A stretch of DNA of 64,000 bases. Source: Leptolyngbyaceae cyanobacterium. GTDB lineage: Bacteria > Cyanobacteriota > Cyanobacteriia > Phormidesmidales > Phormidesmidaceae. The notes beneath the pieces were generated by a model. The model searched no databases. It saw only the letters and a list, made by a program, of their open reading frames with translations, and was not told the origin of the DNA. Shown here piece after piece: positions 1-64,000 of the stretch (positions within the stretch are counted from its first letter, which is position 1; the number at the start of each line of letters is the position of its first letter). The DNA lies in NCBI GenBank assembly GCA_965263355.1, contig CBDHHL010000032.1, forward strand, positions 1,280,001 to 1,344,000. The letters are read 5' to 3'. The translations under genes were made by a program, and so were the position numbers.

Positions 1-2
1 TG

Positions 3-695
3 CAGGCTCAGGTGCAAACGGCGCTGGAAGAAATTGGCAATGAACTGCAAATCATTCATCGGTTACACCATTCAAACTTTCATTTCTCAGCCCAGGATTC
101 TAGCGTTATCGATCAAGATTTTATGCGGATTACCGGGATGGCATTGGTGGCAGCGGGGGCTATGCTGGCCTTTGTGTTTCCACCGTTGGGACTGCTGAGT
201 TTGGTGGGGGGCATTGTTAGTTGGGTAGGTGGCTGGTTTGAATCGCGATCCGACAAGCGTCGTAAGGCAGTGAACAAGATTTCTGAGGCGTTGTATCAGC
301 AGCTTGATCAAGAACAGGACAGGATTATTCCTCAAGTCAAGGACAATTTTGAGAAATATTATCAATCGGTGGCGACCAGTGTTGATGGGTATTTTGCAGG
401 TTTGATTGACGGGATTGGCGCGATCGCAACCCAACTTCACACCACCCAACATGAGTTAAACCGTGCCGCCAATGGCCTCAACCGGGCCTATGGCAAACGC
501 ATCATCGACTGGGCCACCGATCAGCCAGAAACCCTGACGGATCAGACCATCCATCAAATCATCCATAGCGTCAGTCGAGACTTTGGCCGCAATCTAGAGA
601 TTCAAACCACACAGCCTGTCTTGTTGACCAAATCCCAGGATGAGATTTGTCGCATCCTGCAAGAAGACGTCTCAATTTCCCCCGTAAACCCCTGA
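3..695 (+). CDS. C-terminal part of a probable bacterial dynamin-like protein (runs off the window start)
   Basis: Open frame from the window edge. Gly-rich hydrophobic hairpin (ITGMALVAAGAMLAFVFPPLGLLSLVGGIVSWVGGWF) followed by a helical region. Lies directly upstream of a dynamin-like GTPase. Confidence 0.6.
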   Translation, partial: QAQVQTALEEIGNELQIIHRLHHSNFHFSAQDSSVIDQDFMRITGMALVAAGAMLAFVFPPLGLLSLVGGIVSWVGGWFESRSDKRRKAVNKISEALYQQLDQEQDRIIPQVKDNFEKYYQSVATSVDGYFAGLIDGIGAIATQLHTTQHELNRAANGLNRAYGKRIIDWATDQPETLTDQTIHQIIHSVSRDFGRNLEIQTTQPVLLTKSQDEICRILQEDVSISPVNP

Positions 696-710
696 TCTAA
701 AATACCTTTC

Positions 711-2465
711 ATGTCGTCTATCAATCCCACCTTCAAAGCCGCCCACATCAGCCAACAATTCCAAGCAGCCTGTAGCCAATTTGATGCGCTGCTAGCCCAG
801 GCTGATGCCCAGGAACTGGCCCAGATTCGCCAAAAATTTTACGATGGCTTAAAAGACTATGAGCAACAGGGCACCTTAACCGTTGCCTTTATCGGTCAGT
901 ACAGTGCGGGTAAATCCACCATTATTTCTGCCCTCACGGGACGGCGGGATCTGCACATTGATGCGGATATTGCCACGGATACTACCACCACCTACGGCTG
1001 GAACGGCATCAAAATTATTGATACTCCGGGGCTGTTTACCGACCGTCCTGACCACGATGCCATTACCTATGGTGCGATCGCAAAAGCCGACCTGCTGGTG
1101 TTTTGCCTCACCCACATGCTGTTCGACACCCTCACCCTAGAAAATTTCAAAAAGCTTGCCTACGACAAAGGCTATCGCTGGAAAATCATGCTGGTGGTCA
1201 ACAAAATGTCGGCAGGAGCCGGTGATGAAACACAGAAAATTGCCAGCTACCGCCACAGCCTCACAGCAGCCCTGAAGCCCTACGACCTCGATGAATTCTC
1301 CATTTCCTTTATAGATGCCAGGGACTACTGCGAAGGCATTGATAACAACGATGATTTTTCCACGGAGATCAGCCAATTCGATACCTTTATCACTGAACTC
1401 AATCAGTTTGTTGAGCGTCGTGCCTCCCTCACAGGTTTAGATACCCCAGTGCGCATTTTGCTGGGTTGCCTGGATCAGGCCCAGATCGCCTTTGCTCGAA
1501 ACTCCAATGAAGATACGGCATTTTTAGAGGTATTGTCACGGCTATCGCGCCGCATCAACCAAGAGCGAGAACGCCTGCGCACCAAAGTCAAAGCCATCAC
1601 CCTAGAAATGTCATCGGCCATTACCACCGAAGGCGCAAAACTGGCCTCAGCGGTCGGGGATGAGCAGTTTGAATCCATGAATAAGCAGGCTGAAATCAAC
1701 GTATGTCAGCAGTATGAACAAGCCGAAAAAGCCATTGAAAGCACGGCTGAGAATGCGGTGAAATCGATTGAAGAGGAAGTGTTAGCCGAGCTAAATAGCC
1801 CCTTAGCCCAGGCAGTTGTGGCTCAACTCAGTTTCACGGGTGCCGTTGCCCACAATGGTCCTGTGAACAATAGCAATACGCAACAGGCCCAAGGCCAGGT
1901 CGAATGGTTACAAAAAATTGGTGGGCAGGTTGGCGCAGGCATCACTAAGGCTGCCACCAGGGGCGTTGCTTCCACAGCCGGGTCTGGATTTCTTCGATCA
2001 ATGGATGTGGCTGGCAGCAGTTTGCATCAAGGCGTATATGAAGTTGGAAAGTTTATCGGGTTCAAGTTCAAGCCCTGGCAGGCAGTGAATGTCGCTAAAA
2101 ATATCGGCAATGCCGCTAAATTTCTAGGTCCAGCTGTTGCCGTTCTCTCTATTGGACTAGAACTACATACCATGCAACAAGAAAGAGAATATGAAAAACA
2201 AATGGCCGAGGTGCGCCGCGACATCACCAGCCAATTTAAGGCCATTACCGTGGATCTAGACCAACAAATTAAAGCCCAATTGCAAGACTTTGAAGCCAAA
2301 GTTTATGGCCTTTTAGAAAACAATATCGCTGAGGCACGCCATCAAACAGAAACAGCCATGGTCACATCCCATACAGAAATTGGACGTATTGCAGCCATCA
2401 GAAAAGACCTGGATGCCATTCTCCAGGACGTTCATCACGCAGCATCAGATCAGGAGAATGACTAA
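711..2465 (+). CDS. Dynamin-like GTPase (LeoA/CrfC-like architecture)
   Basis: G1 GQYSAGKS, G3 DTPG, G4-like NKMS. Long helical stalk and Gly-rich hydrophobic paddle near the C-terminus. Confidence 0.8.
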   Translation: MSSINPTFKAAHISQQFQAACSQFDALLAQADAQELAQIRQKFYDGLKDYEQQGTLTVAFIGQYSAGKSTIISALTGRRDLHIDADIATDTTTTYGWNGIKIIDTPGLFTDRPDHDAITYGAIAKADLLVFCLTHMLFDTLTLENFKKLAYDKGYRWKIMLVVNKMSAGAGDETQKIASYRHSLTAALKPYDLDEFSISFIDARDYCEGIDNNDDFSTEISQFDTFITELNQFVERRASLTGLDTPVRILLGCLDQAQIAFARNSNEDTAFLEVLSRLSRRINQERERLRTKVKAITLEMSSAITTEGAKLASAVGDEQFESMNKQAEINVCQQYEQAEKAIESTAENAVKSIEEEVLAELNSPLAQAVVAQLSFTGAVAHNGPVNNSNTQQAQGQVEWLQKIGGQVGAGITKAATRGVASTAGSGFLRSMDVAGSSLHQGVYEVGKFIGFKFKPWQAVNVAKNIGNAAKFLGPAVAVLSIGLELHTMQQEREYEKQMAEVRRDITSQFKAITVDLDQQIKAQLQDFEAKVYGLLENNIAEARHQTETAMVTSHTEIGRIAAIRKDLDAILQDVHHAASDQEND

Positions 2466-2467
2466 TA

Positions 2468-3466
2468 ATGGGCATGCTTGTTTTTACAATTCATGGTGTA
2501 GCCACCCGAGATTCCAACTACTCTAAACCCTTGGAGAAGCTTGTTAAAAAGCATATTGAAATAGCTAATCATCAGGCAAAAGGGTGGTTTGATTTCTTTC
2601 CAAGCGTTTTTTCTCCTATAGACGGTGATAACTCCTCTGAAAACAAGCCAGAGATTCCGTTACCCATTTTTGCTTCAAGTTTCTGGGGCGTGCGGTTCAC
2701 CCAAACCGATCACTTATGGAATGGAATTCGCCAGGGCTTAACGAATTTACAAGAAACTCATCACAATGTAGATATACAGGATGTTTTCCGTTACCAGGAA
2801 CTACGACAGGGCTTTATCACAGATTTTTTTGGTGATATTCTCCTATACCTCAACGAAGATAACGGCAGAGATATCCGCCAAAATATCGCGGACCAATTGA
2901 GCAAAGCCATTCGCCAACATCCTGAGTATCCTCAAATTCATCTGGTGGCCCACTCCCTGGGCAGCGTTATTCTCTGGGATGTGCTCTTTTCTGAAAGATT
3001 TACCCCTGGCGATCCAGCCTACAAAATACGCGCATTGTTAAACCTGGATCAGCCGTCTGCTCAGGTTGGAAATAAAGGCATCACCAGCATTACCACCATG
3101 GGTTCACCCATCTTGTTTTTTAATTTAATGTTTGACATCAAGCCCGCTCAGATTCAGCAGAGATTATCTGATAAAAAGGTCAGATGGCTAAATCTTATCC
3201 ACTCATCGGATATCATCGCCTATCCGTTACGATCCATCTTTAGCCCATTGCCAGACTTATTCTTTAGAGATAAATACATTTGGGCAGATGCCAATATAGC
3301 TGAAAAGGCCGCACGTTCTTTAAGGCAAGAGCATGCAGCGATGGCACTCGGTGTTTCTGATGGACATGTCTCCTATTGGCATAGTGATGTGACAGCGCAT
3401 CTACTGGCTGCTAATCTAATGGGTAATACAAAAGCAATTGATTCTCAAACAATAGATACCGAGTAA
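2468..3466 (+). CDS. Alpha/beta-hydrolase, lipase/phospholipase-like
   Basis: N-terminal IHG motif, nucleophile elbow AHSLG, TMGSP, D-I-I-A-Y-P and a C-terminal H-x-x-Y-W. Starts 2 bp after the GTPase stop. Confidence 0.7.
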   Translation: MGMLVFTIHGVATRDSNYSKPLEKLVKKHIEIANHQAKGWFDFFPSVFSPIDGDNSSENKPEIPLPIFASSFWGVRFTQTDHLWNGIRQGLTNLQETHHNVDIQDVFRYQELRQGFITDFFGDILLYLNEDNGRDIRQNIADQLSKAIRQHPEYPQIHLVAHSLGSVILWDVLFSERFTPGDPAYKIRALLNLDQPSAQVGNKGITSITTMGSPILFFNLMFDIKPAQIQQRLSDKKVRWLNLIHSSDIIAYPLRSIFSPLPDLFFRDKYIWADANIAEKAARSLRQEHAAMALGVSDGHVSYWHSDVTAHLLAANLMGNTKAIDSQTIDTE

Positions 3467-3834
3467 TATCTCGAATCGGCCTTTGTGTTTGGCGAAGCAA
3501 AATTGTTAGGTAAACACGACTATGGATGTATAACTCTCAGATCTTGACCTTGGCTATGAAGTGTCAAAATCTAGAAGGTTTTAGCCGATAGTGTCCCTTT
3601 AGTGGACAGCCCTCAATTAGCGGTGTTTTTAACCCACCGTGGGTTTGAACCTCACAACCCATTTAGGGCAAGCTCTGAGTAACTCACAGTTTAAATATCA
3701 TCAGTTGTTGATGCAAGTAATCAAATGGTGGCAGTAAGCGCTCTGTATCTATGCAAATTTGAGGAAAAATTCTCCTAAAGTGCGATATTACACACCAAAC
3801 TCTTTCTTCTCTGATACATTTTGCTCGTAGTTAA

Positions 3835-4533
<699 letters not shown>

Positions 4534-4540
4534 TAATCTG

Positions 4541-4673
4541 GGGTATCAACTCAAGCTGGGAAAATTTGGTTAGGTAGGAATCTAGAATACAGGAGTAAGA
4601 ATTCAGAAGGGACCTGGCTTCTGGTTCCTGACTTCTATCCTTGGGGCAACTTCCTACTTTTCAGTTGATGCCC
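4541..4673. mobile_element. MITE-like element, family A copy 1
   Basis: Ends GGGTATCAAC...GTTGATGCCC. Internal sequence is clearly similar to 13979-14117. Confidence 0.65.
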
Positions 4674-4760
4674 TCTAAAGTTAGACCTCTTAGATTGGCT
4701 TATTGAATTATATGCCTTGGATGACTCAATTGAGTCTGGTTGATAAGCTTGAACTACTGA

Positions 4761-5054
4761 TTGAGTGAACGTGACTTAATGGCTATAGCAGTCGATCAAG
4801 TAACTCCATATAAGCCCCTTAGCCTCGACGAATTTCTTACTCGCTATGGTGGCGATAACCGCTATGAATTGATCGATGGAGAGGTCTTTGATTTGGGACC
4901 AACAGGCCCCCATGAGGAAGTCGCAGCCTTTATTACTGCAAAGCTCTGTGTCCAGATCGATACCATTGACTTACCTTGGTTTGTCCTTTGTCCCCCTTAC
5001 GTTGGCGAAGCCTGCCCAGAGGGCTTAGGGGGACTTGCAGGGGGATATCGATAG
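4761..5054 (+). pseudogene. Uma2-family endonuclease, 5' fragment
   Basis: RYELIDGE..GP.HEEV Uma2 N-terminus. Homology is lost at about 4989, where a GC-rich palindromic repeat begins. Confidence 0.75.
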
Positions 5055-5112
5055 TGAGCGCTATCGGTCAAAACCCCTCCGCCTACGGCACCTCCCCTTC
5101 ATAAGGGGAGGA
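4989..5112. repeat. Cyanobacterial palindromic REP-like repeat cluster interrupting the Uma2 gene
   Basis: Hairpins GTCCCCCT...AGGGGGAC and CCTCCCCTT-cat-AAGGGGAGG. Confidence 0.55.
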
Positions 5113-5160
5113 AAGTCTGAAGCATAATTTCAAGCTGGTATTTTATTTAGCTGCTAGCCC

Positions 5161-5475
5161 CTAAGCTGCTAAAGCTGGATAGTCGACATAACCCTGGCGC
5201 TCGTGGGTGTAGAAAGTTGTAGGATCCGCGTCATTCAGTGGTGCATTTTGCTTAAAGCGTTCGACTAAATCAGGGTTGGCGATAAAGGGAATACCATAGG
5301 CGATCGCATCCACACCAGTATTCTGAATAGCGGCAGCCCCAGTTTCTGCACCATAACCACCATTTAGGACTATGGCACCCTGAAATGCCTTGCGTAGATG
5401 TGGCGTGATTGGTTCAACCTCTGCCGCCGCTGCCATAAAGTGACCTGGTAAGGCTTCTATAACATGGAGATAAGT
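5161..5475 (-). pseudogene. Old-yellow-enzyme (alkene reductase) 3' fragment truncated by ISAs1
   Basis: YLHVIE...NGGY...DAIAYGIPFIANPDLVERF...TFYT...GYVDYP. The frame ends exactly at the IS terminal repeat. Confidence 0.85.
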
Positions 5476-7000
5476 AGGGCAAACGCAGCTATTTAGTATA
5501 AATCGTACTTGACAGTACCTCCTTTATCTGAATTTTGACTATTTCAGAAACGTCTAACCATGCTTATGTGGGTCAGTGTCAAGCGTCCACCTCAAATGAG
5601 AGATTATGTTGCATAATCTCTCATTTGACCGTATTCAGTTCAACTCTCTTAAGTGAAAGTTTTCTCTCACTTACCCAGAAATACCCACGACATTATTCGG
5701 TTATATCAATCATGAGAAGACTTAACAAATAATTGTTATCCAATGCTGCCCGATACCGTTTTATCTTAATGCTACCTTTGGTCGAATCTTGTTTGATGAC
5801 ACTCACACACAAGCGACGTAGTAATCCCATATTCTCTGGCCCATGGCCTTTTCGAATCCGACTATTATCTTCTTTGAAGGTCACATCTAGGACCCAATGC
5901 AGACTATTTTCAATGCTCCAATGAGACCGTATTGATTGAGCAAATACCGTCGCATTTGCCGTCATGCTGCTGATATAAAAATGTATCTGTTCTTCTTCTT
6001 TGTTCTGTAAAATTCGTTTGCGACGCACCATGACAATACTCGTTAACCCCGTCCATTTCTCTCGATTCCATAGATTCGGTACCTGCTCGATGGGAACCAC
6101 CCAAGTCTGACGATGTTCTATTCGATGATGTGCCGACTCAGTGCTGCTCGTATAGTCATACTCAATCCCTTGCCAGTCATTGGCTATCGCCTCTTCAAAA
6201 AAGTGTTTAACCCCCTGATAAAGCGTGTCTTGATTGGCTTTAAGCGCTAAAATATAGTCTCCTCCTCCGGCAACGATTTGCGCCGCAATCGCCGTTTGAG
6301 TCCCCATGGCATCTAGGGTGATGATAGTCCCCTCTAGCGACAACATCTCCAACACCTCGGGAATCGCCGTAATCTCATTCGATTTACTATCGACCCGTTG
6401 CTGAGCTAGCACAAGGTGATGCTCTGAGGCCCATGCACTCACACTATGCAGCGCCTTGAGTCCGGTCTGTGTGTCTCTAGACCCACGATGCGTTTTGCCA
6501 TCAATATGGATTAATTTGATCGACAACTGAGTCGTTATTTGCTCTATCCATTTTAAGAAAAACGCTTCAAACTGATGGGGGGCAAGTTGGGCAAAGACTC
6601 TTGAAAAGGTATCGTGGGACGGAATCCCATGGGGCAACTCTAAAAACGTTGATAACCACTCATGTTTCGAATTGCCGTAGGTTTCCACGGCCTCCATCGT
6701 GTCGGCTCCACATATGGTTGCCAAAATCGCAATCGTTACAATATCAACCAGCAGATGGAGTGGTTTTCGTTTCGTGCGCGGATCGTCCAAACCGTTGATC
6801 TCATTGAGAATACTGGTTTTGATCACTTTAGCTGGTGATGAACTTGACCGACTTGGGGAACGTCCAAATCCTTGAGGCATTGGCTGACATCATTAGGAAA
6901 CACGACGTACACCTTACCTTACATGCTCTATGACGAGATCACCTCGAAGCCGACTCATTCTGTCAAGTACATTGGATACAAAATAAGTGCGTTTACCCTA
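5475..7000 (-). mobile_element. ISAs1-family insertion sequence
   Basis: Imperfect ~40-bp terminal inverted repeats. Left: AGGGCAAACGCAGCTATTTAGTATAAATCGTACTTGACAG (5476-5515). Right (reverse complement of 6960-6999): AGGGTAAACGCACTTATTTTGTATCCAATGTACTTGACAG. Encloses a transposase. Confidence 0.9.
5693..6880 (-). CDS. ISAs1-family DDE transposase
   Basis: DPR...H, GIPSHDTF, IDGK, KSNEI, DAMGTQ, LKANQ and HWSIENSLHWVLDVTFKED motifs. Confidence 0.95.
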   Translation of the reverse strand: MPQGFGRSPSRSSSSPAKVIKTSILNEINGLDDPRTKRKPLHLLVDIVTIAILATICGADTMEAVETYGNSKHEWLSTFLELPHGIPSHDTFSRVFAQLAPHQFEAFFLKWIEQITTQLSIKLIHIDGKTHRGSRDTQTGLKALHSVSAWASEHHLVLAQQRVDSKSNEITAIPEVLEMLSLEGTIITLDAMGTQTAIAAQIVAGGGDYILALKANQDTLYQGVKHFFEEAIANDWQGIEYDYTSSTESAHHRIEHRQTWVVPIEQVPNLWNREKWTGLTSIVMVRRKRILQNKEEEQIHFYISSMTANATVFAQSIRSHWSIENSLHWVLDVTFKEDNSRIRKGHGPENMGLLRRLCVSVIKQDSTKGSIKIKRYRAALDNNYLLSLLMIDITE

Positions 7001-7234
7001 CCCGGTTTTGGGGGAGTTGCCAGACTTCAACCAATATTTCAGATCAACGAAGCGGGGCAAATCGTCTTTAGAGCGACCTCACAAGGAGGTAATGGGCCTG
7101 GAAACGCTATTCTTCGGGCAGATCCAGTTATTGACTCAACTCCAGTTCCCACCCCCGCTCTTCTTCCTGGACTGGTAGGTATGGGTGTAGCAGCACTACG
7201 CAAGCGCAAGCAAGAGACTGAGTTGGAAGCTTAA
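7001..7234 (+). pseudogene. 3' fragment of a PTPA-CTERM sorting-domain protein truncated by ISAs1
   Basis: INEAGQIVF repeat and VPTPALLPGLVGMGVAALRKRK sorting signal. The frame begins at the IS end. Confidence 0.75.
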
Positions 7235-7313
7235 GTTCTCTCACTCGCCTGCAGCTCATGATTTTTCACAATGAGGTTTGACTACCTCAGAACCTCAACG
7301 AGATTCTGAGGTA

Positions 7314-7650
7314 ACCTCAGTACGGGATAAGAAATGGAGGGGTTGAGTAAGCTGAAAAAACAAAAAACATTCAGCTAGCCCCTCCTATGTCCAGTTTAAA
7401 AGAGCTTTTCTGTCAGATTGATGACTTTTGCCAAATCTTTGAACCTCAGTGGCAGGCCACGCTCATTAGCAACGGAGTGCGCCATCGTCATCGGCAACGC
7501 TTAATGAGCTTAAGTAAAATCATGACGATTCTGGTGAGCTTTCATCAACAGTCGTATCGTAATTTCAAGCATTTCTACCAAAAGCATGTCTGTTGCTATT
7601 GGCGTCGTGAGTTTCCAGGCCTCCCCAGTTATCAACGGTTTATTGATTAA
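7314..7650 (+). mobile_element. IS982-family remnant (left end plus 5' transposase fragment 7387-7650)
   Basis: LFCQIDDFC, SLSKIMTILVSFHQ..YRNFKHFY and FP.LPSYQRF are typical of the IS982 transposase N-terminus. An ACC-starting end lies upstream. Confidence 0.8.
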
Positions 7651-7964
7651 TGGAAGATAGCAGAGATATTTCCAAAATAAGGCGTAGGCTACTGTGCAAA
7701 ATGGGATATCGCTTTGACAGAGAGACTGGGAAATTTCTTGGTCAGGAGGTAAACGGGAAACTTTACAAATCAGGGGAGATGGCCCCTGCATGGAACCCGA
7801 TCAAGGGGAACTTTTTGAAAGAAGTGACCGAGCCTGAGGTTCCAGAATCTGAGCGCCCAGAAATTGGGAAGATAGATGAGTCTTGGCTCCACAGCTGTCC
7901 CATGCCTCGAAAGACTCTGAGGGGCGTCAATAAAGATCTTTTCCCAGACACTCGTGCTAATTGA
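7650..7964 (+). CDS. Hypothetical protein or fragment
   Basis: 104-aa ORF between two transposase remnants; no recognised motif. Confidence 0.3.
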   Translation: MEDSRDISKIRRRLLCKMGYRFDRETGKFLGQEVNGKLYKSGEMAPAWNPIKGNFLKEVTEPEVPESERPEIGKIDESWLHSCPMPRKTLRGVNKDLFPDTRAN

Positions 7965-7988
7965 TTGCTGTGATTTTTTTTAAAGTCT

Positions 7989-8486
7989 ATGACATCGCTA
8001 TCAGAGGTTTTATTGCTTGTGCCCCTTGGCCGATCAGATGGCTTCGAGAAAACGGATTACAGACGAGTGCTCAATACACTCCGTTATATCCACGCTAATC
8101 CGAAAGCAGCGGGAATGCAGCGAGGGTTCTTTTATGATTTCTCCAACTATGGCAGCTACGATCGCCTCAAAGATGACGGTCTGACGGAATGGCATCCTGC
8201 CTTTTTATCACTGGGAGAATCGTTGGATGAATGTGCGAAAGAATATCGCAAGTTTTGCAAACGCTACAAACCCAAACCCAAGTCAGAAAAACGTAGCTTT
8301 TGGGGAAGTAAATTGCTACCCAAAGTGTTGAAAGCGTCGGAACGGAAGAAACGATCGCCAGGTCAACTGCGACTACTGTGGGATGACTGGAAACCGACTC
8401 AAGAGGTTCGCAACGTCGCTGAACAATTTGTTATGGCCAATTGCTATGACCCCAAAGTCGCTGCCCAGTTTTTTAATGACTCGTAG
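7989..8486 (+). pseudogene. REP-associated tyrosine transposase (RAYT / Y1 HUH), C-terminal half
   Basis: LNTLRYIHANPKAAG...FSNY matches the catalytic-Tyr YI..NP motif of RAYTs. The N-terminal HUH part is absent. Confidence 0.7.
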
Positions 8487-8496
8487 CGATGAAGAG

Positions 8497-8653
8497 CGCT
8501 ATCCGTTGGCCTGGACAGTATAAGGGGATACCAAATCTCTCACTGATGACGGATAGCGGAACAGTGCCAGGTAACGAATGGGTAAAAAGCCGATGAATAC
8601 GTAGAGAAGATCATCTGAATATAGCTTGACAAGCGACCTGAAGTCCTTATATG
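8497..8653. other. Structured non-coding element between the RAYT remnant and the GUN4-domain gene
   Basis: Perfect 10-bp inverted repeat CGCTATCCGT (8497-8506) / ACGGATAGCG (8549-8558) with inner stems. Palindrome GCTTG-A-CAAGC at 8624-8634. Confidence 0.55.
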
Positions 8654-11572
8654 TTACAGGTTACAGTTCGCAATGCGAGAGAAGACCACCACCAACCCCG
8701 ACACCCCACCAACCACCCCACACCCAGGACCATCACCCGCGCCCCCACCACTCGAGAAAAGCCGGGAGATGGGCTTCAGGGGCACTCAAGTCATTCCCAC
8801 TAACTCCCTCTGACCATGTCAGTTCGTCGTAGTTAAGAAAATATATTTCGTCAGACAAGCCATCCGAGTCCAGCCGATCTCTTCTATGAACTTAATCCAG
8901 GCTGCTTCATTATACTGCCCTGGTGTATTGCCTGTTGCCAAAAACCTATTTTTCTGAACGCTAAAACCATAACGCCCCTCAGAATGATCAGACCAGAGGG
9001 TGTCCACCTTTCGCAAATGGTCGCAGGCGATATTCGAATACAAAAAACTCAAATCCCTGGAATATGCTGACGATAAAAGCGCATCCCAAGTCAGCCCATC
9101 GGCGTCTCGCCACCGATGCTCCTCCAAAGCTTGATCTAGCTCCCGAATCAATTGCTTCGCTCGAAAGTCATGGTGTTTTTTTAGGGCAGCAGTGACTAAT
9201 GCGCGCAATTGATTGCCCTCTGAATTATCAGATAAGGGAACCCTCAGCAATTGGTCGAAGGAGTTTGCAATGTTCTCTGAATTAAAGTTTGGTGTTTCAG
9301 AGATGTAGCCGAAGGCTTGTTCATAGGATGCGTAAGCACTGGGCAGCTCTTCTTGCTCTTCCTGTAAATTTCCCTGAACTGCATAGGTAAAGAATGCGAT
9401 CTCTCGCCCCGACTTTGATTGAAATACATCAGGATTGTTTTGGATCAACCCATCGCTTTCATCGATCAGGGTTTGTGCCTTACTAATTTGCTTTTGTGCT
9501 TCTCCACTGAAGTCATCTGACGGAAACGGAATGAGATGGAGGTGAGCCAGGGCAGTACCACTCTTTAAGAGAGCTTGTTTCAAGTCAGAACTATCCTCTG
9601 TAAACTCGGTAAACGATAAACCAATCTGTTGAATAACATCATCGGCAGCTTCAGACTTATCAATGACGTGGAGGTCGTCGATGAGACCCGAGAGTGCTTT
9701 AGTGGTTTCATTCAGGGCGGCAATTTCTTTTTGCTCTCGTTGAGCTACGTCCAGTTTACGTTGAGCCTCTTGTTCTGCCTGTTCCGCTTGGGCTACAGCA
9801 GCATCAGCATTGGCTAAGTTTTGCTCAAGCTGTGCCAGTAACGTCTGCTGCTCTTGGGTCGCTTGCTGGGCTTGTTTCAGTTGCTCTTCTGCCGCTTGAC
9901 GCTGTGTTTCGGCATCTTGCAGTTCCTCCTGAGATTGCGCTACTTCTTCCTCGGCTGCAGTCAATTCATCGCGAGCTTGAGTCAAGGCTTGTTCGGCGTC
10001 ATCTTTTTTTTGTTGAATTTCGGTTAACTCTTTCTCCGCCGCTGTAGCTTTGATTTCAGCCTCTTCAGTTAGGGTCTCAGCCTTTTTAAGCCGCTGATTC
10101 GCCTCATGCACTTGCTTTCCTGAAAATAGAGCCAATCCTCCGAACACGAGAGCTGTGACCAGCGTACCGCTTAACACTAAACTCCCTCGGCGAATCTTCC
10201 GTTGAGCCTGCCGATTGGCTTGTGCCTGAATCTGCTCAGCGGCTTCGGCAGCTTCTCGGGCCGCTTTTTCCCGTGCCAGTTCAGCTTCTTCTTCTTGCTG
10301 TTGGATACGCGAAGCTGACAAAAACTCCTGATCTTCGATACTGGGGCTTCTCTCTACGGCCCATTGCTCCGCCTCTGCCAGAGCCTCTCCACGCAACAAT
10401 CGGGACCTGTCTGTTTTGCCTGACGAAATCCAAGCACGAAAACTTTCCGAGTAGGGGCGCAATTTTTTTAATTCCGCATCAATCCACACCTCGTCAAAGA
10501 CAGCCGCATAAATCGGGTTATAGACCTGGAGTAGGCCATCACGTTTAACCACCAACCCTGCCAGTTGCAACTCCCGCTCTTCTAGTCGATTCTGAGCCGA
10601 TAGTGACCCCAACTGCCGAATCTGGCGATACAACTCCAACAAATATCCGGCTTTTTGCTCGTTATCCAGCAGACGTTTGCGAATGGTCTTCAGGTGTTCC
10701 TGATGGTCTTGCGATTCCCACTGCTCAATCACCTGAGAGCGCACTAATCCTTCGACTGCCGTTGGTTCACTGCCCTCAGTGATCGGAAATTTAGAATCCA
10801 CCACCAATTGACAGACCCGTTGGGTAAGAAAGGGTTGTCCACCGGTCCAGTGCAAGATTTCCTGTAACACCACCGGGGGACGATCCGCCTTTACTGCCAA
10901 TCCAGCTGCCAGGGGCAAGGCTTCCTCGACGTCAAACCCTTTCAGGTTAATGGCCTTGCCAATATTAAACGGTGTTCGCTTGACATCCCCAATCAACTCC
11001 GATGGCATGGCCACACCAAACAAAGCCAGGGTCAACCGTTGATAGTCTGGATTTTCTGCCCGCTTGTTATAGCAGGCGCGAATTAGGGCAAAAAAGTCGT
11101 CGGTAAAGGGCAGAGTGATGGTGCTATCAATCTCGTCAATCAAAATCACAATGGAGCGATCGATACCCGGCAAGAGCACCGTCTCGATAAATTCTCCTAA
11201 CCGTTCCACCGGAGCAATAAAATCCCGCTCTTTCAACCACTGACGAAATGTCTGACGATCAAGCAATTTCAATTCACGATTCAGTTGATTGATAATCCCG
11301 GCATACCAGCGGTCGGGCTGATCCGATTGGCTATCTTTAGCGGAAAAATCCAGAATCACTCCCGTCCAACCAGCTGCTCGCAATCGGGTTAGCGTCCGCA
11401 CCATCAGACTCGATTTACCCATCTGCCGCGAATTTAAGACGTAGCAGAATTCCCCCGCTTTCAGGGCGTCATACAAGTCATCATCACTGCCACGCGTCAC
11501 ATAGGAGGGCACATCCTGCGGTAAAGCACCCCCAACTTTATAGAAGCGGTTGGACAGAGGGGCGTCACTCAT
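8654..11572 (-). CDS. AAA_35 ATPase - TM helix - coiled coil - GUN4-domain protein, with compensating frameshifts in the 3' end (called ORF stops at 8819)
   Basis: NSRQMGKSS, ILIDEID, TPFNIG, GGQPFLTQ, then a TM segment and coiled coil. GUN4 motifs WRDAD..T and D.LW...S.GRYGFSVQK. The -1 frame continues LSAPEAHLP, and the original frame ends FSRIANCNL* at 8654. Confidence 0.8.
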
Positions 11573-13677
11573 GCCAGACTCCTTAAGCGTGAACGAAAAT
11601 AGGGACGATACAGTCGATCATGGCGCAATACCACAGCATTGCCTTGCAATGTCACCAGTCCCATGCCATTGAGTTTAAAGCCAAGTATCGGCCTTAGCTC
11701 CACCGGGCGATCCGTCATAATCACTTGCTCAAACGCTGTGGCCAAGTCGGGATGTTGTTGTAAATTCCATAGGTGTCGTCGCAGATGTTCGCCATAAATC
11801 CCTCCATCGGTGGGAGCGTCTGTTAGCAGTTCCGGTAACGTCATATCCTGTTGCGCTAGATGATACAGTGCCAGACGCACCAGATAGGGATGTCCCCCCA
11901 CCATATCCATCAACGCCTCCACGTCACCCGTGCCCCAACGTAAGCCATGCTTGTCCACCAACTCCAGCACCTGCGCAACACTAAACTCGGGCAGGTCCAC
12001 TGCCAGACCCACATTAAAGGGTGATGAATTCGTATCCAAGACCACATAGGATTCGGTGGAATGGGCGATTGCCATCCGCAGCTTAGCCCAGGTGTCATTC
12101 ACCTTGGCTTTTTCATTCCAGGACCGCAACAGAGTCAGAAATTCTTTCGAGACCGTTTCATAGGGAAACAGGCGATCCAGTTCGTCCAGCCCCAAGAATA
12201 AAGGTGCATCGAGCGTCGATAATAACTCCTCTTCAAAATAGTCGCTACAGTTTTCTTTGGGACCAAACAAGTCTTCGTCCCAACAGTCTTTTACCCGTTT
12301 GGGAGATAGCCCCAATTGCTTACTGACCGACGCACAAAATCGTTTCAAAAACACACTGGCATCGGTAAATGCTCGTTCATCGGTCTCTAAAAATGAGATC
12401 GTCACCGGGTGATAGCCCAACTGGACGGCATGATCTCGAATCCTAGCCAGCAGAGAGGTTTTACCCATTTGCCGGGGTGCTTTGATTCGCACCAGTCCAG
12501 CCCTATGGTTAATCTCTTGCAAGCAGCGCGTGTCCAAGGGTTCACGCCGGATATAAAATTCGGAATTCAGCGGCATCGTGCCACTGGGCAGCTCCAGATC
12601 AGCAACGGGCAGTGGTGGTCCCTTGGCAGTTGGTATTGCACCAGGAGTTGGTTCCGCTGCAATCGGTTCTGGCACTCTACCCTCAACAATCAATTCCGTC
12701 AGCTCTTGCACCAGGCAAGGGGTATCAGCAGGCGATTGCCAGTCTGACTGGGGGATGGTTTGCAACGCCCGCCACAATTCTGAATGGAGGGGATAATCGT
12801 GGGGTAAATTAACCCGAATTGGCAATATCACGGGTCTCTCCCGTTGCTCCCACATTTGCCGTGCCGTTTGCACTTCCCCGGCGACCCGGTCACTACCAGC
12901 TAAGGGCTCAGACAGTAACAGCAGCAGGTAATCACAGCGTCGCAATTCCTGATCAATCTGGGTGACCTGCTGGAGTCCATCAGCCACCAGCACTGGAGTA
13001 TGTCCCGCTGTTTTTAGACGGTCATGGAAGGCTTGCGCCAGAGTGACCTCGGATGCTTGATTCCGATAGCGAATGAACACGCGCTGCCCTGTAGTAGGAT
13101 CATCCGTCGCTGCGGATGGCCCTAACCAGACTGGGGTGTGTTGCTCTGGAATTCCCGCCAGTTGAATCGCATTACAGCCAAATTTATAGGCCCTTTCATA
13201 GGGCTTACCCGCTCCCAGAGCATCATAGAACCCCACGGCAAACTCGATAGCCGCCCGGTCGCCAATGGCATTTGTCATACCAATCACGTAGGGAATGTGC
13301 TGGGCAATAGCTGTCGCCTGTTCCTGGGAATAGCAGGCATTGAGCAGGACACACTCCACCTGATCGGCCACAAGTTCGAACAGCCCAGACAAGGCTTCCC
13401 CATTGACGAATTTTGCTTGCCCCGTCTTATCTTCAAAGACCAGCCCCTCTTCACCTGCGCCGTGTCCTGAAAAATGGATAATATGGGGTTCGTGGCGGAG
13501 TATTGATCGGCGTAAATCTCGATAGCGTAATGCCGTAGCTGTCTCGATAGTAAATTGCGATCGCTGCTTGGCACGGAGGAGTCCTTCCTCAATCTCCCGC
13601 ATTTCCTCATCCAGACGCACCTTGGGAGTGCCCTGAGGATTCGCAGATAACAGTAAGATTTTGCGGAAATCGCTCAT
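11569..13677 (-). CDS. CHAT protease - TIR-like - AAA_35 ATPase protein
   Basis: HFSGHG / LNACYS His-Cys dyad. TIR-like segment RVFIRY...CDYLLLLLS...EV. KAPRQMGKTS, LDELD, SPFNVG. Overlaps the next gene's start by 4 bp. Confidence 0.85.
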   Translation of the reverse strand: MSDFRKILLLSANPQGTPKVRLDEEMREIEEGLLRAKQRSQFTIETATALRYRDLRRSILRHEPHIIHFSGHGAGEEGLVFEDKTGQAKFVNGEALSGLFELVADQVECVLLNACYSQEQATAIAQHIPYVIGMTNAIGDRAAIEFAVGFYDALGAGKPYERAYKFGCNAIQLAGIPEQHTPVWLGPSAATDDPTTGQRVFIRYRNQASEVTLAQAFHDRLKTAGHTPVLVADGLQQVTQIDQELRRCDYLLLLLSEPLAGSDRVAGEVQTARQMWEQRERPVILPIRVNLPHDYPLHSELWRALQTIPQSDWQSPADTPCLVQELTELIVEGRVPEPIAAEPTPGAIPTAKGPPLPVADLELPSGTMPLNSEFYIRREPLDTRCLQEINHRAGLVRIKAPRQMGKTSLLARIRDHAVQLGYHPVTISFLETDERAFTDASVFLKRFCASVSKQLGLSPKRVKDCWDEDLFGPKENCSDYFEEELLSTLDAPLFLGLDELDRLFPYETVSKEFLTLLRSWNEKAKVNDTWAKLRMAIAHSTESYVVLDTNSSPFNVGLAVDLPEFSVAQVLELVDKHGLRWGTGDVEALMDMVGGHPYLVRLALYHLAQQDMTLPELLTDAPTDGGIYGEHLRRHLWNLQQHPDLATAFEQVIMTDRPVELRPILGFKLNGMGLVTLQGNAVVLRHDRLYRPYFRSRLRSLA

Positions 13678-13978
13678 TGCATCGCAGCTTATAGATGCGG
13701 CTACCGGTTGGGTTTATTGCCAGCATAGTATTTTGTCTGTTAATGCTGCAGTACCCTCACAGGTACTTATTAGATATCGGGATTCCGACATCTAAGTCTT
13801 AACTCGATATCTATATAGATACACAAAAGTCCTCGGTGTTATTCAGGGGCTTTTTTAAATGATCAATCAACTCAAACTCTATTCGATGGGAATTCCGTGC
13901 TTCTCTAGTAGCTCATGCCGATGCTCAAGCACACGCATTTGCTCATAGGCTGCTACTAAAAGACCTAATACCCTAAAA

Positions 13979-14117
13979 GGGTATCCACTCAAGCCGGGAA
14001 ATTCTGGTTAAGTAGGAATCTAGAATCCAGGAATCAGAATTCAGAAAGGATATGGCTCCTGGCTCCTGACTTCTGACGTCTATCCTTGAGAAAACTTCCC
14101 GCTTTAAGTTAGTACCC
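13979..14117. mobile_element. MITE-like element, family A copy 2
   Basis: GGGTATCCACTCAAGCCGGGAAA...GTTAGTACCC; similar to 4541-4673. Confidence 0.65.
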
Positions 14118-14349
14118 CTCTAAAAATAGGCGTATTAAGTAAGTCAGACTTGAAACAATCAGCGATAGCACTCCTAACTTCTGAGTACTGGATTAAACAG
14201 CTTTTAGTGTTTAGTGAATGTAGCTCACTAGTTAAAGGGCATTACCAGAGCGTTGTTAATGCTATTAGACTTACGTTTAGCTGTTACAAAAATCAGTGAT
14301 TAGTATGTGTAGCACATACGGAGGCTAGTAAATACGGGTGTAAACTACG

Positions 14350-15690
14350 ATGGATATTGTGTTTGGGCTGCTGGTAACCTTTGTGTTGTTGGTGCTGAGT
14401 GTGTTCCATGGGGTGACACTGGTGTGGCCGTTGGGGGGTGCGATCGCACTCTTCAGCCTGATCCACCTACACCGAGGCCATAGACTCTTAACTCTTCTCC
14501 GATTTTGCTGGCAAGGAGCCAAACAATCCTGGCCTGTATTTAGCATTCTGCTGTTAATTGGTGCCCTAATGAGCAGCTGGCTTGCCGGAGGCACCGTGCC
14601 AGCCCTCGTATACTATGGCACTCAACTGATCCCTTCCCATTACTTTGTGCTCTCAGCCTTTGTACTAACAGCAGTGGTATCAACCTTAATTGGCACGTCC
14701 TTTGGGTCTGTCGGCACCATTGGCTTGGCCCTGATGATTATGGCCCGCAGCAATGGCATCACCCAACTCAATCTAATTGCGGGGGCCATTATTGCCGGAG
14801 CCTATGTGGGCGATCGCTGTTCGCCACTGTCGTCTAGTGCCCATTTGATTGCCACCGTGACGGATACCCGTATTTACCAAAACCTAAAACAGATGTTACT
14901 GACATCGTTGTTGCCTATGGCACTGACGATATTGATCTATGGTACAGTTTCTCTATTTTATCCATTAAAAATCTCACCCCAATCAGACATCAGTCAACAA
15001 ATTACAGCTATCTTCGATCTCAATGGCATAACCCTCCTACCAGCCGTTCTCGTATTGCTATTAGCAACAGTACGTGTGCCTGTAAAACTCACTATCCTTA
15101 TTGGTTGGATGGTGGCGATTAGTCTAGCAATAGGGCTACAGCACTATTCTTTTGTAGACGTCTTACACTTTACGATGTGGGGCTTTCAGCTAGATAGCGA
15201 TACTGTACTAGACACTGTTTTATTAGGTGGTGGTCTATGGCCCATGTTTAAAGTGTGTGTCATTGTATTGTTATCGACAACTTTGTCAGGATTGTTAACG
15301 AATACCCAAAGTTTATCCCATGTGAGCCATTGGCTGCAGGTAGCCCAACAACAACGAAGTTTGTTTGCCGGTACAACCTTCGTTAGTCTCCTTGCCGCAG
15401 CGTTTGGCTGTACCCAAACCATTACCATTTTGCTTACCCATCAGTTAGTATCGCGTCAATACAAACTGATGGGCCATAGTACTCAACAAGTTGCGATTGA
15501 TCTAGAAAATACGGCAGTCCTTCTAGCACCCATGATTCCTTGGAACATTGCTGGGTTAGTGCCAGCTACTGTATTAATGGTAGGACCTGGATTTATGCCG
15601 TTTGCGGTATATCTTTACCTTGTTCCCCTTTGTAACTGGATGTGGCCTGCGCGGCTAGAATCAATGCCTGGTCTCAGCATCCAAAAATAA
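14350..15690 (+). CDS. Na+/H+ antiporter NhaC-family membrane protein
   Basis: GTVPALVYYG, GTSFGSVGTIG, GAYVGDRCSPLS and PMIPWN motifs. Confidence 0.85.
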   Translation: MDIVFGLLVTFVLLVLSVFHGVTLVWPLGGAIALFSLIHLHRGHRLLTLLRFCWQGAKQSWPVFSILLLIGALMSSWLAGGTVPALVYYGTQLIPSHYFVLSAFVLTAVVSTLIGTSFGSVGTIGLALMIMARSNGITQLNLIAGAIIAGAYVGDRCSPLSSSAHLIATVTDTRIYQNLKQMLLTSLLPMALTILIYGTVSLFYPLKISPQSDISQQITAIFDLNGITLLPAVLVLLLATVRVPVKLTILIGWMVAISLAIGLQHYSFVDVLHFTMWGFQLDSDTVLDTVLLGGGLWPMFKVCVIVLLSTTLSGLLTNTQSLSHVSHWLQVAQQQRSLFAGTTFVSLLAAAFGCTQTITILLTHQLVSRQYKLMGHSTQQVAIDLENTAVLLAPMIPWNIAGLVPATVLMVGPGFMPFAVYLYLVPLCNWMWPARLESMPGLSIQK

Positions 15691-15736
15691 GCCTGGTCTT
15701 TGCTACCCTACACAATGCATCAATCAGGGGAAACAG

Positions 15737-16051
15737 TTAAACGTTCTCATTAGGGTTTTTGAAGCCTGCATTTTTCGTCGGTCTATCGTAGACTCCTAAA
15801 CGTCTGAGGAACCGACGAAAGGTGACATACACCAGCCATGCACAGAGGAGGGTGGGCAATAGGCAAATCATCAGGGTTAGCTTTGGGAAATATTGCCCTT
15901 GTAGAATCCTTGCTTGCCATGTAATGACTAGCCTGGCAGGACCTGTTTCTGTTGCTACCCAATGCATAATAAAGGCCATGCAAAAGCCGAAAAAACCTAA
16001 GGGTATGAGGCAGCCAAGGTTTTGTAACCAGTCTTTTAAGATTGGATGCAT
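15737..16051 (-). CDS. Small hypothetical membrane protein
   Basis: Two hydrophobic segments; ATG start. Confidence 0.5.
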   Translation of the reverse strand: MHPILKDWLQNLGCLIPLGFFGFCMAFIMHWVATETGPARLVITWQARILQGQYFPKLTLMICLLPTLLCAWLVYVTFRRFLRRLGVYDRPTKNAGFKNPNENV

Positions 16052-16272
16052 GATGCTGAAAAAATACAGGCTGGGGGAATGCCTGTACTAGTGACGAAAA
16101 ACTATATACCTACACGATTCACGGACAAGTCTTTAAATCCAGATTTTTTTATAAAGCCTGTTGATGCTTTGTGACATTTCTTTAGAAAAAGATGCCCTGC
16201 GTAACCAACTGCTTATGGGTCTGACGACGTTATCGCTACGAGTAGGTATGGAGTGTGGCGTCACATAATGCC

Positions 16273-16920
16273 CTATGCAAGCGCTGCTGATTGCCAGTGG
16301 GTAAAAATATGAGTTCCTTGTACTCGTAACTCGCAATCATTAAGGTCAAAAATCATCGGTTCATATTTGGGATTAGCGGCTTCTAAAACAACCACTGACT
16401 CTTTTTGGAAAAAGTGTTTTAGGGTAGCTCCTTGGCCTTCTACATAAACCGCAACGATTTCCCCAGGTCTGGGTTTATAGCCATCGGCAACGGGGCGAAT
16501 GCCCACATAGGCCCCGTCGGGAATACCCGCACCCACCATACTGTTCCCTGAAATCTTCAACACATAATCACTTCGTTTACGACCGGCGTACTCAATATTG
16601 AGATACTCATGATCTGCGGTGGCTGGTTCATGGCAGTAACCGGCAGCAATCTCTCCGCGAATGGGTAGCCCTTCTGGTTCGGGTAGATCAGCATAGGGCA
16701 TAGCCGAAGCTTCAAAGTTGACCAGCTTAATGCCCCGTGAGGTGCGTTTACGACGGGTGATGTACTGATTATTCTCTAACCACTTCAGACTGTTTTGGAT
16801 GCTGCCATGGGAACGCTCTGTTCCGGTGATGATTTCCCTTACCGTAGGGCTGTTTTGATGCTTGCGCCAGTACGCTTCGATGAAGCTGAGTACGGTTCCG
16901 TGGGGTTTGCGAACAGCCAT
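16273..16920 (-). CDS. lexA: LexA repressor
   Basis: SPTVREI winged HTH, IAAG cleavage site, GNSM catalytic Ser, ATLK catalytic Lys, LEAANP. Confidence 0.9.
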   Translation of the reverse strand: MAVRKPHGTVLSFIEAYWRKHQNSPTVREIITGTERSHGSIQNSLKWLENNQYITRRKRTSRGIKLVNFEASAMPYADLPEPEGLPIRGEIAAGYCHEPATADHEYLNIEYAGRKRSDYVLKISGNSMVGAGIPDGAYVGIRPVADGYKPRPGEIVAVYVEGQGATLKHFFQKESVVVLEAANPKYEPMIFDLNDCELRVQGTHIFTHWQSAALA

Positions 16921-16935
16921 GGATCAACATCGTGT

Positions 16936-16965
16936 AGGACAAATGTATTGTAGTCCAAATGTTCT
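16936..16965. promoter_or_regulatory. Two tandem putative LexA boxes upstream of lexA
   Basis: AGGACAAATGTATT (16936-16949) and AGTCCAAATGTTCT (16952-16965) resemble the cyanobacterial RGTAC-N3-DGTWCB box. Confidence 0.55.
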
Positions 16966-17105
16966 ATTTTGCCTAGTCATTTCTAAAATATGCTTAGGAA
17001 TCTTGCTACCTGGGGTGGTAAAAACAAGAAACCTGACATTGCGTTGCGATTAGTCGTTGGGGCTTCATGATTGGATGTACGCAGGCTTAATGGTAGTAAA
17101 GAGCA

Positions 17106-19502
17106 GTGATGACCACAGATTACGAGCAGCTTGGTAAGTTTTATCTGGGTAAAGAGTACAGCCTACAAGACAATGAATTGCTAGAGCAGCTGGTTCTGTA
17201 CGATTCTCAGGACCTCACTACCCACGCCATGATTGTGGGTATGACGGGTAGTGGCAAAACAGGTTTAGGCATAGCGCTGTTAGAAGAAGCGCTGATGGAT
17301 AATATTCCACTGATTGCGATTGACCCTAAAGGTGACTTAGCAAATCTTTTGCTCACCTTTGATGAATTGAGCGCTGAACAGTTTCGCCCGTGGGTGGATG
17401 CCCAAGCGGCTGCGGCTGCAAGCATGACGGTAGATGACTATGCCCAGAGTCAAGCGGACTTGTGGTGTCAAGGGTTAAAACAATGGGGACAAGATCAGAC
17501 ACGGATTCAACAGCTACATCGTCAGGTGGAGATGGCTGTGTACACGCCAGGGAGTTCAGCGGGGCGTTCTATCAGTGTATTGCGGTCGTTTGATGTGCCG
17601 TCTGACGCGGTGATGGCCGATGGTGATTTGCGACGAGAGCGGATCCAAACGACGGTCACTAGTTTGTTGGCGCTATTGGGTATAGAGGCAGATCCCGTGA
17701 CCAGTCGAGAGCATAATTTGCTGGCTAATATTCTTGAGACCGTTTGGCATAAAGGCCAAAATATTGATCTTGCTGGGCTGATCCAGACTATCCAGTCACC
17801 ACCGTTTGAACAGATTGGGGTGTTGGATTTAGACATGTTTTATCCAGCTAAAGACCGGTTTAGTCTGGCTATGCAGCTCAATAATTTGCTGGCAGCGCCA
17901 GGGTTTGAAACCTGGCTTCAGGGAGAGCCTCTAGATATTCAACGATTGTTGTACAGCTTAGACGGTAAACCGCGTGCAGCCATTTTTAGCATTAATCATT
18001 TGAGTGACCGGGAGCGGATGTTCTTTGTAACGATGTTGCTGAATGCAGTACTAGGCTGGATGCGCACTCAATCGGGGACTGGCAGTTTACGGGCCCTGGT
18101 GTACATGGATGAGATTTTTGGCTATTTGCCTCCGGTGGCAAATCCGCCGTCTAAGTTGCCAATGTTAACCTTGTTAAAGCAGGCCCGTGCCTTTGGTGTG
18201 GGGTTGGTGCTGGCGACCCAAAACCCGGTGGATCTCGATTATAAGGCGCTATCAAACATGGGTACCTGGTTGGTTGGTCGGCTACAAACTGAACGAGACC
18301 AGGCACGGGTGGCCGAAGGGTTGCGCAGTGCTGCTACTGGGTTAGGCACCAACAAGCTGGAAACACTTTTAGGTGATTTGGGCAAACGGGTATTTTTGTT
18401 GCATAACGTCCATGAAGATCGACCGGTGATTTTTCAGACACGATGGGCAATGTCCTATTTATGTGGTCCACTGACGCGGGAGCAAATTAAGCGACTAGGA
18501 CAAGCTGCTAAACAGGTCGAGGGGACACAACTTAAAAAATCTGTTGATACATCTGTTGTGAATCAGACGTTAATAAAATCAGCCCCCCCTGTTTTGCCAG
18601 ACGATATTGAGGTGTACTACTTGCCGATTACCGGCCCAGGGGTGATCTACCAACCAGCGGTGTTCTTTGTGGCGGATGTGCACTATATCAGTAAGACCTA
18701 TGGTGTAGAAGAGACTCGCGCCATGACTCTGGCAGTGCCCATAGATGAAGATGACCCTGTAATGGTGGATTGGGATCGGGTGATGGACCTATCAGTAGCA
18801 CCTACAGATTTGGAGACAGAACCCTGGGCAGAGGCAACGTTTCGCGAGCTTCCAGCCAAAGCTAAGAAAGCGACTACCTTTCGAAAATGGCAAAAAGACT
18901 TTTTACGATATATGCGTCAGCATCGCAGGTTGACCCTATATCGGTCTAAATCACCAAAGTTAGTGAGTGATGTAGATGAGCCCAAGGCCGACTTTTTTGC
19001 TCGCTTACGACAGCAGCATCGAGAACGGCGAGATCAGGCGGTGACAAAACTGCGTCAGCGCTATGCCACCAAACTGAAAACGGCTGAAAATAAGCTACTG
19101 CGTGCAGAGCAAGTGGTTGAACGCGAAATCATGCAGGCCCGACAACAGCAGATGGACTCGGCGATTGCGGTAGGGTCTACTCTATTGGGGGCATTTATGG
19201 GACGTAAATCGGTTACGGGAGCAAAACGGGCTGTGCGTACGGCTAGTCGCATTGGCCAGTCACAGTTAGACATCCGGCAGGCAAAAGAGAAAGCCAATGT
19301 GATCCGAGATGATATTGCTGTTCTAGAAACCGAGCTACAACAAGAACTAACTGCGCTGGAGACAGAATTTCAGTTAGATAATCTGGTGGTTGAAGAGGTT
19401 GCGATCGCACCCAAATCCACCAACATTACCCAACATCTCTATGGGCTATTGTGGTTACCTTATCAGCCGGTTGAATCAGGTAACCTGAGGCCGATGTGGT
19501 AG
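17106..19502 (+). CDS. HerA/FtsK-superfamily (DUF853-like) ATPase
   Basis: GMTGSGKT Walker A, IDPKGD, YMDEIFGY Walker B, LKQARAFG and ATQNPVDLDYK. Confidence 0.85.
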   Translation: MMTTDYEQLGKFYLGKEYSLQDNELLEQLVLYDSQDLTTHAMIVGMTGSGKTGLGIALLEEALMDNIPLIAIDPKGDLANLLLTFDELSAEQFRPWVDAQAAAAASMTVDDYAQSQADLWCQGLKQWGQDQTRIQQLHRQVEMAVYTPGSSAGRSISVLRSFDVPSDAVMADGDLRRERIQTTVTSLLALLGIEADPVTSREHNLLANILETVWHKGQNIDLAGLIQTIQSPPFEQIGVLDLDMFYPAKDRFSLAMQLNNLLAAPGFETWLQGEPLDIQRLLYSLDGKPRAAIFSINHLSDRERMFFVTMLLNAVLGWMRTQSGTGSLRALVYMDEIFGYLPPVANPPSKLPMLTLLKQARAFGVGLVLATQNPVDLDYKALSNMGTWLVGRLQTERDQARVAEGLRSAATGLGTNKLETLLGDLGKRVFLLHNVHEDRPVIFQTRWAMSYLCGPLTREQIKRLGQAAKQVEGTQLKKSVDTSVVNQTLIKSAPPVLPDDIEVYYLPITGPGVIYQPAVFFVADVHYISKTYGVEETRAMTLAVPIDEDDPVMVDWDRVMDLSVAPTDLETEPWAEATFRELPAKAKKATTFRKWQKDFLRYMRQHRRLTLYRSKSPKLVSDVDEPKADFFARLRQQHRERRDQAVTKLRQRYATKLKTAENKLLRAEQVVEREIMQARQQQMDSAIAVGSTLLGAFMGRKSVTGAKRAVRTASRIGQSQLDIRQAKEKANVIRDDIAVLETELQQELTALETEFQLDNLVVEEVAIAPKSTNITQHLYGLLWLPYQPVESGNLRPMW

Positions 19503-19514
19503 CCTTGTTATCGA

Positions 19515-19895
19515 CTACTGTCGATGCCGGTTGACAATACTGCCAGAGAGGAGTTGACAGCCTGCCATTCGCCAGCTCAAATCCGATTGTTGTTGCATAA
19601 CACAAAGCGCCCGCACCAGGTTGCCACCTTGGGTCATCAACATCATTTTTAACGTAGGTTGTTGCTGAGTGTATACAATCCCTTCAAAAATGACGGCTCG
19701 CGGATTATAGATGGGCTGATAATTTATTTTGATCATTTCTACAAACCCATGGGGAGTGCCAAACTGCCGTTGTAGTTCTGGACATGCCAGGGAAAAGGCT
19801 GTTACTATATCGTCGTTCTTAAAGGCGGACAACTGGCGTTCAACGATGGCGCGAATGTCCAGTTCATCTTGGGTTGAGAGATTATTGTTATACAC
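19515..19895 (-). CDS. DUF4864-type protein
   Basis: IRAIVERQLSAF..DD...AFSLA.P..Q..FGTP..F..M and WRM.GC pattern. Confidence 0.7.
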   Translation of the reverse strand: MYNNNLSTQDELDIRAIVERQLSAFKNDDIVTAFSLACPELQRQFGTPHGFVEMIKINYQPIYNPRAVIFEGIVYTQQQPTLKMMLMTQGGNLVRALCVMQQQSDLSWRMAGCQLLSGSIVNRHRQ

Positions 19896-20156
19896 AGTTG
19901 TTACTCTGCTGCTGTTATGGTAATTATTTGTTCAGGGATAATATCCTGGTAAATGGGAATTTGCGTAAGTTAGTCAACAACGGGGGCTCGTTGTTAACCC
20001 ATGAAATTTATCAAAATTAATAGTTGATATGGGAGAGTACTCCACTAAGTGCAAAAGCATCCCATTAAATAGGCATTCAATTATCATCTCAGTCAGAGTA
20101 GTTGAGATGTAATTTCAACAAATATCTTGATGTCTTATGACATCTTTAAACTAATA

Positions 20157-20230
20157 GGGTGGTGTCAAGCTTCACTCCCATCCCCTGACGGCTATCTTGG
20201 GGAAAACATCCCGCTTTAAGCTGTTACCCC
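20157..20230. mobile_element. MITE-like family A, partial copy
   Basis: Right part TATCTTGGGGAAAACATCCCGCTTTAAGCTGTTACCCC matches the right end of the other copies. Confidence 0.45.
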
Positions 20231-20332
20231 AAAAACATTACAAATGATTAAACTAGTCCTGGTGGCAAATCCAGGTTCGATTGCTCAAATCTAAACGTCG
20301 GGTTGCTGCCAACTGTTTCTGTTGCGAAATAT

Positions 20333-21313
20333 ATGCCTGCCATAGCAGTGAAAAACCTGACCAAGGTTTATCCAGTTCCCATTAAACAGCCTGGGTTAGC
20401 GGGCACACTACGCCACTTTTTTCGGCGTCAATATCGTCAGGTCAAGGCGGTTAACGGCGTATCGTTTGCTGTGGAACCTGGTGAAATTGTTGGTTTTCTA
20501 GGTCCCAACGGGGCGGGCAAAACGACCACCTTAAAAATGTTGACCGGCTTAATTTATCCATCGTCAGGTCAAGTCAGGGTGACCGGACATGTACCGTTTC
20601 AACGGCAGCGTTCTTTTTTAGAGCAAATCACCTTGGTGATGGGGCAAAAGCAGCAATTGATTTGGGATCTACCCGCATTAGACTCATTGCGGATCAATGG
20701 GGCTATTTACGAACTCTCTAACCAGGAACTGCGCGATCGCATCCATGAGCTAGCTGAAATGCTGGATCTAACCGATAAACTAACCCAGCCCGTGCGTAAG
20801 CTTTCCTTGGGAGAACGGATGAAGGCTGAAATGCTGGCAGCTCTGTTGCATCGTCCCAAAGTACTCTTTCTGGACGAGCCTACCCTGGGCTTAGATGTCA
20901 ATGCCCAAATGGCCGTTCGAAAATTTTTGCAGATTTACAACCAGCGCTATCAGGCCACGATTATATTAACCAGCCACTACATGGCTGATATCACTGCACT
21001 GTGCGATCGCGTTTTACTAATTTACCAAGGACAGCTTATCTATGACGGCTCCTTAACCAGTTTGGTGGAAAAATTTGCCCCCTATCGTGAAGTCACCGCT
21101 GAGCTTGCCCAGGAAATCCCCGCTGAATCTTTAGCCGCCTATGGTGAAATTCAGTCCCTTGAGGGCTGCAAAGTTGTCCTGCTAGTTCGTCGAGACGAGC
21201 TGACCAAAACCGTATCCCAGGCCCTAGCCCAATTACCATTGCGTGACCTAACGGTAACCGACCCGCCAATTGAAGATGTTATTGGCAAAGTATTTGATGC
21301 AGGAAGCGTTTAG
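20333..21313 (+). CDS. ABC transporter ATP-binding protein
   Basis: GPNGAGKTT, LSLGERM, LFLDEPT, SH switch. ATG at 20333 preferred over TTG at 20303. Confidence 0.92.
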   Translation: MPAIAVKNLTKVYPVPIKQPGLAGTLRHFFRRQYRQVKAVNGVSFAVEPGEIVGFLGPNGAGKTTTLKMLTGLIYPSSGQVRVTGHVPFQRQRSFLEQITLVMGQKQQLIWDLPALDSLRINGAIYELSNQELRDRIHELAEMLDLTDKLTQPVRKLSLGERMKAEMLAALLHRPKVLFLDEPTLGLDVNAQMAVRKFLQIYNQRYQATIILTSHYMADITALCDRVLLIYQGQLIYDGSLTSLVEKFAPYREVTAELAQEIPAESLAAYGEIQSLEGCKVVLLVRRDELTKTVSQALAQLPLRDLTVTDPPIEDVIGKVFDAGSV

Positions 21314-21326
21314 ACAACACCAAGTC

Positions 21327-21429
21327 GGGTATCAACTTACACCAGGAAATTTCGGTTAGGTCAGAATTCGAAATTCCGAACTTCAAACTCTACACTATTG
21401 AGGCAATCATCCCGCTTGACCTTGATACC
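21327..21429. mobile_element. MITE-like family A, shorter copy
   Basis: GGGTATCAACTT...GGAAATTTCGGTTAGG...TCCCGCTT...TTGATACC. Confidence 0.55.
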
Positions 21430-21539
21430 TTCAAATCCGAGTTCATTAATCTCAATTGACAATGCATCATCCGGTAGGGGCATTCCCTTGTGGATACCCT
21501 GCGATATTAGTCGCTACCAACCAGGATTTTGCATCACCA

Positions 21540-22127
21540 TTAACCCCCGTCTCCAATAAAAGGAGTACCCCAAAATTTCCAATTTTCCTTGTTAAAAGGC
21601 GATCTCCACTTATATATGAGAGATGATTCAATGGCTTGACGTAGACGACGATCAGCCGGAGCACGACGCCAAAAAGCAATACCTAGCTGACTCTCTAGAT
21701 TGTAATGATAGTGAGTCTGACGATAGTTCATCAGATAGCGTTTACAATCATGTTCCCCTTTCCAACGCTGATTTGACTTGACCGTTTCGCCGACATATAA
21801 AAGTAGCTCACTCTGATAATCGATCACAAAGTAAAGGGCAGCCACACCCACATCCCTAAATTGCCACCGCCAAAACTCTGTATTTTGCTGAGGCAATGTA
21901 AAGGGAGCAATTGTTTCAGCAGGGTCAATTGTCGCCGCAAATAAGCTAGTTTGCTCCATAGCTGGTGACACTTTGGCAGCCCTTTGGAAAGTGGCCACTT
22001 TCTGTTTCCAGGCCATTAGTTCATGTTGACCTAGATATGTCTGAGTTTGAAAATTCTGATATTGAGACCGGCTAACAGCCTGTTGCTCCGCTTCACTAAA
22101 CAGGGATGCCTGTTTTCGAGTACCCAT
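21540..22127 (-). CDS. GIY-YIG nuclease-family protein
   Basis: ALYFVID...LLYVGET...RW...H and a C-terminal E...I....PFN. Confidence 0.75.
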   Translation of the reverse strand: MGTRKQASLFSEAEQQAVSRSQYQNFQTQTYLGQHELMAWKQKVATFQRAAKVSPAMEQTSLFAATIDPAETIAPFTLPQQNTEFWRWQFRDVGVAALYFVIDYQSELLLYVGETVKSNQRWKGEHDCKRYLMNYRQTHYHYNLESQLGIAFWRRAPADRRLRQAIESSLIYKWRSPFNKENWKFWGTPFIGDGG

Positions 22128-22666
22128 GGACGTACTCCAACGTAAACGCTAGATATAGTGTAATGATCCGTTTGATAAACCATCATACCTCTCCATCTAG
22201 CATCAACAATACCTACTTTACAATTCCTACGATAAATCTGTCCTAAACCTAAATTTAGTCTGGAAAGTTAACCATAGACCTTGTAATAGGTACTATCGAC
22301 ATCGGCCTACTAATCTTCTAAGTCATTAATATTGGCTTACTAATGTTCCAAGTAACGGCACGTCATGCATAATGATCTAAAAGTAGCCCTACATTATGAA
22401 GACATCTACTAAATCTAAGGGTGAGTTTGTATTGTTTCTGTAGGTACCATCGTTAGATTGTGTCGGGGTCTGCGGTTACTACTTAAAATTATGTAGAGTC
22501 GAGGGTGGCTACCGAGTAAATGCTGTGCTGAGCTAGCAATCATTTAGGCGTTACTCGTTAGGCTCAGTCAATGGAACAGTATATAAATATCCCATCTGAT
22601 AGAACTTTTGGGCAATCTAAAGTTGCCGATAATTCTCCCAGTCTGTTGTAAGTATTGCTATAGATT

Positions 22667-23656
22667 ATGGTCGATAGTGTTAAGACATCCTCTTTTGTTT
22701 CAGCGGTAGTTCAATCGGAGTTTCAAACCATTCAGCTACCCGTCAGTGTGGCGGTGGTTGAAGCGACAGCATTTAAGAAGCAATGTCAAACGCTTTTTGC
22801 TGAGCAACCCGATTTGTCTGAACTGGTGTTAGATTTTTCGGCAACACGTTTTATTGATAGTAGCGGCATTGGTGCCCTAGTTATCTGTCACCGTTTGAGT
22901 GCTGCTAAAGGCTGCAAACTTCGGTTAGTTAATGTCACACCTCAGGTGATGATGGTACTGTCATTAACTGAGTTGGATAAAGTATTTGACATTACTCTGG
23001 CTGCCACAGATAGTGCTGACCCAGGGGATCAGGCTTTACCTGAAACTCATCCCTCAGTGAATTCTAGGACAAAGCGGGCGCTTGACATTTTAGGCGCATT
23101 GGTGGGGTTATTCTTGACTGCTCTGGTTTATGTACCCGTTGCAATCATTATCAAATTGGATGATGGTGGTCCCATATTTTTTGCCCAGACTCGTTGTTCT
23201 TGGCTTGGTAAGCGGTTCAAGATCTGGAAGTTTCGTTCCATGGTGACGAACGCCGAAGCCCTTAAGAGCAAGGTGGCCAATCAAGTGGAAGGTCCGCTGT
23301 TCAAGAATGAAAACGATCCTCGGATTACCAAGATTGGGCATTTCCTTCGTAAAACTAGTTTGGATGAATTCCCTCAGTTTTGGAATGTGCTCAAAGGTGA
23401 CATGAGTCTGGTGGGAACCCGCCCTCCGACACCGGATGAAATTGAGCAGTATGAAGTGGGCGCATGGCAGCGTCTGAATGTTAAGCCAGGCATGACAGGT
23501 GAATGGCAGGTGAATGGTCGTTCCAGTATTACTAAGTTTGAAGATGTCATCAAACTAGACCTGCGCTATCAAGAGAACTGGAGTTTCTTCTACGACATTA
23601 AGCTAATCGTCAAGACTGTTCTAGTTCTGTTTAGTAAAGAGTCCGGTGCTCACTAG
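22667..23656 (+). CDS. STAS (anti-sigma antagonist) domain fused to a bacterial sugar transferase
   Basis: FIDSSGIGAL STAS motif; KRALDI, KFRSM, DPRITKIG.FLRKTSLDEFPQ and KPGMTG.WQV. Confidence 0.92.
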   Translation: MVDSVKTSSFVSAVVQSEFQTIQLPVSVAVVEATAFKKQCQTLFAEQPDLSELVLDFSATRFIDSSGIGALVICHRLSAAKGCKLRLVNVTPQVMMVLSLTELDKVFDITLAATDSADPGDQALPETHPSVNSRTKRALDILGALVGLFLTALVYVPVAIIIKLDDGGPIFFAQTRCSWLGKRFKIWKFRSMVTNAEALKSKVANQVEGPLFKNENDPRITKIGHFLRKTSLDEFPQFWNVLKGDMSLVGTRPPTPDEIEQYEVGAWQRLNVKPGMTGEWQVNGRSSITKFEDVIKLDLRYQENWSFFYDIKLIVKTVLVLFSKESGAH

Positions 23657-23695
23657 AGCCTTTTGGATACTATCTGGAAAACTAGAGAAGGACTG

Positions 23696-23736
23696 AAAAA
23701 AGGCGTGATGGATTTCGACCCATCACGCCTTTTTTT
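23696..23736. terminator. Bidirectional intrinsic terminator
   Basis: A-run, GGCGTGATGG stem, CCATCACGCC, T-run, between convergent genes. Confidence 0.85.
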
Positions 23737-23755
23737 ACTTTACGCTAACCTTAAG

Positions 23756-24157
23756 TTAACCAACCTCTACTTGGCTAGTGTCTACAGCAGTAGTGCCATC
23801 AACGTCTTTGGCAACAGCAACCATTTTGTCGAGAATGGCTTGGCTGGGAACTTTACCTTTAAGGACGACTTTGCTGCTCAGCTGAGCGACCCAAAGGGTA
23901 TCAACATCATCTAGCTGAGAATCTTCATCGAAAGCAAGGGCAACGCGCTTAGCTAAGCCACTTTCGTCAAATTCACCAGTAAGGCCAACTTTGTAATCAG
24001 GAATATCATCTTCTGCAGCGGCTGCAGGAGCATTACTAGCAGCAGCGGTGGGCGCAGCAGCGGCTGGAGCAGAATTTCTGCCTTTAGGACGGCGACCGAC
24101 CTTAGTGCTAGCACCCGCAGGCTTGTCCTGCTTGAACATACGTTTTAGAAAACCCAT
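23756..24157 (-). CDS. BON-domain protein
   Basis: Ala/Pro-rich linker followed by SGLAKRVALA...VVLKGKVPS...V.G...V. Confidence 0.8.
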   Translation of the reverse strand: MGFLKRMFKQDKPAGASTKVGRRPKGRNSAPAAAAPTAAASNAPAAAAEDDIPDYKVGLTGEFDESGLAKRVALAFDEDSQLDDVDTLWVAQLSSKVVLKGKVPSQAILDKMVAVAKDVDGTTAVDTSQVEVG

Positions 24158-24415
24158 GAAAATTTCCTACGTGAATACCACAAGTGAGTAGAACAAATGC
24201 CTCACAATGACAAGCGTAGCGGTTGGCTTTTGATCTCACCCACATCTTCAGAATCAAATAACGTTAATGACGTTGGATGGCGTATTTTTTCTGCGCTAGA
24301 TGGTAGATTTTTAGACTTCCGGAATTGTCGTAGTGCGTAATCACCAGGGGTGACGTTGAAGGAACTTGCTATAGTCTGAACACGGTTGCACAGGATGTTT
24401 TCGACAAAGCGAACC

Positions 24416-25456
24416 ATGGTGCGAGATGGGATGCAAACGTTGACGAATCGCTATTTTGGCGGGCGGCGGGTGTCGCCTATGGCGCTAAAACATATGCGCG
24501 ATAGCTTGATGGATGATTCGGAGTTGAATCGTGACTATGTGGTGATGACCATTGGCGCGTGCATTATTGCGACGCTGGGTCTGTTGTCAGATAGTGCGGC
24601 GGTGATTATTGGGGCGATGCTGGTGGCTCCCTTGATGTTACCGATCCGTGGCATGGCCTTTGGTTTTTTGGAAGGCGATGTTGAGTTAATTCAGGAAGGG
24701 GTTAAGGCGCTGGGGATAGGGACTGCGATCGCAATTGCCCTGTCCACCGCCCTGGGGATGATGCTGGGCCTCTCAGAATATGGTGCTGAGGTCTGGGCAC
24801 GCTCAGAACCGACGCTGCTGGACCTGGGGATTGCGATTACGGCTGGCGGTATTAGCGGCTTTGCTAAGGTACAGCCAAAGATTTCAAATACGTTGTCGGG
24901 GACTGCGATCGCAGTCGCCTTAATGCCACCGGTATGTGTAATTGGCCTAGGGTTGGCCCAGGGCAAACTGGGGCTAAGTCAGGGAGCGCTCCTACTCTAT
25001 TTGACCAATTTAATTGGTATTACCCTGGCCTGTATGCTGGCCTTTTGGCTGACGGGGTATGCCCTGTTTCAAAAAGCGCGCAAGCCTCTCAGATATATAC
25101 TACTGATTACAGCCGCGTTGATTTTTCCATTGGCGATCAGTTTAGTAGAGTTAGTCCGGCAAAATCGTTTGGAAGATGATGTGCGGGATGTCTTGGTCAA
25201 TGGCACATTAACCTTTCAACGTTCAGAGCTGGTCGATAGTGATATTAACTGGCGGACAAACCCACCAGAAGTTCGCTTGAAGGTGTATAGCACAGAACCG
25301 GTGACACCAAAGCAGGTACAACTGTTAGAAGACTATGTGGAAGATCGAATGGATCGAGAGCTTAAACTGATCTTTCGGGTAAGTGAGGTAGAAGAGGTAA
25401 CCAGAGACGAGGCACAGCCCGCCAGTGCAGAGCCAGTCACTACTGAAGAGGAATAA
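24416..25456 (+). CDS. DUF389 membrane protein
   Basis: IATLGLL.DSAAVIIGAMLVAPLM and GTAIAVALMPP. Start codon uncertain. Confidence 0.85.
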   Translation: MVRDGMQTLTNRYFGGRRVSPMALKHMRDSLMDDSELNRDYVVMTIGACIIATLGLLSDSAAVIIGAMLVAPLMLPIRGMAFGFLEGDVELIQEGVKALGIGTAIAIALSTALGMMLGLSEYGAEVWARSEPTLLDLGIAITAGGISGFAKVQPKISNTLSGTAIAVALMPPVCVIGLGLAQGKLGLSQGALLLYLTNLIGITLACMLAFWLTGYALFQKARKPLRYILLITAALIFPLAISLVELVRQNRLEDDVRDVLVNGTLTFQRSELVDSDINWRTNPPEVRLKVYSTEPVTPKQVQLLEDYVEDRMDRELKLIFRVSEVEEVTRDEAQPASAEPVTTEEE

Positions 25457-25464
25457 TCGAGCCT

Positions 25465-25529
25465 GTAGGTGCACGCCCTTGTGGATGCCCCATTTTACCG
25501 TAGGGCACGCCCTTGTAGATGCCCCTACG
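25465..25529. repeat. GTAG-type REP palindrome doublet
   Basis: GTAGGTGCACGCCCTTGTGGATGCCCC and GTAGGGCACGCCCTTGTAGATGCCCCTAC. Confidence 0.6.
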
Positions 25530-25610
25530 GACTGATGCATTTTAATCGGGATTAATCAATTTGGAGTTGGTGTTAGGCGTCTGCATGAAAATAATGTACC
25601 GTTTTGAAAC

Positions 25611-26210
25611 ATGTTTGAGATCTACAGTTATATATTTAGCAAGTATTTTGAGCTAACGGCTGATCCGGAGGATATTTTTGCGGAGTTGGGAGCCATCTTC
25701 AAAAAGCAAGCATTACAGCTACCGGCTGCATCAGAAGGGCTTGATTTTTTACCCACCCTAGAAAAAAGACTTATTCAAACACTTGAACTGGTTGATTTAA
25801 CTAGTGAAATGGCACGACGAGAGACTTTAATTGCGCCTGTTTTGTTAGAGGTTTGTGCGCAAACACACCAACAACTCAAAATTGAGTATGCAGTCGATGT
25901 GAGTAAATGGCTGCGGAGCAGTTTTGATTATTTTATTCCTAGTGCTCAAAATTTACTGATTATTGAAGCGAAGTAGGCAGATTTGGCGCGAGGATTTGTG
26001 CAGCTTGGGGCGGAGTTGATTGCGTTAGACCAGTGGACTCGTTCGGATAATCCATTGTTATATGGGGCGATTACTACGGGAGATGCTTGGAAGTTTGGCT
26101 GTTTTGAACGAGCAAGCAGAGTACTACGGCAAGATATTGGTTTGTATGCAGTTCCTTCTGATTTAAAGCAGCTGGTAGCCATTTTACTCGGGATTATTCA
26201 AGGCTATTAA
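25611..26210 (+). pseudogene. Restriction-endonuclease-fold (PD-(D/E)xK-like) protein interrupted by an in-frame TAG at 25974-25976
   Basis: SE.ARRE.LIAPVL, FDY..., IEAK*ADL.RGF.QL.AELIA and YGAITTG..W.F are continuous in one frame across the stop. Confidence 0.7.
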
Positions 26211-26302
26211 TAAGGGCTACACCCAATTCTCACCAGTTAGTCCAGGTACAGTAAAAACTCTTTTTTATGGTTGGTGACTAGACTAATATCTAGCTTTCAT
26301 AA

Positions 26303-26593
26303 AGTCATCGGAAAAAACAATGGGTAAGAGAGAATTCAGATCAGTACTGTCCTGTTTGTAGTCAGCGATTTTCAGAACGTGATGGTCGTACCATTGATCA
26401 TAAACTGCCGCGTGCTCAATACCTCTGGTTATCCCTCGATTTTCGAAATCTTTGGGTGATTTGTCGTGTCTGCAATCAAGAGAAAGGTGAGCGTCATTGG
26501 TATGAGTATGAACACTATATACTTATCAATCATCCTGAGTACTATCAGGATGTTGCTATATTTCGACCGCGACAGTTACTCAAAAACCTGTAG
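26303..26593 (+). pseudogene. HNH endonuclease remnant (not in the ORF track; no in-frame start)
   Basis: Manual translation: ..WVRENSDQYCPVCSQRF...TIDHKLPRAQY...FRNLWVICRVCNQEKGERHW...LKNL*. Confidence 0.75.
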
Positions 26594-26934
26594 ACGTTGT
26601 GTTACCTGAATGCACTCTGTTAAAATTATTGATTGCCCATCTCCTCAACATTTCATAATTTATTTCTTGACTCCCTAGATCAACTGCTCTACCGTAAACA
26701 ACAGGTCCGCGAGACCTTCAGAACTCAACCCCTTAGCGCTATCGGCAGGTGCTAGCAACACCCGCCGACAGCTAACCTAGCAAGCTGATCAGGCCAGCTT
26801 GAAGGCTAATGTTAAATGTACCTTAGCCCTTCCAGTTTGCAACTCTTGCAGGACGGCTAAGGCTTGAGTTTTGGTCCATAGGCCAGGTAAATCGTTACCT
26901 GGCCACCTATCCACCTACAAAGGCGACCAAAACC

Positions 26935-27180
26935 ATGTTCCAAGACACCAACCAGGGCGCAGGCGCGGCCAATCTTCCCCCTGCCCACAATCCCCTCCCC
27001 GACTACGAGTTTGACATCGTCCGACACACCCTGTTCGGCACCCTAGACGCCGTCCAAAACACCATCAAACTCCTCCACAAGCTCAACTACGCCGACCCCA
27101 ACGACTGGAGCCGCCCCCTGCCCACCGGTCGCGTTAACGAAGTCATGGCCATTTTGACCAAACGAGTCCGAGTTGGATAA
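26935..27180 (+). CDS. Small cyanobacterial hypothetical protein with a structured 5' leader
   Basis: RH.L.G...AV..TI..LH.LNYA....WS..LPT pattern; several hairpins in 26735-26905. Confidence 0.7.
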   Translation: MFQDTNQGAGAANLPPAHNPLPDYEFDIVRHTLFGTLDAVQNTIKLLHKLNYADPNDWSRPLPTGRVNEVMAILTKRVRVG

Positions 27181-27259
27181 ACAGATTCTGACTAGGTGCG
27201 TTGTAACGTAAACGTAGTGTAGTGGCACAGTATGCTGTGCCACTACACTCGACAAGTCC

Positions 27260-30200
27260 CTACATCGCTGGTCCCTGGTGTGATTTAAACGATTCGCTCA
27301 GCCCCTTAACCAGAATGTATAAAATCGGTACTACAAACAAGCTTAAAAACGTCGCTACAAACATCCCCCCAAAGACCGCTGTCCCTAGCGACTGACGACT
27401 CCCCGCACCGGCCCCCGTAGCAATCACCAATGGAAAAATACTACTCAGTGTAGAAATCGCCGTCATCAAAATCGGTCGCATTCTAGACTGGGCCGATTCT
27501 AATGCCGCTTTGACAATGGGTAATCCCTGGTCCCGTAGCTGGTTGGCAAACTCCACAATTAAAATAGAATTTTTACTGGCTAGACCAATCAACATTACCA
27601 GACCAATCTGACAATAAACATCATTGGGTAACCCTCGCATGGACTGGGCTAACAGGGCTCCAAACACCGCCAACGGCACCGCAAAAAGAATAATCACCGG
27701 ATCCACATAGCTCTCGTACTGGGCTGCTAAAACCAGAAATACAAAAACGATACCCAGACCAAAGATAATCGGCGCTTGACTGCCCGACTCAATCTCTTCC
27801 AGGGCACTGCCCGTCCATTCATAGCCCAGACTCGCTGGCAACACCTGCTCCGCCACCGTTTCCATGGTGTCGATAGCGGCCCCCGAACTCACGCCGGGGG
27901 CTGCCTGACCATTGATTTCAATGGACCGAAAGAGATTGTAATGGTTAATGGTTTGGGCTCCGGTAGTCTCGCTCAGACTTACCAGATTACCCATGGAAAT
28001 CATGGCATCGTTGTTGGAACGTACATAAAGCCTATTAATGTCGTCTGGCGATGAGCGATATTGTTGGTCGGCCTGGACATAGACGCGGTAGGTCCGGCCT
28101 TGTAAGGTAAAGTCGTTGACATAGCGTGACCCCAAATAGGTTTGCAGGGTACCAAAGACTTCATTAATGTCAACATCCAATGCCTTCGCCTTGTCGCGAT
28201 CTACGTCAATCTCAATCAGGGGAGAATTTGCGGCGTAGGTACTAAACACCGCCTGCAGGCTGGGGTTCTGGTTGGCTGCCCCTAGCAGGCCAAACATATT
28301 TTGTACTAGGGTATCGATGGTTAAGTTACCACGTCGATCTTGGAGCTGAAACTGGAAACCGCTAAAACTGCTAAGCCCCTGAATCGAGGGAGGATTGACT
28401 GGAAATACACGGGCCTCTGTAATCTGGGAGAACTGGCCAAAGAGTTGACCAATCAGGCTAAAGGATGTTGTACCGGGGGGCCGTTCTTGCCAGGGGACCA
28501 GGGTGGTAAAGACAACACCATTGTTGGCAGTATTACCATTAAAGCTAAAGCCCCCCACCGCAAAGGTAGCCCTCACGCCATCCTGGGCCAAAATTGTCTC
28601 TTCTACCTGGCGCATTACCTTACTGGTCTGGTTTAGCGATGTGCCCTCTGGTCCCTGGATCAGGGTAATGAAATAGCCCTGGTCTTCGTCAGGCAAAAAG
28701 GCGGAGGGGACACTGCTGTAGAGCCAGCCGGTTAAGACCAGGGATAGGACAAAGGCCGCTAAAACAAAGGCTTTAAGCCGATTGAGAATGCGTAGCGTAT
28801 CGCCATACTGGACCCGCAGATTGTCTAAAAATCGGTTAAAGGGGGTAAAAATAATGTCCAGCCAGCCGTGTCCGCCAGTGTTTTGACGCAGCAGTAACCC
28901 CGCCAGGGTGGGGGTAAGGGTAAGGGCATTAAAGGTGGAGAGTGCGATCGCAAACGCAATGGTCAACGCAAACTGTCGATACAGTGCCCCGGTGGTCCCT
29001 GGAAAAAATGCCACCGGAATAAACACCGCCATCAGCACCAACGATGTCGCAATCACAGCCCCCGTCAGCTCCCGCATCGACTCCACCGCCGCCAGCGTGG
29101 GGGACAAGCCTCGATGCTGAATCTTAGAGGAAATGTCTTCTACCACCACAATGGCATCATCCACCACCATGCCCGTGGCCAGGGTCAGGCCAAACAGAGT
29201 CAAACTGTTGATGGAAAAGCCAAAGATTTTAACAATTGTAAATGTGCCAATCAGGGCGATGGGAATGGTAATCGCTGGAATTACTGTTGTCCGCCAATCT
29301 TGCAGAAACAGATAAATCACCAGCACCACCAAACCCACCGCCTGAATCAGGGTCCAAACTACACGGGAGAGAGACTGACGCACAAATTCTGTAGTATCAA
29401 AACCAATGCCGTACTCCATCCCCTGGGGAAACTCCTGTGACAGCTCTGCCATCACATCTTTCACCCCCTGGGCCACCTGCAACGCATTACTACCAGGCAG
29501 TTGGAAAATTCCCAACCCCACCGATTCATTGCCCTTAAATCGCAGGAACGTACTGTAGCTTTCTGCCCCTAACTCTGCCCGCCCCACATCCTTAAGCTTC
29601 ACCAGGGAACCATTCTCGCCAGTTTTCACCACCAGCTCTTCAAACTCAGACACCTCCTGCAAACGACTCACTGCCCGCAGGTCAATCTGAAAGGTTTGGT
29701 CCTCCGGTGAAGGCGGCTGACCAATTTGTCCCGCCCCAATCTGAATATTTTGTTCTTGCAGGGCTTCAACAACGTCATCGGCAGTCAGATCGCGGCTAGC
29801 CAACCGCTGGGGGTCTAACCACAGCCGCATCGCATAGGTGCGTTCACCAAAAATTACCACATCCCCAACACCGGGCACCCGCCGCAGGGCATCGACAATA
29901 TAGAGGTCGGCGTAGTTACTCAAAAACACATTATCAAAGGTGTCATCCTCTGAAAACAGACTCATGGCCAGCAAAATATTACTGTTCTGCTTAGACACCA
30001 CTACGCCTGTCTGACGTACTTCTTCTGGCAGCTGAGGCTCTGCTAGAGAGACTCGATTTTGTACATCTACCGCCGCAATGTCCTTATCTCGACTGGCGTC
30101 AAAGGTAACAACAATATTGCTAATGCCATTGTTACTGCTATTGGAGGAGATATAGCGCATCCCCTCCACCCCATTAATCTCCCGTTCCAGTACCGTGGTT

Positions 30201-30382
30201 ACCGCTTTTTCAACGGTTTCGGCATCGGCACCAATATAGGTAGCTGTAACATTAATCTGGGTAGGACTAATGTCTGGGTATTGGGCAATGGGCAGGGTGG
30301 GAATACTGACCGCACCAATTAACAAAATGATAATGGCGCAAACAGTGGCAAAAACAGGCCGCTTAATAAAATAGTTGACCAT
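27260..30382 (-). CDS. RND efflux permease (HAE1/AcrB family)
   Basis: FIKRPVFA, YAMRLWLDP, GMVVDDAIVVVE, SKNSILIVEFA and RMRPILMT. Confidence 0.96.
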   Translation of the reverse strand: MVNYFIKRPVFATVCAIIILLIGAVSIPTLPIAQYPDISPTQINVTATYIGADAETVEKAVTTVLEREINGVEGMRYISSNSSNNGISNIVVTFDASRDKDIAAVDVQNRVSLAEPQLPEEVRQTGVVVSKQNSNILLAMSLFSEDDTFDNVFLSNYADLYIVDALRRVPGVGDVVIFGERTYAMRLWLDPQRLASRDLTADDVVEALQEQNIQIGAGQIGQPPSPEDQTFQIDLRAVSRLQEVSEFEELVVKTGENGSLVKLKDVGRAELGAESYSTFLRFKGNESVGLGIFQLPGSNALQVAQGVKDVMAELSQEFPQGMEYGIGFDTTEFVRQSLSRVVWTLIQAVGLVVLVIYLFLQDWRTTVIPAITIPIALIGTFTIVKIFGFSINSLTLFGLTLATGMVVDDAIVVVEDISSKIQHRGLSPTLAAVESMRELTGAVIATSLVLMAVFIPVAFFPGTTGALYRQFALTIAFAIALSTFNALTLTPTLAGLLLRQNTGGHGWLDIIFTPFNRFLDNLRVQYGDTLRILNRLKAFVLAAFVLSLVLTGWLYSSVPSAFLPDEDQGYFITLIQGPEGTSLNQTSKVMRQVEETILAQDGVRATFAVGGFSFNGNTANNGVVFTTLVPWQERPPGTTSFSLIGQLFGQFSQITEARVFPVNPPSIQGLSSFSGFQFQLQDRRGNLTIDTLVQNMFGLLGAANQNPSLQAVFSTYAANSPLIEIDVDRDKAKALDVDINEVFGTLQTYLGSRYVNDFTLQGRTYRVYVQADQQYRSSPDDINRLYVRSNNDAMISMGNLVSLSETTGAQTINHYNLFRSIEINGQAAPGVSSGAAIDTMETVAEQVLPASLGYEWTGSALEEIESGSQAPIIFGLGIVFVFLVLAAQYESYVDPVIILFAVPLAVFGALLAQSMRGLPNDVYCQIGLVMLIGLASKNSILIVEFANQLRDQGLPIVKAALESAQSRMRPILMTAISTLSSIFPLVIATGAGAGSRQSLGTAVFGGMFVATFLSLFVVPILYILVKGLSESFKSHQGPAM

Positions 30383-30472
30383 GGGAAGATGCCGTTAGGG
30401 TAAAAGAGAATTTAGGGGCTGGCCTTATACCTGCCCTATATCAGCCAATCTAAACTTGTCAGCCAACAAACA

Positions 30473-31864
30473 TTAAGGAGACGATACAGCTGCGTCAGTG
30501 ACCTCTTCCTGCACAGTAATGGGGACACCATCTTGCAAATTCAAGAGACCGGTGGTGATAATTTGCTCCCCTGGGGAGAGACCGTCTAGCACTTGAAAGT
30601 TGTTGCCCTGCATAGGGCCTAATGTCACGGGGCGGAGTTGAGCGACTTGGCCTTCACTTGGTGGTGCTGCACCTTGCCCTTCATTGGAGGGCTGTCCCGC
30701 TTCAGGCGGGGGCGTATCCACCGCTACATAAACAAATGACTGTCCCCCTAAACGGGTAATCGCAGTGGCAGGCACCAATAGACCGGGACGCTGATCTAAA
30801 ATGATGCGCACATTCACCCGCTGATTGTCCTGCAAACTGCCTGATAGATTCGAGAATCGAGCTTTGGCCAACACTGTCTGGGTCAACGCATCGGTTTGAG
30901 GGGCAATAAAACTTAGAGCACCAGTGGCAACAGGGGCATTGGCTCCAAAGGGTAACAATTCCACCGGCATACCCAGCTGGATCTCCCCAATCTGCTCAGC
31001 AGGAACATCTATTTCCAGCTCCAGCACTTCATTTTGGGTAATGGTGGTAAGGGTACCACCAGGTTGCACATAGTCCCCAAGCTCCACGGGGATATCGCCA
31101 ACTACTCCGGCAATGGGGGCTGTTACCGTCTTGTCGAGCAGGTCTTCACGGGTGGCGGCGGCAGTGGCCTGGGACTGGTCTAAAAATGCTTCGGCCTGGG
31201 CAAAACTGGCCTGGGCAGCTTCGATTTCTTCCGTGGCCGCATCCAGGGACGCAATGGCAGCATTGCGATCGCGCTCCACCTCATCCAGTTCTTGCAGGGA
31301 CTGAGCCCCGGCATCCACCAGGCGTTTGGTTCGTGCAAACTCAGTATTTTGCAACTTCACATCCGCTTCTGTACGAATCCGCTGGGCTACCAAGGACTGC
31401 AGCTGAGCACGGGCATTATCACGGGCAGATTGAGCCGCACTAACGCTGGCCAACGCTGCACTTAGCTCAGCCTGGGAGCGATCGGCACTGAGTTCCATAA
31501 TCGGATCGCCTGCTGCTACCCGGTCGCCAGACGAGACATAAATCCGCGTAATGCGACCATTGGCTTCGGGCTGTAATACCACCCCAGCCTGAGCATCCAA
31601 TCTGCCTACAAATGCTGCCTGGTCTCGCAATGTGGAGGTTTGCAACTGGGCTAACGTCACCGGAACAGCACCGCCCATGGGCATCCCCGATGGTGCCCCA
31701 CCTCTCTCTAACAACCGCCACAGGGCAAAGCTTCCCCCGGCCAAAACAATCAAGGCCGCCAACCAAATCAACCAGTTACGACGAGTGGGCACCTGAGACG
31801 ACGCTGAGGAAGACCGCATAGAGGCAACATCCACTGTCGTTGAAGGACTAGAGTGTGAATTCAT
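30473..31864 (-). CDS. RND efflux periplasmic adaptor (membrane fusion protein)
   Basis: N-terminal TM, lipoyl halves (GRITRIYVSSGDRV; VTAPIAGVVG) and helical hairpin. ATG at 31864 preferred. Confidence 0.92.
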   Translation of the reverse strand: MNSHSSPSTTVDVASMRSSSASSQVPTRRNWLIWLAALIVLAGGSFALWRLLERGGAPSGMPMGGAVPVTLAQLQTSTLRDQAAFVGRLDAQAGVVLQPEANGRITRIYVSSGDRVAAGDPIMELSADRSQAELSAALASVSAAQSARDNARAQLQSLVAQRIRTEADVKLQNTEFARTKRLVDAGAQSLQELDEVERDRNAAIASLDAATEEIEAAQASFAQAEAFLDQSQATAAATREDLLDKTVTAPIAGVVGDIPVELGDYVQPGGTLTTITQNEVLELEIDVPAEQIGEIQLGMPVELLPFGANAPVATGALSFIAPQTDALTQTVLAKARFSNLSGSLQDNQRVNVRIILDQRPGLLVPATAITRLGGQSFVYVAVDTPPPEAGQPSNEGQGAAPPSEGQVAQLRPVTLGPMQGNNFQVLDGLSPGEQIITTGLLNLQDGVPITVQEEVTDAAVSSP

Positions 31865-31910
31865 AAAGATGAAATCTTGACAAGAATCGAACGTAACGAC
31901 CCTTATTGAT

Positions 31911-31929
31911 AGTTCTATATTATCGAACT
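31911..31929. promoter_or_regulatory. Putative operator palindrome upstream of the efflux operon
   Basis: AGTTC-N9-GAACT about 50 bp upstream of the adaptor start. Confidence 0.35.
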
Positions 31930-32500
31930 TTAGTAAAAATATACCAAAATTCAAACCCGAATATTGATATGGAATTGTTGTTAACGTCGCTACTGTTCCG
32001 AAGACAACACGGACGTCTGGCCTGACAGACGTCTGTGCTGAAGCCAACCACAAGCTGATGCTGACTCATGCTTAAATTGCTTGGGGAAAATAGTCAAAAA
32101 CTCTCTGTACAACAGGAAAATACGATATGTGCAGGTTGAACTACCTGGCCCTTAAGCGATAGAAGTGCCAAGACTTATTGCCATCCACCATAACGCATAT
32201 TGTTTATTTCATGGGGCCTATATAAACCTTGACCAGATCTAAAACGGTCACTTTTACCTAGAAGAACCTACAGATTTCAATGTGGGCGTGGCTTGATAGC
32301 AATTATGTTTATGGAATAGTATGAACGAAATTAATAATTAACCACTCGATAACGACAACAGAATCCCTCCACATCAACCAACTGAGAAGCACTAGAGCTA
32401 TATACATATAGACAACATACCTATAGACAACGGCAAAACAGTCAAGACAACCGACAGGTATCCTACCTATGTTAGAAATGTTCTTACATTAGGTATCTCC

Positions 32501-33304
32501 ATGACTATGGCGTCTAAGCTGACGCAGCAGCAGGAGTTTTGGGCTGGGGCTCAGCAAACTATTCCACTGATTGTCGGCGCAATTCCCTTTGGCATTATTT
32601 TTGGTACCCTGGCCGCTCTTCCCAGCATGTCTGCCATTGTCTTTGCGGGCTCTTCCCAGTTTATTGCCCTGGGGCTGTTAGGGGCCGGCACCCCCCTCGG
32701 GATTATTGTCCTCACCACCTGGGTGGTAAACCTCCGACACCTGCTATATGCCGTTAGTCTTGTTCCCTATGTCAAACACCTGAGTCAGGCTTGGAAGCTG
32801 CCGTTGGGGTTTTTGCTAACCGATGTAAACCTCCGACACCTGCTATATGCCGTTAGTCTTGTTCCCTATGTCAAACACCTGAGTCAGGCTTGGAAGCTGC
32901 CGTTGGGGTTTTTGCTAACCGATGAAAACTTTATGGTAGCCATCCAACGCTATCGTCAGGACGATTCGTCTAACTACAAACATTGGTTTCAGCTGGGTTC
33001 CGCCCTGGCTATGTATGTCAACTGGCAGCTCTGTACGTTATTGGGCCTAACCCTAGGGCAGAGCATTCCCAATGCAGCTGCCTGGGGTCTAGATTTTGCT
33101 ATGGTCGCCACCTTTATCGGCATGACCATTCCCTACCTGACTAACCGCCCCATGGTCGCTACGGTAGTCGTCTCAGGGATAACGGCCCTATGCGTTCGAG
33201 CATTACCCCATCAGTTGGGACTAATGGTGGCTGCGATCGCAGGCATCATCACAGGTGTCTTACTTGAAAATCAATTAAACAAAGCATCTAAGGAAAAACC
33301 ATGA
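32501..33304 (+). CDS. azlC: AzlC-family branched-chain amino acid exporter with an internal 33-aa duplication
   Basis: [20 protein letters not shown] and GLDFA motifs. Confidence 0.85.
32726..32923 (+). repeat. Exact 99-bp tandem duplication inside azlC
   Basis: 32726-32824 is identical to 32825-32923. Confidence 0.95.
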
Positions 33305-33621
33305 CTAACGAAGTAATCCTCCTCGGCGGCATGACTCTAGTGACCTTTCTCATTCGCTATCCCCTGCTGGCCATGAGTGGTCGCATCACTCTGCCACCTC
33401 GCCTACTACAGGCTCTGAATTATGTACCTCCAGCAGTGCTGACTGCAATTGTTGTTCCCAGTGTTTTAGTAGAAGAGAATAGCCTATGGGTTGGTTTTGA
33501 TAATCCTCGCCTGATCGGTGCTCTAGTGGCCCTAAGTGTTGGAGTTTGGAAAAAGAATTTGTTGTTAACAATTCTGGTAGGGATGAGTGTGTTTTTGTTG
33601 TGGAAAACTCTCTTTGGTTAG
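33301..33621 (+). CDS. azlD: AzlD-domain protein
   Basis: VTFLIRYP and [16 protein letters not shown] overlap with azlC. Confidence 0.85.
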
Positions 33622-33837
33622 AGTAGTACAAAAAGAGTGACTCTTCATCCTGTTTACTCTTTACATACCCGAGCCCAAATCGTAGGCTTGACAGACCACA
33701 AGTTAAAACCATGAGCTGAATTTTTAACAAATCCTAAGAATTTGAAAAAAGAGAAACCCATGCACAAGTCAAAAATAAAAATAGCCGTCTCAAACTCAAG
33801 AGTTCAAAACGGCTATGGATTATTCAAGAAATATATC

Positions 33838-34723
33838 TTACTGATTACGACGTAGCGTTACTAACGTACCTAGTCCAGCTAACGCCAACGCGACTGTCGT
33901 TGTCGGTTCAGGTACTGCAGTAGGTTCGTCTCCAGGCTCAGTCACGGGTGGAATCGAACTGGCTCGTCACAGGCGGATCGATCACTGGCTCGTCATCGTC
34001 TTCCTCAGGCGGATCGATCACTGGCTCGTCATCGTCTTCCTCAGGCGGATCGATCACTGGCTCGTCATCGTCTTCCTCAGGCGGATCGATCACTGGCTCG
34101 TCATCGTCTTCCTCGGGCGGATCAATTACTGGTGGCTCATCCTCATCAGCCTCAAGTAGGGGTAAAACACCAAAGGCATCAAAGGCCCACTGATTAGTGC
34201 GAATATCCCCGGTAAAATCGCAAAAAGAACTGCCAATGGGACATCTTGAAAGATCACCAGTGAAATTACCATTACCGGTCTCACGAAATCCATCCGCTAG
34301 GTAATAGGTATTGGGAAAGTTGTCATACTGGCTCAATGCAAGGGTATAGTTACCAGCCATCAAGTCAATTTTCAACAAAACATCGTAAGCTTGACGCGTT
34401 GTTGGATCCTCAGCAACAGTGCCTGCCTCACCGTCATCCCCTAAGGCAATCAACTTCCCATGGGTATCAAATAAGGATAGGATGGGGTCAAAGCCACCTG
34501 CAGCAATGACGGTACCGTCTGCTTGAGTACCTCCTGCATAGGAATAGGTTTTGAAGGTGACCATCGACTCTGTGCCAACGCTGAAATCAAACAGGTGCAC
34601 ATCATCGTCTTGAGCGAATGTACCACGGAAGGAAAAGTCGGCAGCATTAGCCGTGCTGTTTATGCCAAGTGTGGTCAGCATCGCACCAGTGACCACCCAT
34701 AGTAGGGCTGACAATGGTTTCAT
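33838..34723 (-). CDS. DVUA0089-like secreted protein with acidic Pro repeats and a frameshifted PEP-CTERM tail
   Basis: Signal peptide and FDPILSLFD motif. After the repeats another frame reads VTEPGDEPTAVPEPTTTVALALAGLGTLVTLRRNQ* (stop 33838-33840). Confidence 0.75.
33972..34150 (-). repeat. 36-bp coding tandem repeat (EEDDDEPVIDPP), 4 near-exact copies plus 1 degenerate
   Basis: Unit GGCGGATCGATCACTGGCTCGTCATCGTCTTCCTCA. Confidence 0.95.
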
Positions 34724-35131
34724 AAGACTGTTTTTAAAGGAATAGTGGAGACGTTAAGCTGTCGTATTAAGCTGCAGGATAGATTTGCCTGTAGGGTAAT
34801 TAACGATCAAATGCGTTTACTGCAGCAACGGTAGAAACTTGGTTAAAAACGGTGACATCCTAAGATGCCTATAACACACTGGAAGATGCTGATCTATCTG
34901 CTTTAATGCAGTGTTGTGCGATTATTGCCCTGCCTGATAGTGACAATCTATTACAAGTAAAGAAGTATCAACAACTGTTGGTGCTCAACTTTAATAAGAC
35001 CTCAATTAATCTCCGTCAGATGTGAAATTCCTCTATTCCAGGTTCATATTACGGGGAAAAATTACGGACACTTGTGGGGCCTGAGTTTCACAATCCAGGC
35101 AAATGGTTAACTGTGAACAATATGGCATCCA

Positions 35132-35275
35132 CACGACTTGGAAGGTTACGAGCAGAGAAAAATAAAAGCCTTTATTTTCAATGGTTCTGAAAAATCGAAA
35201 TCATCAGATTTTTGCTATCGCTGAACGTGGTTGCGCCGTTTCAAATTTTCTTTCGTGATAACCTTCCAAGTCGTG
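35132..35275. mobile_element. 144-bp MITE (family B) with 17-bp TIRs and a 6-bp TSD
   Basis: CACGACTTGGAAGGTTA ... TAACCTTCCAAGTCGTG, flanked by CATCCA at 35126-35131 and 35276-35281. Confidence 0.88.
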
Positions 35276-35305
35276 CATCCACCCTTATGAGGGCTGATGT
35301 GCGAC

Positions 35306-37015
35306 TTATGGCCGTTGCCATTCACCAATGTTCCAGGTGTGTAGATCCCAGGGGGTTAAATCAATGCCAGTAAGGCGGTTACTGACGGCATCAATGTCAG
35401 CACGATGAACGATGGGCAACACAGCATAGTCTTTGATCAACGTATCGTTCATCTGGATCAGTAACTCCGTCCGTTTGGCGACATCCAGCTCTGTGGTGGA
35501 CTGCTGCCACAGGGCATCGTACTCAGGGTTGCAATAACGGCTATAGTTGCGCCCCGACCAGTTATTGGCTTTTTGGCTGCTCTCGTCACAGGTGTAGGTT
35601 TTAAGGTAAGCCCCTGGATCTGGGTTGGTGTTGCCAGTGGCAAACATTTGTAGATCGGCGTAAAAATGCTCTACGGTGTCTTCGCTGGCAGGGTCACTGG
35701 CAAAGTAAACCGCTGGGTCAAGAGATCGCAACTCAGTGCCAACGCCAATGGCGGCTAGATTTTGTTTAATGATTTCCTGGGTCTTTTGACGGACAGGATT
35801 GACGGACGTAATAAAGAGGACCTGCATTTCGGTGCCGTTGCGATCGCGTGTTCCATCGCCATTACTATCGACCCACCCAGCTTCATCCAATAGCTGATTC
35901 GCCTGCTCTAGATCAAAGGCATAGCTCGTATTAGCTGAGCGGTAGCTTTCTGGCGATACCAAAAAGTTCACCGTACCTTGACCGGCAGGGCCATAAAGCT
36001 GGTCGGCGATGGTATCACGGTTAATGGCCAGACTAAAGGCCTGACGCACATTAATATCAGTAAAAAATGGATGGGGAAAGTCCAGGCTGGACCGCTCGCC
36101 GCTCGCCGCAGTTTGATTTGGATCCGTAAAGTTAAACAAGACCCGCTCCACCAGGGACCCAAAGCTGGTGACAAACTGTCCCTGACCACCGGTTTCTAGC
36201 TGTTTTAGTACCGGGGCCTCAATTTGAACGTTATAGGCAAAATCAGCATCCCCAGTTTGCATCACAGCCCGTGCCGCTGATGCCGCATCCCCCCCACCTT
36301 TGAGTTCCACCCGCTCAAAGCCAACGGACTCGCGATAGTGAGGATTAGGCTCATACACCACCACATCCCCTGGCTTAAAGGTGGTGACCTGGTAAGGACC
36401 GGTCCCGATGGGCTGTAAATTAGCCGGGGCCGACCGGACATTGGCATCATTAAAATCCTGAAAGGCATGGGCTGGTAAAATCATGCCGCTGGTGCCCGTA
36501 AAGACTAGCGACCAGGCAGGATTCGGGTCTTGAAAGGTGATTTTTACCTCGGTTGGGCCCTGGGCCTCCACCGTTTTAATAGTCTCGTAGGTACCGGCGG
36601 TGGTACTGCCCACGTCGGGATTGCTCAATAGCTCATAGGTAAAAACAACGTCCTCGGCGGTAAATGGAGTGCCATCGGACCACAGCACATCAGACCGTAA
36701 TTTCCAGGTCACAGCGGTACCATCACTGGCCACACCACCATTCTCAATGGAGGGAATTTCGGCAGCTAAAAAGGGGCGCAGATTGCCCGCCGCATCAAAG
36801 CTGGCTAAGGGCTCCAAGGTAATCCGACTGGCTTCAGCATCTTTAAAGCCGTTAGACAGATGCGGATTTAGAATAGTGGGTGCCTGCCAGTACAGCAGTT
36901 TAAGGGTGCTGTCGTCATTATCAGCAGATGGACCAGGGGCAGGGCGACAGGCCCCCAACGTTATCAGAACACCTATCAAATAAGAGCCAATCAACCAGCG
37001 AGCAGAGCCTTTCAT
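35306..37015 (-). CDS. Peptide ABC transporter substrate-binding lipoprotein (family 5)
   Basis: Lipobox LGAC, WSDGTPFTAEDVVFT, PIGTGPY and VRQA. Confidence 0.92.
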   Translation of the reverse strand: MKGSARWLIGSYLIGVLITLGACRPAPGPSADNDDSTLKLLYWQAPTILNPHLSNGFKDAEASRITLEPLASFDAAGNLRPFLAAEIPSIENGGVASDGTAVTWKLRSDVLWSDGTPFTAEDVVFTYELLSNPDVGSTTAGTYETIKTVEAQGPTEVKITFQDPNPAWSLVFTGTSGMILPAHAFQDFNDANVRSAPANLQPIGTGPYQVTTFKPGDVVVYEPNPHYRESVGFERVELKGGGDAASAARAVMQTGDADFAYNVQIEAPVLKQLETGGQGQFVTSFGSLVERVLFNFTDPNQTAASGERSSLDFPHPFFTDINVRQAFSLAINRDTIADQLYGPAGQGTVNFLVSPESYRSANTSYAFDLEQANQLLDEAGWVDSNGDGTRDRNGTEMQVLFITSVNPVRQKTQEIIKQNLAAIGVGTELRSLDPAVYFASDPASEDTVEHFYADLQMFATGNTNPDPGAYLKTYTCDESSQKANNWSGRNYSRYCNPEYDALWQQSTTELDVAKRTELLIQMNDTLIKDYAVLPIVHRADIDAVSNRLTGIDLTPWDLHTWNIGEWQRP

Positions 37016-37119
37016 AGAGCCAGTATTGAGTAAAGCTAAAAAATTCCCCCAGGGTCTCGCCTTTTAGGCTCGTCTTTTTAAGGGAAATGGCATCATAAGA
37101 TAATGCGCTAAAGATTTCT

Positions 37120-37428
37120 ATGAAGCAACTGGTTGACTCATTTTATTCTTGGTACCGTAACGGCTTGCGAAATCCTAACTATCGCTGGTTGATTATCCTT
37201 GGGACGTTGGCTTACTTATTAAGCCCGATTGATATTTCACCCGATGTGTTTCCCCTAATCGGCTGGATTGACGACGGCATTTTAATCACCCTGCTGATAG
37301 CCGAAGTGGCCCAGCTGTTTCAAGGAGGCTTTAACCAGCCTAATCAGACATCTGCTGAGGACTCAAATAGCAAGAATGGCGAAGATGACGGGGTCGTTGT
37401 GGATGTCAATGCTCAAGAGGTGCCCTAG
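37120..37428 (+). CDS. YkvA/DUF1232-family protein
   Basis: YLLSPIDISPD.FP.IGWIDD. Confidence 0.85.
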   Translation: MKQLVDSFYSWYRNGLRNPNYRWLIILGTLAYLLSPIDISPDVFPLIGWIDDGILITLLIAEVAQLFQGGFNQPNQTSAEDSNSKNGEDDGVVVDVNAQEVP

Positions 37429-37455
37429 GGTATAGAGACGTTCCATGAAACGCCT

Positions 37456-39360
37456 CTACAAAGAATTGGGATTATTGTTGGTCTCTTCAGAGGGCGTTGC
37501 CTCCTCCTGATCATTACCACCAGTTTCTACGTCTTTCCCGCTTACCTCCTCTGATGGCCCCTCCGCCTCCGCTTCAACCGGGTCTACCAGCTGCCAGTTG
37601 GCAATATCCCAGGTACTTGCATCCCAAGGGGTAAAGTTATACCCCGTAATGCGATAGCTGACGCCATTGGAAAGCGCCCGATGCACGATGGGTAAAACCG
37701 CCACATCACTGGCTAGTTTTTGGTCCATCTGGCGGAATAGCTCGTTACGCTGATCAGAATCTCGCTCTTCGCGGACTGCCTCCCAGAGCTGGTCGTAGTC
37801 TGGATTGCAATAGCGGGCGTTGTTGGGTTTTTGCCAATTATTGTCCAGGGCTGCAATGTTATCGCAGGTCCACCAGCTCATATAAATAGTCGGGTCGGGG
37901 ATATCGTTGCCGATGGCGTATTCCTGCATATCGGCATAGAAGTGGTTAATACTCTTGGTCTGGTCTGGGTCGGCGGAGAAAAAGTCCTCGGTACGTACCC
38001 GTTCGATCAAGACATTTATGCCGATTTCGGCTAGCTGCTCCTGGACCAAACTTTGGGTGGCCTGACGAATAGTGCCGATGGAGGTTTGAAAGACAAGGGT
38101 GAGGGGTTGATTGTTGCGATCGCGAATCCCATCCCCATCACTATCCACCCAGCCTGCTTCTTCCAAAAGCGCCCTGGCCGTATCCACATCGTGCTTAAAC
38201 GTAATCGGGTCATCCTTAGACAGGTTCGGGGCCACCAATAATTGGGATGTCGGTTTACCCAAATCCCCATAGAGCTGATCCACAATGGCCTGACGGTCAA
38301 TGCCATAGTCAATCGCCTGACGGACCCGTAAATCCTGCAAAATCGGATGGGGAAAATCAATGCTGGCCCGTTCTTTTGCCTCAGTTTCTTGCTTGGGATC
38401 GGTAAAGTTCAGCATAATGCGCTCCACCTGACTGCCAAAGGTAAGCACCAGACTGCCCGCCTCGCCGGTTTGCACCAAATCTATCAGCGCCGCTGACTCT
38501 AACTGAATATTATGGGCAAAGTCAGCGGTACCATCCCGCAGCACATCACGGGCCGCCACATAGGGGGGCACATCACCGACCAGCTCAACCCGTTTAAAGT
38601 GTTTTACCGGTTGCCGATAGAGTTCATTCGGCGCAAATAGTAAACGACCATTGGCCTGAGTCAGATAGCGATAGGGACCCGTACCAATGGGCTGAAAGTT
38701 AGCAGGAGCTTCCCGCGCCTTACGATTGTTGAAATCTTTGAACAAATGTTCTGGCAAAATCAGGCCATTCAGACCGGTAAACGGTATTTGCCAGCTAGCC
38801 GTGGGCTGCTCAAATGTAATTTTGACCGTGTATTCATCCACGGCGTCCACCGACTCAATTCCCTTGTAATATTCGGCTGTGGCTGCAGCGACGGTGGCAT
38901 TGGTAATAAATTTATACGTAAACGCAACATCCTCAGCAGTGAGGGATTCACCGTCTGACCAGCGCAGGGTTTCCTGTAGTCGCCAGATGACCGACAACCC
39001 ATCTTCACTCACATCGCCATTTTCTAAAGACGGTAGTTTAGCCGCCAAAATCGGTATAAGTTCTCCATCTGGGCCGTAGCTAGCCAGGGGTTCGTAGACA
39101 ATGCGAGCCGCCTCAAAGTCTTGAAAGCCAGTCGCTAAATGGGGATTCAAGGTAACTGGCGAGCGACTGTAAATTAACGTAAGCACATCAGGCGCTTCAA
39201 CCACCTCCTCCACCGAGTCGTTATGGGGAGACTCGGTAACCGCTGCGGGAGGCTGTTGTACAGGTTTTTGACAGCCGGCAGCAGCTAACACGACTAAACT
39301 GGCCATTCTTAATTGCATAGGGAGGCGTTGCAGTAAGGAGTTTGACCAGGAAAAAACCAT
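37456..39360 (-). CDS. Peptide ABC transporter substrate-binding lipoprotein (paralogue of 35306-37015)
   Basis: Lipobox AAGC, LNPHL, WSDG..LTAEDV and PIGTGPY. Confidence 0.9.
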   Translation of the reverse strand: MVFSWSNSLLQRLPMQLRMASLVVLAAAGCQKPVQQPPAAVTESPHNDSVEEVVEAPDVLTLIYSRSPVTLNPHLATGFQDFEAARIVYEPLASYGPDGELIPILAAKLPSLENGDVSEDGLSVIWRLQETLRWSDGESLTAEDVAFTYKFITNATVAAATAEYYKGIESVDAVDEYTVKITFEQPTASWQIPFTGLNGLILPEHLFKDFNNRKAREAPANFQPIGTGPYRYLTQANGRLLFAPNELYRQPVKHFKRVELVGDVPPYVAARDVLRDGTADFAHNIQLESAALIDLVQTGEAGSLVLTFGSQVERIMLNFTDPKQETEAKERASIDFPHPILQDLRVRQAIDYGIDRQAIVDQLYGDLGKPTSQLLVAPNLSKDDPITFKHDVDTARALLEEAGWVDSDGDGIRDRNNQPLTLVFQTSIGTIRQATQSLVQEQLAEIGINVLIERVRTEDFFSADPDQTKSINHFYADMQEYAIGNDIPDPTIYMSWWTCDNIAALDNNWQKPNNARYCNPDYDQLWEAVREERDSDQRNELFRQMDQKLASDVAVLPIVHRALSNGVSYRITGYNFTPWDASTWDIANWQLVDPVEAEAEGPSEEVSGKDVETGGNDQEEATPSEETNNNPNSL

Positions 39361-39523
39361 GTTTGATCTGACGCTTTGTTATTGTCTGTCTGATAGTAGC
39401 CTCTGGTGTCGCTAAGTTGGGGGATATCAGTAGACAGAAAATTAAAGTGCAAGTGTTCTATATTTTCTCCTGACGTATGTTCATTTCTTAGAAGACCTAA
39501 TTGGTAGATGCACCCTGATGTCC

Positions 39524-39554
39524 TCCCCGGCGGTTTCCGCTGGGGAGTTTTTTT
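39524..39554 (+). terminator. Intrinsic terminator on the + strand with no upstream + gene
   Basis: CTCCCCGGCGG-ttt-CCGCTGGGGAG followed by a T6 run. Confidence 0.75.
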
Positions 39555-39668
39555 ATGCCGCCCAACATAACTTTTGAGCAGGAAAGTATTTAGCGATCGC
39601 ACAAAAAACCCCCACTAGCAAACACCCAGTGAGGGACCTTAGAAAACTGTGTCTTTTATCAGGTGAGC

Positions 39669-40034
39669 CTACTCAGCTGCCGGAGCCTCAGCCTCAGCCG
39701 CCGGAGCTTCAGTTTCAGTACCTGCTTCATCTGTAGCCGCTTCATCAGCTGATGTTTCAGCATCCTCTTCAGGGACCTCAGGTTCAGGTTCAGGTTCCAC
39801 TTTCTGAGTAGGCTTGGGACCTCGCATCAGGGCAGGATTCATCGGCGGCTTTTTGTCCCGCTCATCCTTATCACCGCGTCCCTTGCCTTTACCTTTGCCT
39901 TTCCCCTTAGCCTTGGGCTTGCTCTTATTTAACGAAGGCTTACGCTCCCTGTCTTCTTCAGAGGGACGCTCTTGTTCAGGGGAACGATCTTGTTCAGGGG
40001 GACGATCTTTTTTTAAGATGGGCTTCTCTACCAT
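39669..40034 (-). CDS. Low-complexity cyanobacterial hypothetical protein
   Basis: MVEKPI start, KG repeats, NPALMRGPKP motif and acidic tail. Confidence 0.7.
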   Translation of the reverse strand: MVEKPILKKDRPPEQDRSPEQERPSEEDRERKPSLNKSKPKAKGKGKGKGKGRGDKDERDKKPPMNPALMRGPKPTQKVEPEPEPEVPEEDAETSADEAATDEAGTETEAPAAEAEAPAAE

Positions 40035-40123
40035 GGCGCTCCGTCAATTCTTGCTTAGTGATCCTAACATTTGCTTAATGACTTACTCTGACGGCTTTTT
40101 AGAAGTCAACGTTGTCCCCTGGC

Positions 40124-41701
40124 CTATCGAGCGAGTAATTGTGGCTTCTTATCCGCTGATTTGACAGGGGCACTTAACGCCTCTTCTAAGGGAGCAAGAC
40201 CTAGACGAGCCTCCAAAATATCCATGACTTCTCGGCCAAAATCGTTGGGGTTTTGGCGAAAGGCTTGCAAACAGATATCACCAAAGAACGAACCAAGGGG
40301 TTCTGGATTCCAGAGAAGTTTATTGGCTACCCAGGGCAGATGAATTGCCAGAGGGTTGTAATCCTTTTTAAGAATATTGTTTTCAATCGCGTAGGTCTCT
40401 AGATGGGTATGGGGCTGCAACCCAATAAAAAAGATGGCAGGTTCCACCTTGTCGCGCCCAAAAATTGCTTCTAGAGCACGGTGATAGGCCAATGTCTGAC
40501 GAATTGTTTCGTCCCGCTCATCGATGACATTAAAGGAATAATTAACCGACACCAGGTCATCAAACCCAGCTGCTTTAAGGTCACGGCAGTTTTGCAAAAC
40601 AGTGCGCAGGTTATAGCCCATACGCATTTTTCGGACCAATTCTTGAGAGCCACTGGTAATCCCGATTTCAAAATAGTTCATCCCAGTTTTAACCATCAGC
40701 TCGCACAGCTCTGGGGTCAGATTGTCTGCGCGAATGTAAGCGGCCCAGTGAATATCCTTCATCTCTGAGGCAAGGATCTTTTGCAGCAGTTCAATGGCAT
40801 CGTCAATAAACCGACGGGCTGGAATAAACTGGGCATCCGTAAACCAAAAATTACGAATGCCGCGATCATAGAGCTGCCGCATTTCCTTGACCACTTCGTC
40901 AGCGGGGTTAATGCGTACCTGCTTGCCTTCTACAACGGTGTAGATACAGTAGCAACAGTTATGGGGACAGCCACGCTTGGTCTGAACACCAATATAAAAG
41001 TCGTTTTCTTGCAAATAGTAATCAAACGCGGGCCAGATTTTCTCTATATACCCATAATCACAAGCACTTTTCTCGACAGGTGTGGGCCACTCATGGATCA
41101 AGCGATCGCGGGGTTCAGTTTCACCAACGATGTAGCAGCGTTCGTTCCCAATCGATTCCTGGCGGACCAGTTTTTCCAGCAACAATTCCCCTTCGCCAAC
41201 GGAGACAATAGTGCCCTCAGGCAACATGGAAGCCATCTGCTCATAAAAAACACTGACCGCACCACCCCCGACGACCAGTTTTACATCCTGACAGTAGCGC
41301 TGGGCACGCTTAAAGCCACGCTTAATCAGACCCGTATTTTGCCAGAGTTCATTGAGATAGGTGGTCACCATACGCAGCCCCCCCATGGCCCCACGCAGTT
41401 TAACTAGGGGGTTACGAGCATAGTTAAACTCAAAGGCATTTTGTAGGGGGTTACCACCCCGACCACCGACAGGCGCATAAATCTGAATATCACGCCAGGA
41501 AAAAACCAATAAATCGGGTTGAAATTCATCAATGCAGCGGTCTAGCGATGCACCAAAATCCAGGGGCGGCACCGTACCCAGATCAAAGATTTGCTGCTCT
41601 ACAGCAGGAAAAACCTTACGCAGGTGATCCGCCAGGTACACCACCCCGATTGGAAAAATAGGATTACAGGGAAGCCTTACGTATAGAACTCGATTAGCCA
41701 T
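40124..41701 (-). CDS. B12-binding radical SAM protein (photosystem II high-light acclimation / Slr0320-like)
   Basis: KRGCPHNCCYC CxxxCxxC motif; N-terminal LYVRLPCNPIFPIG. Confidence 0.88.
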   Translation of the reverse strand: MANRVLYVRLPCNPIFPIGVVYLADHLRKVFPAVEQQIFDLGTVPPLDFGASLDRCIDEFQPDLLVFSWRDIQIYAPVGGRGGNPLQNAFEFNYARNPLVKLRGAMGGLRMVTTYLNELWQNTGLIKRGFKRAQRYCQDVKLVVGGGAVSVFYEQMASMLPEGTIVSVGEGELLLEKLVRQESIGNERCYIVGETEPRDRLIHEWPTPVEKSACDYGYIEKIWPAFDYYLQENDFYIGVQTKRGCPHNCCYCIYTVVEGKQVRINPADEVVKEMRQLYDRGIRNFWFTDAQFIPARRFIDDAIELLQKILASEMKDIHWAAYIRADNLTPELCELMVKTGMNYFEIGITSGSQELVRKMRMGYNLRTVLQNCRDLKAAGFDDLVSVNYSFNVIDERDETIRQTLAYHRALEAIFGRDKVEPAIFFIGLQPHTHLETYAIENNILKKDYNPLAIHLPWVANKLLWNPEPLGSFFGDICLQAFRQNPNDFGREVMDILEARLGLAPLEEALSAPVKSADKKPQLLAR

Positions 41702-42457
41702 TGGTACACTGGTTTTCCTCAATTGTCTAGTGTAAATAAATGAAGTATTTTTTCAGTTTTTTCACATATCTTTACGATAACATTGCTAATCTGAGATTTC
41801 ACTGCTCCTATAGGTTTATTGCCTTAGGAAACTCATCTGAAACTGTAACGTCAACAGCACAAGATTAATTTTTTTTGATGGCAATGGATTTAACGTTTGC
41901 AGACATCAACCGATTACTTTTGGGCATACTCGCCCAGGGTAAGACATTCGCTTCAGAATAGTCGTTCAGTAGCCGACCTCAGACGCCGATTAATTGACTA
42001 AGTTCACTGTCGAAGCTCGATTTTTGGCCGCTAACGCCCCAGATAGGCGAGATTTACTAGCCTAAATCGATACTTTGCTGAGTATTTGTTGGGCCAATGC
42101 TTAGTACTTGTTGGGCCAGTATAAATGTCATCTCATCCACACATTAAGGACGTTTCTTCACCCCTTAAAAGCATTCGGTAAAACCACTTAAATGGACTAG
42201 AAAATGAAGTTATTTTGAAGCGATGCTTTAACGCTTGAAATGACGGAAGAAAGCCCTTTTAAGGGGAGTTATATTAAGAGAATTATATTTTTTATTCTCC
42301 AACAATAATTCGTATGTTAAGCCAGAAAATAGGCACTAGTTTGATCTATTAAGAATTCTGAAAGCCTCATTGGTAGCCGCTTTTACAGTTGTTGGGGATC
42401 AATAAATGCTAATGTTATGTTTAATGTTGGCATACCAATACGCTATTTTCTCCTCCC

Positions 42458-42811
42458 ATGACACAAACACTTGATCCAATACCGGTTGATAACACTAATA
42501 CGACCCTCTGTTGCTATGTAAATAGCTCTAGTAAAATTCAAGTAGCTAGGATTACAAATATTTCAAATTGGTATTTTGAGCGCGTTGTTTTTCCAGGACA
42601 GCGTTTGATGTTTGAGGCTGATATCGAGGGTCAATTAGAAATTCATTCTGGCTCGATGGCAAGCTCTATATTAGAAGATACGATTTCCTGTGCTCGTTTA
42701 AGGGTGGACCAGGTCGATGATTCCTTTAGTGATATTGCTATTAGTTCAAATTTAGAGATGGAATGTGATGCCGCATCGACCTTGGGTGCTAGACAACCAG
42801 TCAGTGCATAA
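42458..42811 (+). CDS. DUF1830 protein
   Basis: CCYVN.SS.IQVARI.NI.NWYFERVVFPGQRL.FEA. Confidence 0.85.
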   Translation: MTQTLDPIPVDNTNTTLCCYVNSSSKIQVARITNISNWYFERVVFPGQRLMFEADIEGQLEIHSGSMASSILEDTISCARLRVDQVDDSFSDIAISSNLEMECDAASTLGARQPVSA

Positions 42812-43002
42812 TTCAGTGCATAATTTAGTGGTCCGTTAGGCCTAAGATTTAGGATGAGGGTAGTCAAGGGTGAAGCGTCAAACGGGATGAAGAGTTACTC
42901 TTTATCAGTGCAGGCTCCTAATTTTTAGCGTTGATGCTTCACTAGTGCAGCAGCCAACCTCTTTGATACAGTCAAGGTGCTGTAGAGTTTGAGTCGGCAT
43001 TC

Positions 43003-43437
43003 ATGGACTTGCCATCTTTTATATGGTTATGGCGGATTGCGGCTTGGTCCATGGGACTGTCGCTGACGGTTTATGTAGGGTTGTTGCTGACCGGTAGCGG
43101 CATTTGGTACACACGTTCTAATCAAAAGCCTCAGCCAACCTGGCTGAGGCTTTTGCATATTGTGTTAGGCGGTGTGTTGGTTGCTTTGGTATTACTGCTT
43201 TTAAGTATTGGTATTATTGGCACCCTGGGGGAACATGGCAGTTTAGGCCATTCCTGGCATTTGGGGGCCGGTTTACTCGTCGTTAGTTTAGTGCTGGCAT
43301 CGACGGCGGCAGCATCTCAGATTTGGAGGGGGGATTGGGTGCGATCGCTCCACGTTGCGATCAATGCACTGCTCTTTTTTGCCTTCGCAGCCGTCAGCTA
43401 CAGCGGCTGGACCGTCGTACAGCAATATTTGCCTTAG
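43003..43437 (+). CDS. DUF4079 membrane protein
   Basis: MDLPSF.WLW.IAAWSMG, GSLGHS.H and GW.VVQ.YLP. Confidence 0.8.
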   Translation: MDLPSFIWLWRIAAWSMGLSLTVYVGLLLTGSGIWYTRSNQKPQPTWLRLLHIVLGGVLVALVLLLLSIGIIGTLGEHGSLGHSWHLGAGLLVVSLVLASTAAASQIWRGDWVRSLHVAINALLFFAFAAVSYSGWTVVQQYLP

Positions 43438-43875
43438 AAATGAAACTTTACGCAATAAACAGTTGCATTTCTAAATTTCCATTATATTAAGGCAGATGAA
43501 TAGCGAGTGAATTGATTATACAAAACACACCTAAATTTGTTATTCTAGAGAATGCGCTTACGGGCTGACTAGAGCTGAATTAGTTCTTAGTTCATAAATG
43601 CTAGAACATGCTTACTAATTATACCAATATTCTGAGTCAAGGAAATTGATTCGGAATTTTTATTTTTCTCTGGGTATCTCCTTAGTGAAGGTACTCAATA
43701 CTTTTCACGGATATTTCTCCACCTGAGTATGTGATATGTTTCAAGCCTTATTAATTGAAGGTTAAGAGTTTTAGCTTATTTTAAGCCTGAGTTAAATTGC
43801 TCAGCTCTTGTGGTTATTATTCGGTTAATTTTACGTGGGCATTTTTTAAGGCTAAGGGAGTTTGCATTAGTAGAC

Positions 43876-44547
43876 ATGGCGCATAAAAAGGGTACCGGTA
43901 GTACTAGAAATGGTCGAGACTCTAATGCCAAACGTCTGGGCGTAAAACGATACGGTGGCGAGCGTGTAAGTGCTGGCAGTATTTTAGTGCGCCAAAGGGG
44001 TACCAAAATACTGCCAGGAAATAATGTTAAGCGGGGCGGGGATGATACCCTTTTTGCCTTGATCGAAGGGATCGTAACGTTTGAGCGCAAAGGTAAATCA
44101 CGTAAGAAAATAAGCGTTTACCCACATTTTCTCAACTTGGATGAAAGAGACGCAATAATGGACGGCAAATTTACTCAAGTACATGAAAGTCAGGATAAGT
44201 TTACCGATTCATATGTTAATAAATTTAATGAATCTGCTATAGTCCAAACGGCTCATACAACAGGTACTACAACTAAGCAAGAATCATTGTCTAAGTCTGT
44301 GGCACGTCGATTTAAACAGGTCTCAAGAGAGCCTCTAAACAAAAAGAACCCTCAGGGAGAAATGACATTAAAGGCTATTGAGAAAGAGTTGGCCAAACTC
44401 TTAGGTTCAGAAGAAAAAGCAAAAGCTTGGCTCAATAAGCCTCATCGTGAACTTAGCAACAAAACACCTGCAAGAATGATTCAAGCTGGCCATAGTAATG
44501 TAGTTTTTCAACTAATTTTATCAATTGCAAGTGGGATTCCAAGCTAG
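43876..44547 (+). CDS. Ribosomal protein bL27 fused to an Xre/MbcA/ParS-type antitoxin (DUF2384-like) C-terminal domain
   Basis: Residues 1-83 ([16 protein letters not shown]...RQRGT...DDTLFAL...SVYP) are bL27. The C-terminal [27 protein letters not shown]...V..L is the antitoxin toxin-binding motif. AGGGAG lies upstream of the ATG. Confidence 0.85.
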
Positions 44548-44883
44548 CCTGGCTTTAAGTATAGTTTGTCAAATTATTACAACTACATACTATTCTAAAC
44601 ACCTCATTACATCACTATGTGGTTGTATAGACGTCCCTATTTACTTTTGAAATGGTTTAATATACCCTGATGAAAAACATTAAAAGTATCGGTATATACA
44701 CAGTGTTTAGGTTTGTACGGAGACATAAGCGAAAGCATGCATGATTTATGTGCAAAACATACATAGCTCAAGTGTGATTTGCAGCACATTACAGTAATAC
44801 TTGATGTCACGATATTTATTTGTGCCTTCAAGTAAGGTCAGTTATGTCGACGGAAAGTAGGTTCTCTGCGTGGAGTTTTGTAG

Positions 44884-45528
44884 TTGCTAATGCAAGGTCG
44901 GGGTTGGCGTCTTATCTTAGAAAGTCGTTTCACTATCGAACAAATTATCAATGGTTTGGATGCACTTGAACATGCAGGTAGATACAATCCGCCACCTGAA
45001 ATGGTTGGTAAAGAAAATGCTTTTAGGGTGGTTTACCTCTCAGGTAGTGCTAGAACTGCTCATCAAGAGATACGAGGTCGTGCAGGCGCAGACATTAGAA
45101 ATCATACACTTATTGAATTTGAATACGTGCTACAGGATAATGCATGGATTGACCTAACGGATGAAGCTATTCAACGTGAGTTTGGCGTAACAATCAGCGA
45201 GCTTTACGAAAACTGGCGTTTTCTCAATGCTCAAAATCAACTTTCTACAACCCAAAGGATTGGCATAAGTGCCTATGCGAATGGTCAGATTGAGGCCATC
45301 AAGGTACCTTCAGTTCGAGATGATGGAGGCTTCAACTGGGTGATTTTTCCAGACAGGTTTCATCCAAACAGTTACATTAACTTTACACCTTCTCAAAAAG
45401 TAAGCATCAGTCAGAACATAGACTTTGATGAGGTTAGCTCTGATATGGATGTTGAAGATGAACAAAATAATTCATTAAGCGAACAAAGAGCCATAGCCGA
45501 AGAACTCATGGGCGACTCTAAATTTTAA
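44884..45528 (+). CDS. RES-domain toxin (NAD+ phosphorylase / ART-like)
   Basis: WRL...GRYN...VYLS...A..E...IDLT...TQRIG..AY...IEAIKVPSVR...NWVIF. Start codon uncertain. Confidence 0.8.
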   Translation: MLMQGRGWRLILESRFTIEQIINGLDALEHAGRYNPPPEMVGKENAFRVVYLSGSARTAHQEIRGRAGADIRNHTLIEFEYVLQDNAWIDLTDEAIQREFGVTISELYENWRFLNAQNQLSTTQRIGISAYANGQIEAIKVPSVRDDGGFNWVIFPDRFHPNSYINFTPSQKVSISQNIDFDEVSSDMDVEDEQNNSLSEQRAIAEELMGDSKF

Positions 45529-45594
45529 TCAAAAATTCAATTACAATTGAACTCCTTTTAATAGCCTGAATTTGTAAATTTCAGAAAGCTACGC

Positions 45595-47652
45595 TCACAC
45601 AACTATTCTTGTCTTCTGAATTCTTATATATCTCAGACTTACTTGAGCAATTCGATTTTCTGGAAAAAACTGGATTAGCTCTTCTAAACTTTTTTGTGCT
45701 TTTGAGAGATAGTATGAAATGTGTTGTCTCGATAACGCTTCTCGATAAAACATCTTGGAACTATTGCTGTCATTAATTACAATATGATAGAGCGCTAGAT
45801 GTAAGATATTATCTATGTTGTTTGGATTTCGCTCATAAAACAACTGAGCCATGCGTATAGCTTTATAGATATCCCTTTCTGCACTCTCTTCATTACCTGT
45901 TACTCGATGTATGATAGAACGCCAATATAGGGTCCAGTTTGAAGAAGGGCTTAATTCCAGAGCGTGTTTAAAATCAGTCATCGCCTGCCCATATTTTCCA
46001 ATTAGGCCATATACCTCTCCACGTCTTCGAATCGCCCAACGGTAGTCGGGCTTTAACTTGATAGCCTGATTGAAGTCACCTAACGCTTTCTTATAGTCCT
46101 GTCTAAACCGATAAAGCTGTCCTCTTTGCGCAATAGCCCATACATAAGCAGGATCTATTACTATGGCACGGTTGAAATCTTGTAGAGCCTCTTCATACCT
46201 TTCGATTTCCCGATAAAAACGTCCTCTTGCTGCAACTGACCAAGCGTAGCTTGAATTAAGTTCAATAGAATGATTAAAATCTTCTAAAGCTTCTTCATAT
46301 TTATAAATTTGACGTAGTTGCCAACCTCTTTTCGCTAATGCTTTGAAATGATTCGGAGTTAGCTTCAAAACCTGACTATAACTCTTAATTGCCTCATCAT
46401 GGCGTTTTAATTCAGACAGAACTTTACCAAGGTTGTACCAAGCCGTAGGATCATTGGGCTCAATTTTAGCTGCTCTTTCATAGAGGTAAATAGCTTCCTG
46501 TTTCCGACTTAAGCTATCAGCAATGAGTCCTTGAAGCGTCCAAATTCTAATGTCATCAGGTTTCAACTGCAGCGCTCTATCACCACTAACTATAGCTTCT
46601 TCGTAGCGTCCTAATAGAAAAAAAGCAATAGCCTTATTGTGCCAAAAATCACTTATATCTGAATTTAAGCTAATTGCCTTATCGTAGCTTTCTACAGCCT
46701 CTTCATAGCGACCTAGTTTAGTAAGTGCAATACCTCGATTATAAAAAGCTGTTGTATAGCTTGGATTTAGTTTAATAGCTTGATTAAAACTTTCTATGGC
46801 TGCATCTGCTAACTTACTTTTTGCAGATGTGGTAGTCTCAATAGACTCAATATTAGTAAGTATTAGACCTTTGCTATTCCAAGCAGTTTCGTTGCTAGGA
46901 TCAACCTCTAAAATATGCTCAAAACAGCTAAGAGAGGCTTTGTAGTCTTTCAATAAATATAAAATCTCTCCTTTCTGCAAACATAGATCTATTGTCCTTG
47001 AATCATTTGATTCTGTTTTAGCTAATAACTCTTGAACTTGTGATAGCCTCTGAATTAGATCATTTGGCGTTAAGTGATCGTATTTCCTAAGTCCCTCTCT
47101 CTGAGCTGGTTGCTTAGATTTTTGTGCTGTTTCCTTAGGCCCAACTGCTAAATCAAATACGCCCGAACTCCAATCGAAAAAATCTGGTGCACGCCGCATA
47201 AAATATTTGACTGCAAACCCTGGCAAAAAGAAAACAAAACAAGCATGACTGAAGTGCTCACGAAATCTTTCTCGCTGTTGATTTAGATGACTAAGGATTT
47301 GAGGAACTGAGTTTAGATTATAGTAGCTGCCTTCACCCCCATAACCAGGTTTAATGTCAGCTTCTAAAGACTTTTCTAAACCTTGAATCAAGAAAATATC
47401 AACTTGATTTCGATTATCATGATTTGCGACTAAATCATAAAGGTTCTCAATAGGGGCAGTTAGTCCTAAAGTGCCAATTTTTTTCTGAGATAAGTCATCT
47501 TTAATCTGAGGAATTAAATCAAAAGCTTCTGTTGGAGAACATTCTACAAAAACAATGCCAAACCCTTTGCGTCTCCTCAGGGAACGGATTAAAGCTCTAT
47601 ATACTTCTTCTTTGGTCAGAAAAAGACTTCCAGTGTCCTTTGTCACTGTCAT
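45595..47652 (-). CDS. Tetratricopeptide-repeat protein with an N-terminal degenerate ATPase-like region
   Basis: More than 10 TPR units (AWYNLG..L..L.R..EA...Y); LNQQRERF and APDFFDW motifs. Confidence 0.88.
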   Translation of the reverse strand: MTVTKDTGSLFLTKEEVYRALIRSLRRRKGFGIVFVECSPTEAFDLIPQIKDDLSQKKIGTLGLTAPIENLYDLVANHDNRNQVDIFLIQGLEKSLEADIKPGYGGEGSYYNLNSVPQILSHLNQQRERFREHFSHACFVFFLPGFAVKYFMRRAPDFFDWSSGVFDLAVGPKETAQKSKQPAQREGLRKYDHLTPNDLIQRLSQVQELLAKTESNDSRTIDLCLQKGEILYLLKDYKASLSCFEHILEVDPSNETAWNSKGLILTNIESIETTTSAKSKLADAAIESFNQAIKLNPSYTTAFYNRGIALTKLGRYEEAVESYDKAISLNSDISDFWHNKAIAFFLLGRYEEAIVSGDRALQLKPDDIRIWTLQGLIADSLSRKQEAIYLYERAAKIEPNDPTAWYNLGKVLSELKRHDEAIKSYSQVLKLTPNHFKALAKRGWQLRQIYKYEEALEDFNHSIELNSSYAWSVAARGRFYREIERYEEALQDFNRAIVIDPAYVWAIAQRGQLYRFRQDYKKALGDFNQAIKLKPDYRWAIRRRGEVYGLIGKYGQAMTDFKHALELSPSSNWTLYWRSIIHRVTGNEESAERDIYKAIRMAQLFYERNPNNIDNILHLALYHIVINDSNSSKMFYREALSRQHISYYLSKAQKSLEELIQFFPENRIAQVSLRYIRIQKTRIVV

Positions 47653-47654
47653 GG

Positions 47655-49022
47655 TTAGTTTATTCTAGAGAGAGCTTCTTGAAACTGCCTGATGCCTTCT
47701 ACCAGTGGATGAACGTTACACCAGGTTTGTAAAGCCTCATTTTCATCGTAATAACGATATTCCAATAGGCAACGATTTAACAGGAGTCGTAAATGAGCTT
47801 CATCTCGCTTGATTTGTCTATGGTGATAGACATTTGCCAATAAATCCCACTGATCTTCTTGAATTTGACGACGGTAAGTTTGCCGCGCTTCTTCAACAGC
47901 TCGATTGACAGCTTGAGCAGTAATGGGTAACTCCTCTGTCCAATCAATTGCTTTTTGAATCAGCTGCATCAGATTTCTGACATGCCCTCCACTCATCAGG
48001 CAAAGCTTATCTAACGTTTCTGAATTATCAAAAACTGGAGGAATCTCTAATCCTTCTACAGAACCCACTAAAGTTTGGGTAAGTCTAGAGTCAATTATTT
48101 GAATACGTCGTGAAATCAGTTCCTTGAGTTTATTCAGGCCTTGCTGATTAGCACTATTGTCAAAGTTCCGAACCATAACCATAGGTAATACATCAGGCGT
48201 ATCATAGTTGTCCTCTAATCGAGTTGCCCGACCGGAATAGACCATTGTAATGGGGACAGTATAGATAACATGGCATTCCAATCCCTTAAGCATTTCACTC
48301 CGATTCAGATAGATTTCATCGTAATTACTGGGTTTCCCTTCTTCTTTTGTTTCGACAATTCGGTCTAAATTATCGACAATAATTACTAAACCTTGATTTT
48401 TCTCAGGGGGTAATACCTCCCGAGCTTGAATAATAAAGTCGTTAAGAGCATTTATTAAAGAGGGAGTATGGTTATTGATCCTTTTGCGTAGCTCGCGACG
48501 TTTATCTGGGACTGCTTTCAGATTTGCCATGATTTTTGCAAATTGAGAAACCTGAGCTTCCAAGCTTAACCCTTCAAACTCCACTTCCGTTAAGGCTAGA
48601 TCTCTAAGGGATACCCAACGTTGTTCAAGCCACTGAAGCAAAGGATTGTGATTTATTAGCTTAATTTCCTCAACTAAATGACGGGTACAAGCAAACAGAA
48701 TTTCTGCATAATCTGTATCTTGAGGTTCGATATCCAGCTCATCAGCGGCAAAGTAAACAACGAAATATTTATTTTTTTCCAAATACTCTTTGAGTCTTGA
48801 AAGTTCTGTGGATTTGCCAACACCTCGGTGTCCCGTGTAAAGCTGACAGGTTGGTTTTCTCGAACGAGTAATCTTACGTCCCAGCTCTCGAATAACATCC
48901 CATTTGCCACGAACTTCCTGACAGTCTACGTAAGCTTCCTTCGACGGTGGTTGAAAAGGTTCGAATGAGCTGTAGATCTCTATCAATAATTCTTCTGACT
49001 TCAAATTCAAGGGAAACCTCAC
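47655..49022 (-). CDS. P-loop AAA ATPase
   Basis: GHRGVGKSTEL Walker A, IIVDNLDR Walker B, SGGHVR and VHPLV. Confidence 0.88.
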   Translation of the reverse strand: MRFPLNLKSEELLIEIYSSFEPFQPPSKEAYVDCQEVRGKWDVIRELGRKITRSRKPTCQLYTGHRGVGKSTELSRLKEYLEKNKYFVVYFAADELDIEPQDTDYAEILFACTRHLVEEIKLINHNPLLQWLEQRWVSLRDLALTEVEFEGLSLEAQVSQFAKIMANLKAVPDKRRELRKRINNHTPSLINALNDFIIQAREVLPPEKNQGLVIIVDNLDRIVETKEEGKPSNYDEIYLNRSEMLKGLECHVIYTVPITMVYSGRATRLEDNYDTPDVLPMVMVRNFDNSANQQGLNKLKELISRRIQIIDSRLTQTLVGSVEGLEIPPVFDNSETLDKLCLMSGGHVRNLMQLIQKAIDWTEELPITAQAVNRAVEEARQTYRRQIQEDQWDLLANVYHHRQIKRDEAHLRLLLNRCLLEYRYYDENEALQTWCNVHPLVEGIRQFQEALSRIN

Positions 49023-49289
49023 TTAGAACAGCATTCGAAGCTACAGAGATGAACCTAAGACACAAAACCCGACACTTCAAGCTTTTACTTAACTAACAAA
49101 GAAATATCTTTAATTAGTTTTTCCCTTATTGCAAAAGCTATTCAATACAAAATGAGTCTAACAAGAGATGTTTCAACTGTCCTTGTTCATGCGTAATTTC
49201 TTCAAGGCATTTCAATTCCCTACATTAGGTAAATAGCCTAGACTGACAGTGTTAACTTTTATTGATTATCAACTAGCTCATTAATATTT

Positions 49290-49844
49290 ATGCAATCAGC
49301 TGATTCCAGTAAGTCCCTGGATCGATTTCGTATTTCGCCACTGATTAAGGTAACCTTGCTCAGTTTTTATGTTGCTTTGTTGTTGCCATTACCATTTTTG
49401 GCCCAAGCAACGGACGCACCGATTAGCCCTAAAGTGCTGGTGTCACTCGCAATATTGGGTGCTGCACTGTTAGGGGCAGGCTTGAGTGAGCAGGTACATA
49501 CCTCTGATGACGGCATTGCTATGGTGTCACCGTTACCATGGCGGGGTTGGTCACTCCAGTGGTCCGAAATTAAGTCCCTCAAGCCTCGGTCCACAGGGCA
49601 AAATGGAACGGTTTACTACTTTATTACCGAGGCAGCCGACCGAGCTTATCTATTACCAATGCGGGTGGTAGGGTTTGCCCGACTAGTGCGCACCGTGGAA
49701 GCAAAAACCGGGATTGATACCCAGGATGTGACACCGCTGGCTCAACCTTGGATGTATCTGTTTTTGCTAATTATGACAGTATTTCTATTGCTGATGGACG
49801 CCTGGACAGTATGGACAGCCACCCATGGCGGTGTTGTAGGTTAA
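49290..49844 (+). CDS. Conserved cyanobacterial membrane protein
   Basis: FRISPLI..TLL..Y.AL..PLPFL, LLPMRV.GF and PLAQPWMY. Confidence 0.75.
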   Translation: MQSADSSKSLDRFRISPLIKVTLLSFYVALLLPLPFLAQATDAPISPKVLVSLAILGAALLGAGLSEQVHTSDDGIAMVSPLPWRGWSLQWSEIKSLKPRSTGQNGTVYYFITEAADRAYLLPMRVVGFARLVRTVEAKTGIDTQDVTPLAQPWMYLFLLIMTVFLLLMDAWTVWTATHGGVVG

Positions 49845-49897
49845 TGGCGTAGGGTGGGCATTGTCCACCTTTCTAAATGATGATTAGGTGACGTGTT

Positions 49898-50659
49898 TTG
49901 AAACAGGATGAAGCGGTCCTTGAATTTAAAGATGTATCCCTGCGGGCTGGTGTGGGCATTGGTCTACTGCTAGACCAACTATCATTTGCGATCGCACCCC
50001 AAACCCGCCTAGCCATTGTCGGCCCATCTGGCGCAGGCAAAACCTCCCTATTACGCCTGATCAACCGCCTTACAGACCCCACCAGCGGCCAAATCTACTA
50101 CCGGCAAAAACCCCTAACCCAATATTCAGTCATCGACCTACGGCGACAGATTGGCCTGGTCATGCAAGATAGTAAACTACTTGACCAATCTGTCGAAGCA
50201 ACCCTGTGTTACCCAGCTCGATTACGGGGCATCTCAGCTGCCTCTGCCAGACAAACCCTACAGCCCTGGTTAGAGCGGTTAAAAATTCCCCAAGATTGGC
50301 TCAGACGACAATCGGTGGAGCTATCGGTAGGGCAGCGGCAACGGGTTGCGATCGCACGCACCCTAATCACCCAACCAGACATCATCCTGCTGGACGAACC
50401 CACAGCCGCCCAAGACATGGGCTATGCCCAGCACCTGCTCACCTATCTCGCCAACCTAGAGAACGAAAGTACCGTGGTTATGGTCAACCACCAACTAGAG
50501 CTAATGGCCGATTGGGCCACCCATATTTTGCACTTACAGCAAGGTAAGGTGATTAGCTACCAACCCGCTAGCCAGCTAAATTGGCATGGCCTAAAGCAGT
50601 CCATCGTAGACGCCCAAAAAGACGATGACTGGGATGATGACTGGGACGAAAAAACGTAG
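49898..50659 (+). CDS. ABC transporter ATP-binding protein
   Basis: GPSGAGKT, LSVGQRQR and LLDEPT. Confidence 0.9.
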   Translation: MKQDEAVLEFKDVSLRAGVGIGLLLDQLSFAIAPQTRLAIVGPSGAGKTSLLRLINRLTDPTSGQIYYRQKPLTQYSVIDLRRQIGLVMQDSKLLDQSVEATLCYPARLRGISAASARQTLQPWLERLKIPQDWLRRQSVELSVGQRQRVAIARTLITQPDIILLDEPTAAQDMGYAQHLLTYLANLENESTVVMVNHQLELMADWATHILHLQQGKVISYQPASQLNWHGLKQSIVDAQKDDDWDDDWDEKT

Positions 50660-50716
50660 GGATGTTCCATGGAACGCCCCTACGTTTTTTCACTGCAATT
50701 TTTTGCGTTGATAAAT

Positions 50717-51463
50717 TTATCCAACCGCATTAATGGCCTTAACCGGTCCCATGCCCACAGGCTGATGATTATTAGTATGCAGCCGCTCAATATTTAGCCG
50801 ATAGCCAACATTACGAACAGTCTGAATCACACTGGGCTGACGCGGATCCACCTCAATCTTTTTGCGCAACGACAACACATGGGTATCTACTGTCCGTGGA
50901 TTATCAATCGCATCGGGCCAGGCTCGTCGCAGCAGATCCGCCCGACTCAACGGAGACCCCTCGGCCTGGGTAAGCACATAAAGCAAACTAAATTCCTGGG
51001 GCGTCAGATCAATAAACTGCTCTTTAAAGCGCACACGACGCTGCACCAGGTCAATATTTAGATCCCCATAGGTCAAAGACGCAGGGGCCGTGATCTTACG
51101 ATTACGTCGAGTTAACGCTTCAACACGGGCCAAAAACTCTTGCATCCCAAAGGGCTTTTTCAAATAATCATCAGCCCCCGCCTGCAGTCCTGCTACCACA
51201 TCCGGTTCGCCCGACTTAGCCGAAAGAATCATCACTAGCGGACGTCCCCGCTGCTGAAACCACTGGCAAAGTTCCAAACCACTCCCATCCGACAGATCAG
51301 TTTCCATAATCACCAGACTAGGCTGGGCCGTCTGAAAGGTTTCCTTAGCCCGCACAATGTCCGCAGACTGGTTCACCCGGTAACCTGCCTGCTGAAGATG
51401 CCAACTAAGTAGCGATCGCAGGTGGGGATTACCCTCAATAATTTGAATACACGTAGAGGCCAC
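50717..51463 (-). CDS. nrrA: OmpR-family response regulator NrrA (Rre37)
   Basis: IEGNPHLRSLL.WHLQQ N-terminus typical of NrrA, OmpR winged-helix domain and a canonical NtcA promoter. Confidence 0.82.
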   Translation of the reverse strand: MASTCIQIIEGNPHLRSLLSWHLQQAGYRVNQSADIVRAKETFQTAQPSLVIMETDLSDGSGLELCQWFQQRGRPLVMILSAKSGEPDVVAGLQAGADDYLKKPFGMQEFLARVEALTRRNRKITAPASLTYGDLNIDLVQRRVRFKEQFIDLTPQEFSLLYVLTQAEGSPLSRADLLRRAWPDAIDNPRTVDTHVLSLRKKIEVDPRQPSVIQTVRNVGYRLNIERLHTNNHQPVGMGPVKAINAVG

Positions 51464-51503
51464 AGCTAACCAAGAAGCCCAGGCTTCATAACACTCTCGT
51501 AGA

Positions 51504-51545
51504 AGAGTATCAAAGACTATAGGAATATTTTGTAGTTGCGGCTAC
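51504..51545 (-). promoter_or_regulatory. NtcA-activated promoter of nrrA
   Basis: GTA-N8-TAC (51532-51545), followed on the minus strand after 22 nt by a TAN3T -10 box (TACTCT, 51509-51504). Confidence 0.85.
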
Positions 51546-51944
51546 GGGCTGAAGGGGCATTCACATTTATATCTGCCCTTGGTGCAGTTACCCAAAGCAC
51601 ACAGACACTAACGTAAATCTACTGATTAACCCTATACGATTTACAAAGGAAGAGTGCCTTCCCTTGGTTAAGCTGATAAAATCTTAGAGAGAATACTGAA
51701 AAAACAAGAAAAGTTTACATAAAGCTGAGCGAACGAATAATTGGTGCGAAAATAAATATATAGCTGTATCTACCTCTTCAGTTTTCGTTTTACACCTGTT
51801 CTTTCGTCACTACATTTACCCTACCCCCACTGGTAAATGTCAGTTATTTAGCAGAACGTCAATCAGCAACCCCCCATTATTTGACTCATCCACAGCAATA
51901 GTAAACCGGTCCCAGACTAACGGTATAGAGGAGGCCCTTACCTT

Positions 51945-52193
51945 ATGCTCCAAGATGCAAAAACAATTCGCTACTACCAAAGAATTACAGACGCCCTAGT
52001 TGATCAATGGCATCGTGGTTATCGTGTTGATGATTTACGGCGCTATATTGCAGGCTACTTAGCAGCGCTCCGTCATTCTGATGCATTGGAACCTTATCTT
52101 GTTCATCGTTTAGAAGAAGAAGTTGGACGGTTTCTATTTGATTCATCAAACTTCGCCATGGTTCAAGCTCAGCCTGAGCATGACTATCGTTAG
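51945..52193 (+). CDS. Small conserved cyanobacterial protein (DUF6761-like)
   Basis: MLQD..TIRYYQR.TDALV..W.RGY...GYLAALR; GAGGAGG RBS. Confidence 0.75.
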   Translation: MLQDAKTIRYYQRITDALVDQWHRGYRVDDLRRYIAGYLAALRHSDALEPYLVHRLEEEVGRFLFDSSNFAMVQAQPEHDYR

Positions 52194-52274
52194 GAACTAT
52201 TATCAAAAGCAAAGCGAGGCAGCCATAAATACTAGCCCCGCTTTATTTTTTATGTTCGAGGTATAAAGCCTTAT

Positions 52275-52598
52275 TTAGGAAGCTAGGGCAACTTCAACCA
52301 TCTCTTGAAGCTTGCCATTCTGATATAGCTCAATCATGATGTCTGAGCCCCCAATAAACTCACCATTGATATACACCTGTGGAATAGTGGGCCAGTTGGA
52401 ATATTCCTTAATACCCTGACGAATATCGTAGTCTGCTAGCACATCAACGGTTTCGTAAGATGCACCTAGGGAGTTGAGAATCTGAGCAACGTTATTGGAA
52501 AAACCACATTGGGGCATCAGTTTAGTGCCCTTCATGAAAACAAGAATTTTGTTGGATGCGACCAAGCTGTCGATTTTTTCTTTGACTTCTGGAGACAT
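52275..52598 (-). CDS. grxD: Monothiol glutaredoxin (Grx4)
   Basis: PQCGFS, WPTIPQ and GGSD. Confidence 0.95.
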   Translation of the reverse strand: MSPEVKEKIDSLVASNKILVFMKGTKLMPQCGFSNNVAQILNSLGASYETVDVLADYDIRQGIKEYSNWPTIPQVYINGEFIGGSDIMIELYQNGKLQEMVEVALAS

Positions 52599-52745
52599 AG
52601 CTTAAGCACCTTATTTAGTAAGCTAACTACTTGCCGTAGCTGATTTATAGGGTAAGTCAATCTAGCATTAATGCCATCGACCAACCCTGTTCAGATTGAA
52701 TCTTTTTGAGGATCAGGGATGAAACTTATTCTAGTTCGATCTGAT

Positions 52746-52838
52746 CAGCCGTCCCCTCAGCTTTGCTGAGCCGTCCCCTCAGCTTTGCTGAGCCGTCCCC
52801 TCAGCTTTGCTGAGCCGTCCCCTCAGCTTTGCTGAGCC
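52746..52838. repeat. 22-bp tandem repeat (about 4 copies) at the bolA stop
   Basis: Unit GCTGAGCCGTCCCCTCAGCTTT with an internal GCTGAG/CTCAGC palindrome. Confidence 0.92.
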
Positions 52839-53074
52839 CACTCCCCAGGGGTAAAGGTTTTAAGGGTAAGTGCATGGAGATCACCAGAGGCCATGGCTGC
52901 ATTGACGCTGCCATAAACCAGCTGATGCTGTTTAACCAGATTAAGCCCTGCAAAGGAGGTGGACACAATGGTTGCCTGGTAATGATCTTGGGTCCCCGTT
53001 AAGTCCTGTATAGTAACTTCGGCATCGGGTAATTTAGCTTTAATCAGTTGTTCTATTTGCTCAGAGGAAATCAT
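52823..53074 (-). CDS. bolA: BolA-family protein
   Basis: DHY...IVS..F.G..LVKQHQLVY and LHAL.LKT.TP. ATG at 53074; adjacent to grxD. Confidence 0.9.
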   Translation of the reverse strand: MISSEQIEQLIKAKLPDAEVTIQDLTGTQDHYQATIVSTSFAGLNLVKQHQLVYGSVNAAMASGDLHALTLKTFTPGEWAQQS

Positions 53075-53141
53075 AGGAAAGCCTGAAAGAAGTTGGAGGA
53101 AATACCTTGGATGTTGGTGGGCATCGCCCACCCTACGGTTC

Positions 53142-54167
53142 TTACGGTTCAGAAGTGGCTGTCTCTTCGTTGACAATATAGGGCTGGGCAACAAACCCAA
53201 TTTCAAGCAACTGATCATAGGCTTGTTTCCCCAAAGCGCGGGTGGGGTTTTGACTACCCAGCACTTCTACCAAGAGAGGTATCGCCAGATTAGGCTGCTG
53301 TTGTGCTTGATAGGCTTGTGCCTGCTGCAACGTAGCTTGATCTCTAAGTTCAGCAGCTTCCAGGGCCTTTTGACGCATCTCGCCACTAACGCGTCGGTCG
53401 ATCCCCGTAAACGTATTGTATAAATTCTGATAGTGGCTAGAGGATGTATTCAACGTTTCCCTGGCTGTTTGTAAACGGGCTACTGCTGTAGCATAGTCGC
53501 CAGCAGCAGAGGCACTTTCAGCCTCTGCCATCAAAAGTTCAGCGGCTCTGATACCGGTAGGGCTATCGTCTTGGTTTAGGGGACGAGCAACGTCAGCAAC
53601 GGCTGCACTAGGGTCTTCAGACCCTGTACGACGGTAAGGTCGACTGACAAAGCCCAGTTCAAATAACTGGCGATAAGCATCGAGACCCAAATCACGTCCG
53701 GGACCTTGGCTCTGAACCACTTCTACCAGTAGGGGGACAGCCAATTCTGCCTGACCTTGGGCACGATAGATCAGAGCCTGCCGGAATGTGGCCTGGTCAC
53801 GCATTTGAGCTGCATCAAGGGCACTGTTACGAAGCGTACTGCTAATCTCAGAATCAACACCTGTAAAGGCTGCAGCAATATCTTGGTAGTTATTAGATGT
53901 TTTATTTAACGTCTCTCTGGCAGTTTGAAGTTTTTGGATGGCCAAGTCGTAATCTTGGCTGTCAATGGCGGCTTCTGCTTCTGCCAGCAGATTCTCACCA
54001 GCAGCAATGCCTAAGCCATCATTAATACCTGATTGTGCTAGGAGTGTGGGCTGTGCTACTTCTGCAATTTCTATGGCAGGGGCAGCGGGGGCCATCAAGG
54101 CTAAGCTAGCGGCTGCTCCTAAAACGGAGAACAAACCAGGTTGGAAAATATGTGATAAGGAAACCAT
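53142..54167 (-). CDS. Exported TPR-like helical protein with two tandem homologous modules
   Basis: Signal peptide; repeated LQTARETLN...RDQAT...A.PLLVEV..SQ.P.R.LG..AY.QL.E.GFV. Confidence 0.75.
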   Translation of the reverse strand: MVSLSHIFQPGLFSVLGAAASLALMAPAAPAIEIAEVAQPTLLAQSGINDGLGIAAGENLLAEAEAAIDSQDYDLAIQKLQTARETLNKTSNNYQDIAAAFTGVDSEISSTLRNSALDAAQMRDQATFRQALIYRAQGQAELAVPLLVEVVQSQGPGRDLGLDAYRQLFELGFVSRPYRRTGSEDPSAAVADVARPLNQDDSPTGIRAAELLMAEAESASAAGDYATAVARLQTARETLNTSSSHYQNLYNTFTGIDRRVSGEMRQKALEAAELRDQATLQQAQAYQAQQQPNLAIPLLVEVLGSQNPTRALGKQAYDQLLEIGFVAQPYIVNEETATSEP

Positions 54168-54454
54168 GGAGCCGACTACTGAATTGATGACAAGTCTAGA
54201 TTAAGTTAACGATTTATCAACGATTTGATAAAAGGTCACAATTTGCTCCACAAAGGAGCCTTAGGCTTAGATCCCTACTATAAGTTGTCCACGTCCAGAA
54301 CTGTAGTTTATCCCTAGAAGAAACAACCGTAGAAGAAACGACCATTTTTAACTCGGGCGTGGTTTATCGTTACAAAGGGTATCAATACACAAGTTTTAGA
54401 TTTCCAGGCATTGTGCCTATTGTCAAAGTGGATGTTGTCCGTAAGAGACCTGAC

Positions 54455-56554
54455 ATGATCGCGGCGGAAAGCTTACAAGGGGTGAGTCCAGAGCAAGCAG
54501 GAGTGATTTTGCAGCGCGGTGGCGAAGAGCTACGGCTTTACAAAGTATTCGATTGGCTAACGGTTCGATTTGAGGCCACAACGGAACAGGCAGCGCTGTT
54601 AGATCACCTCAAAAAACAATGGCACCCTCTGGCTGTGAGAGTGGTGGCTCAAGGACAGCTGGTGGCCCTGAAGGTACGTCGGCAACAGCTAGAGTCTTGT
54701 TTACACATGGCTCGGCAAATGAACGGCATAAGCTTTGCCAGCCATGTGTATGAGTTAGCGGCTAGCCCTGGGACCCATCTTTACTTACTCGAGCAGCTAA
54801 CGGTGCAATTTGCAGCAGAATTGCCCCTGAGAACCATTGATGAACTCACAGCAGAACTGGGTCTGGTGCGGGAAAAAGGATTAGATGGGGCCGAACGCAC
54901 CTATGTTTTTCGAGTCGGTAAGACTGCGGTAGAAAACCCAATTAAGTTGGCTAACCGTTTAATGCGTGTCGCTCAGGTGCTGGTCGCTGAACCGAATGTC
55001 GTCGTATCTACGGCTCCGCTCTACCGCCCTCAGGATTCGCTTTATAGCCAACAGTGGCATCTACATCATCAGGGTGGTCGTGGTCTAGCGGTAAATTCCC
55101 ATATTTCTGCAGAAAAAGCCTGGGACATTACCCGAGGCAGCCGCGCAGTGGTGATTGCAGTGAGTGATGATGCCTTTGACCTAAATCATCCAGACCTGTT
55201 GGGGATGGGTAAATTGGTGGCTCCTGCCGATCTCAAGCATCGGGATGGGTTACCGATGCCTGGTGAGGACTATGAAAATCATGGTACTGCGGTGGCTGGA
55301 TTAGCTGTGGCAGAAGAAACGGGCACAGGCATAGTGGGTGTGGCCCCAGGCTGTAGCTTTATGCCCATTCAAACCACTGGTTATTTAGATGACATCTCGA
55401 TTGAACGGCTGTTTGACTGGGCTGTAGCACAAGGTGCGTCGGTGATTTCCTGTAGCTGGTCACCAGCAGCGGTATATTTTCCCCTATCGCTGCGTCAGCG
55501 TAATGCCATTAATCGGGCGGCGACAAAGGGCCGTAATGGTAAAGGCTGCGTGGTTTTGTTTTCGGCAGGTAATGCCAATCGACCGCTGAATGGTCAAATA
55601 CGTGAGTTGGGATGGCCTCAAAATGCGCTGCGGGGGGTAACTCAGTGGCTTGGAGGATTTGCTATGCACCCGGATGTGATTACGGTATCTGCTTGTACGA
55701 GCTTGAATCGGAAGGCAGTTTATAGCAATTGGGGCAAACATGTATCGGTCGCTGCCCCTAGCAATAATGGACCGCCGAACATGTCACTACCGGAGCGGGG
55801 ACTAGTAGATACAGGACCAGTGGTTAAAGGCACATTTGATGGCTTGGGCATGACCACAGCCGATCGCCTTGGTCGGACTGGCTATAGCAGAAGTGATTAC
55901 ACCAGTGGCTTTGGTGGCACATCCAGTGCTTGTCCGGTGGTAGCTGGCGTAGTAGGGCTAATACTGTCAGCTAATCCAGACTTGCAGGCAGGCGAAGTCA
56001 AACAAATTTTGCAGGATACCGCCGACAAAATAGAGGATAAAACCCCTGACCCCCAACTAGGGTTGACCCATGGCACCTACGACAACCGTGGGCATTCCCG
56101 CTGGTTTGGGTACGGTAAGGTCAATGCCTACAAAGCGGTTAAAGCGGCCCGCGATCGCTATTTGGCGAATCGACGCCTCAGTAAAACAATTGAGCAGTTG
56201 AGTGCAGTAACATTATCCCTACCAGCTGATAGAACAGCGATGCAACGAGCGGGAATTACGATTAACCAACATGGTCGGCTCCAAGATATTCAAGTCTATG
56301 TAGAGATTCACCATGGCTTTCTGGGTGATCTTTCCATTTCAGTCATGTCTCCCCAAGGTAAATCGATACTATTACAAGGCCGCACCCTGGGACGGCAAAC
56401 ACAGCTACGCAAGACCTACACCTTTGAAAATACGCCAGCGCTGAGTCTGTTAATGAATACAGGGATCCATGGTCGTTGGCAGCTCAAGATTCTGGATCAC
56501 AGTGAAACTCACCAAGGGCAGTTGTTGCAATGGTTACTCAAACTAGGTGTCTAA
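54455..56554 (+). CDS. S8 (subtilisin/kexin-like) peptidase with a proprotein-convertase P domain
   Basis: Catalytic D (VSDDAFD), HGTAVAG and GTSSACP; oxyanion AGN; C-terminal H...GDL...GRWQL. Start uncertain (GTG at 54359 possible). Confidence 0.9.
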   Translation: MIAAESLQGVSPEQAGVILQRGGEELRLYKVFDWLTVRFEATTEQAALLDHLKKQWHPLAVRVVAQGQLVALKVRRQQLESCLHMARQMNGISFASHVYELAASPGTHLYLLEQLTVQFAAELPLRTIDELTAELGLVREKGLDGAERTYVFRVGKTAVENPIKLANRLMRVAQVLVAEPNVVVSTAPLYRPQDSLYSQQWHLHHQGGRGLAVNSHISAEKAWDITRGSRAVVIAVSDDAFDLNHPDLLGMGKLVAPADLKHRDGLPMPGEDYENHGTAVAGLAVAEETGTGIVGVAPGCSFMPIQTTGYLDDISIERLFDWAVAQGASVISCSWSPAAVYFPLSLRQRNAINRAATKGRNGKGCVVLFSAGNANRPLNGQIRELGWPQNALRGVTQWLGGFAMHPDVITVSACTSLNRKAVYSNWGKHVSVAAPSNNGPPNMSLPERGLVDTGPVVKGTFDGLGMTTADRLGRTGYSRSDYTSGFGGTSSACPVVAGVVGLILSANPDLQAGEVKQILQDTADKIEDKTPDPQLGLTHGTYDNRGHSRWFGYGKVNAYKAVKAARDRYLANRRLSKTIEQLSAVTLSLPADRTAMQRAGITINQHGRLQDIQVYVEIHHGFLGDLSISVMSPQGKSILLQGRTLGRQTQLRKTYTFENTPALSLLMNTGIHGRWQLKILDHSETHQGQLLQWLLKLGV

Positions 56555-57021
56555 GAGATATTCCTAAGCAATTTGTCGCGTAGACAAACACCTTGTTTCG
56601 TAAGAGTTTGAGCTTACGGCATATATAGCGAAGTGAGTTAGTAACACAGCCTACCCATTTTTTTCTCTAGGAATGCTAAATTGAGTATATGCCGATTTTA
56701 TGAGCGCAATACTCAGGCATAACGCATGCTTATTGTATTGGCTTACTAGTAATACCTGCATATTCTTAAATTAGAGCTTTTAGCAGATTTGAGGATACTG
56801 TAGGCTAACCTCAACGTATTAGGCATCAGGGTTTTTATTCGATGAACTGGCTAGTGTTAATTAAGAATGCTAGTGAGCTGTGTGAGTGAGTTCTTATCTT
56901 GAGATAACTAGATTCGTAACTGGTTCCTGAAGGTATCAATAGTTACGCGAATAGTTAGGTGTTTACGGCAAGAGCATCGGCTTTCTGCTAACTACTGGTA
57001 GGAAAGCTTTCAAAATCAGGA

Positions 57022-57243
57022 GGATGACTGGATTCGTAGTTCAGCTTCTCGACGAGTACCAGCGGCCAATAGGACGCTGGTGTGAAAGGCTCTCAAAATC
57101 GGGATGACTGGATTCGTAGTTCAGCTTCTCGACGAGTACCAGCGGCCAATAGGACGCTGGTGTGAAAGGCTCTCAAAATCGGGATGACTGGATTCGACGA
57201 GTACCAGCGGCCAATAGGACGCTGGTGTGAAAGGCTCTCAAAA
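57022..57243 (-). repeat. tRNA-3'-derived tandem repeats (80, 80, 65 bp) downstream of tRNA-Pro
   Basis: GGATGACTGGATTCG recurs at 57022, 57102 and 57182, and in the tRNA at 57247. Confidence 0.92.
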
Positions 57244-57317
57244 TCGGGATGACTGGATTCGAACCAGCGGCCCCTTCGTCCCGAACGAAGTGCGCTACCA
57301 AACTGCGCTACATCCCG
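57244..57317 (-). tRNA. trnP: tRNA-Pro(CGG)
   Basis: Reverse complement CGGGATGTAGCGCAGTTTGGTAGCGCACTTCGTTCGGGACGAAGGGGCCGCTGGTTCGAATCCAGTCATCCCGA folds as a cloverleaf; anticodon loop TTCGGGA. Confidence 0.95.
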
Positions 57318-57728
57318 TCTCAGCTGAGCTTAAGCAACCACTAATGCAGGCAAATTATATTTGACCTATGGGTGTTGCTTAACGCTGATACCAAACTAGG
57401 GTATCACACTAGTTTTAGTGTGGCGTCTTGGCAAAGTTAGTAGAGATTAATCAGGAGTAACGCTTAGCAAATCCAAAGAATGCACGATGATGACCGGAAG
57501 CTTTACCGATTTTTCAAGATTATCGGCCTAGGTTCGTTAGTTTCTTTATGTATCTAACGTTTCAATCTGGTTTTATACGTGCATCCTTAACGTAAGGGTG
57601 CAATCTGTTCTGATTTTTACTGACACATATTAATTTTGCCGTTATGACGCGCTGCAATCTGGCACAAATAGGTGAGGAATCACTGAGTCTGTCAATGTAG
57701 CGAAAAATGACCGCTTAGGAGAACATCC

Positions 57729-58220
57729 GTGTTTGCTCTCAATCTTGACTGTTCATCCACTGCCGATACTTTAGAAGCAGGTGTATTGAACATTGCCAAT
57801 GTTCCGACAGGGTTCGATTTTCAAGCTTTAAATTCCCTAGAAATGGTGACCAACCAATTTGCTGGGGTGAGTTTTGGATGTGCGATCGCACTTATCCCAT
57901 CCAATCCACGTTTTGTGGCTCAGCCAGAACAATGTGTGATCATGCCAACTGGTAATGAGCATTGTTTGTCCATTGCCTTAGACGACACCGTTGACTCATT
58001 TTGCCTATGGGGGCGTTGCACCCAACCAATGATGATAAAGGTTTTAGAAAGCACAGGCAAAGTGCTACAAATACATACCGACAAAGCATTTCGGTGGCCT
58101 GATAGTTCAGAAACGGCATTGCTTCCTCTGCAGATTCTGAAGCTAGAGAATATGACTCAAGTGGCCATGATTGAGCTATCTGCCGATGCGCCCTTTACCA
58201 TTGAAGGCCTATCTATTTAG
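57729..58220 (+). CDS. Hypothetical protein
   Basis: GTG start with an AGGAG RBS; F..AIAL.PSNP motif seen in cyanobacterial hypothetical proteins. Confidence 0.6.
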   Translation: MFALNLDCSSTADTLEAGVLNIANVPTGFDFQALNSLEMVTNQFAGVSFGCAIALIPSNPRFVAQPEQCVIMPTGNEHCLSIALDDTVDSFCLWGRCTQPMMIKVLESTGKVLQIHTDKAFRWPDSSETALLPLQILKLENMTQVAMIELSADAPFTIEGLSI

Positions 58221-58459
58221 TTGGTGTTTAGTAGGTGTGCGCTATTTGCTTAGATTCAGTTCAGATTGATGAGTATTTAGGCAACTCTTCTACGGTTGAT
58301 AAGTCTATTTCAGTAATAGCCAAAGTGGCCAAGTCAAAAAACTCTGTCAAGGAGTATTCCCCTCTAGCATTTGCTGAGGTCACTGTTTAAACTGCTGAGG
58401 GAATCAGGATCTCACTTTGCATCTGTGAATTCCTTACATGTGGCATTACTGAAATCATT

Positions 58460-59923
58460 ATGGCAACTGTATTATCTCCATCGGTATTTGTAGGTAAATC
58501 AATCAAATTTGGTACAGATGGTTGGCGCGGCATGATTGCAGCCGACTTTACCTTTGAACGAGTAGAACTCGTGGCAGCCCTATCTGCCAAAGTGCTTGAA
58601 GAATGCTATGGCAGCAATGGTAGTCGTACAGTGATTGTGGGGTACGACCGTCGATTTCTTTCCCCTGAATTTGCTGGCCATGCCGCTGAGGCAATTGCTC
58701 AAGCTGGTTACGATGTCTTGTTGTCCGATTGCTTTGCCCCCACCCCTGCCTTTAGCTGGGCTGCCCATGAAAAAGGTGCCCTCGGGGCAATTGTGATCAC
58801 AGCTAGCCATAACCCAGCCGCGTATTCCGGCTTAAAAGTCAAAGGTGCATTTGGTGGCTCAGTCCCCCCGGATGTGACCAAAAAAGTTGAAGCGTTGCTG
58901 CCCCAGGGTAAGCCTGTGGCTGGGACGTCAGGCACCATCACAGCCTTTGACCCCTGGCCCAGCTACTGTCAGGCATTGCAGAGCATGGTGGATATCGACG
59001 CTATTCGAGGTGCGATCGCAGATGGCAAGCTGACCGTATTTGCCGATGTCATGCATGGGTCCGCAGCCAGTGGGTTTGAAAAAATTCTAGGGATGCCCAT
59101 CAATGAAATCAATGGCGATGCCGATCCCTTATTTGAAGGCGGTGCCCCCGAGCCGTTGCCCAAATATATCCCTAAGCTCTTCAAAGCCGTTAAAGAACGC
59201 TATCAGTCCGGTGCCGATGGCTTAACCGTTGGCATTATTTTTGATGGTGACAGTGACCGAGTCGCTGGCATGGATGGCCAGGGCGAGTTTTTAAGTTCCC
59301 AAGTGCTGATTCCGATCTTGATCGAGCATCTAAAGGCACGGCGTGGGTTTGACGGTGAAGTGATCAAAACCATCAGCGGTTCTAACCTGATGCAAAAGGT
59401 GGCTGAACTCCATGGGTTAGCCGTCCATGAAACCCCCATTGGCTACAAGTACATCGCTGATCGCATGTTAGAAACCAAGGTTTTAATTGGCGGTGAAGAA
59501 TCCGGTGGCATTGGCTACGGCCATCACATTCCCGAACGGGATGCATTGCTATCGGCGCTATATTTGCTAGAGGCCGTCGTGAAAAGCGGTAAAGATTTTG
59601 GTCAACTAAACCAGGCATTACGCCAGCAAACTGAGTTTTCAGGGGCCTATGACCGGATTGATTTACCCCTAGCCAATATGGACGTCCGGGCCAAGCTGCT
59701 AGATAGTTTACAAAATGCCACACCCACTGAAGTAGCAGGCAAAGCAGTCCAGGAAGTACTGTCCATTGATGGATATAAATTCACCCTGGCCGACGGCAGC
59801 TGGTTGCTCATCCGCTTTAGTGGGACTGAGCCAGTCCTGCGACTTTATTCCGAAGCCGCAACCCTCGAAGAAGTGCATAAGCATTTGCACTGGGCTAAGG
59901 ATTGGGCAAACTCGATAGCTTAG
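58460..59923 (+). CDS. Phosphoglucomutase/phosphomannomutase
   Basis: FGTDGWRG, TASHNP, FDGDSDR, GEESGG and RFSGTEP. Confidence 0.95.
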   Translation: MATVLSPSVFVGKSIKFGTDGWRGMIAADFTFERVELVAALSAKVLEECYGSNGSRTVIVGYDRRFLSPEFAGHAAEAIAQAGYDVLLSDCFAPTPAFSWAAHEKGALGAIVITASHNPAAYSGLKVKGAFGGSVPPDVTKKVEALLPQGKPVAGTSGTITAFDPWPSYCQALQSMVDIDAIRGAIADGKLTVFADVMHGSAASGFEKILGMPINEINGDADPLFEGGAPEPLPKYIPKLFKAVKERYQSGADGLTVGIIFDGDSDRVAGMDGQGEFLSSQVLIPILIEHLKARRGFDGEVIKTISGSNLMQKVAELHGLAVHETPIGYKYIADRMLETKVLIGGEESGGIGYGHHIPERDALLSALYLLEAVVKSGKDFGQLNQALRQQTEFSGAYDRIDLPLANMDVRAKLLDSLQNATPTEVAGKAVQEVLSIDGYKFTLADGSWLLIRFSGTEPVLRLYSEAATLEEVHKHLHWAKDWANSIA

Positions 59924-60041
59924 CCTAGGTCACCCATAGGGGGAGCCCCTACGAATTGTTCTACTTGAATTGGGATTAGAACCATGTCCTAAAAGACATG
60001 GTTCTTTTTTATACTGAAAAAGTCTTTGACTCAGCTATTGG

Positions 60042-60788
60042 ATGGTCGCCGAAGTTGTTACGTTTACCCCCATTGCCTATATTCAATCTTGCTATCCCGA
60101 GCGGTTTGGTATTCCCCGTCAGGCGGGGTTGGTAGAGTCGGCCTATGCCGATATTGTTTTTGAGGCAACAGAAGAGAATAAGCTGGCGCTGAGAGGCATG
60201 AAAGACTTCTCTCATCTATGGGTGTTATTTATATTTCACGGTCAGACCTATGGAGACTTTAAACCTTTGGTGAGACCGCCTCGGTTGGGTGGCAATAAAA
60301 GTGTAGGCGTCTATGCAACACGCAGCCCTAATCGCCCCAACGCCATTGGCATGAGTGCGGTAAAACTGTTGGACATAGCTAAAAAAAAGAGAGAATTACG
60401 ATTACAGGTACAGGGAGGAGATTTTTTAGATGGCACTCCAGTGATTGATATTAAACCCTATGTTCCCTATGCGGATGCGATTGAGTCAGCCCATGGAGCT
60501 TGGGCTATCAAACAGGAAAGATTGTTACCAGTTTGTTGGAGTGATGAGGCCGAAGCCATATTAGTTGCGAGTGTAGATCCTGGGCCAGAGAGATTACGCT
60601 GTTTAATCGAGGAGACCTTAGCTCAGGATCCGAGGCCAGGATATGAGCGAGGAAAGGACGGACGCGAAGGTCAGCGTTGGAATATGCAAGTGAGTCACTA
60701 CAGTGTGTTCTGGATAGTAAAAAATGGCATGGCTGAGGTGGTGAAGATGGATTGGGTTGATCGAAAAATCCCCCAGAGACCCGACTAA
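60042..60788 (+). CDS. trmO: tRNA m6t6A37 methyltransferase TrmO (TsaA)
   Basis: FGIPRQAG, FSHLW..F.FH, ATRSPNRPN.IG.S, DGTPVIDIKPY and QDPRP.Y. Confidence 0.92.
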   Translation: MVAEVVTFTPIAYIQSCYPERFGIPRQAGLVESAYADIVFEATEENKLALRGMKDFSHLWVLFIFHGQTYGDFKPLVRPPRLGGNKSVGVYATRSPNRPNAIGMSAVKLLDIAKKKRELRLQVQGGDFLDGTPVIDIKPYVPYADAIESAHGAWAIKQERLLPVCWSDEAEAILVASVDPGPERLRCLIEETLAQDPRPGYERGKDGREGQRWNMQVSHYSVFWIVKNGMAEVVKMDWVDRKIPQRPD

Positions 60789-60818
60789 TTTACAATAAAC
60801 AATTTTATAATAAACAAT

Positions 60819-61148
60819 ATGACTTACACCCTTTCCCAGTATCTGACCTTCGACAAATTTGTTGCCCAATATGGCAACGATGCTCAGTATGAACTGGCTG
60901 ATGGAGAACTCATTGAGATGGAACCGACCGGTCCCCACGAAGCAGTCGGTGGTAAGCTCGCCGCCAAAATTAGTATGGCCATTGCCCAAGCTCAACACCC
61001 TTGGGTTATCCCGCGCACCTGTTTAATTCGTCCAGCCAGTTTAGACGACGATGAGTATCGTCAAACAAATTATCGATTAGGAGACTTAATCGAATCACGT
61101 CTATTATCTGATTTACAGCTACGGCTCGATGATGTTTTGCCTTGGTAA
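60819..61148 (+). pseudogene. Uma2-family gene with an internal deletion of the catalytic core
   Basis: The Uma2 N-terminus (YELADGE..EM.PTGPHE) joins directly to the C-terminus (EY......GD.I.S..L..L.L). The PD...EV core is missing. Confidence 0.75.
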
Positions 61149-61376
61149 AGACAAACGTTTTGAACTGTAAACCGCAAAGTTGAGATCGCCACCACCAGGG
61201 AAACAAGTAATCTTATCTCCCCTATTTCCAGACCTGACACTAACAGCGGCTCAAGTGCTCGCTGCGGGGGCATAATACTACATGTATTTAGAACTCATGA
61301 AACCCAGTTCTGGGAGTTTTGGGTTTGATGAGTTCAACCCAACCTACAAAATGAACATGTTATTTAATCCTTATTT

Positions 61377-61985
61377 CTAACTAAAAACTCGTTTTAATGA
61401 AAGTACAAACCCAGGTAATACATCTTCACCAGATAAGGTAGCTGGATTTTCTAATATCTCAACCGTCTGCCCTGGACGATAAATTTCCACTTGTTTATGC
61501 TTCGGATTAATTAACCAGCCCAATTGCGCACCATTATCTATATACTCCTGCATCTTGTTGCGAAGAGATGAAAGACTGTCAGTCTTGGAGCGTAGCTCAA
61601 CAACAAAATCAGGACATAGCGGAATAAATCCCTCACGCTGTTCAGGCGTCAATGTATCCCACCGCTCTTGACGCACCCAAGACATATCAGGAGACCGATT
61701 TGCACCATTTGGTAAGTCAAACCCCGTGGACGAATCAAATGCAATTCCAAGGGTATCATTCGCCTCAAACCAAACACTGAGCTGTCCCGTGATGCTGAAA
61801 TTACGATGGCCAGTTTCGCCACCCGTTGGTGGATTGACAATTAGATGTCCCGTAGCAGTACGTTCAAGCCTAAGCTCACGATTAGCGGCAGCCAGTGCTG
61901 CAAACTGCTCATGGGTCACCTGTAGAGCAATATCACTGGGAAGCTGCAGCAAAAGCGGTTTAAGTTTAGACGAAGCTTGTACCAT
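61377..61985 (-). CDS. Uma2-family endonuclease
   Basis: LERTATG.L, FDSSTGF.LPNGA.RSPD, CPDFVVELRS and GWLINP. Confidence 0.92.
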   Translation of the reverse strand: MVQASSKLKPLLLQLPSDIALQVTHEQFAALAAANRELRLERTATGHLIVNPPTGGETGHRNFSITGQLSVWFEANDTLGIAFDSSTGFDLPNGANRSPDMSWVRQERWDTLTPEQREGFIPLCPDFVVELRSKTDSLSSLRNKMQEYIDNGAQLGWLINPKHKQVEIYRPGQTVEILENPATLSGEDVLPGFVLSLKRVFS

Positions 61986-62194
61986 CAGAGGTCAACCCTT
62001 ACGGTTGTATCATGATTTATTCTAACCCTTTTAAGAATGAGGAATTCGGAGTTCGGAAAAAATAGGAACTTGGAATTTGGCATTTAACTTTCCGATTTCC
62101 GAGGGCGTCCAGAGGATTTATTCAAACTTTCAAACGTCCGACTTCATCCCGTCCTTCCCTTACAATAAAAACGCCCTAGCGCAATGGTTCACCC

Positions 62195-63757
62195 ATGGTC
62201 CCCCTGCCCCTAAAATTCTTTAATACTGCAGGGCCTTGCGACCCAGAAATCCACTATATGCTGCCCCCCACGGCCCGTCTGCCGCAGCTCAAAACCCTGA
62301 TTAGCCAGCGCAGCTACTTTGTTATCCATGCCCCTCGCCAAACTGGCAAAACCACCGCCATGCTGGCCCTGGCCAAAGAGATGACTGCCAGTGGCCAGTA
62401 TGCAGCTGTATTAGTATCAGTCGAAAGTGGTGTTCCCCTTGGTAAGGATATTCATGCGGTTGAACGGGCTATTCTTCAGGCCTGGAGAGAAGACGCAGAA
62501 GACCAACTCCCCAAAGAATTATGGCCCCCACCCTGGCCCCCTGCCGAAACCAGTCAGGCGATCCGCTCTGCTCTGCGTGCTTGGGCTAAAACTTGTCCTC
62601 GGCCTGTGGCATTGTTTATTGATGAAATCGACGCCCTCCAGGACCAGGCTTTAATCTCGATACTACGCCAACTGCGGGCAGGCTATGCGGCCCGTCCCAA
62701 AGCCTTTCCCCACAGCGTTGCCCTGATTGGTTTGCGCGATGTACGCGACTATAAACTAGCCTCCGGTGGCAGCGACCGGCTGCAAACTGCTAGCCCGTTT
62801 AATATCAAAGTCGAATCCCTGACCCTGCGAAACTTCACTCAGCCAGAAATCGCAACCCTTTATACTCAACATACAGAGGCCACAGGCCAAATATTTCACC
62901 CCAACGTAATCAGTCAGGTTTATCATCTGACCCAAGGTCAACCTTGGCTGGTCAATGCCCTGGCCCGACAGCTGGTAGAAGTCATCGCCCCAACCCCCAC
63001 AAAGACAATTACCCAAGACCTGGTTAATCAGGCAAAGGAACGCTTGATCCAGCGTCGTGATACCCATATTGATAGCCTGGCTAAACGCCTGCAGGAACCT
63101 AGGGTTAAGGCAATTTTAGAACCTATGCTAGCGGGGCAGCCCTTGGGGAATGTGGCCCCCGATGATATTGATTTTGTTTTGGACCTGGGCCTATGCCGAC
63201 TGGATGAGACTAATAGCCTGGTGATTGCTAATCCTATTTACCGGGAGGTGATGCCTCGTATGTTGGCCTTTTCCACTTCGGTTTCTCTGAACTATATTCA
63301 ACCTACCTGGCTCACCGACAGTGGTCATCTCGATACTGATAAACTGCTTGCCGCTTTTTTAAACTTTTGGCGGCAGCATGGTTAGCCGCTATTGCAAAAT
63401 GTTAGCTATCACGAAATTGCGCCCCACATTGTGATGATGGCTTTTTTGCATCGGGTGATTAATGGCGGTGGCACCCTCGAACGAGAGTATGCGATTGGTC
63501 GCGATCGCATGGATCTATGCTTACGTTATCAGAGCGTTATCCTCGGCATTGAACTTAAAGTTTGGCGACAGAATCGCCCCGATCCACTCGCTGCGGGCTT
63601 AGAACAACTTGATCGTTATCTGGCTGGACTCAGTCAAACTACCGGTTGGCTTGTTATCTTCGACCAGCGCGATCATCGTCCTCCCATGGCAGAACGCACC
63701 ACCACCAAACAAATAAAGTCTCCACAAGGTAATACAATTACTTTGATTCGAGGCTAG
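62195..63757 (+). pseudogene. AAA ATPase with a C-terminal PD-(D/E)xK-like domain, interrupted by an in-frame TAG at 63383-63385
   Basis: HAPRQTGKTT, IDEID and SPFNIK, then WRQHG*PLL...YHEIAPH...REYAIG..RMDL...IELK in the same frame. Confidence 0.82.
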
Positions 63758-64000
63758 GGAGAATGGCAGTCTTGCGAGACAAGGTCCACAAATTACATGC
63801 ACTCCGCTAGGTACTGACTTTATATTGACATAGGCACTGTAATCATCTATAGATAGCGACACTTATGACAGTTAGTGAGTATGTTACTGGTGTCAGCCTA
63901 ACGTCCTGGTTTCTAGAATACAATTCCCATAAGCTTATTGAGAGAATGGCTTTAAATCATTACAAGTAAGCGTTTCTCAGTTGTCTTGACTATAGTAACA

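Follow-up and report, generated by a model that had tools for sequence, protein, structure and literature searches.

Among the systems described so far, the procA-tnpA_REP pairs of marine picocyanobacteria come closest to the locus considered here. The authors who described these pairs proposed a diversifying role for them and later judged that nothing strongly favoured or contradicted causality (Laurenceau et al., bioRxiv 10.1101/2020.03.09.984088). Our locus shares with them the clade of the nuclease (45-51% identity), the tail-to-tail layout, a conserved spacer and an indel-rich variable region at the 3' end. It differs in that, according to the same preprint, lanthipeptide genes are not found next to the closest cyanobacterial relatives; moreover, GUN4 and cyanobactin targets, a motif, an antisense promoter and a three-frame tail all go unmentioned in its main text. 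Neither the motif nor the promoter nor the module at GUN4 was described in any paper returned by a search of the literature outside subscription journals.

The nuclease is matched by PF01797 (E 2e-15 and 1e-17), and the top Foldseek ranks of its low-confidence structure model (pLDDT 53) are all Y1 transposases (E 0.007-0.05); a sequence search against the PDB gave no match. The motif NH[VI]H is found in 77 and YIH.NP in 79 of 80 cases. With about 250 amino acids, NHVH, WE and YIH.NP, a C-terminal extension and no REP-like hairpins, the nuclease resembles TnpA-Y1 subclass 2.1, RAYT group 1 and TIRYT as characterized in the accessible parts of the respective reports (PMC6006769, PMC3733652, PMC5581495), and its motifs fit subclass 2.1, which in the available text of Quentin et al. 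has no REPs. Unlike in these groups, no terminal inverted repeats could be seen by eye around the gene, which is accompanied instead by a single motif downstream, a promoter and a coding segment that varies. TIRtrons have terminal inverted repeats with GGGGWSAS on both sides of the gene, and a resemblance to this consensus is seen in the GGTGCCAG motif and in some left flanks (GGGGACAC). With REPtrons, as far as the accessible portion of their description goes (E. coli TnpA-REP, PDB 4ER8; PMC8266576), it shares the Y1 fold and a right border that is CT-rich here and followed by GTA(A/G), and the model NF047646 matches all 37 of 37 members below its cut-off (66 bits vs 80). It departs from REPtrons in having no conserved hairpin and no dispersed repeat family, and its action would be centred on one coding loop. 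The IS200 model reaches 23 bits against a cut-off of 55, which, together with the length and the lack of a hairpin, sets the nuclease outside IS200/IS605, elements with a TnpA of about 150 amino acids, two subterminal hairpin ends and often tnpB.

Cyanobacterial diversity-generating retroelements (DGRs) likewise combine sensor architectures of the AAA, kinase, CHAT or TIR type with a ligand-binding domain whose 3' tip is hypervariable, and GUN4 is reported as an N-terminal domain of their targets, both according to the consulted portion of PMC7517822. Here, in contrast, there is no linked reverse transcriptase (RT), template, length conservation or adenine specificity, and GUN4 stands in place of CLec. 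GUN4 has also been reported as an effector domain of conflict systems. The cyanobactin clusters sph (PMC6162287) and art (PMC4663559) are reported to carry hypervariable cores and, in between genes E and F, a transposase; the available text of these reports draws no connection between the two and gives the transposase no role. This likeness is one of description; the cyanobactin-locus transposases fetched here do belong to the nuclease clade.

In outcome only, the variable ending is also comparable to the junctional diversity of antibody CDR3, where RAG, a domesticated transposase, and TdT produce a variable-length, untemplated junction in a binding loop along with unproductive joins. The enzymes are unrelated, one gene is involved as opposed to joined segments, and the frame would be saved by a three-frame tail. 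Bacteria are known to have few targeted diversifiers, of which, to our knowledge, none makes variable-length untemplated junctions within a coding loop; if it is true that rewriting at the junction depends on the nuclease, the system would be categorically new.

A broken copy of a GUN4 gene ending

The window, by which we mean the whole 64,000-nucleotide stretch that was analysed, contains the features listed in Table 1. The initial annotation had singled out a 79-nt adenine-poor segment between codons for HLP on one side and FSRIANCNL* on the other, and both the segment (8684-8762, minus strand; G44 T24 C9 A2) and its flanks exist as stated. It is the lowest-A 79-mer of the window on either strand (binomial P=1.2e-8, or 0.0015 over 128,000 positions), and its longest match elsewhere in the window is 11 nt. 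This G/T-rich stretch is a gene ending of a kind widespread in cyanobacteria, present in this genome as a broken copy. Our preferred reading, which we regard as probable, is that it represents one allele of a hypervariable insert found in cyanobacterial GUN4 sensor domains in place of the ligand-binding loop, and that a domesticated Y1 (HUH) nuclease, encoded tail-to-tail with the gene, is likely to rewrite it.

Table 1. Features of the locus in window coordinates
Feature	Position	Strand	Remarks
3' half of Y1/TnpA-REP-like gene	8031-8486	+	YIHANP kept, NHVH absent
10-bp inverted repeat	8497-8558		In non-conserved spacer, outside the conserved block; no evident link to the system
GTGCCAGGTA(T/A)CG motif	8564-8576	+	Common to all target classes of the nuclease clade
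Predicted antisense sigma70-type promoter, TTGACA-18-TATGTT	8626-8655	+	Points into the variable region
Fixed tail closing the protein in three frames	8654-8685	-	FSRIANCNL*, SSLALRTVTCNI*, LLSHCEL*; stop of the second frame a few bases beyond 8654
Hypervariable G/T-rich insert (79 nt + Pro wobble base)	8684-8763	-	Occupies the position of the porphyrin-binding loop; out of frame in the window
Out-of-frame GUN4 remainder	8763-8854	-	Ends A-H-L-P (8774-8763); left border of the variable region within the Pro codon (CC|N)
Frameshifting small multi-base patch change	8855-8864	-	Run X2 contig and P0002 in frame here
AAA_35 + coiled coil + GUN4 gene	8819-11572	-	Ends early at residue 917 via frameshift; Pfam AAA_35 E 8e-32, GUN4 E 3e-15
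Upstream partner gene CHAT-TIR-AAA_35	11569-13677	-	Conflict/sensor-type architecture (Pfam)

The window copy is degenerate, combining a frameshift, a stop in the tip and a nuclease that has lost its HUH half. Because of the frameshift, the open reading frame stops at 8819, before HLP is reached, and the insert, when read in the HLP frame, contains a TGA. An intact near-identical relative of the AAA_35-coiled coil-GUN4 protein exists (P0002), and the GUN4 domain of the window gene is matched by PF05419 above the cut-off; its core had no relatives among the genome contigs searched. A weak match of the coiled coil to XopZ (E 0.16) was disregarded. The convergent 3' end of a transposase beside the GUN4 tip, as first annotated, was recovered, 8031-8480 aligning at 64% identity with residues 104-253 of a complete protein of the PF01797 family. 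The match begins at residue 104, hence about 103 N-terminal residues are missing, the HUH motif among them, and contigs from runs X1 and X2 depart from the window at 8039 into exactly this N-terminal coding sequence. A relic of this kind could be acted upon only by an intact nuclease encoded elsewhere.

The position of the insert within the GUN4 fold can be read from a structure model of the domain of a relative (L041; pLDDT 92.3), which matches 4XKC, one of the GUN4-porphyrin structures, with a TM of 0.87 (E 4.9e-9). In this model the insert forms a low-confidence loop ahead of the last helix, the latter being encoded by the fixed tail. In Synechocystis GUN4, Pro208 is needed for folding and Leu209-Arg217 bind porphyrin, according to the accessible part of PMC1084334. 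Mapped by motif spacing, the insert would begin directly after Pro208 and take the place of Leu209-Arg217; the loop GHLPL.N.LRGVR of canonical porphyrin-binding GUN4 (ycf53), with Arg214 and Arg217, is absent here. The many C-terminal GUN4 domains of cyanobacterial conflict systems may be variable receptors, not porphyrin sensors. The borders of the insert are sharp, with CC|N on the left and the CT-rich tail on the right. All three frames are stopped within 45 nt in 83% of 94 tails, as against 20% of shuffles, and after 90 inserts the three tail frames are used 41, 25 and 24 times.

Variability and composition of the insert

The comparison of cyanobacterial GUN4-terminal genes that had been proposed at the outset revealed an HLP-FSR interval that is hypervariable between conserved flanks. 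Unrelated inserts were found in 22 of 23 pairs of collected gene ends whose flanks are at least 90% identical, and wholesale replacement is seen even at 97-99% flank identity. Eight Cylindrospermopsis-type tips from one plasmid and two related genomes all differ completely, with both flanks near base-identical. P0002 and the window protein are letter-identical over most of their length, including the GUN4 core, and have the flanks HLPA and FSRIANCNL in common, and their tips are unrelated. The canonical GUN4 loop, in comparison, is fixed in 5 of 5 genomes.

A second tip on the flanks of the window itself came from a contig of sequencing run X1. For runs X1 and X2 contigs only were used, and the cover breaks of X2 at the tip carry no weight. 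Over 8039-8846, all 12 substitutions of the X1 contig fall within 8689-8744; the contig is 26 nt shorter, and the missing letters among those listed (14) all lie at 8691-8739. Depth amounted to 5-6 over the window-specific flanks and 12-14 over the alternative ones, which suggests two copies or strains, one of them with an intact transposase. The comparison therefore documents two tips on identical flanks, as opposed to variation within a clone.

The same tip was kept in four cluster pairs (90% identity) from the clade of the window, which counts against constant turnover. Inserts were shared by 8 of 38 close pairs without a nuclease in cis and by none of 54 pairs with one, in a comparison in which pairs are not independent and the 8 shared cases come from 4 families; the other 30 of the 38 nuclease-less pairs also have differing inserts.

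Composition was analysed in 90 inserts, from which four mis-anchored or duplicated rows had been removed, as had, earlier, loci without the anchor or the HLP motif. Their length ranges from 19 to 255 nt (median 68), and their bases (G.365, T.325, A.175, C.136) are distributed equally over codon positions 1-3. The bias is one of G+T, with C as low as A, and not one specific to adenine. In-frame stops number 24, against 80 and 100 in the off frames, a depletion that shows selection on the product. Direct copies of left-flank or of insert sequence occur in 14 and 16 of the 90 inserts, respectively, with 2.2 expected.

Several conceivable sources of the inserted sequence were considered and set aside. 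Inverted matches to the flanks or within the insert are not enriched in the 90 inserts, and fold-back templating from the flanks was rejected. A fixed short template of the telomerase kind does not fit either, as sequence in the 37 most G/T-rich inserts is close to random at first order (best 6-mer z 3.7). A second copy in the same genome was found for none of 8 inserts examined; seven of them gave chance-level matches only and one matched an intergenic repeat over 30 nt at 87% (E 0.0015). Capture of genomic fragments, though conceivable, was not adopted. The G+T content of inserts is no different with the nuclease in cis (P=0.15), so that a rise in G+T beside intact nucleases was likewise dismissed.

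The facing nuclease and the downstream element

When a full-length homologue of the transposase was used as bait and GUN4 was counted within about 1 kb, a convergent GUN4 gene was present in 68 of 80 loci, which bears out the expectation that this RAYT-type clade is recurrently adjacent to GUN4; of the 12 others, 4 are limited by their contigs and 4 keep the element. The nuclease gene was found in 40 of 401 cyanobacterial genomes, sampled evenly. Among 26 non-picocyanobacterial loci fetched, 20 face GUN4 and 3 face cyanobactin precursors. The median dN/dS over 64 pairs is 0.063, which places the nuclease gene under strong purifying selection. In a quick tree whose GUN4-type rows were 28 chosen at random, with 13 loci lacking GUN4 excluded, nuclease clades track the target class, and the fragment from the window groups within the GUN4-type genes; the label of one locus (L195) as cyanobactin is by similarity, and no precursor faces it. 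The module is present in several copies on one plasmid. No conserved upstream end was seen by eye in the 130 nt ahead of nuclease genes, and viral contigs gave no match, leaving carriage by phages unsupported.

The sequence between the two genes had been taken for a structured element. About 130 nt downstream of GUN4 genes are indeed conserved in sequence and spacing (window copy E 8e-25), which agrees with the conservation predicted for 8497-8653, in contrast to the covariation, since 20 aligned elements contain no consensus pair. The 10-bp inverted repeat (8497-8506/8549-8558) is real; the multi-hairpin described with it was not confirmed: 8487-8655 folds no better than its shuffles (z -0.70 as DNA, -0.22 as RNA). 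As Rfam also returned no match, the reading of this stretch as a hairpin or structured RNA was rejected. Nor were GTAG-tagged, genome-repeated hairpins of the REPtron kind found among the 20 elements, and the motif occurs once in the 64-kb window. The annotated GCTTG-A-CAAGC palindrome is present as GCTTGACAAGC at 8624-8634 and is best regarded as incidental, because its conserved core is the -35 box TTGACA.

The conserved element instead consists of an antisense sigma70-type promoter and the GTGCCAGGTATC motif. A promoter score of at least 8/12 at one register was obtained for 34 of 64 elements, as compared with 3.1% elsewhere. The elements of Trichodesmium were placed first and a published table of start sites (PMC4143802 Table S1, the part of that report used here) was searched afterwards. 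In this table, antisense starts fall at the tail of both nuclease-facing Trichodesmium GUN4 genes (4045428, minus strand, 17,070 reads; 265757, minus strand, 824 reads), and a trichamide-type precursor has one at 3646961 (plus strand), 4 nt outside its stop; each of the three coincidences has a probability of about 0.008 by chance. The same table has no antisense start at the motif-bearing fourth Trichodesmium locus (L211) or at two nuclease-less Trichodesmium GUN4 elements. By register with Trichodesmium, the predicted start of the window's promoter lies near 8664-8667. The motif, GTGCCAGGTATCG, is located about 120 nt from the insert and is found in 50 of 90 GUN4 ends, 44 of these 50 ending 101-102 nt from the anchor; it is likely to be the recognition site of the nuclease.

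Possible rewriting of the insert, rival explanations and further targets

How the parts could act together may be envisaged as follows. Convergent transcription would expose single-stranded DNA, in which the nuclease, anchored by the GTGCCAGGTATC motif, would nick the CT-rich tail, remain bound and thereby shield that side. A nick at the CT-rich tail would parallel TnpA-REP, which cuts single-stranded DNA at C|T, as stated in the accessible portion of PMC8266576. The free end would be trimmed, refilled by biased, slippage-prone and largely untemplated host synthesis, and then rejoined, with selection retaining those joins that spare the folding-essential Pro and are free of stops. Of the RT-independent HUH-plus-hairpin rewriting suggested in the initial annotation, the HUH-linked hypervariability was upheld by the comparative tests and the hairpin was lost, there being no conserved fold.

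An unlikely alternative, though one that accounts for several observations, is a selfish one-ended mobile element, composed of tail, promoter, motif and nuclease, which targets or hitch-hikes on GUN4 ends and whose insert is merely tolerated junction filler from insertion or repair. G/T-rich filler precedes the element also where GUN4 is lacking (L020, L053), tails are duplicated at two loci (L064, L155), premature stops are present in 9 of 45 copies with an intact nuclease, and the multi-copy plasmid would be expected of such an element. It would leave unexplained, however, why the tail supplies the last helix of the fold whichever of the three frames is entered, why in-frame stops are depleted, why the border falls exactly at the ligand loop, why no conserved second end is visible upstream of the nuclease genes, why nuclease clades track the target class and why the layout recurs on unrelated peptide genes. 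Less probable again is rewriting templated by RNA, in which the antisense RNA would be cut or C/A-tailed and copied into the nick by an RT acting in trans, yielding a G/T-rich coding strand. Such a route would account for the promoter as well as for the strand bias, seeing that the antisense RNA begins at the tail and has the sequence complementary to that of the coding strand, and RTs exist in 28 of the 35 genomes that carry the nuclease or the element (some RT in 26 of 27 GUN4-type genomes tested). Yet no RT is linked to the locus, and 7 of the 35 genomes have no RVT_1 match, including all 5 picocyanobacteria and one draft (G258) that holds both a GUN4 and a cyanobactin module. A tail richer in C than in A would, moreover, not fit cyanobacterial RNA tails.

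The two remaining explanations seem to us highly improbable, the second marginally more so. An unconstrained surface loop could drift by replication slippage, with W, G and V enriched by protein selection and the transposase a bystander; the enrichment of direct repeats and the low confidence of the loop in the L041 model agree with this, unlike the lack of codon periodicity in the bias, the complete replacement at 97-99% flank identity, the fixed loop of canonical GUN4 in all 5 genomes and the transposase adjoining GUN4 in 68 of 80 loci. Alternatively, the segment could be the remote target of a DGR, an option raised in the initial annotation and prompted by its 3'-terminal position and low adenine; remote targets of cyanobacterial DGRs do exist, but those published are all CLec domains, both according to the part of PMC7517822 at hand. 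We regard this option as unsupported because insert lengths vary widely (19-255 nt, in all frames) and no template copy was found for 8 of 8 inserts; in addition, C is as depleted as A, and a flank-to-flank pattern gave at most one match per genome in 5 genomes.

Rewriting by the nuclease need not be confined to GUN4. A wider proposal, which we hold with slightly less than even confidence, is that cyanobacteria possess a general, retroelement-free diversity generator, made up of a single domesticated clade of HUH nucleases, a motif of 12 bp and an antisense promoter, by which junctional diversity of the CDR3 kind would arise at the 3' tips of genes that are not related to each other. The binding loop of immune-type GUN4 sensors would be rewritten in this way, and the hypervariable cores of cyanobactins and prochlorosins would have their long-sought source here. 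The module offers parts that can be tested in cultured strains, namely a small nuclease gene, a motif, a promoter and a defined readout region, and the hypervariability of cyanobactin and prochlorosin cores is directly testable because the same parts adjoin those cores. A compact loop-randomizing cassette could, furthermore, serve to generate libraries within cells.

The same nuclease clade and motif face other variable 3' tips, those of procA (L172), of a picocyanobacterial gene and of cyanobactin precursors. At procA-tnpA_REP pairs the motif is present as ATACCTGGCAC. The pattern of a precursor end plus motif was found in 9 of 401 genomes and in none of the control, and an antisense promoter lies 7-8 nt past the stop in 9 of 12 motif-bearing precursors and in 2 of 5 motif-less ones. 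The picocyanobacterial target, represented by 11 loci (L173-L184), has a fixed RVHD-type motif followed by a variable, often Cys-containing tip, and in most picocyanobacterial spacers a hairpin resembling a terminator lies about 60 nt away from the motif.

Putative targets of the nuclease clade other than GUN4

Loci L173-L184 (genomes G131, G228, G319, G375 and G396) present picocyanobacterial genes that face members of the same nuclease clade, and these genes end in a fixed motif of the NRDVRVHD/KNRNIRVHD type followed by a hypervariable tip, often with Cys. The encoded protein looks beta-barrel-like by eye, and the preprint on procA-tnpA_REP pairs (bioRxiv 10.1101/2020.03.09.984088) makes no mention of this target. 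In Trichodesmium (L211), a small ORF without annotation is faced by the motif and by a nuclease gene; a very strong start is published for it at 1423806 on the minus strand (247,642 reads; PMC4143802 Table S1), and among the table rows consulted none is an antisense start at this locus.

At cyanobactin precursors (L193, L194, L197, L212-L228), the motif lies 125-132 nt past the stop and an antisense promoter is frequent. In this subclade, the final codons of the nuclease gene itself overlap the motif, and the GUN4-type element looks like a relic of such a nuclease 3' end.

Filler, tails and repeat-bearing inserts

G/T-rich filler precedes the element at two loci (L020, L053) although GUN4 is missing there. 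The tail is duplicated at L064 and L155, and fresh filler separates the two copies at L155. The GUN4 insert of L007 matches an intergenic repeat of L259-L263 (G385:C1 449-532 kb), which carries a GTAG-tagged hairpin, over 15 nt exactly and over 30 nt at 87%. The 255-nt insert of L169 contains a 21-bp inverted repeat, which is probably a miniature mobile element.

The window GUN4 gene and its surroundings

The multi-base patch at 8855-8864 could be a stray product of the process proposed to rewrite the tip. In place of one segment of the coiled coil, contigs of two runs (X1, X2) and the relative P0002 carry about 613 unrelated bases, both flanks being near-identical; this replacement is apparently module swapping between paralogues.

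Coordinates of the features discussed
Feature	Position	Remark
DDE_Tnp_1 transposase	window 5693-6880	intact-looking
IS982 fragment and unassigned 104-aa ORF	window 7387-7964	expected place of nuclease N-terminal half
Patch	window 8855-8864	about 95 nt upstream of tip; clustered and multi-base, with net frameshift
Replaced coiled-coil segment	window 9190-9807	
Inverted-repeat insert	L169:1606-1860	
Filler and element	L020:3391-3600	
Filler and element	L053:5880-6050	
Trichodesmium ORF, motif and nuclease gene	L211:1910-2240	G001:C1 about 1423500-1423850

Follow-up and report, generated by a model that had tools for sequence, protein, structure and literature searches.

In a marine cyanobacterium, the antitoxin of a RES-Xre-type toxin–antitoxin (TA) pair is joined in one polypeptide to ribosomal protein bL27, present as a complete additional copy. 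The pair lies in a 64-kb stretch of DNA (hereafter the window). There, a single open frame on the forward strand (43876..44547; 223 aa) encodes, in this order, full-length bL27, a linker of variable sequence and, at the C-terminus, a toxin-binding domain of the Xre/MbcA/ParS type. It is followed on the same strand by the gene of a RES-domain protein (44884..45528; 214 aa). Both the bipartite ORF and its RES neighbor had been predicted from the DNA sequence, and profile searches bear this out: Pfam Ribosomal_L27, Xre_MbcA_ParS_C and RES all match above their cut-offs, the bL27 part is further matched in NCBIfam, and the gap between the two genes measures 336 bp. There is an alternative, longer frame with a GTG start at 43810; the orthologue in Leptothoe spongobia starts at ATG. 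The original prediction knew of no described TA system of this architecture, and our literature searches for a bL27–antitoxin architecture returned nothing relevant. PADLOC had no model matching either the fusion or the RES ORF.

The fusion is present in frame in four lineages: the window, L. spongobia (contig L001, 5719..6387), where the locus is syntenic with the window, and two metagenome proteins, P0002 and P0004 (79% and 51% identity, respectively). The survey for further fusions that had been proposed thus produced three of them. The proposed check of read support across the bL27/antitoxin junction was likewise favorable, as contigs from two samples bridge it with 0 differences. An assembly artefact is excluded by these contigs together with the orthologous in-frame fusions. 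Variant contigs contain a compensated pair of indels, +1 at 44313 and −1 at 44325, which lies just past the linker, within the opening part of the antitoxin domain. The fusion is rare: it turned up once among 401 genomes sampled from the phylum and once among 60 relatives. Its public annotation in L. spongobia starts at an internal Met and gives a 128-aa product (P0005), which hides the fusion, so similar cases may be under-counted. Apparent extra L27 copies in two other genomes (G113 and G125) turned out to be single genes split across contig ends. The longest contigs of P0004 and of a RES relative, P0123, differ in length (36161 versus 10894 bases) and so give no sign that the two are paired.

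The bL27 domain (residues 1–83; 43876..44124, forward strand) is complete. Pfam Ribosomal_L27 (PF01016) matches residues 2–81 and covers positions 1–79 of its 79 (E-value 1.8e-35), while TIGR00062, the NCBIfam model of L27, reaches 124.5 bits (cut-off 90.35). Comparison with 33 housekeeping L27 proteins agreed with the motif details read earlier from the sequence: the N-terminal AHKK tail and RQRGT are intact, ILPG takes the place of the xHPG seen in 32 of the 33, and NVKRG stands where the housekeeping proteins read NVGRG. Of the 41 positions that are invariant in those 33 proteins, the fused bL27 of the window keeps 40, the one change being G52K, and fused L27s overall have none or one of them altered. 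The His of xHPG is missing in all four L27s fused to the antitoxin and G52K is found in three, so these domains may not be fully equivalent to bL27. Neutral evolution of the bL27 part had been named as an outcome that would speak against the original prediction. Instead, purifying selection on the fused L27 is very strong (dN/dS 0.021 relative to L. spongobia), and the domain persists in four lineages.

As to its origin, the fused bL27 shares 75–86% identity with the housekeeping L27 of relatives. In the tree it falls outside the well-supported clade (100/92) of the host's own rpmA and therefore does not represent a recent stray duplicate. Recent gene conversion with host rpmA was ruled out as well (DNA identity 0.73, against 0.81 between fused orthologues). 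The idea that the fused L27 is an extra copy and not the housekeeping rpmA is supported by the sister genome, that of L. spongobia, which keeps a normal, separate rplU–rpmA locus elsewhere. In line with the same idea, the genes upstream of the fusion are not rplU but members of the Pfam families DUF4079 and DUF1830. No second L27 motif was found within the 64-kb window. A short contig from the likely source run bears another L27 gene, which reads VKKYGGQSVTA, the housekeeping type of the clade; this contig is the only hint of a separate rpmA in the window's own organism.

The linker (residues 84–137; 44125..44286, forward strand) is variable. For residues 84–160, dN/dS is 0.39; the linker can hardly be aligned to P0004, and the frame is nonetheless kept. 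Its pLDDT in the structure model is below 50, which suggests that it is probably disordered. The model of the whole fusion, derived from a four-sequence alignment, was poor (mean pLDDT 43.7), and we did not use it for the L27 part and the linker. A query of the ESM Atlas with residues 84–223 gave no usable match. The linker also contains the in-frame ATG that had been pointed out as a possible second start (Met95; 44158..44160, forward strand). This codon is present in three of the four fusion proteins, P0004 being the exception, and equals the annotated start of L. spongobia P0005. The sequence ahead of 44158 shows no clear Shine-Dalgarno motif.

The remainder of the fusion (residues 138–223; 44287..44544, forward strand) is the antitoxin domain, made up of a remnant of the helix-turn-helix (HTH) region, the toxin-binding domain and a C-terminal plug. 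The toxin-binding motif, recognized at the outset as DUF2384-like, is matched by Xre_MbcA_ParS_C (PF09722) at residues 172–203 with 29.6 bits (cut-off 24.5), and the match rises to 43.5 bits in P0004. In addition, residues 141–221 align to residues 36–113 of the 115 in MbcA (E-value 0.0038), and the antitoxin part aligns to residues 99–146 of Pseudomonas putida Xre (E-value 0.005). The NCBIfam antitoxin model NF049845 is aligned over positions 27–110 of 112 with 32.9 bits, against a cut-off of 90. In type II antitoxins, the toxin-binding domain is usually accompanied by a DNA-binding one. In the fusion, no HTH family was detected in Pfam, and the N-terminus is occupied by bL27 instead. Since the alignment starts at MbcA residue 36, a C-terminal part of the presumed HTH region survives. 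Thus, the proposal that a ribosomal protein has replaced the HTH is right in that the front part is gone and bL27 stands there, but a remnant of the region stays, making this a truncation.

RES toxins have an ADP-ribosyltransferase-like fold, and members of the family either degrade NAD+ or ADP-ribosylate a target. The RES protein of the window, which has an acidic C-terminal tail (residues about 166–214), matches Pfam RES with 50.8 bits (E-value 2.4e-13; cut-off 23.2) and the NCBIfam toxin model NF049844 with 25 bits (cut-off 110). Residues R33, E62 and S143 are conserved across an alignment of 40 sequences, and dN/dS of the gene is 0.21. A sequence search of PDB with the RES ORF gave only noise. 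The absence of a RES fold had been named as grounds for rejecting the TA assignment. What we found is that a search with the AlphaFold2 model (pLDDT 86) detected 12 PDB chains at E-values of at most 0.001, all 12 of them RES toxins. They include MbcT (6fkg), ParT (6d0i/6d0h), P. putida RES (6gw6/9r35), NatT (8qnl) and VPA0770 (8gug), with MbcT being the closest (E-value 7.6e-6).

Modeling of the antitoxin–RES complex, another of the checks suggested beforehand, predicts that the two proteins bind. The ipSAE value is 0.81 (0.81, 0.77 and 0.83 in individual runs) compared with 0.25 for the best control. Of 157 solved complexes, 116 attain the mark applied to this score, as do 2 of 215 mismatched pairs. 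The partners have a pLDDT of at least 78, and contact agreement is at least 87%. In the model, antitoxin residues 215–223 touch RES residues R9, R33, Y51, E62 and N151, so that the antitoxin C-terminus is predicted to sit in the RES active site. As similar complexes have already been solved, the success of the model may partly reflect this likeness.

The antitoxin gene comes first and lies on the same strand as the RES gene, but the two are 336 bp apart, compared with a 23-bp overlap in the pair of another genome (G365). The intervening spacer (44548..44883, forward strand), possibly a promoter or 5′UTR of the RES gene, is about 91% identical to that of L. spongobia. Conservation peaks at about 44735–44900; in contrast, conservation is poor in the upstream intergenic region. 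The spacer contains a palindrome at 44798–44834, and the RES ribosome-binding site has a complementary stretch within the coding sequence of the antitoxin. Rfam searches over 43400–45700 gave only chance-level matches, far below the gathering score (best E-value 0.15), and folding of the spacer RNA was nothing unusual relative to shuffles (z +0.25). Nor did we detect in its primary sequence any mimicry of L. spongobia 23S rRNA (best 22.3 bits; shuffle mean 21.6, maximum 28.2). Promoter and terminator counts were at the level of shuffled sequence, and small ORFs in the spacer did not show convincing conservation.

The DNA had been described as AT-rich. This holds for the linker, antitoxin domain, spacer, RES, TPR and NTPase genes (GC 0.35–0.41; 0.38–0.40 over 44.0–49.0 kb) and fails for the L27 part, whose GC of 0.47 equals the window mean. 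The same low-GC island includes two genes on the reverse strand assigned through Pfam, one for a TPR protein (45595..47652), syntenic in L. spongobia, and the other for an AAA_16/KAP-like NTPase (47655..49022). A weak PADLOC match to PDC-S20 was seen in the TPR/NTPase stretch.

N-terminal bL27 is not confined to the antitoxin. Among cyanobacteria-like proteins, it also heads an FTP-propeptide family (16 clusters), S8 proteases and HEAT-repeat proteins. Numerous other matches, of the L27+Obg and L21+L27(+RNase E/G) types, may represent read-through of neighboring genes, as the gene order would suggest. FTP-family genes lie directly upstream of M4 peptidase genes, one of them unfused and one on a contig that ends before its N-terminus: the M4 gene adjoins an FTP gene with the L27 part off the contig at locus L074, and unfused FTP genes at locus L075. 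Of two metagenome scans for the L27–FTP context, one found no locus and the other found three, with the L27 part in none. Across 401 genomes of the phylum, the FTP tail had three weak matches, the best of which, the only ORF read, is unfused to L27. No FTP-tail match was found in 51 relatives of genome G081, and none of 78 plasmid records in the search for this context covered at least 80% of P0013.

Taken as a whole, our preferred reading is that the locus is a RES–Xre TA system with a rebuilt antitoxin, whose bL27 part docks on the ribosome and whose loss frees the toxin; we estimate its probability at about 45%. The RES-domain enzyme would be the toxin of the module, and the last ~85 residues of the fusion would neutralize it, with the tail SIASGIPS inserted into the active site. 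A complete bL27 paralogue on a flexible linker of ~55 residues would have taken the place of the front part of the usual DNA-binding region. Since bL27 is kept as tightly as the housekeeping protein, AHKK tail included, we infer that it may still occupy the bL27 site on 23S rRNA or the 50S subunit, if only transiently. Docked in this way, it would hold the antitoxin, together with any toxin bound to it, on ribosomes. The fate of the antitoxin would then hang on ribosome assembly, with a copy that fails to be incorporated left exposed as an orphan ribosomal protein. The trigger would be the loss or degradation of the fusion; the RES enzyme would then be free, and its putative toxicity and NAD+ chemistry would lead to cell arrest. 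Several observations run against parts of this reading. The absence of the xHPG His in all four fused domains and G52K in three argue against docking. bL27 faces the interface side of the 50S subunit, which might not tolerate about 35 kDa of tethered cargo. An L27-free antitoxin could arise from the internal start. As for the TA assignment itself, the 336-bp spacer differs from the usual coupled arrangement, and the NCBIfam subfamily scores of both toxin and antitoxin are far under the cut-offs.

The tight conservation of bL27 would also be expected if the domain did no work in the ribosome and served instead as an integrated decoy or sensor. By imitating the genuine protein, it would draw a phage factor that binds, cleaves or modifies bL27 onto the antitoxin as well, so that RES is released and infection is aborted. 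Such a decoy has to be a faithful copy; however, true ribosome binding explains the conservation equally well. Phage defense would fit the residence of the pair in a low-GC island beside TPR and NTPase genes, and the occurrence of N-terminal bL27 on conflict-type modules (the FTP-propeptide family, S8 proteases and HEAT-repeat proteins). Moreover, as FTP-family genes lie directly upstream of M4 peptidase genes, the RES antitoxin and the FTP propeptide would place L27 on the presumed neutralizer in two unrelated two-gene modules. On the other hand, the complete L27–FTP–M4 arrangement was seen neither at L074 nor at L075, PADLOC offers no model for the fusion or the RES ORF, and we are aware of no phage factor directed against cyanobacterial bL27. 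We regard the decoy as unlikely, though far from negligible. Many ribosomal proteins act as repressors via their own messages, and basic bL27 might similarly stand in for the lost HTH by binding its own mRNA or DNA, for example the spacer, and repressing the toxin or the operon. The missing front of the HTH region, the ~91% conservation of the spacer, above that of the upstream intergenic region, its palindrome and the antitoxin stretch complementary to the RES ribosome-binding site are all compatible with this role. Nevertheless, a generic binder could do without conservation of housekeeping grade across all 83 residues, the N-terminal tail included, the L27 module also occurs on proteins lacking such a spacer, and the spacer has neither unusual folding, an Rfam match nor likeness to 23S rRNA (22.3 bits versus a shuffle mean of 21.6), which makes such repression distinctly improbable.

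It could also be that the long frame serves mainly to supply an extra bL27 whose linker is cleaved, or that translation starts at Met95 as well, so that the L27-free part is the working antitoxin and the fusion only couples expression. The ATG at 44158 is kept in three of the four proteins, the public annotation of L. spongobia is exactly the 128-aa product, and the variable linker is predicted to be disordered. We nonetheless consider two products very unlikely: P0004 has no Met at that site, no clear Shine-Dalgarno precedes 44158, and a frame of ~140 codons, kept in four lineages with compensated indels, would be needless for independent products. Finally, a TA island might have landed behind a stray rpmA copy and, after loss of the stop codon, produced an incidental fusion devoid of function. 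Both the break in GC at the L27/linker boundary (0.47 versus 0.37) and the rarity of the fusion (1/401 and 1/60 genomes) would agree with such an accident. It is hardly credible in view of the dN/dS of 0.02 on the L27 part, the frame preserved in four lineages and the position of the fused L27 outside the host rpmA clade (100/92).

An intact ribosomal protein as the partner domain of an antitoxin suggests a physical link between a TA system and the ribosome or, alternatively, a ribosomal-protein decoy. The occurrence of L27 at the head of protease-linked and repeat proteins further suggests that bL27 has a broader, as yet undescribed role beyond the housekeeping gene. In the broadest form of this idea, conflict systems of cyanobacteria would use bL27 over and over as an N-terminal module: a ribosome-competent copy would be attached to the neutralizer or the effector of modules that are otherwise unrelated (the RES antitoxin, the propeptide partner of an M4 protease, S8 proteases and HEAT-repeat proteins), with an enzyme parked on, or gated by, the ribosomal bL27 site. 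We hold this generalization to be speculative and rather improbable. If true, an attack on ribosomes by phage or stress, or a halt in their assembly, would set a dangerous enzyme loose, and the arrangement would amount to an integrated guard of the peptidyl-transferase region. With two genes of 223 and 214 aa, the system is small and directly testable.

Among known systems, the module is best placed with the RES–Xre (MbcTA/ParST) type II TA systems, and its novelty is the bL27 on the antitoxin. With MbcT–MbcA of Mycobacterium tuberculosis (6fkg) it shares the RES-fold toxin, the antitoxin gene in first position and an antitoxin part alignable to MbcA 36–113; the antitoxin C-terminus, located in the toxin active site of MbcT–MbcA, is predicted to be there in the fusion as well. 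However, MbcA is a 115-aa protein with an intact N-terminus, whereas in the fusion its first ~35 residues give way to bL27 and the linker. The RES toxin of the window is ~20% identical to MbcT and has an added acidic tail, and its gene, unlike that of MbcT, is separated from the antitoxin gene by 336 bp. ParT–ParS (6d0i/6d0h) and P. putida RES–Xre (6gw6; 9r35) have the toxin fold and the C-terminal toxin-binding domain in common with the fusion pair. According to the title of 9r35, the P. putida antitoxin binds promoter DNA, whereas the fusion has no detectable HTH family. The window pair scores far below the cut-offs of the NCBIfam subfamilies NF049845 and NF049844. The L27+FTP, L27+S8 and L27+HEAT proteins resemble the fusion in combining a well-conserved N-terminal L27, a linker and an unrelated domain, but none of them has the antitoxin domain. 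Housekeeping bL27 and the fusion share a full-length L27 domain above curated cut-offs; housekeeping rpmA adjoins rplU, while the fused copy has 140 extra residues ending in the antitoxin domain, lacks the xHPG His and carries G52K. A C-terminal extension of bL27 itself has a plastid counterpart: a passage on spinach chloroplast bL27c (PMC5071890) places its extension near an rRNA protrusion reaching towards the solvent side. Going by that passage, a ribosome of cyanobacterial descent can accommodate an add-on of ~50 residues at the C-terminus.

The fusion gene is an open frame of 223 aa on the forward strand, running from ATG at 43876 to a stop at 44545–44547. A GTG 66 bp upstream could open a longer frame; the Leptothoe spongobia orthologue, however, starts with an ATG matching 43876 and not the upstream GTG. 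bL27 normally has a free N-terminal AHKK tail. According to Pfam, Ribosomal_L27 occupies residues 2–81 of the fusion protein (profile positions 1–79 of 79, E 1.8e-35), and the NCBIfam L27 equivalog model gives 124.5 bits (cut-off 90.35). The Xre/MbcA/ParS C-terminal toxin-binding domain is detected by Pfam at residues 172–203 (29.6 bits, cut-off 24.5). Positions 27–110 of the 112 in the NCBIfam RES/Xre antitoxin subfamily model correspond to residues 138–221, with a score of 32.9 bits, far under the cut-off of 90. The putative toxin gene (44884–45528, forward strand, 214 aa) begins 336 bp after the fusion gene, close to the predicted distance of about 340 bp, and matches Pfam RES with 50.8 bits (cut-off 23.2). 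All three domains named in the original prediction score above their Pfam cut-offs.

The junction between the bL27 and antitoxin parts is bridged by contigs from two samples. One public-run contig, probably the source of the window, covers 43700–45700 with 0 differences, and two contigs from another sample of that study (44091–44900 and 44091–45700) cross the L27/linker junction, again with 0 differences. In variant contigs from two studies, a +1 insertion at 44313 is offset by a -1 deletion at 44325, so that the frame is restored; the proteins P0001 and P0002, the latter a metagenome fusion protein, differ locally in a matching way.

The fusion is not confined to the window. L. spongobia TAU-MAC 1115 encodes an in-frame orthologue of 222 aa (L001 5719..6387; 85% identity) within the same gene order: DUF1830, DUF4079, fusion, RES, TPR. 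It is invisible in the public annotation because the product is called from an internal Met, giving only the 128-aa C-terminal part (P0005; L001 6001–6387, NZ_JADOES010000053.1), while the frame is open from the L27 start 282 bp upstream of that Met. Two further in-frame fusions come from other assemblies: P0002 (223 aa, 79% identical) and P0004 (225 aa, 51% identical; Pfam L27 plus PF09722 at 43.5 bits). The P0004 linker can hardly be aligned to those of the other fusions, and nevertheless the frame is kept.

The fused domain had been proposed to be an extra copy, and L. spongobia bears this out. Its genome has two L27 matches, the fusion and a frame of 87 codons some 120 bp away from the sole L21 match; this frame is the rpmA of a normal rplU–rpmA pair. 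Across the phylum, L27 is matched in 397 of 401 sampled genomes, three of which have two matches. In two of these three, both matches belong to a single gene split over contig ends, so that only L. spongobia remains. When the whole fusion was used as a query against 60 relatives, L27 was matched in 59 and the full-length form only in L. spongobia. Relatives within this RES subfamily (E <= 1e-6) occur in 2 of the 401 genomes. The second, G365, has a RES pair (L078 756..1956) whose 199-aa antitoxin has a C-terminus of the same kind as the window's but a different N-terminal region, by eye not HTH-like; its antitoxin and toxin genes overlap by 23 bp. Within this group, antitoxins may commonly exchange their N-terminal part.

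Alignment of 40 RES proteins shows that the window ORF keeps all invariant residues (R9, R33, Y51, E62, W111 and Q124) as well as the nearly invariant S143, N151 and F155. The N-terminal extension of about 20 residues seen in most relatives is absent from this ORF and its nearest relatives. An acidic tail of about 50 residues (about 166–214; 45380–45528) ends in a predicted helix; L. spongobia has a longer version of this conserved tail, most relatives lack it, and it could interact with the basic L27 part. For the AF2 model (mean pLDDT 86.3), a fold comparison with the PDB gives 12 chains at E <= 0.001, every one a RES toxin from a solved toxin–antitoxin complex: MbcT, ParT, P. putida RES, NatT and VPA0770. 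On the antitoxin side, residues 36–113 of the 115 in MbcA (E 0.0038) and 99–146 of the 149 in P. putida Xre (E 0.005) align by sequence to the window protein. These alignments indicate that the toxin-binding half is intact and that part of the HTH region persists around SVARR. The proposal that a ribosomal protein had replaced the HTH is thus correct as to the N-terminal position of bL27, but the replacement is incomplete.

Complex prediction for RES 1–172 with fusion residues 130–223 gave an ipSAE of 0.81 compared with 0.25 for the best control; among solved complexes 116 of 157 attain the mark used, and among mismatched pairs 2 of 215. The partners were modelled with a pLDDT of 78 or higher, and contacts agreed to 87% or better. 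In the model, the last nine residues of the antitoxin contact RES R9, R33, Y51, E62 and N151. Since similar complexes have been solved, this result represents likeness to known complexes and not proof of binding. We put the probability at roughly 0.85 that the core is a toxin–antitoxin system in which the C-terminal domain of the protein encoded upstream keeps the RES enzyme inactive.

The 336-bp spacer (44548–44883) is about 91% identical to that of L. spongobia, nearly invariant over about 44735–44900 and better conserved than flanking coding DNA at synonymous sites, whereas conservation is poor upstream of the fusion gene. In a third, co-occurring variant, 44771–45125 is retained and 169 unlike letters replace 44601–44770. 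Within the spacer, no Rfam family, unusual fold, convincing small ORF or likeness to 23S rRNA was found; a palindrome, TACTTGA-N23-TCAAGTA, lies at 44798–44834. Our guess is that the spacer probably contains the RES promoter or leader.

As predicted, no rplU lies upstream: Pfam identifies the genes there as DUF1830 and DUF4079. Downstream of RES, on the reverse strand (45595–49022), are genes for a TPR protein (685 aa), syntenic in L. spongobia, and an AAA_16/KAP-like NTPase (455 aa) with a weak PADLOC match to PDC-S20; they may form a separate defence-like pair. The AT-richness noted originally applies from the linker through the NTPase gene (GC 0.35–0.41) and not to the L27 part, whose GC of 0.47 equals the window mean. 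Because GC falls at the L27/linker joint and stays low through the NTPase gene, the toxin–antitoxin and TPR–NTPase pairs look, from composition, like a single acquired island whose edge is that joint.

Searches seeded with the fusion also revealed cyanobacteria-type L27 on other proteins. The largest set carries a Fungalysin/Thermolysin-propeptide (FTP) tail (16 clusters, 326–419 aa; P0009–P0030, P0045, P0073, P0274), and the tail of P0013 is matched by all 15 other clusters at E <= 2.4e-31. N-terminal bL27 is likewise present on HEAT-repeat proteins (P0275–P0277, 565–639 aa) and S8 subtilases (P0278 and P0279, 690–705 aa), the latter beginning MASKK, not MAHKK; P0106 has a helix-hairpin-helix tail. 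The species-representative genomes searched contained none of the FTP, HEAT or S8 fusions. Read-through of neighbouring genes may account for the many L27+Obg and L21+L27(+RNase E/G) matches. An FTP-family gene is followed directly by an M4 thermolysin-like peptidase gene at L074 3..1466, where the N-terminus is beyond the contig end, and at L075 5830..7527, where the FTP gene is unfused. The propeptide of thermolysin-type enzymes acts as chaperone as well as inhibitor of the protease. This suggests a two-gene module of FTP propeptide and M4 protease headed by L27; two unrelated two-gene modules would then each carry L27 on their presumed neutraliser.

Comparison of the window with L. spongobia (L001 5719–6387) gives a dN/dS of 0.021 for the L27 part (pN 0.034, pS 0.67), 0.39 for residues 84–160, 0.17 for residues 161–223 and 0.21 for RES. 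A set of 33 housekeeping cyanobacterial L27s shares 41 invariant positions, of which one is changed (G52K) in the three Leptothoe-type fusions and none in P0004; the His of xHPG, present in 32 of the 33, is Leu or Phe in all four fusions. Recent gene conversion with rpmA is ruled out as the cause of this conservation, as, at the DNA level, the fused L27 of L. spongobia shares 0.73 identity with the rpmA of that genome and 0.81 with the fused copy of the window. A tree of 52 L27 domains, based on 82 columns and with most other forks unresolved, places the host rpmA within a clade of 14 housekeeping sequences (100/92) and the fused copies outside it, the three Leptothoe-type domains forming their own clade (97/93). 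Synonymous divergence in the L27 part is about twice that of the linker and antitoxin parts (0.27–0.32), a step coinciding with the GC break; it could reflect separate histories of the two halves or downstream nucleotide-level constraint.

These selection data count against an accidental fusion, which we consider unlikely. We prefer a reading in which the bL27 part would still dock where bL27 normally sits on 23S rRNA or the 50S subunit, so that the antitoxin and its toxin would be ribosome-tethered, or stable only when incorporated. It is favored by the housekeeping-grade conservation of L27, N-terminal tail included, and by the C-terminal extension of plastid bL27c, which lies near an rRNA protrusion and extends towards the solvent side (PMC5071890). 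Competing with ribosome docking are the possibilities that the fusion acts as an integrated decoy for a phage factor, that bL27 serves as a substitute nucleic-acid binder, or that the gene yields two separate products.

A full-text literature search, with subscription journals mostly outside its coverage, found no description of an L27–antitoxin–RES architecture. A review on what bacterial ribosomal proteins do outside the ribosome names bL27 only for antimicrobial activity (PMC10931766).
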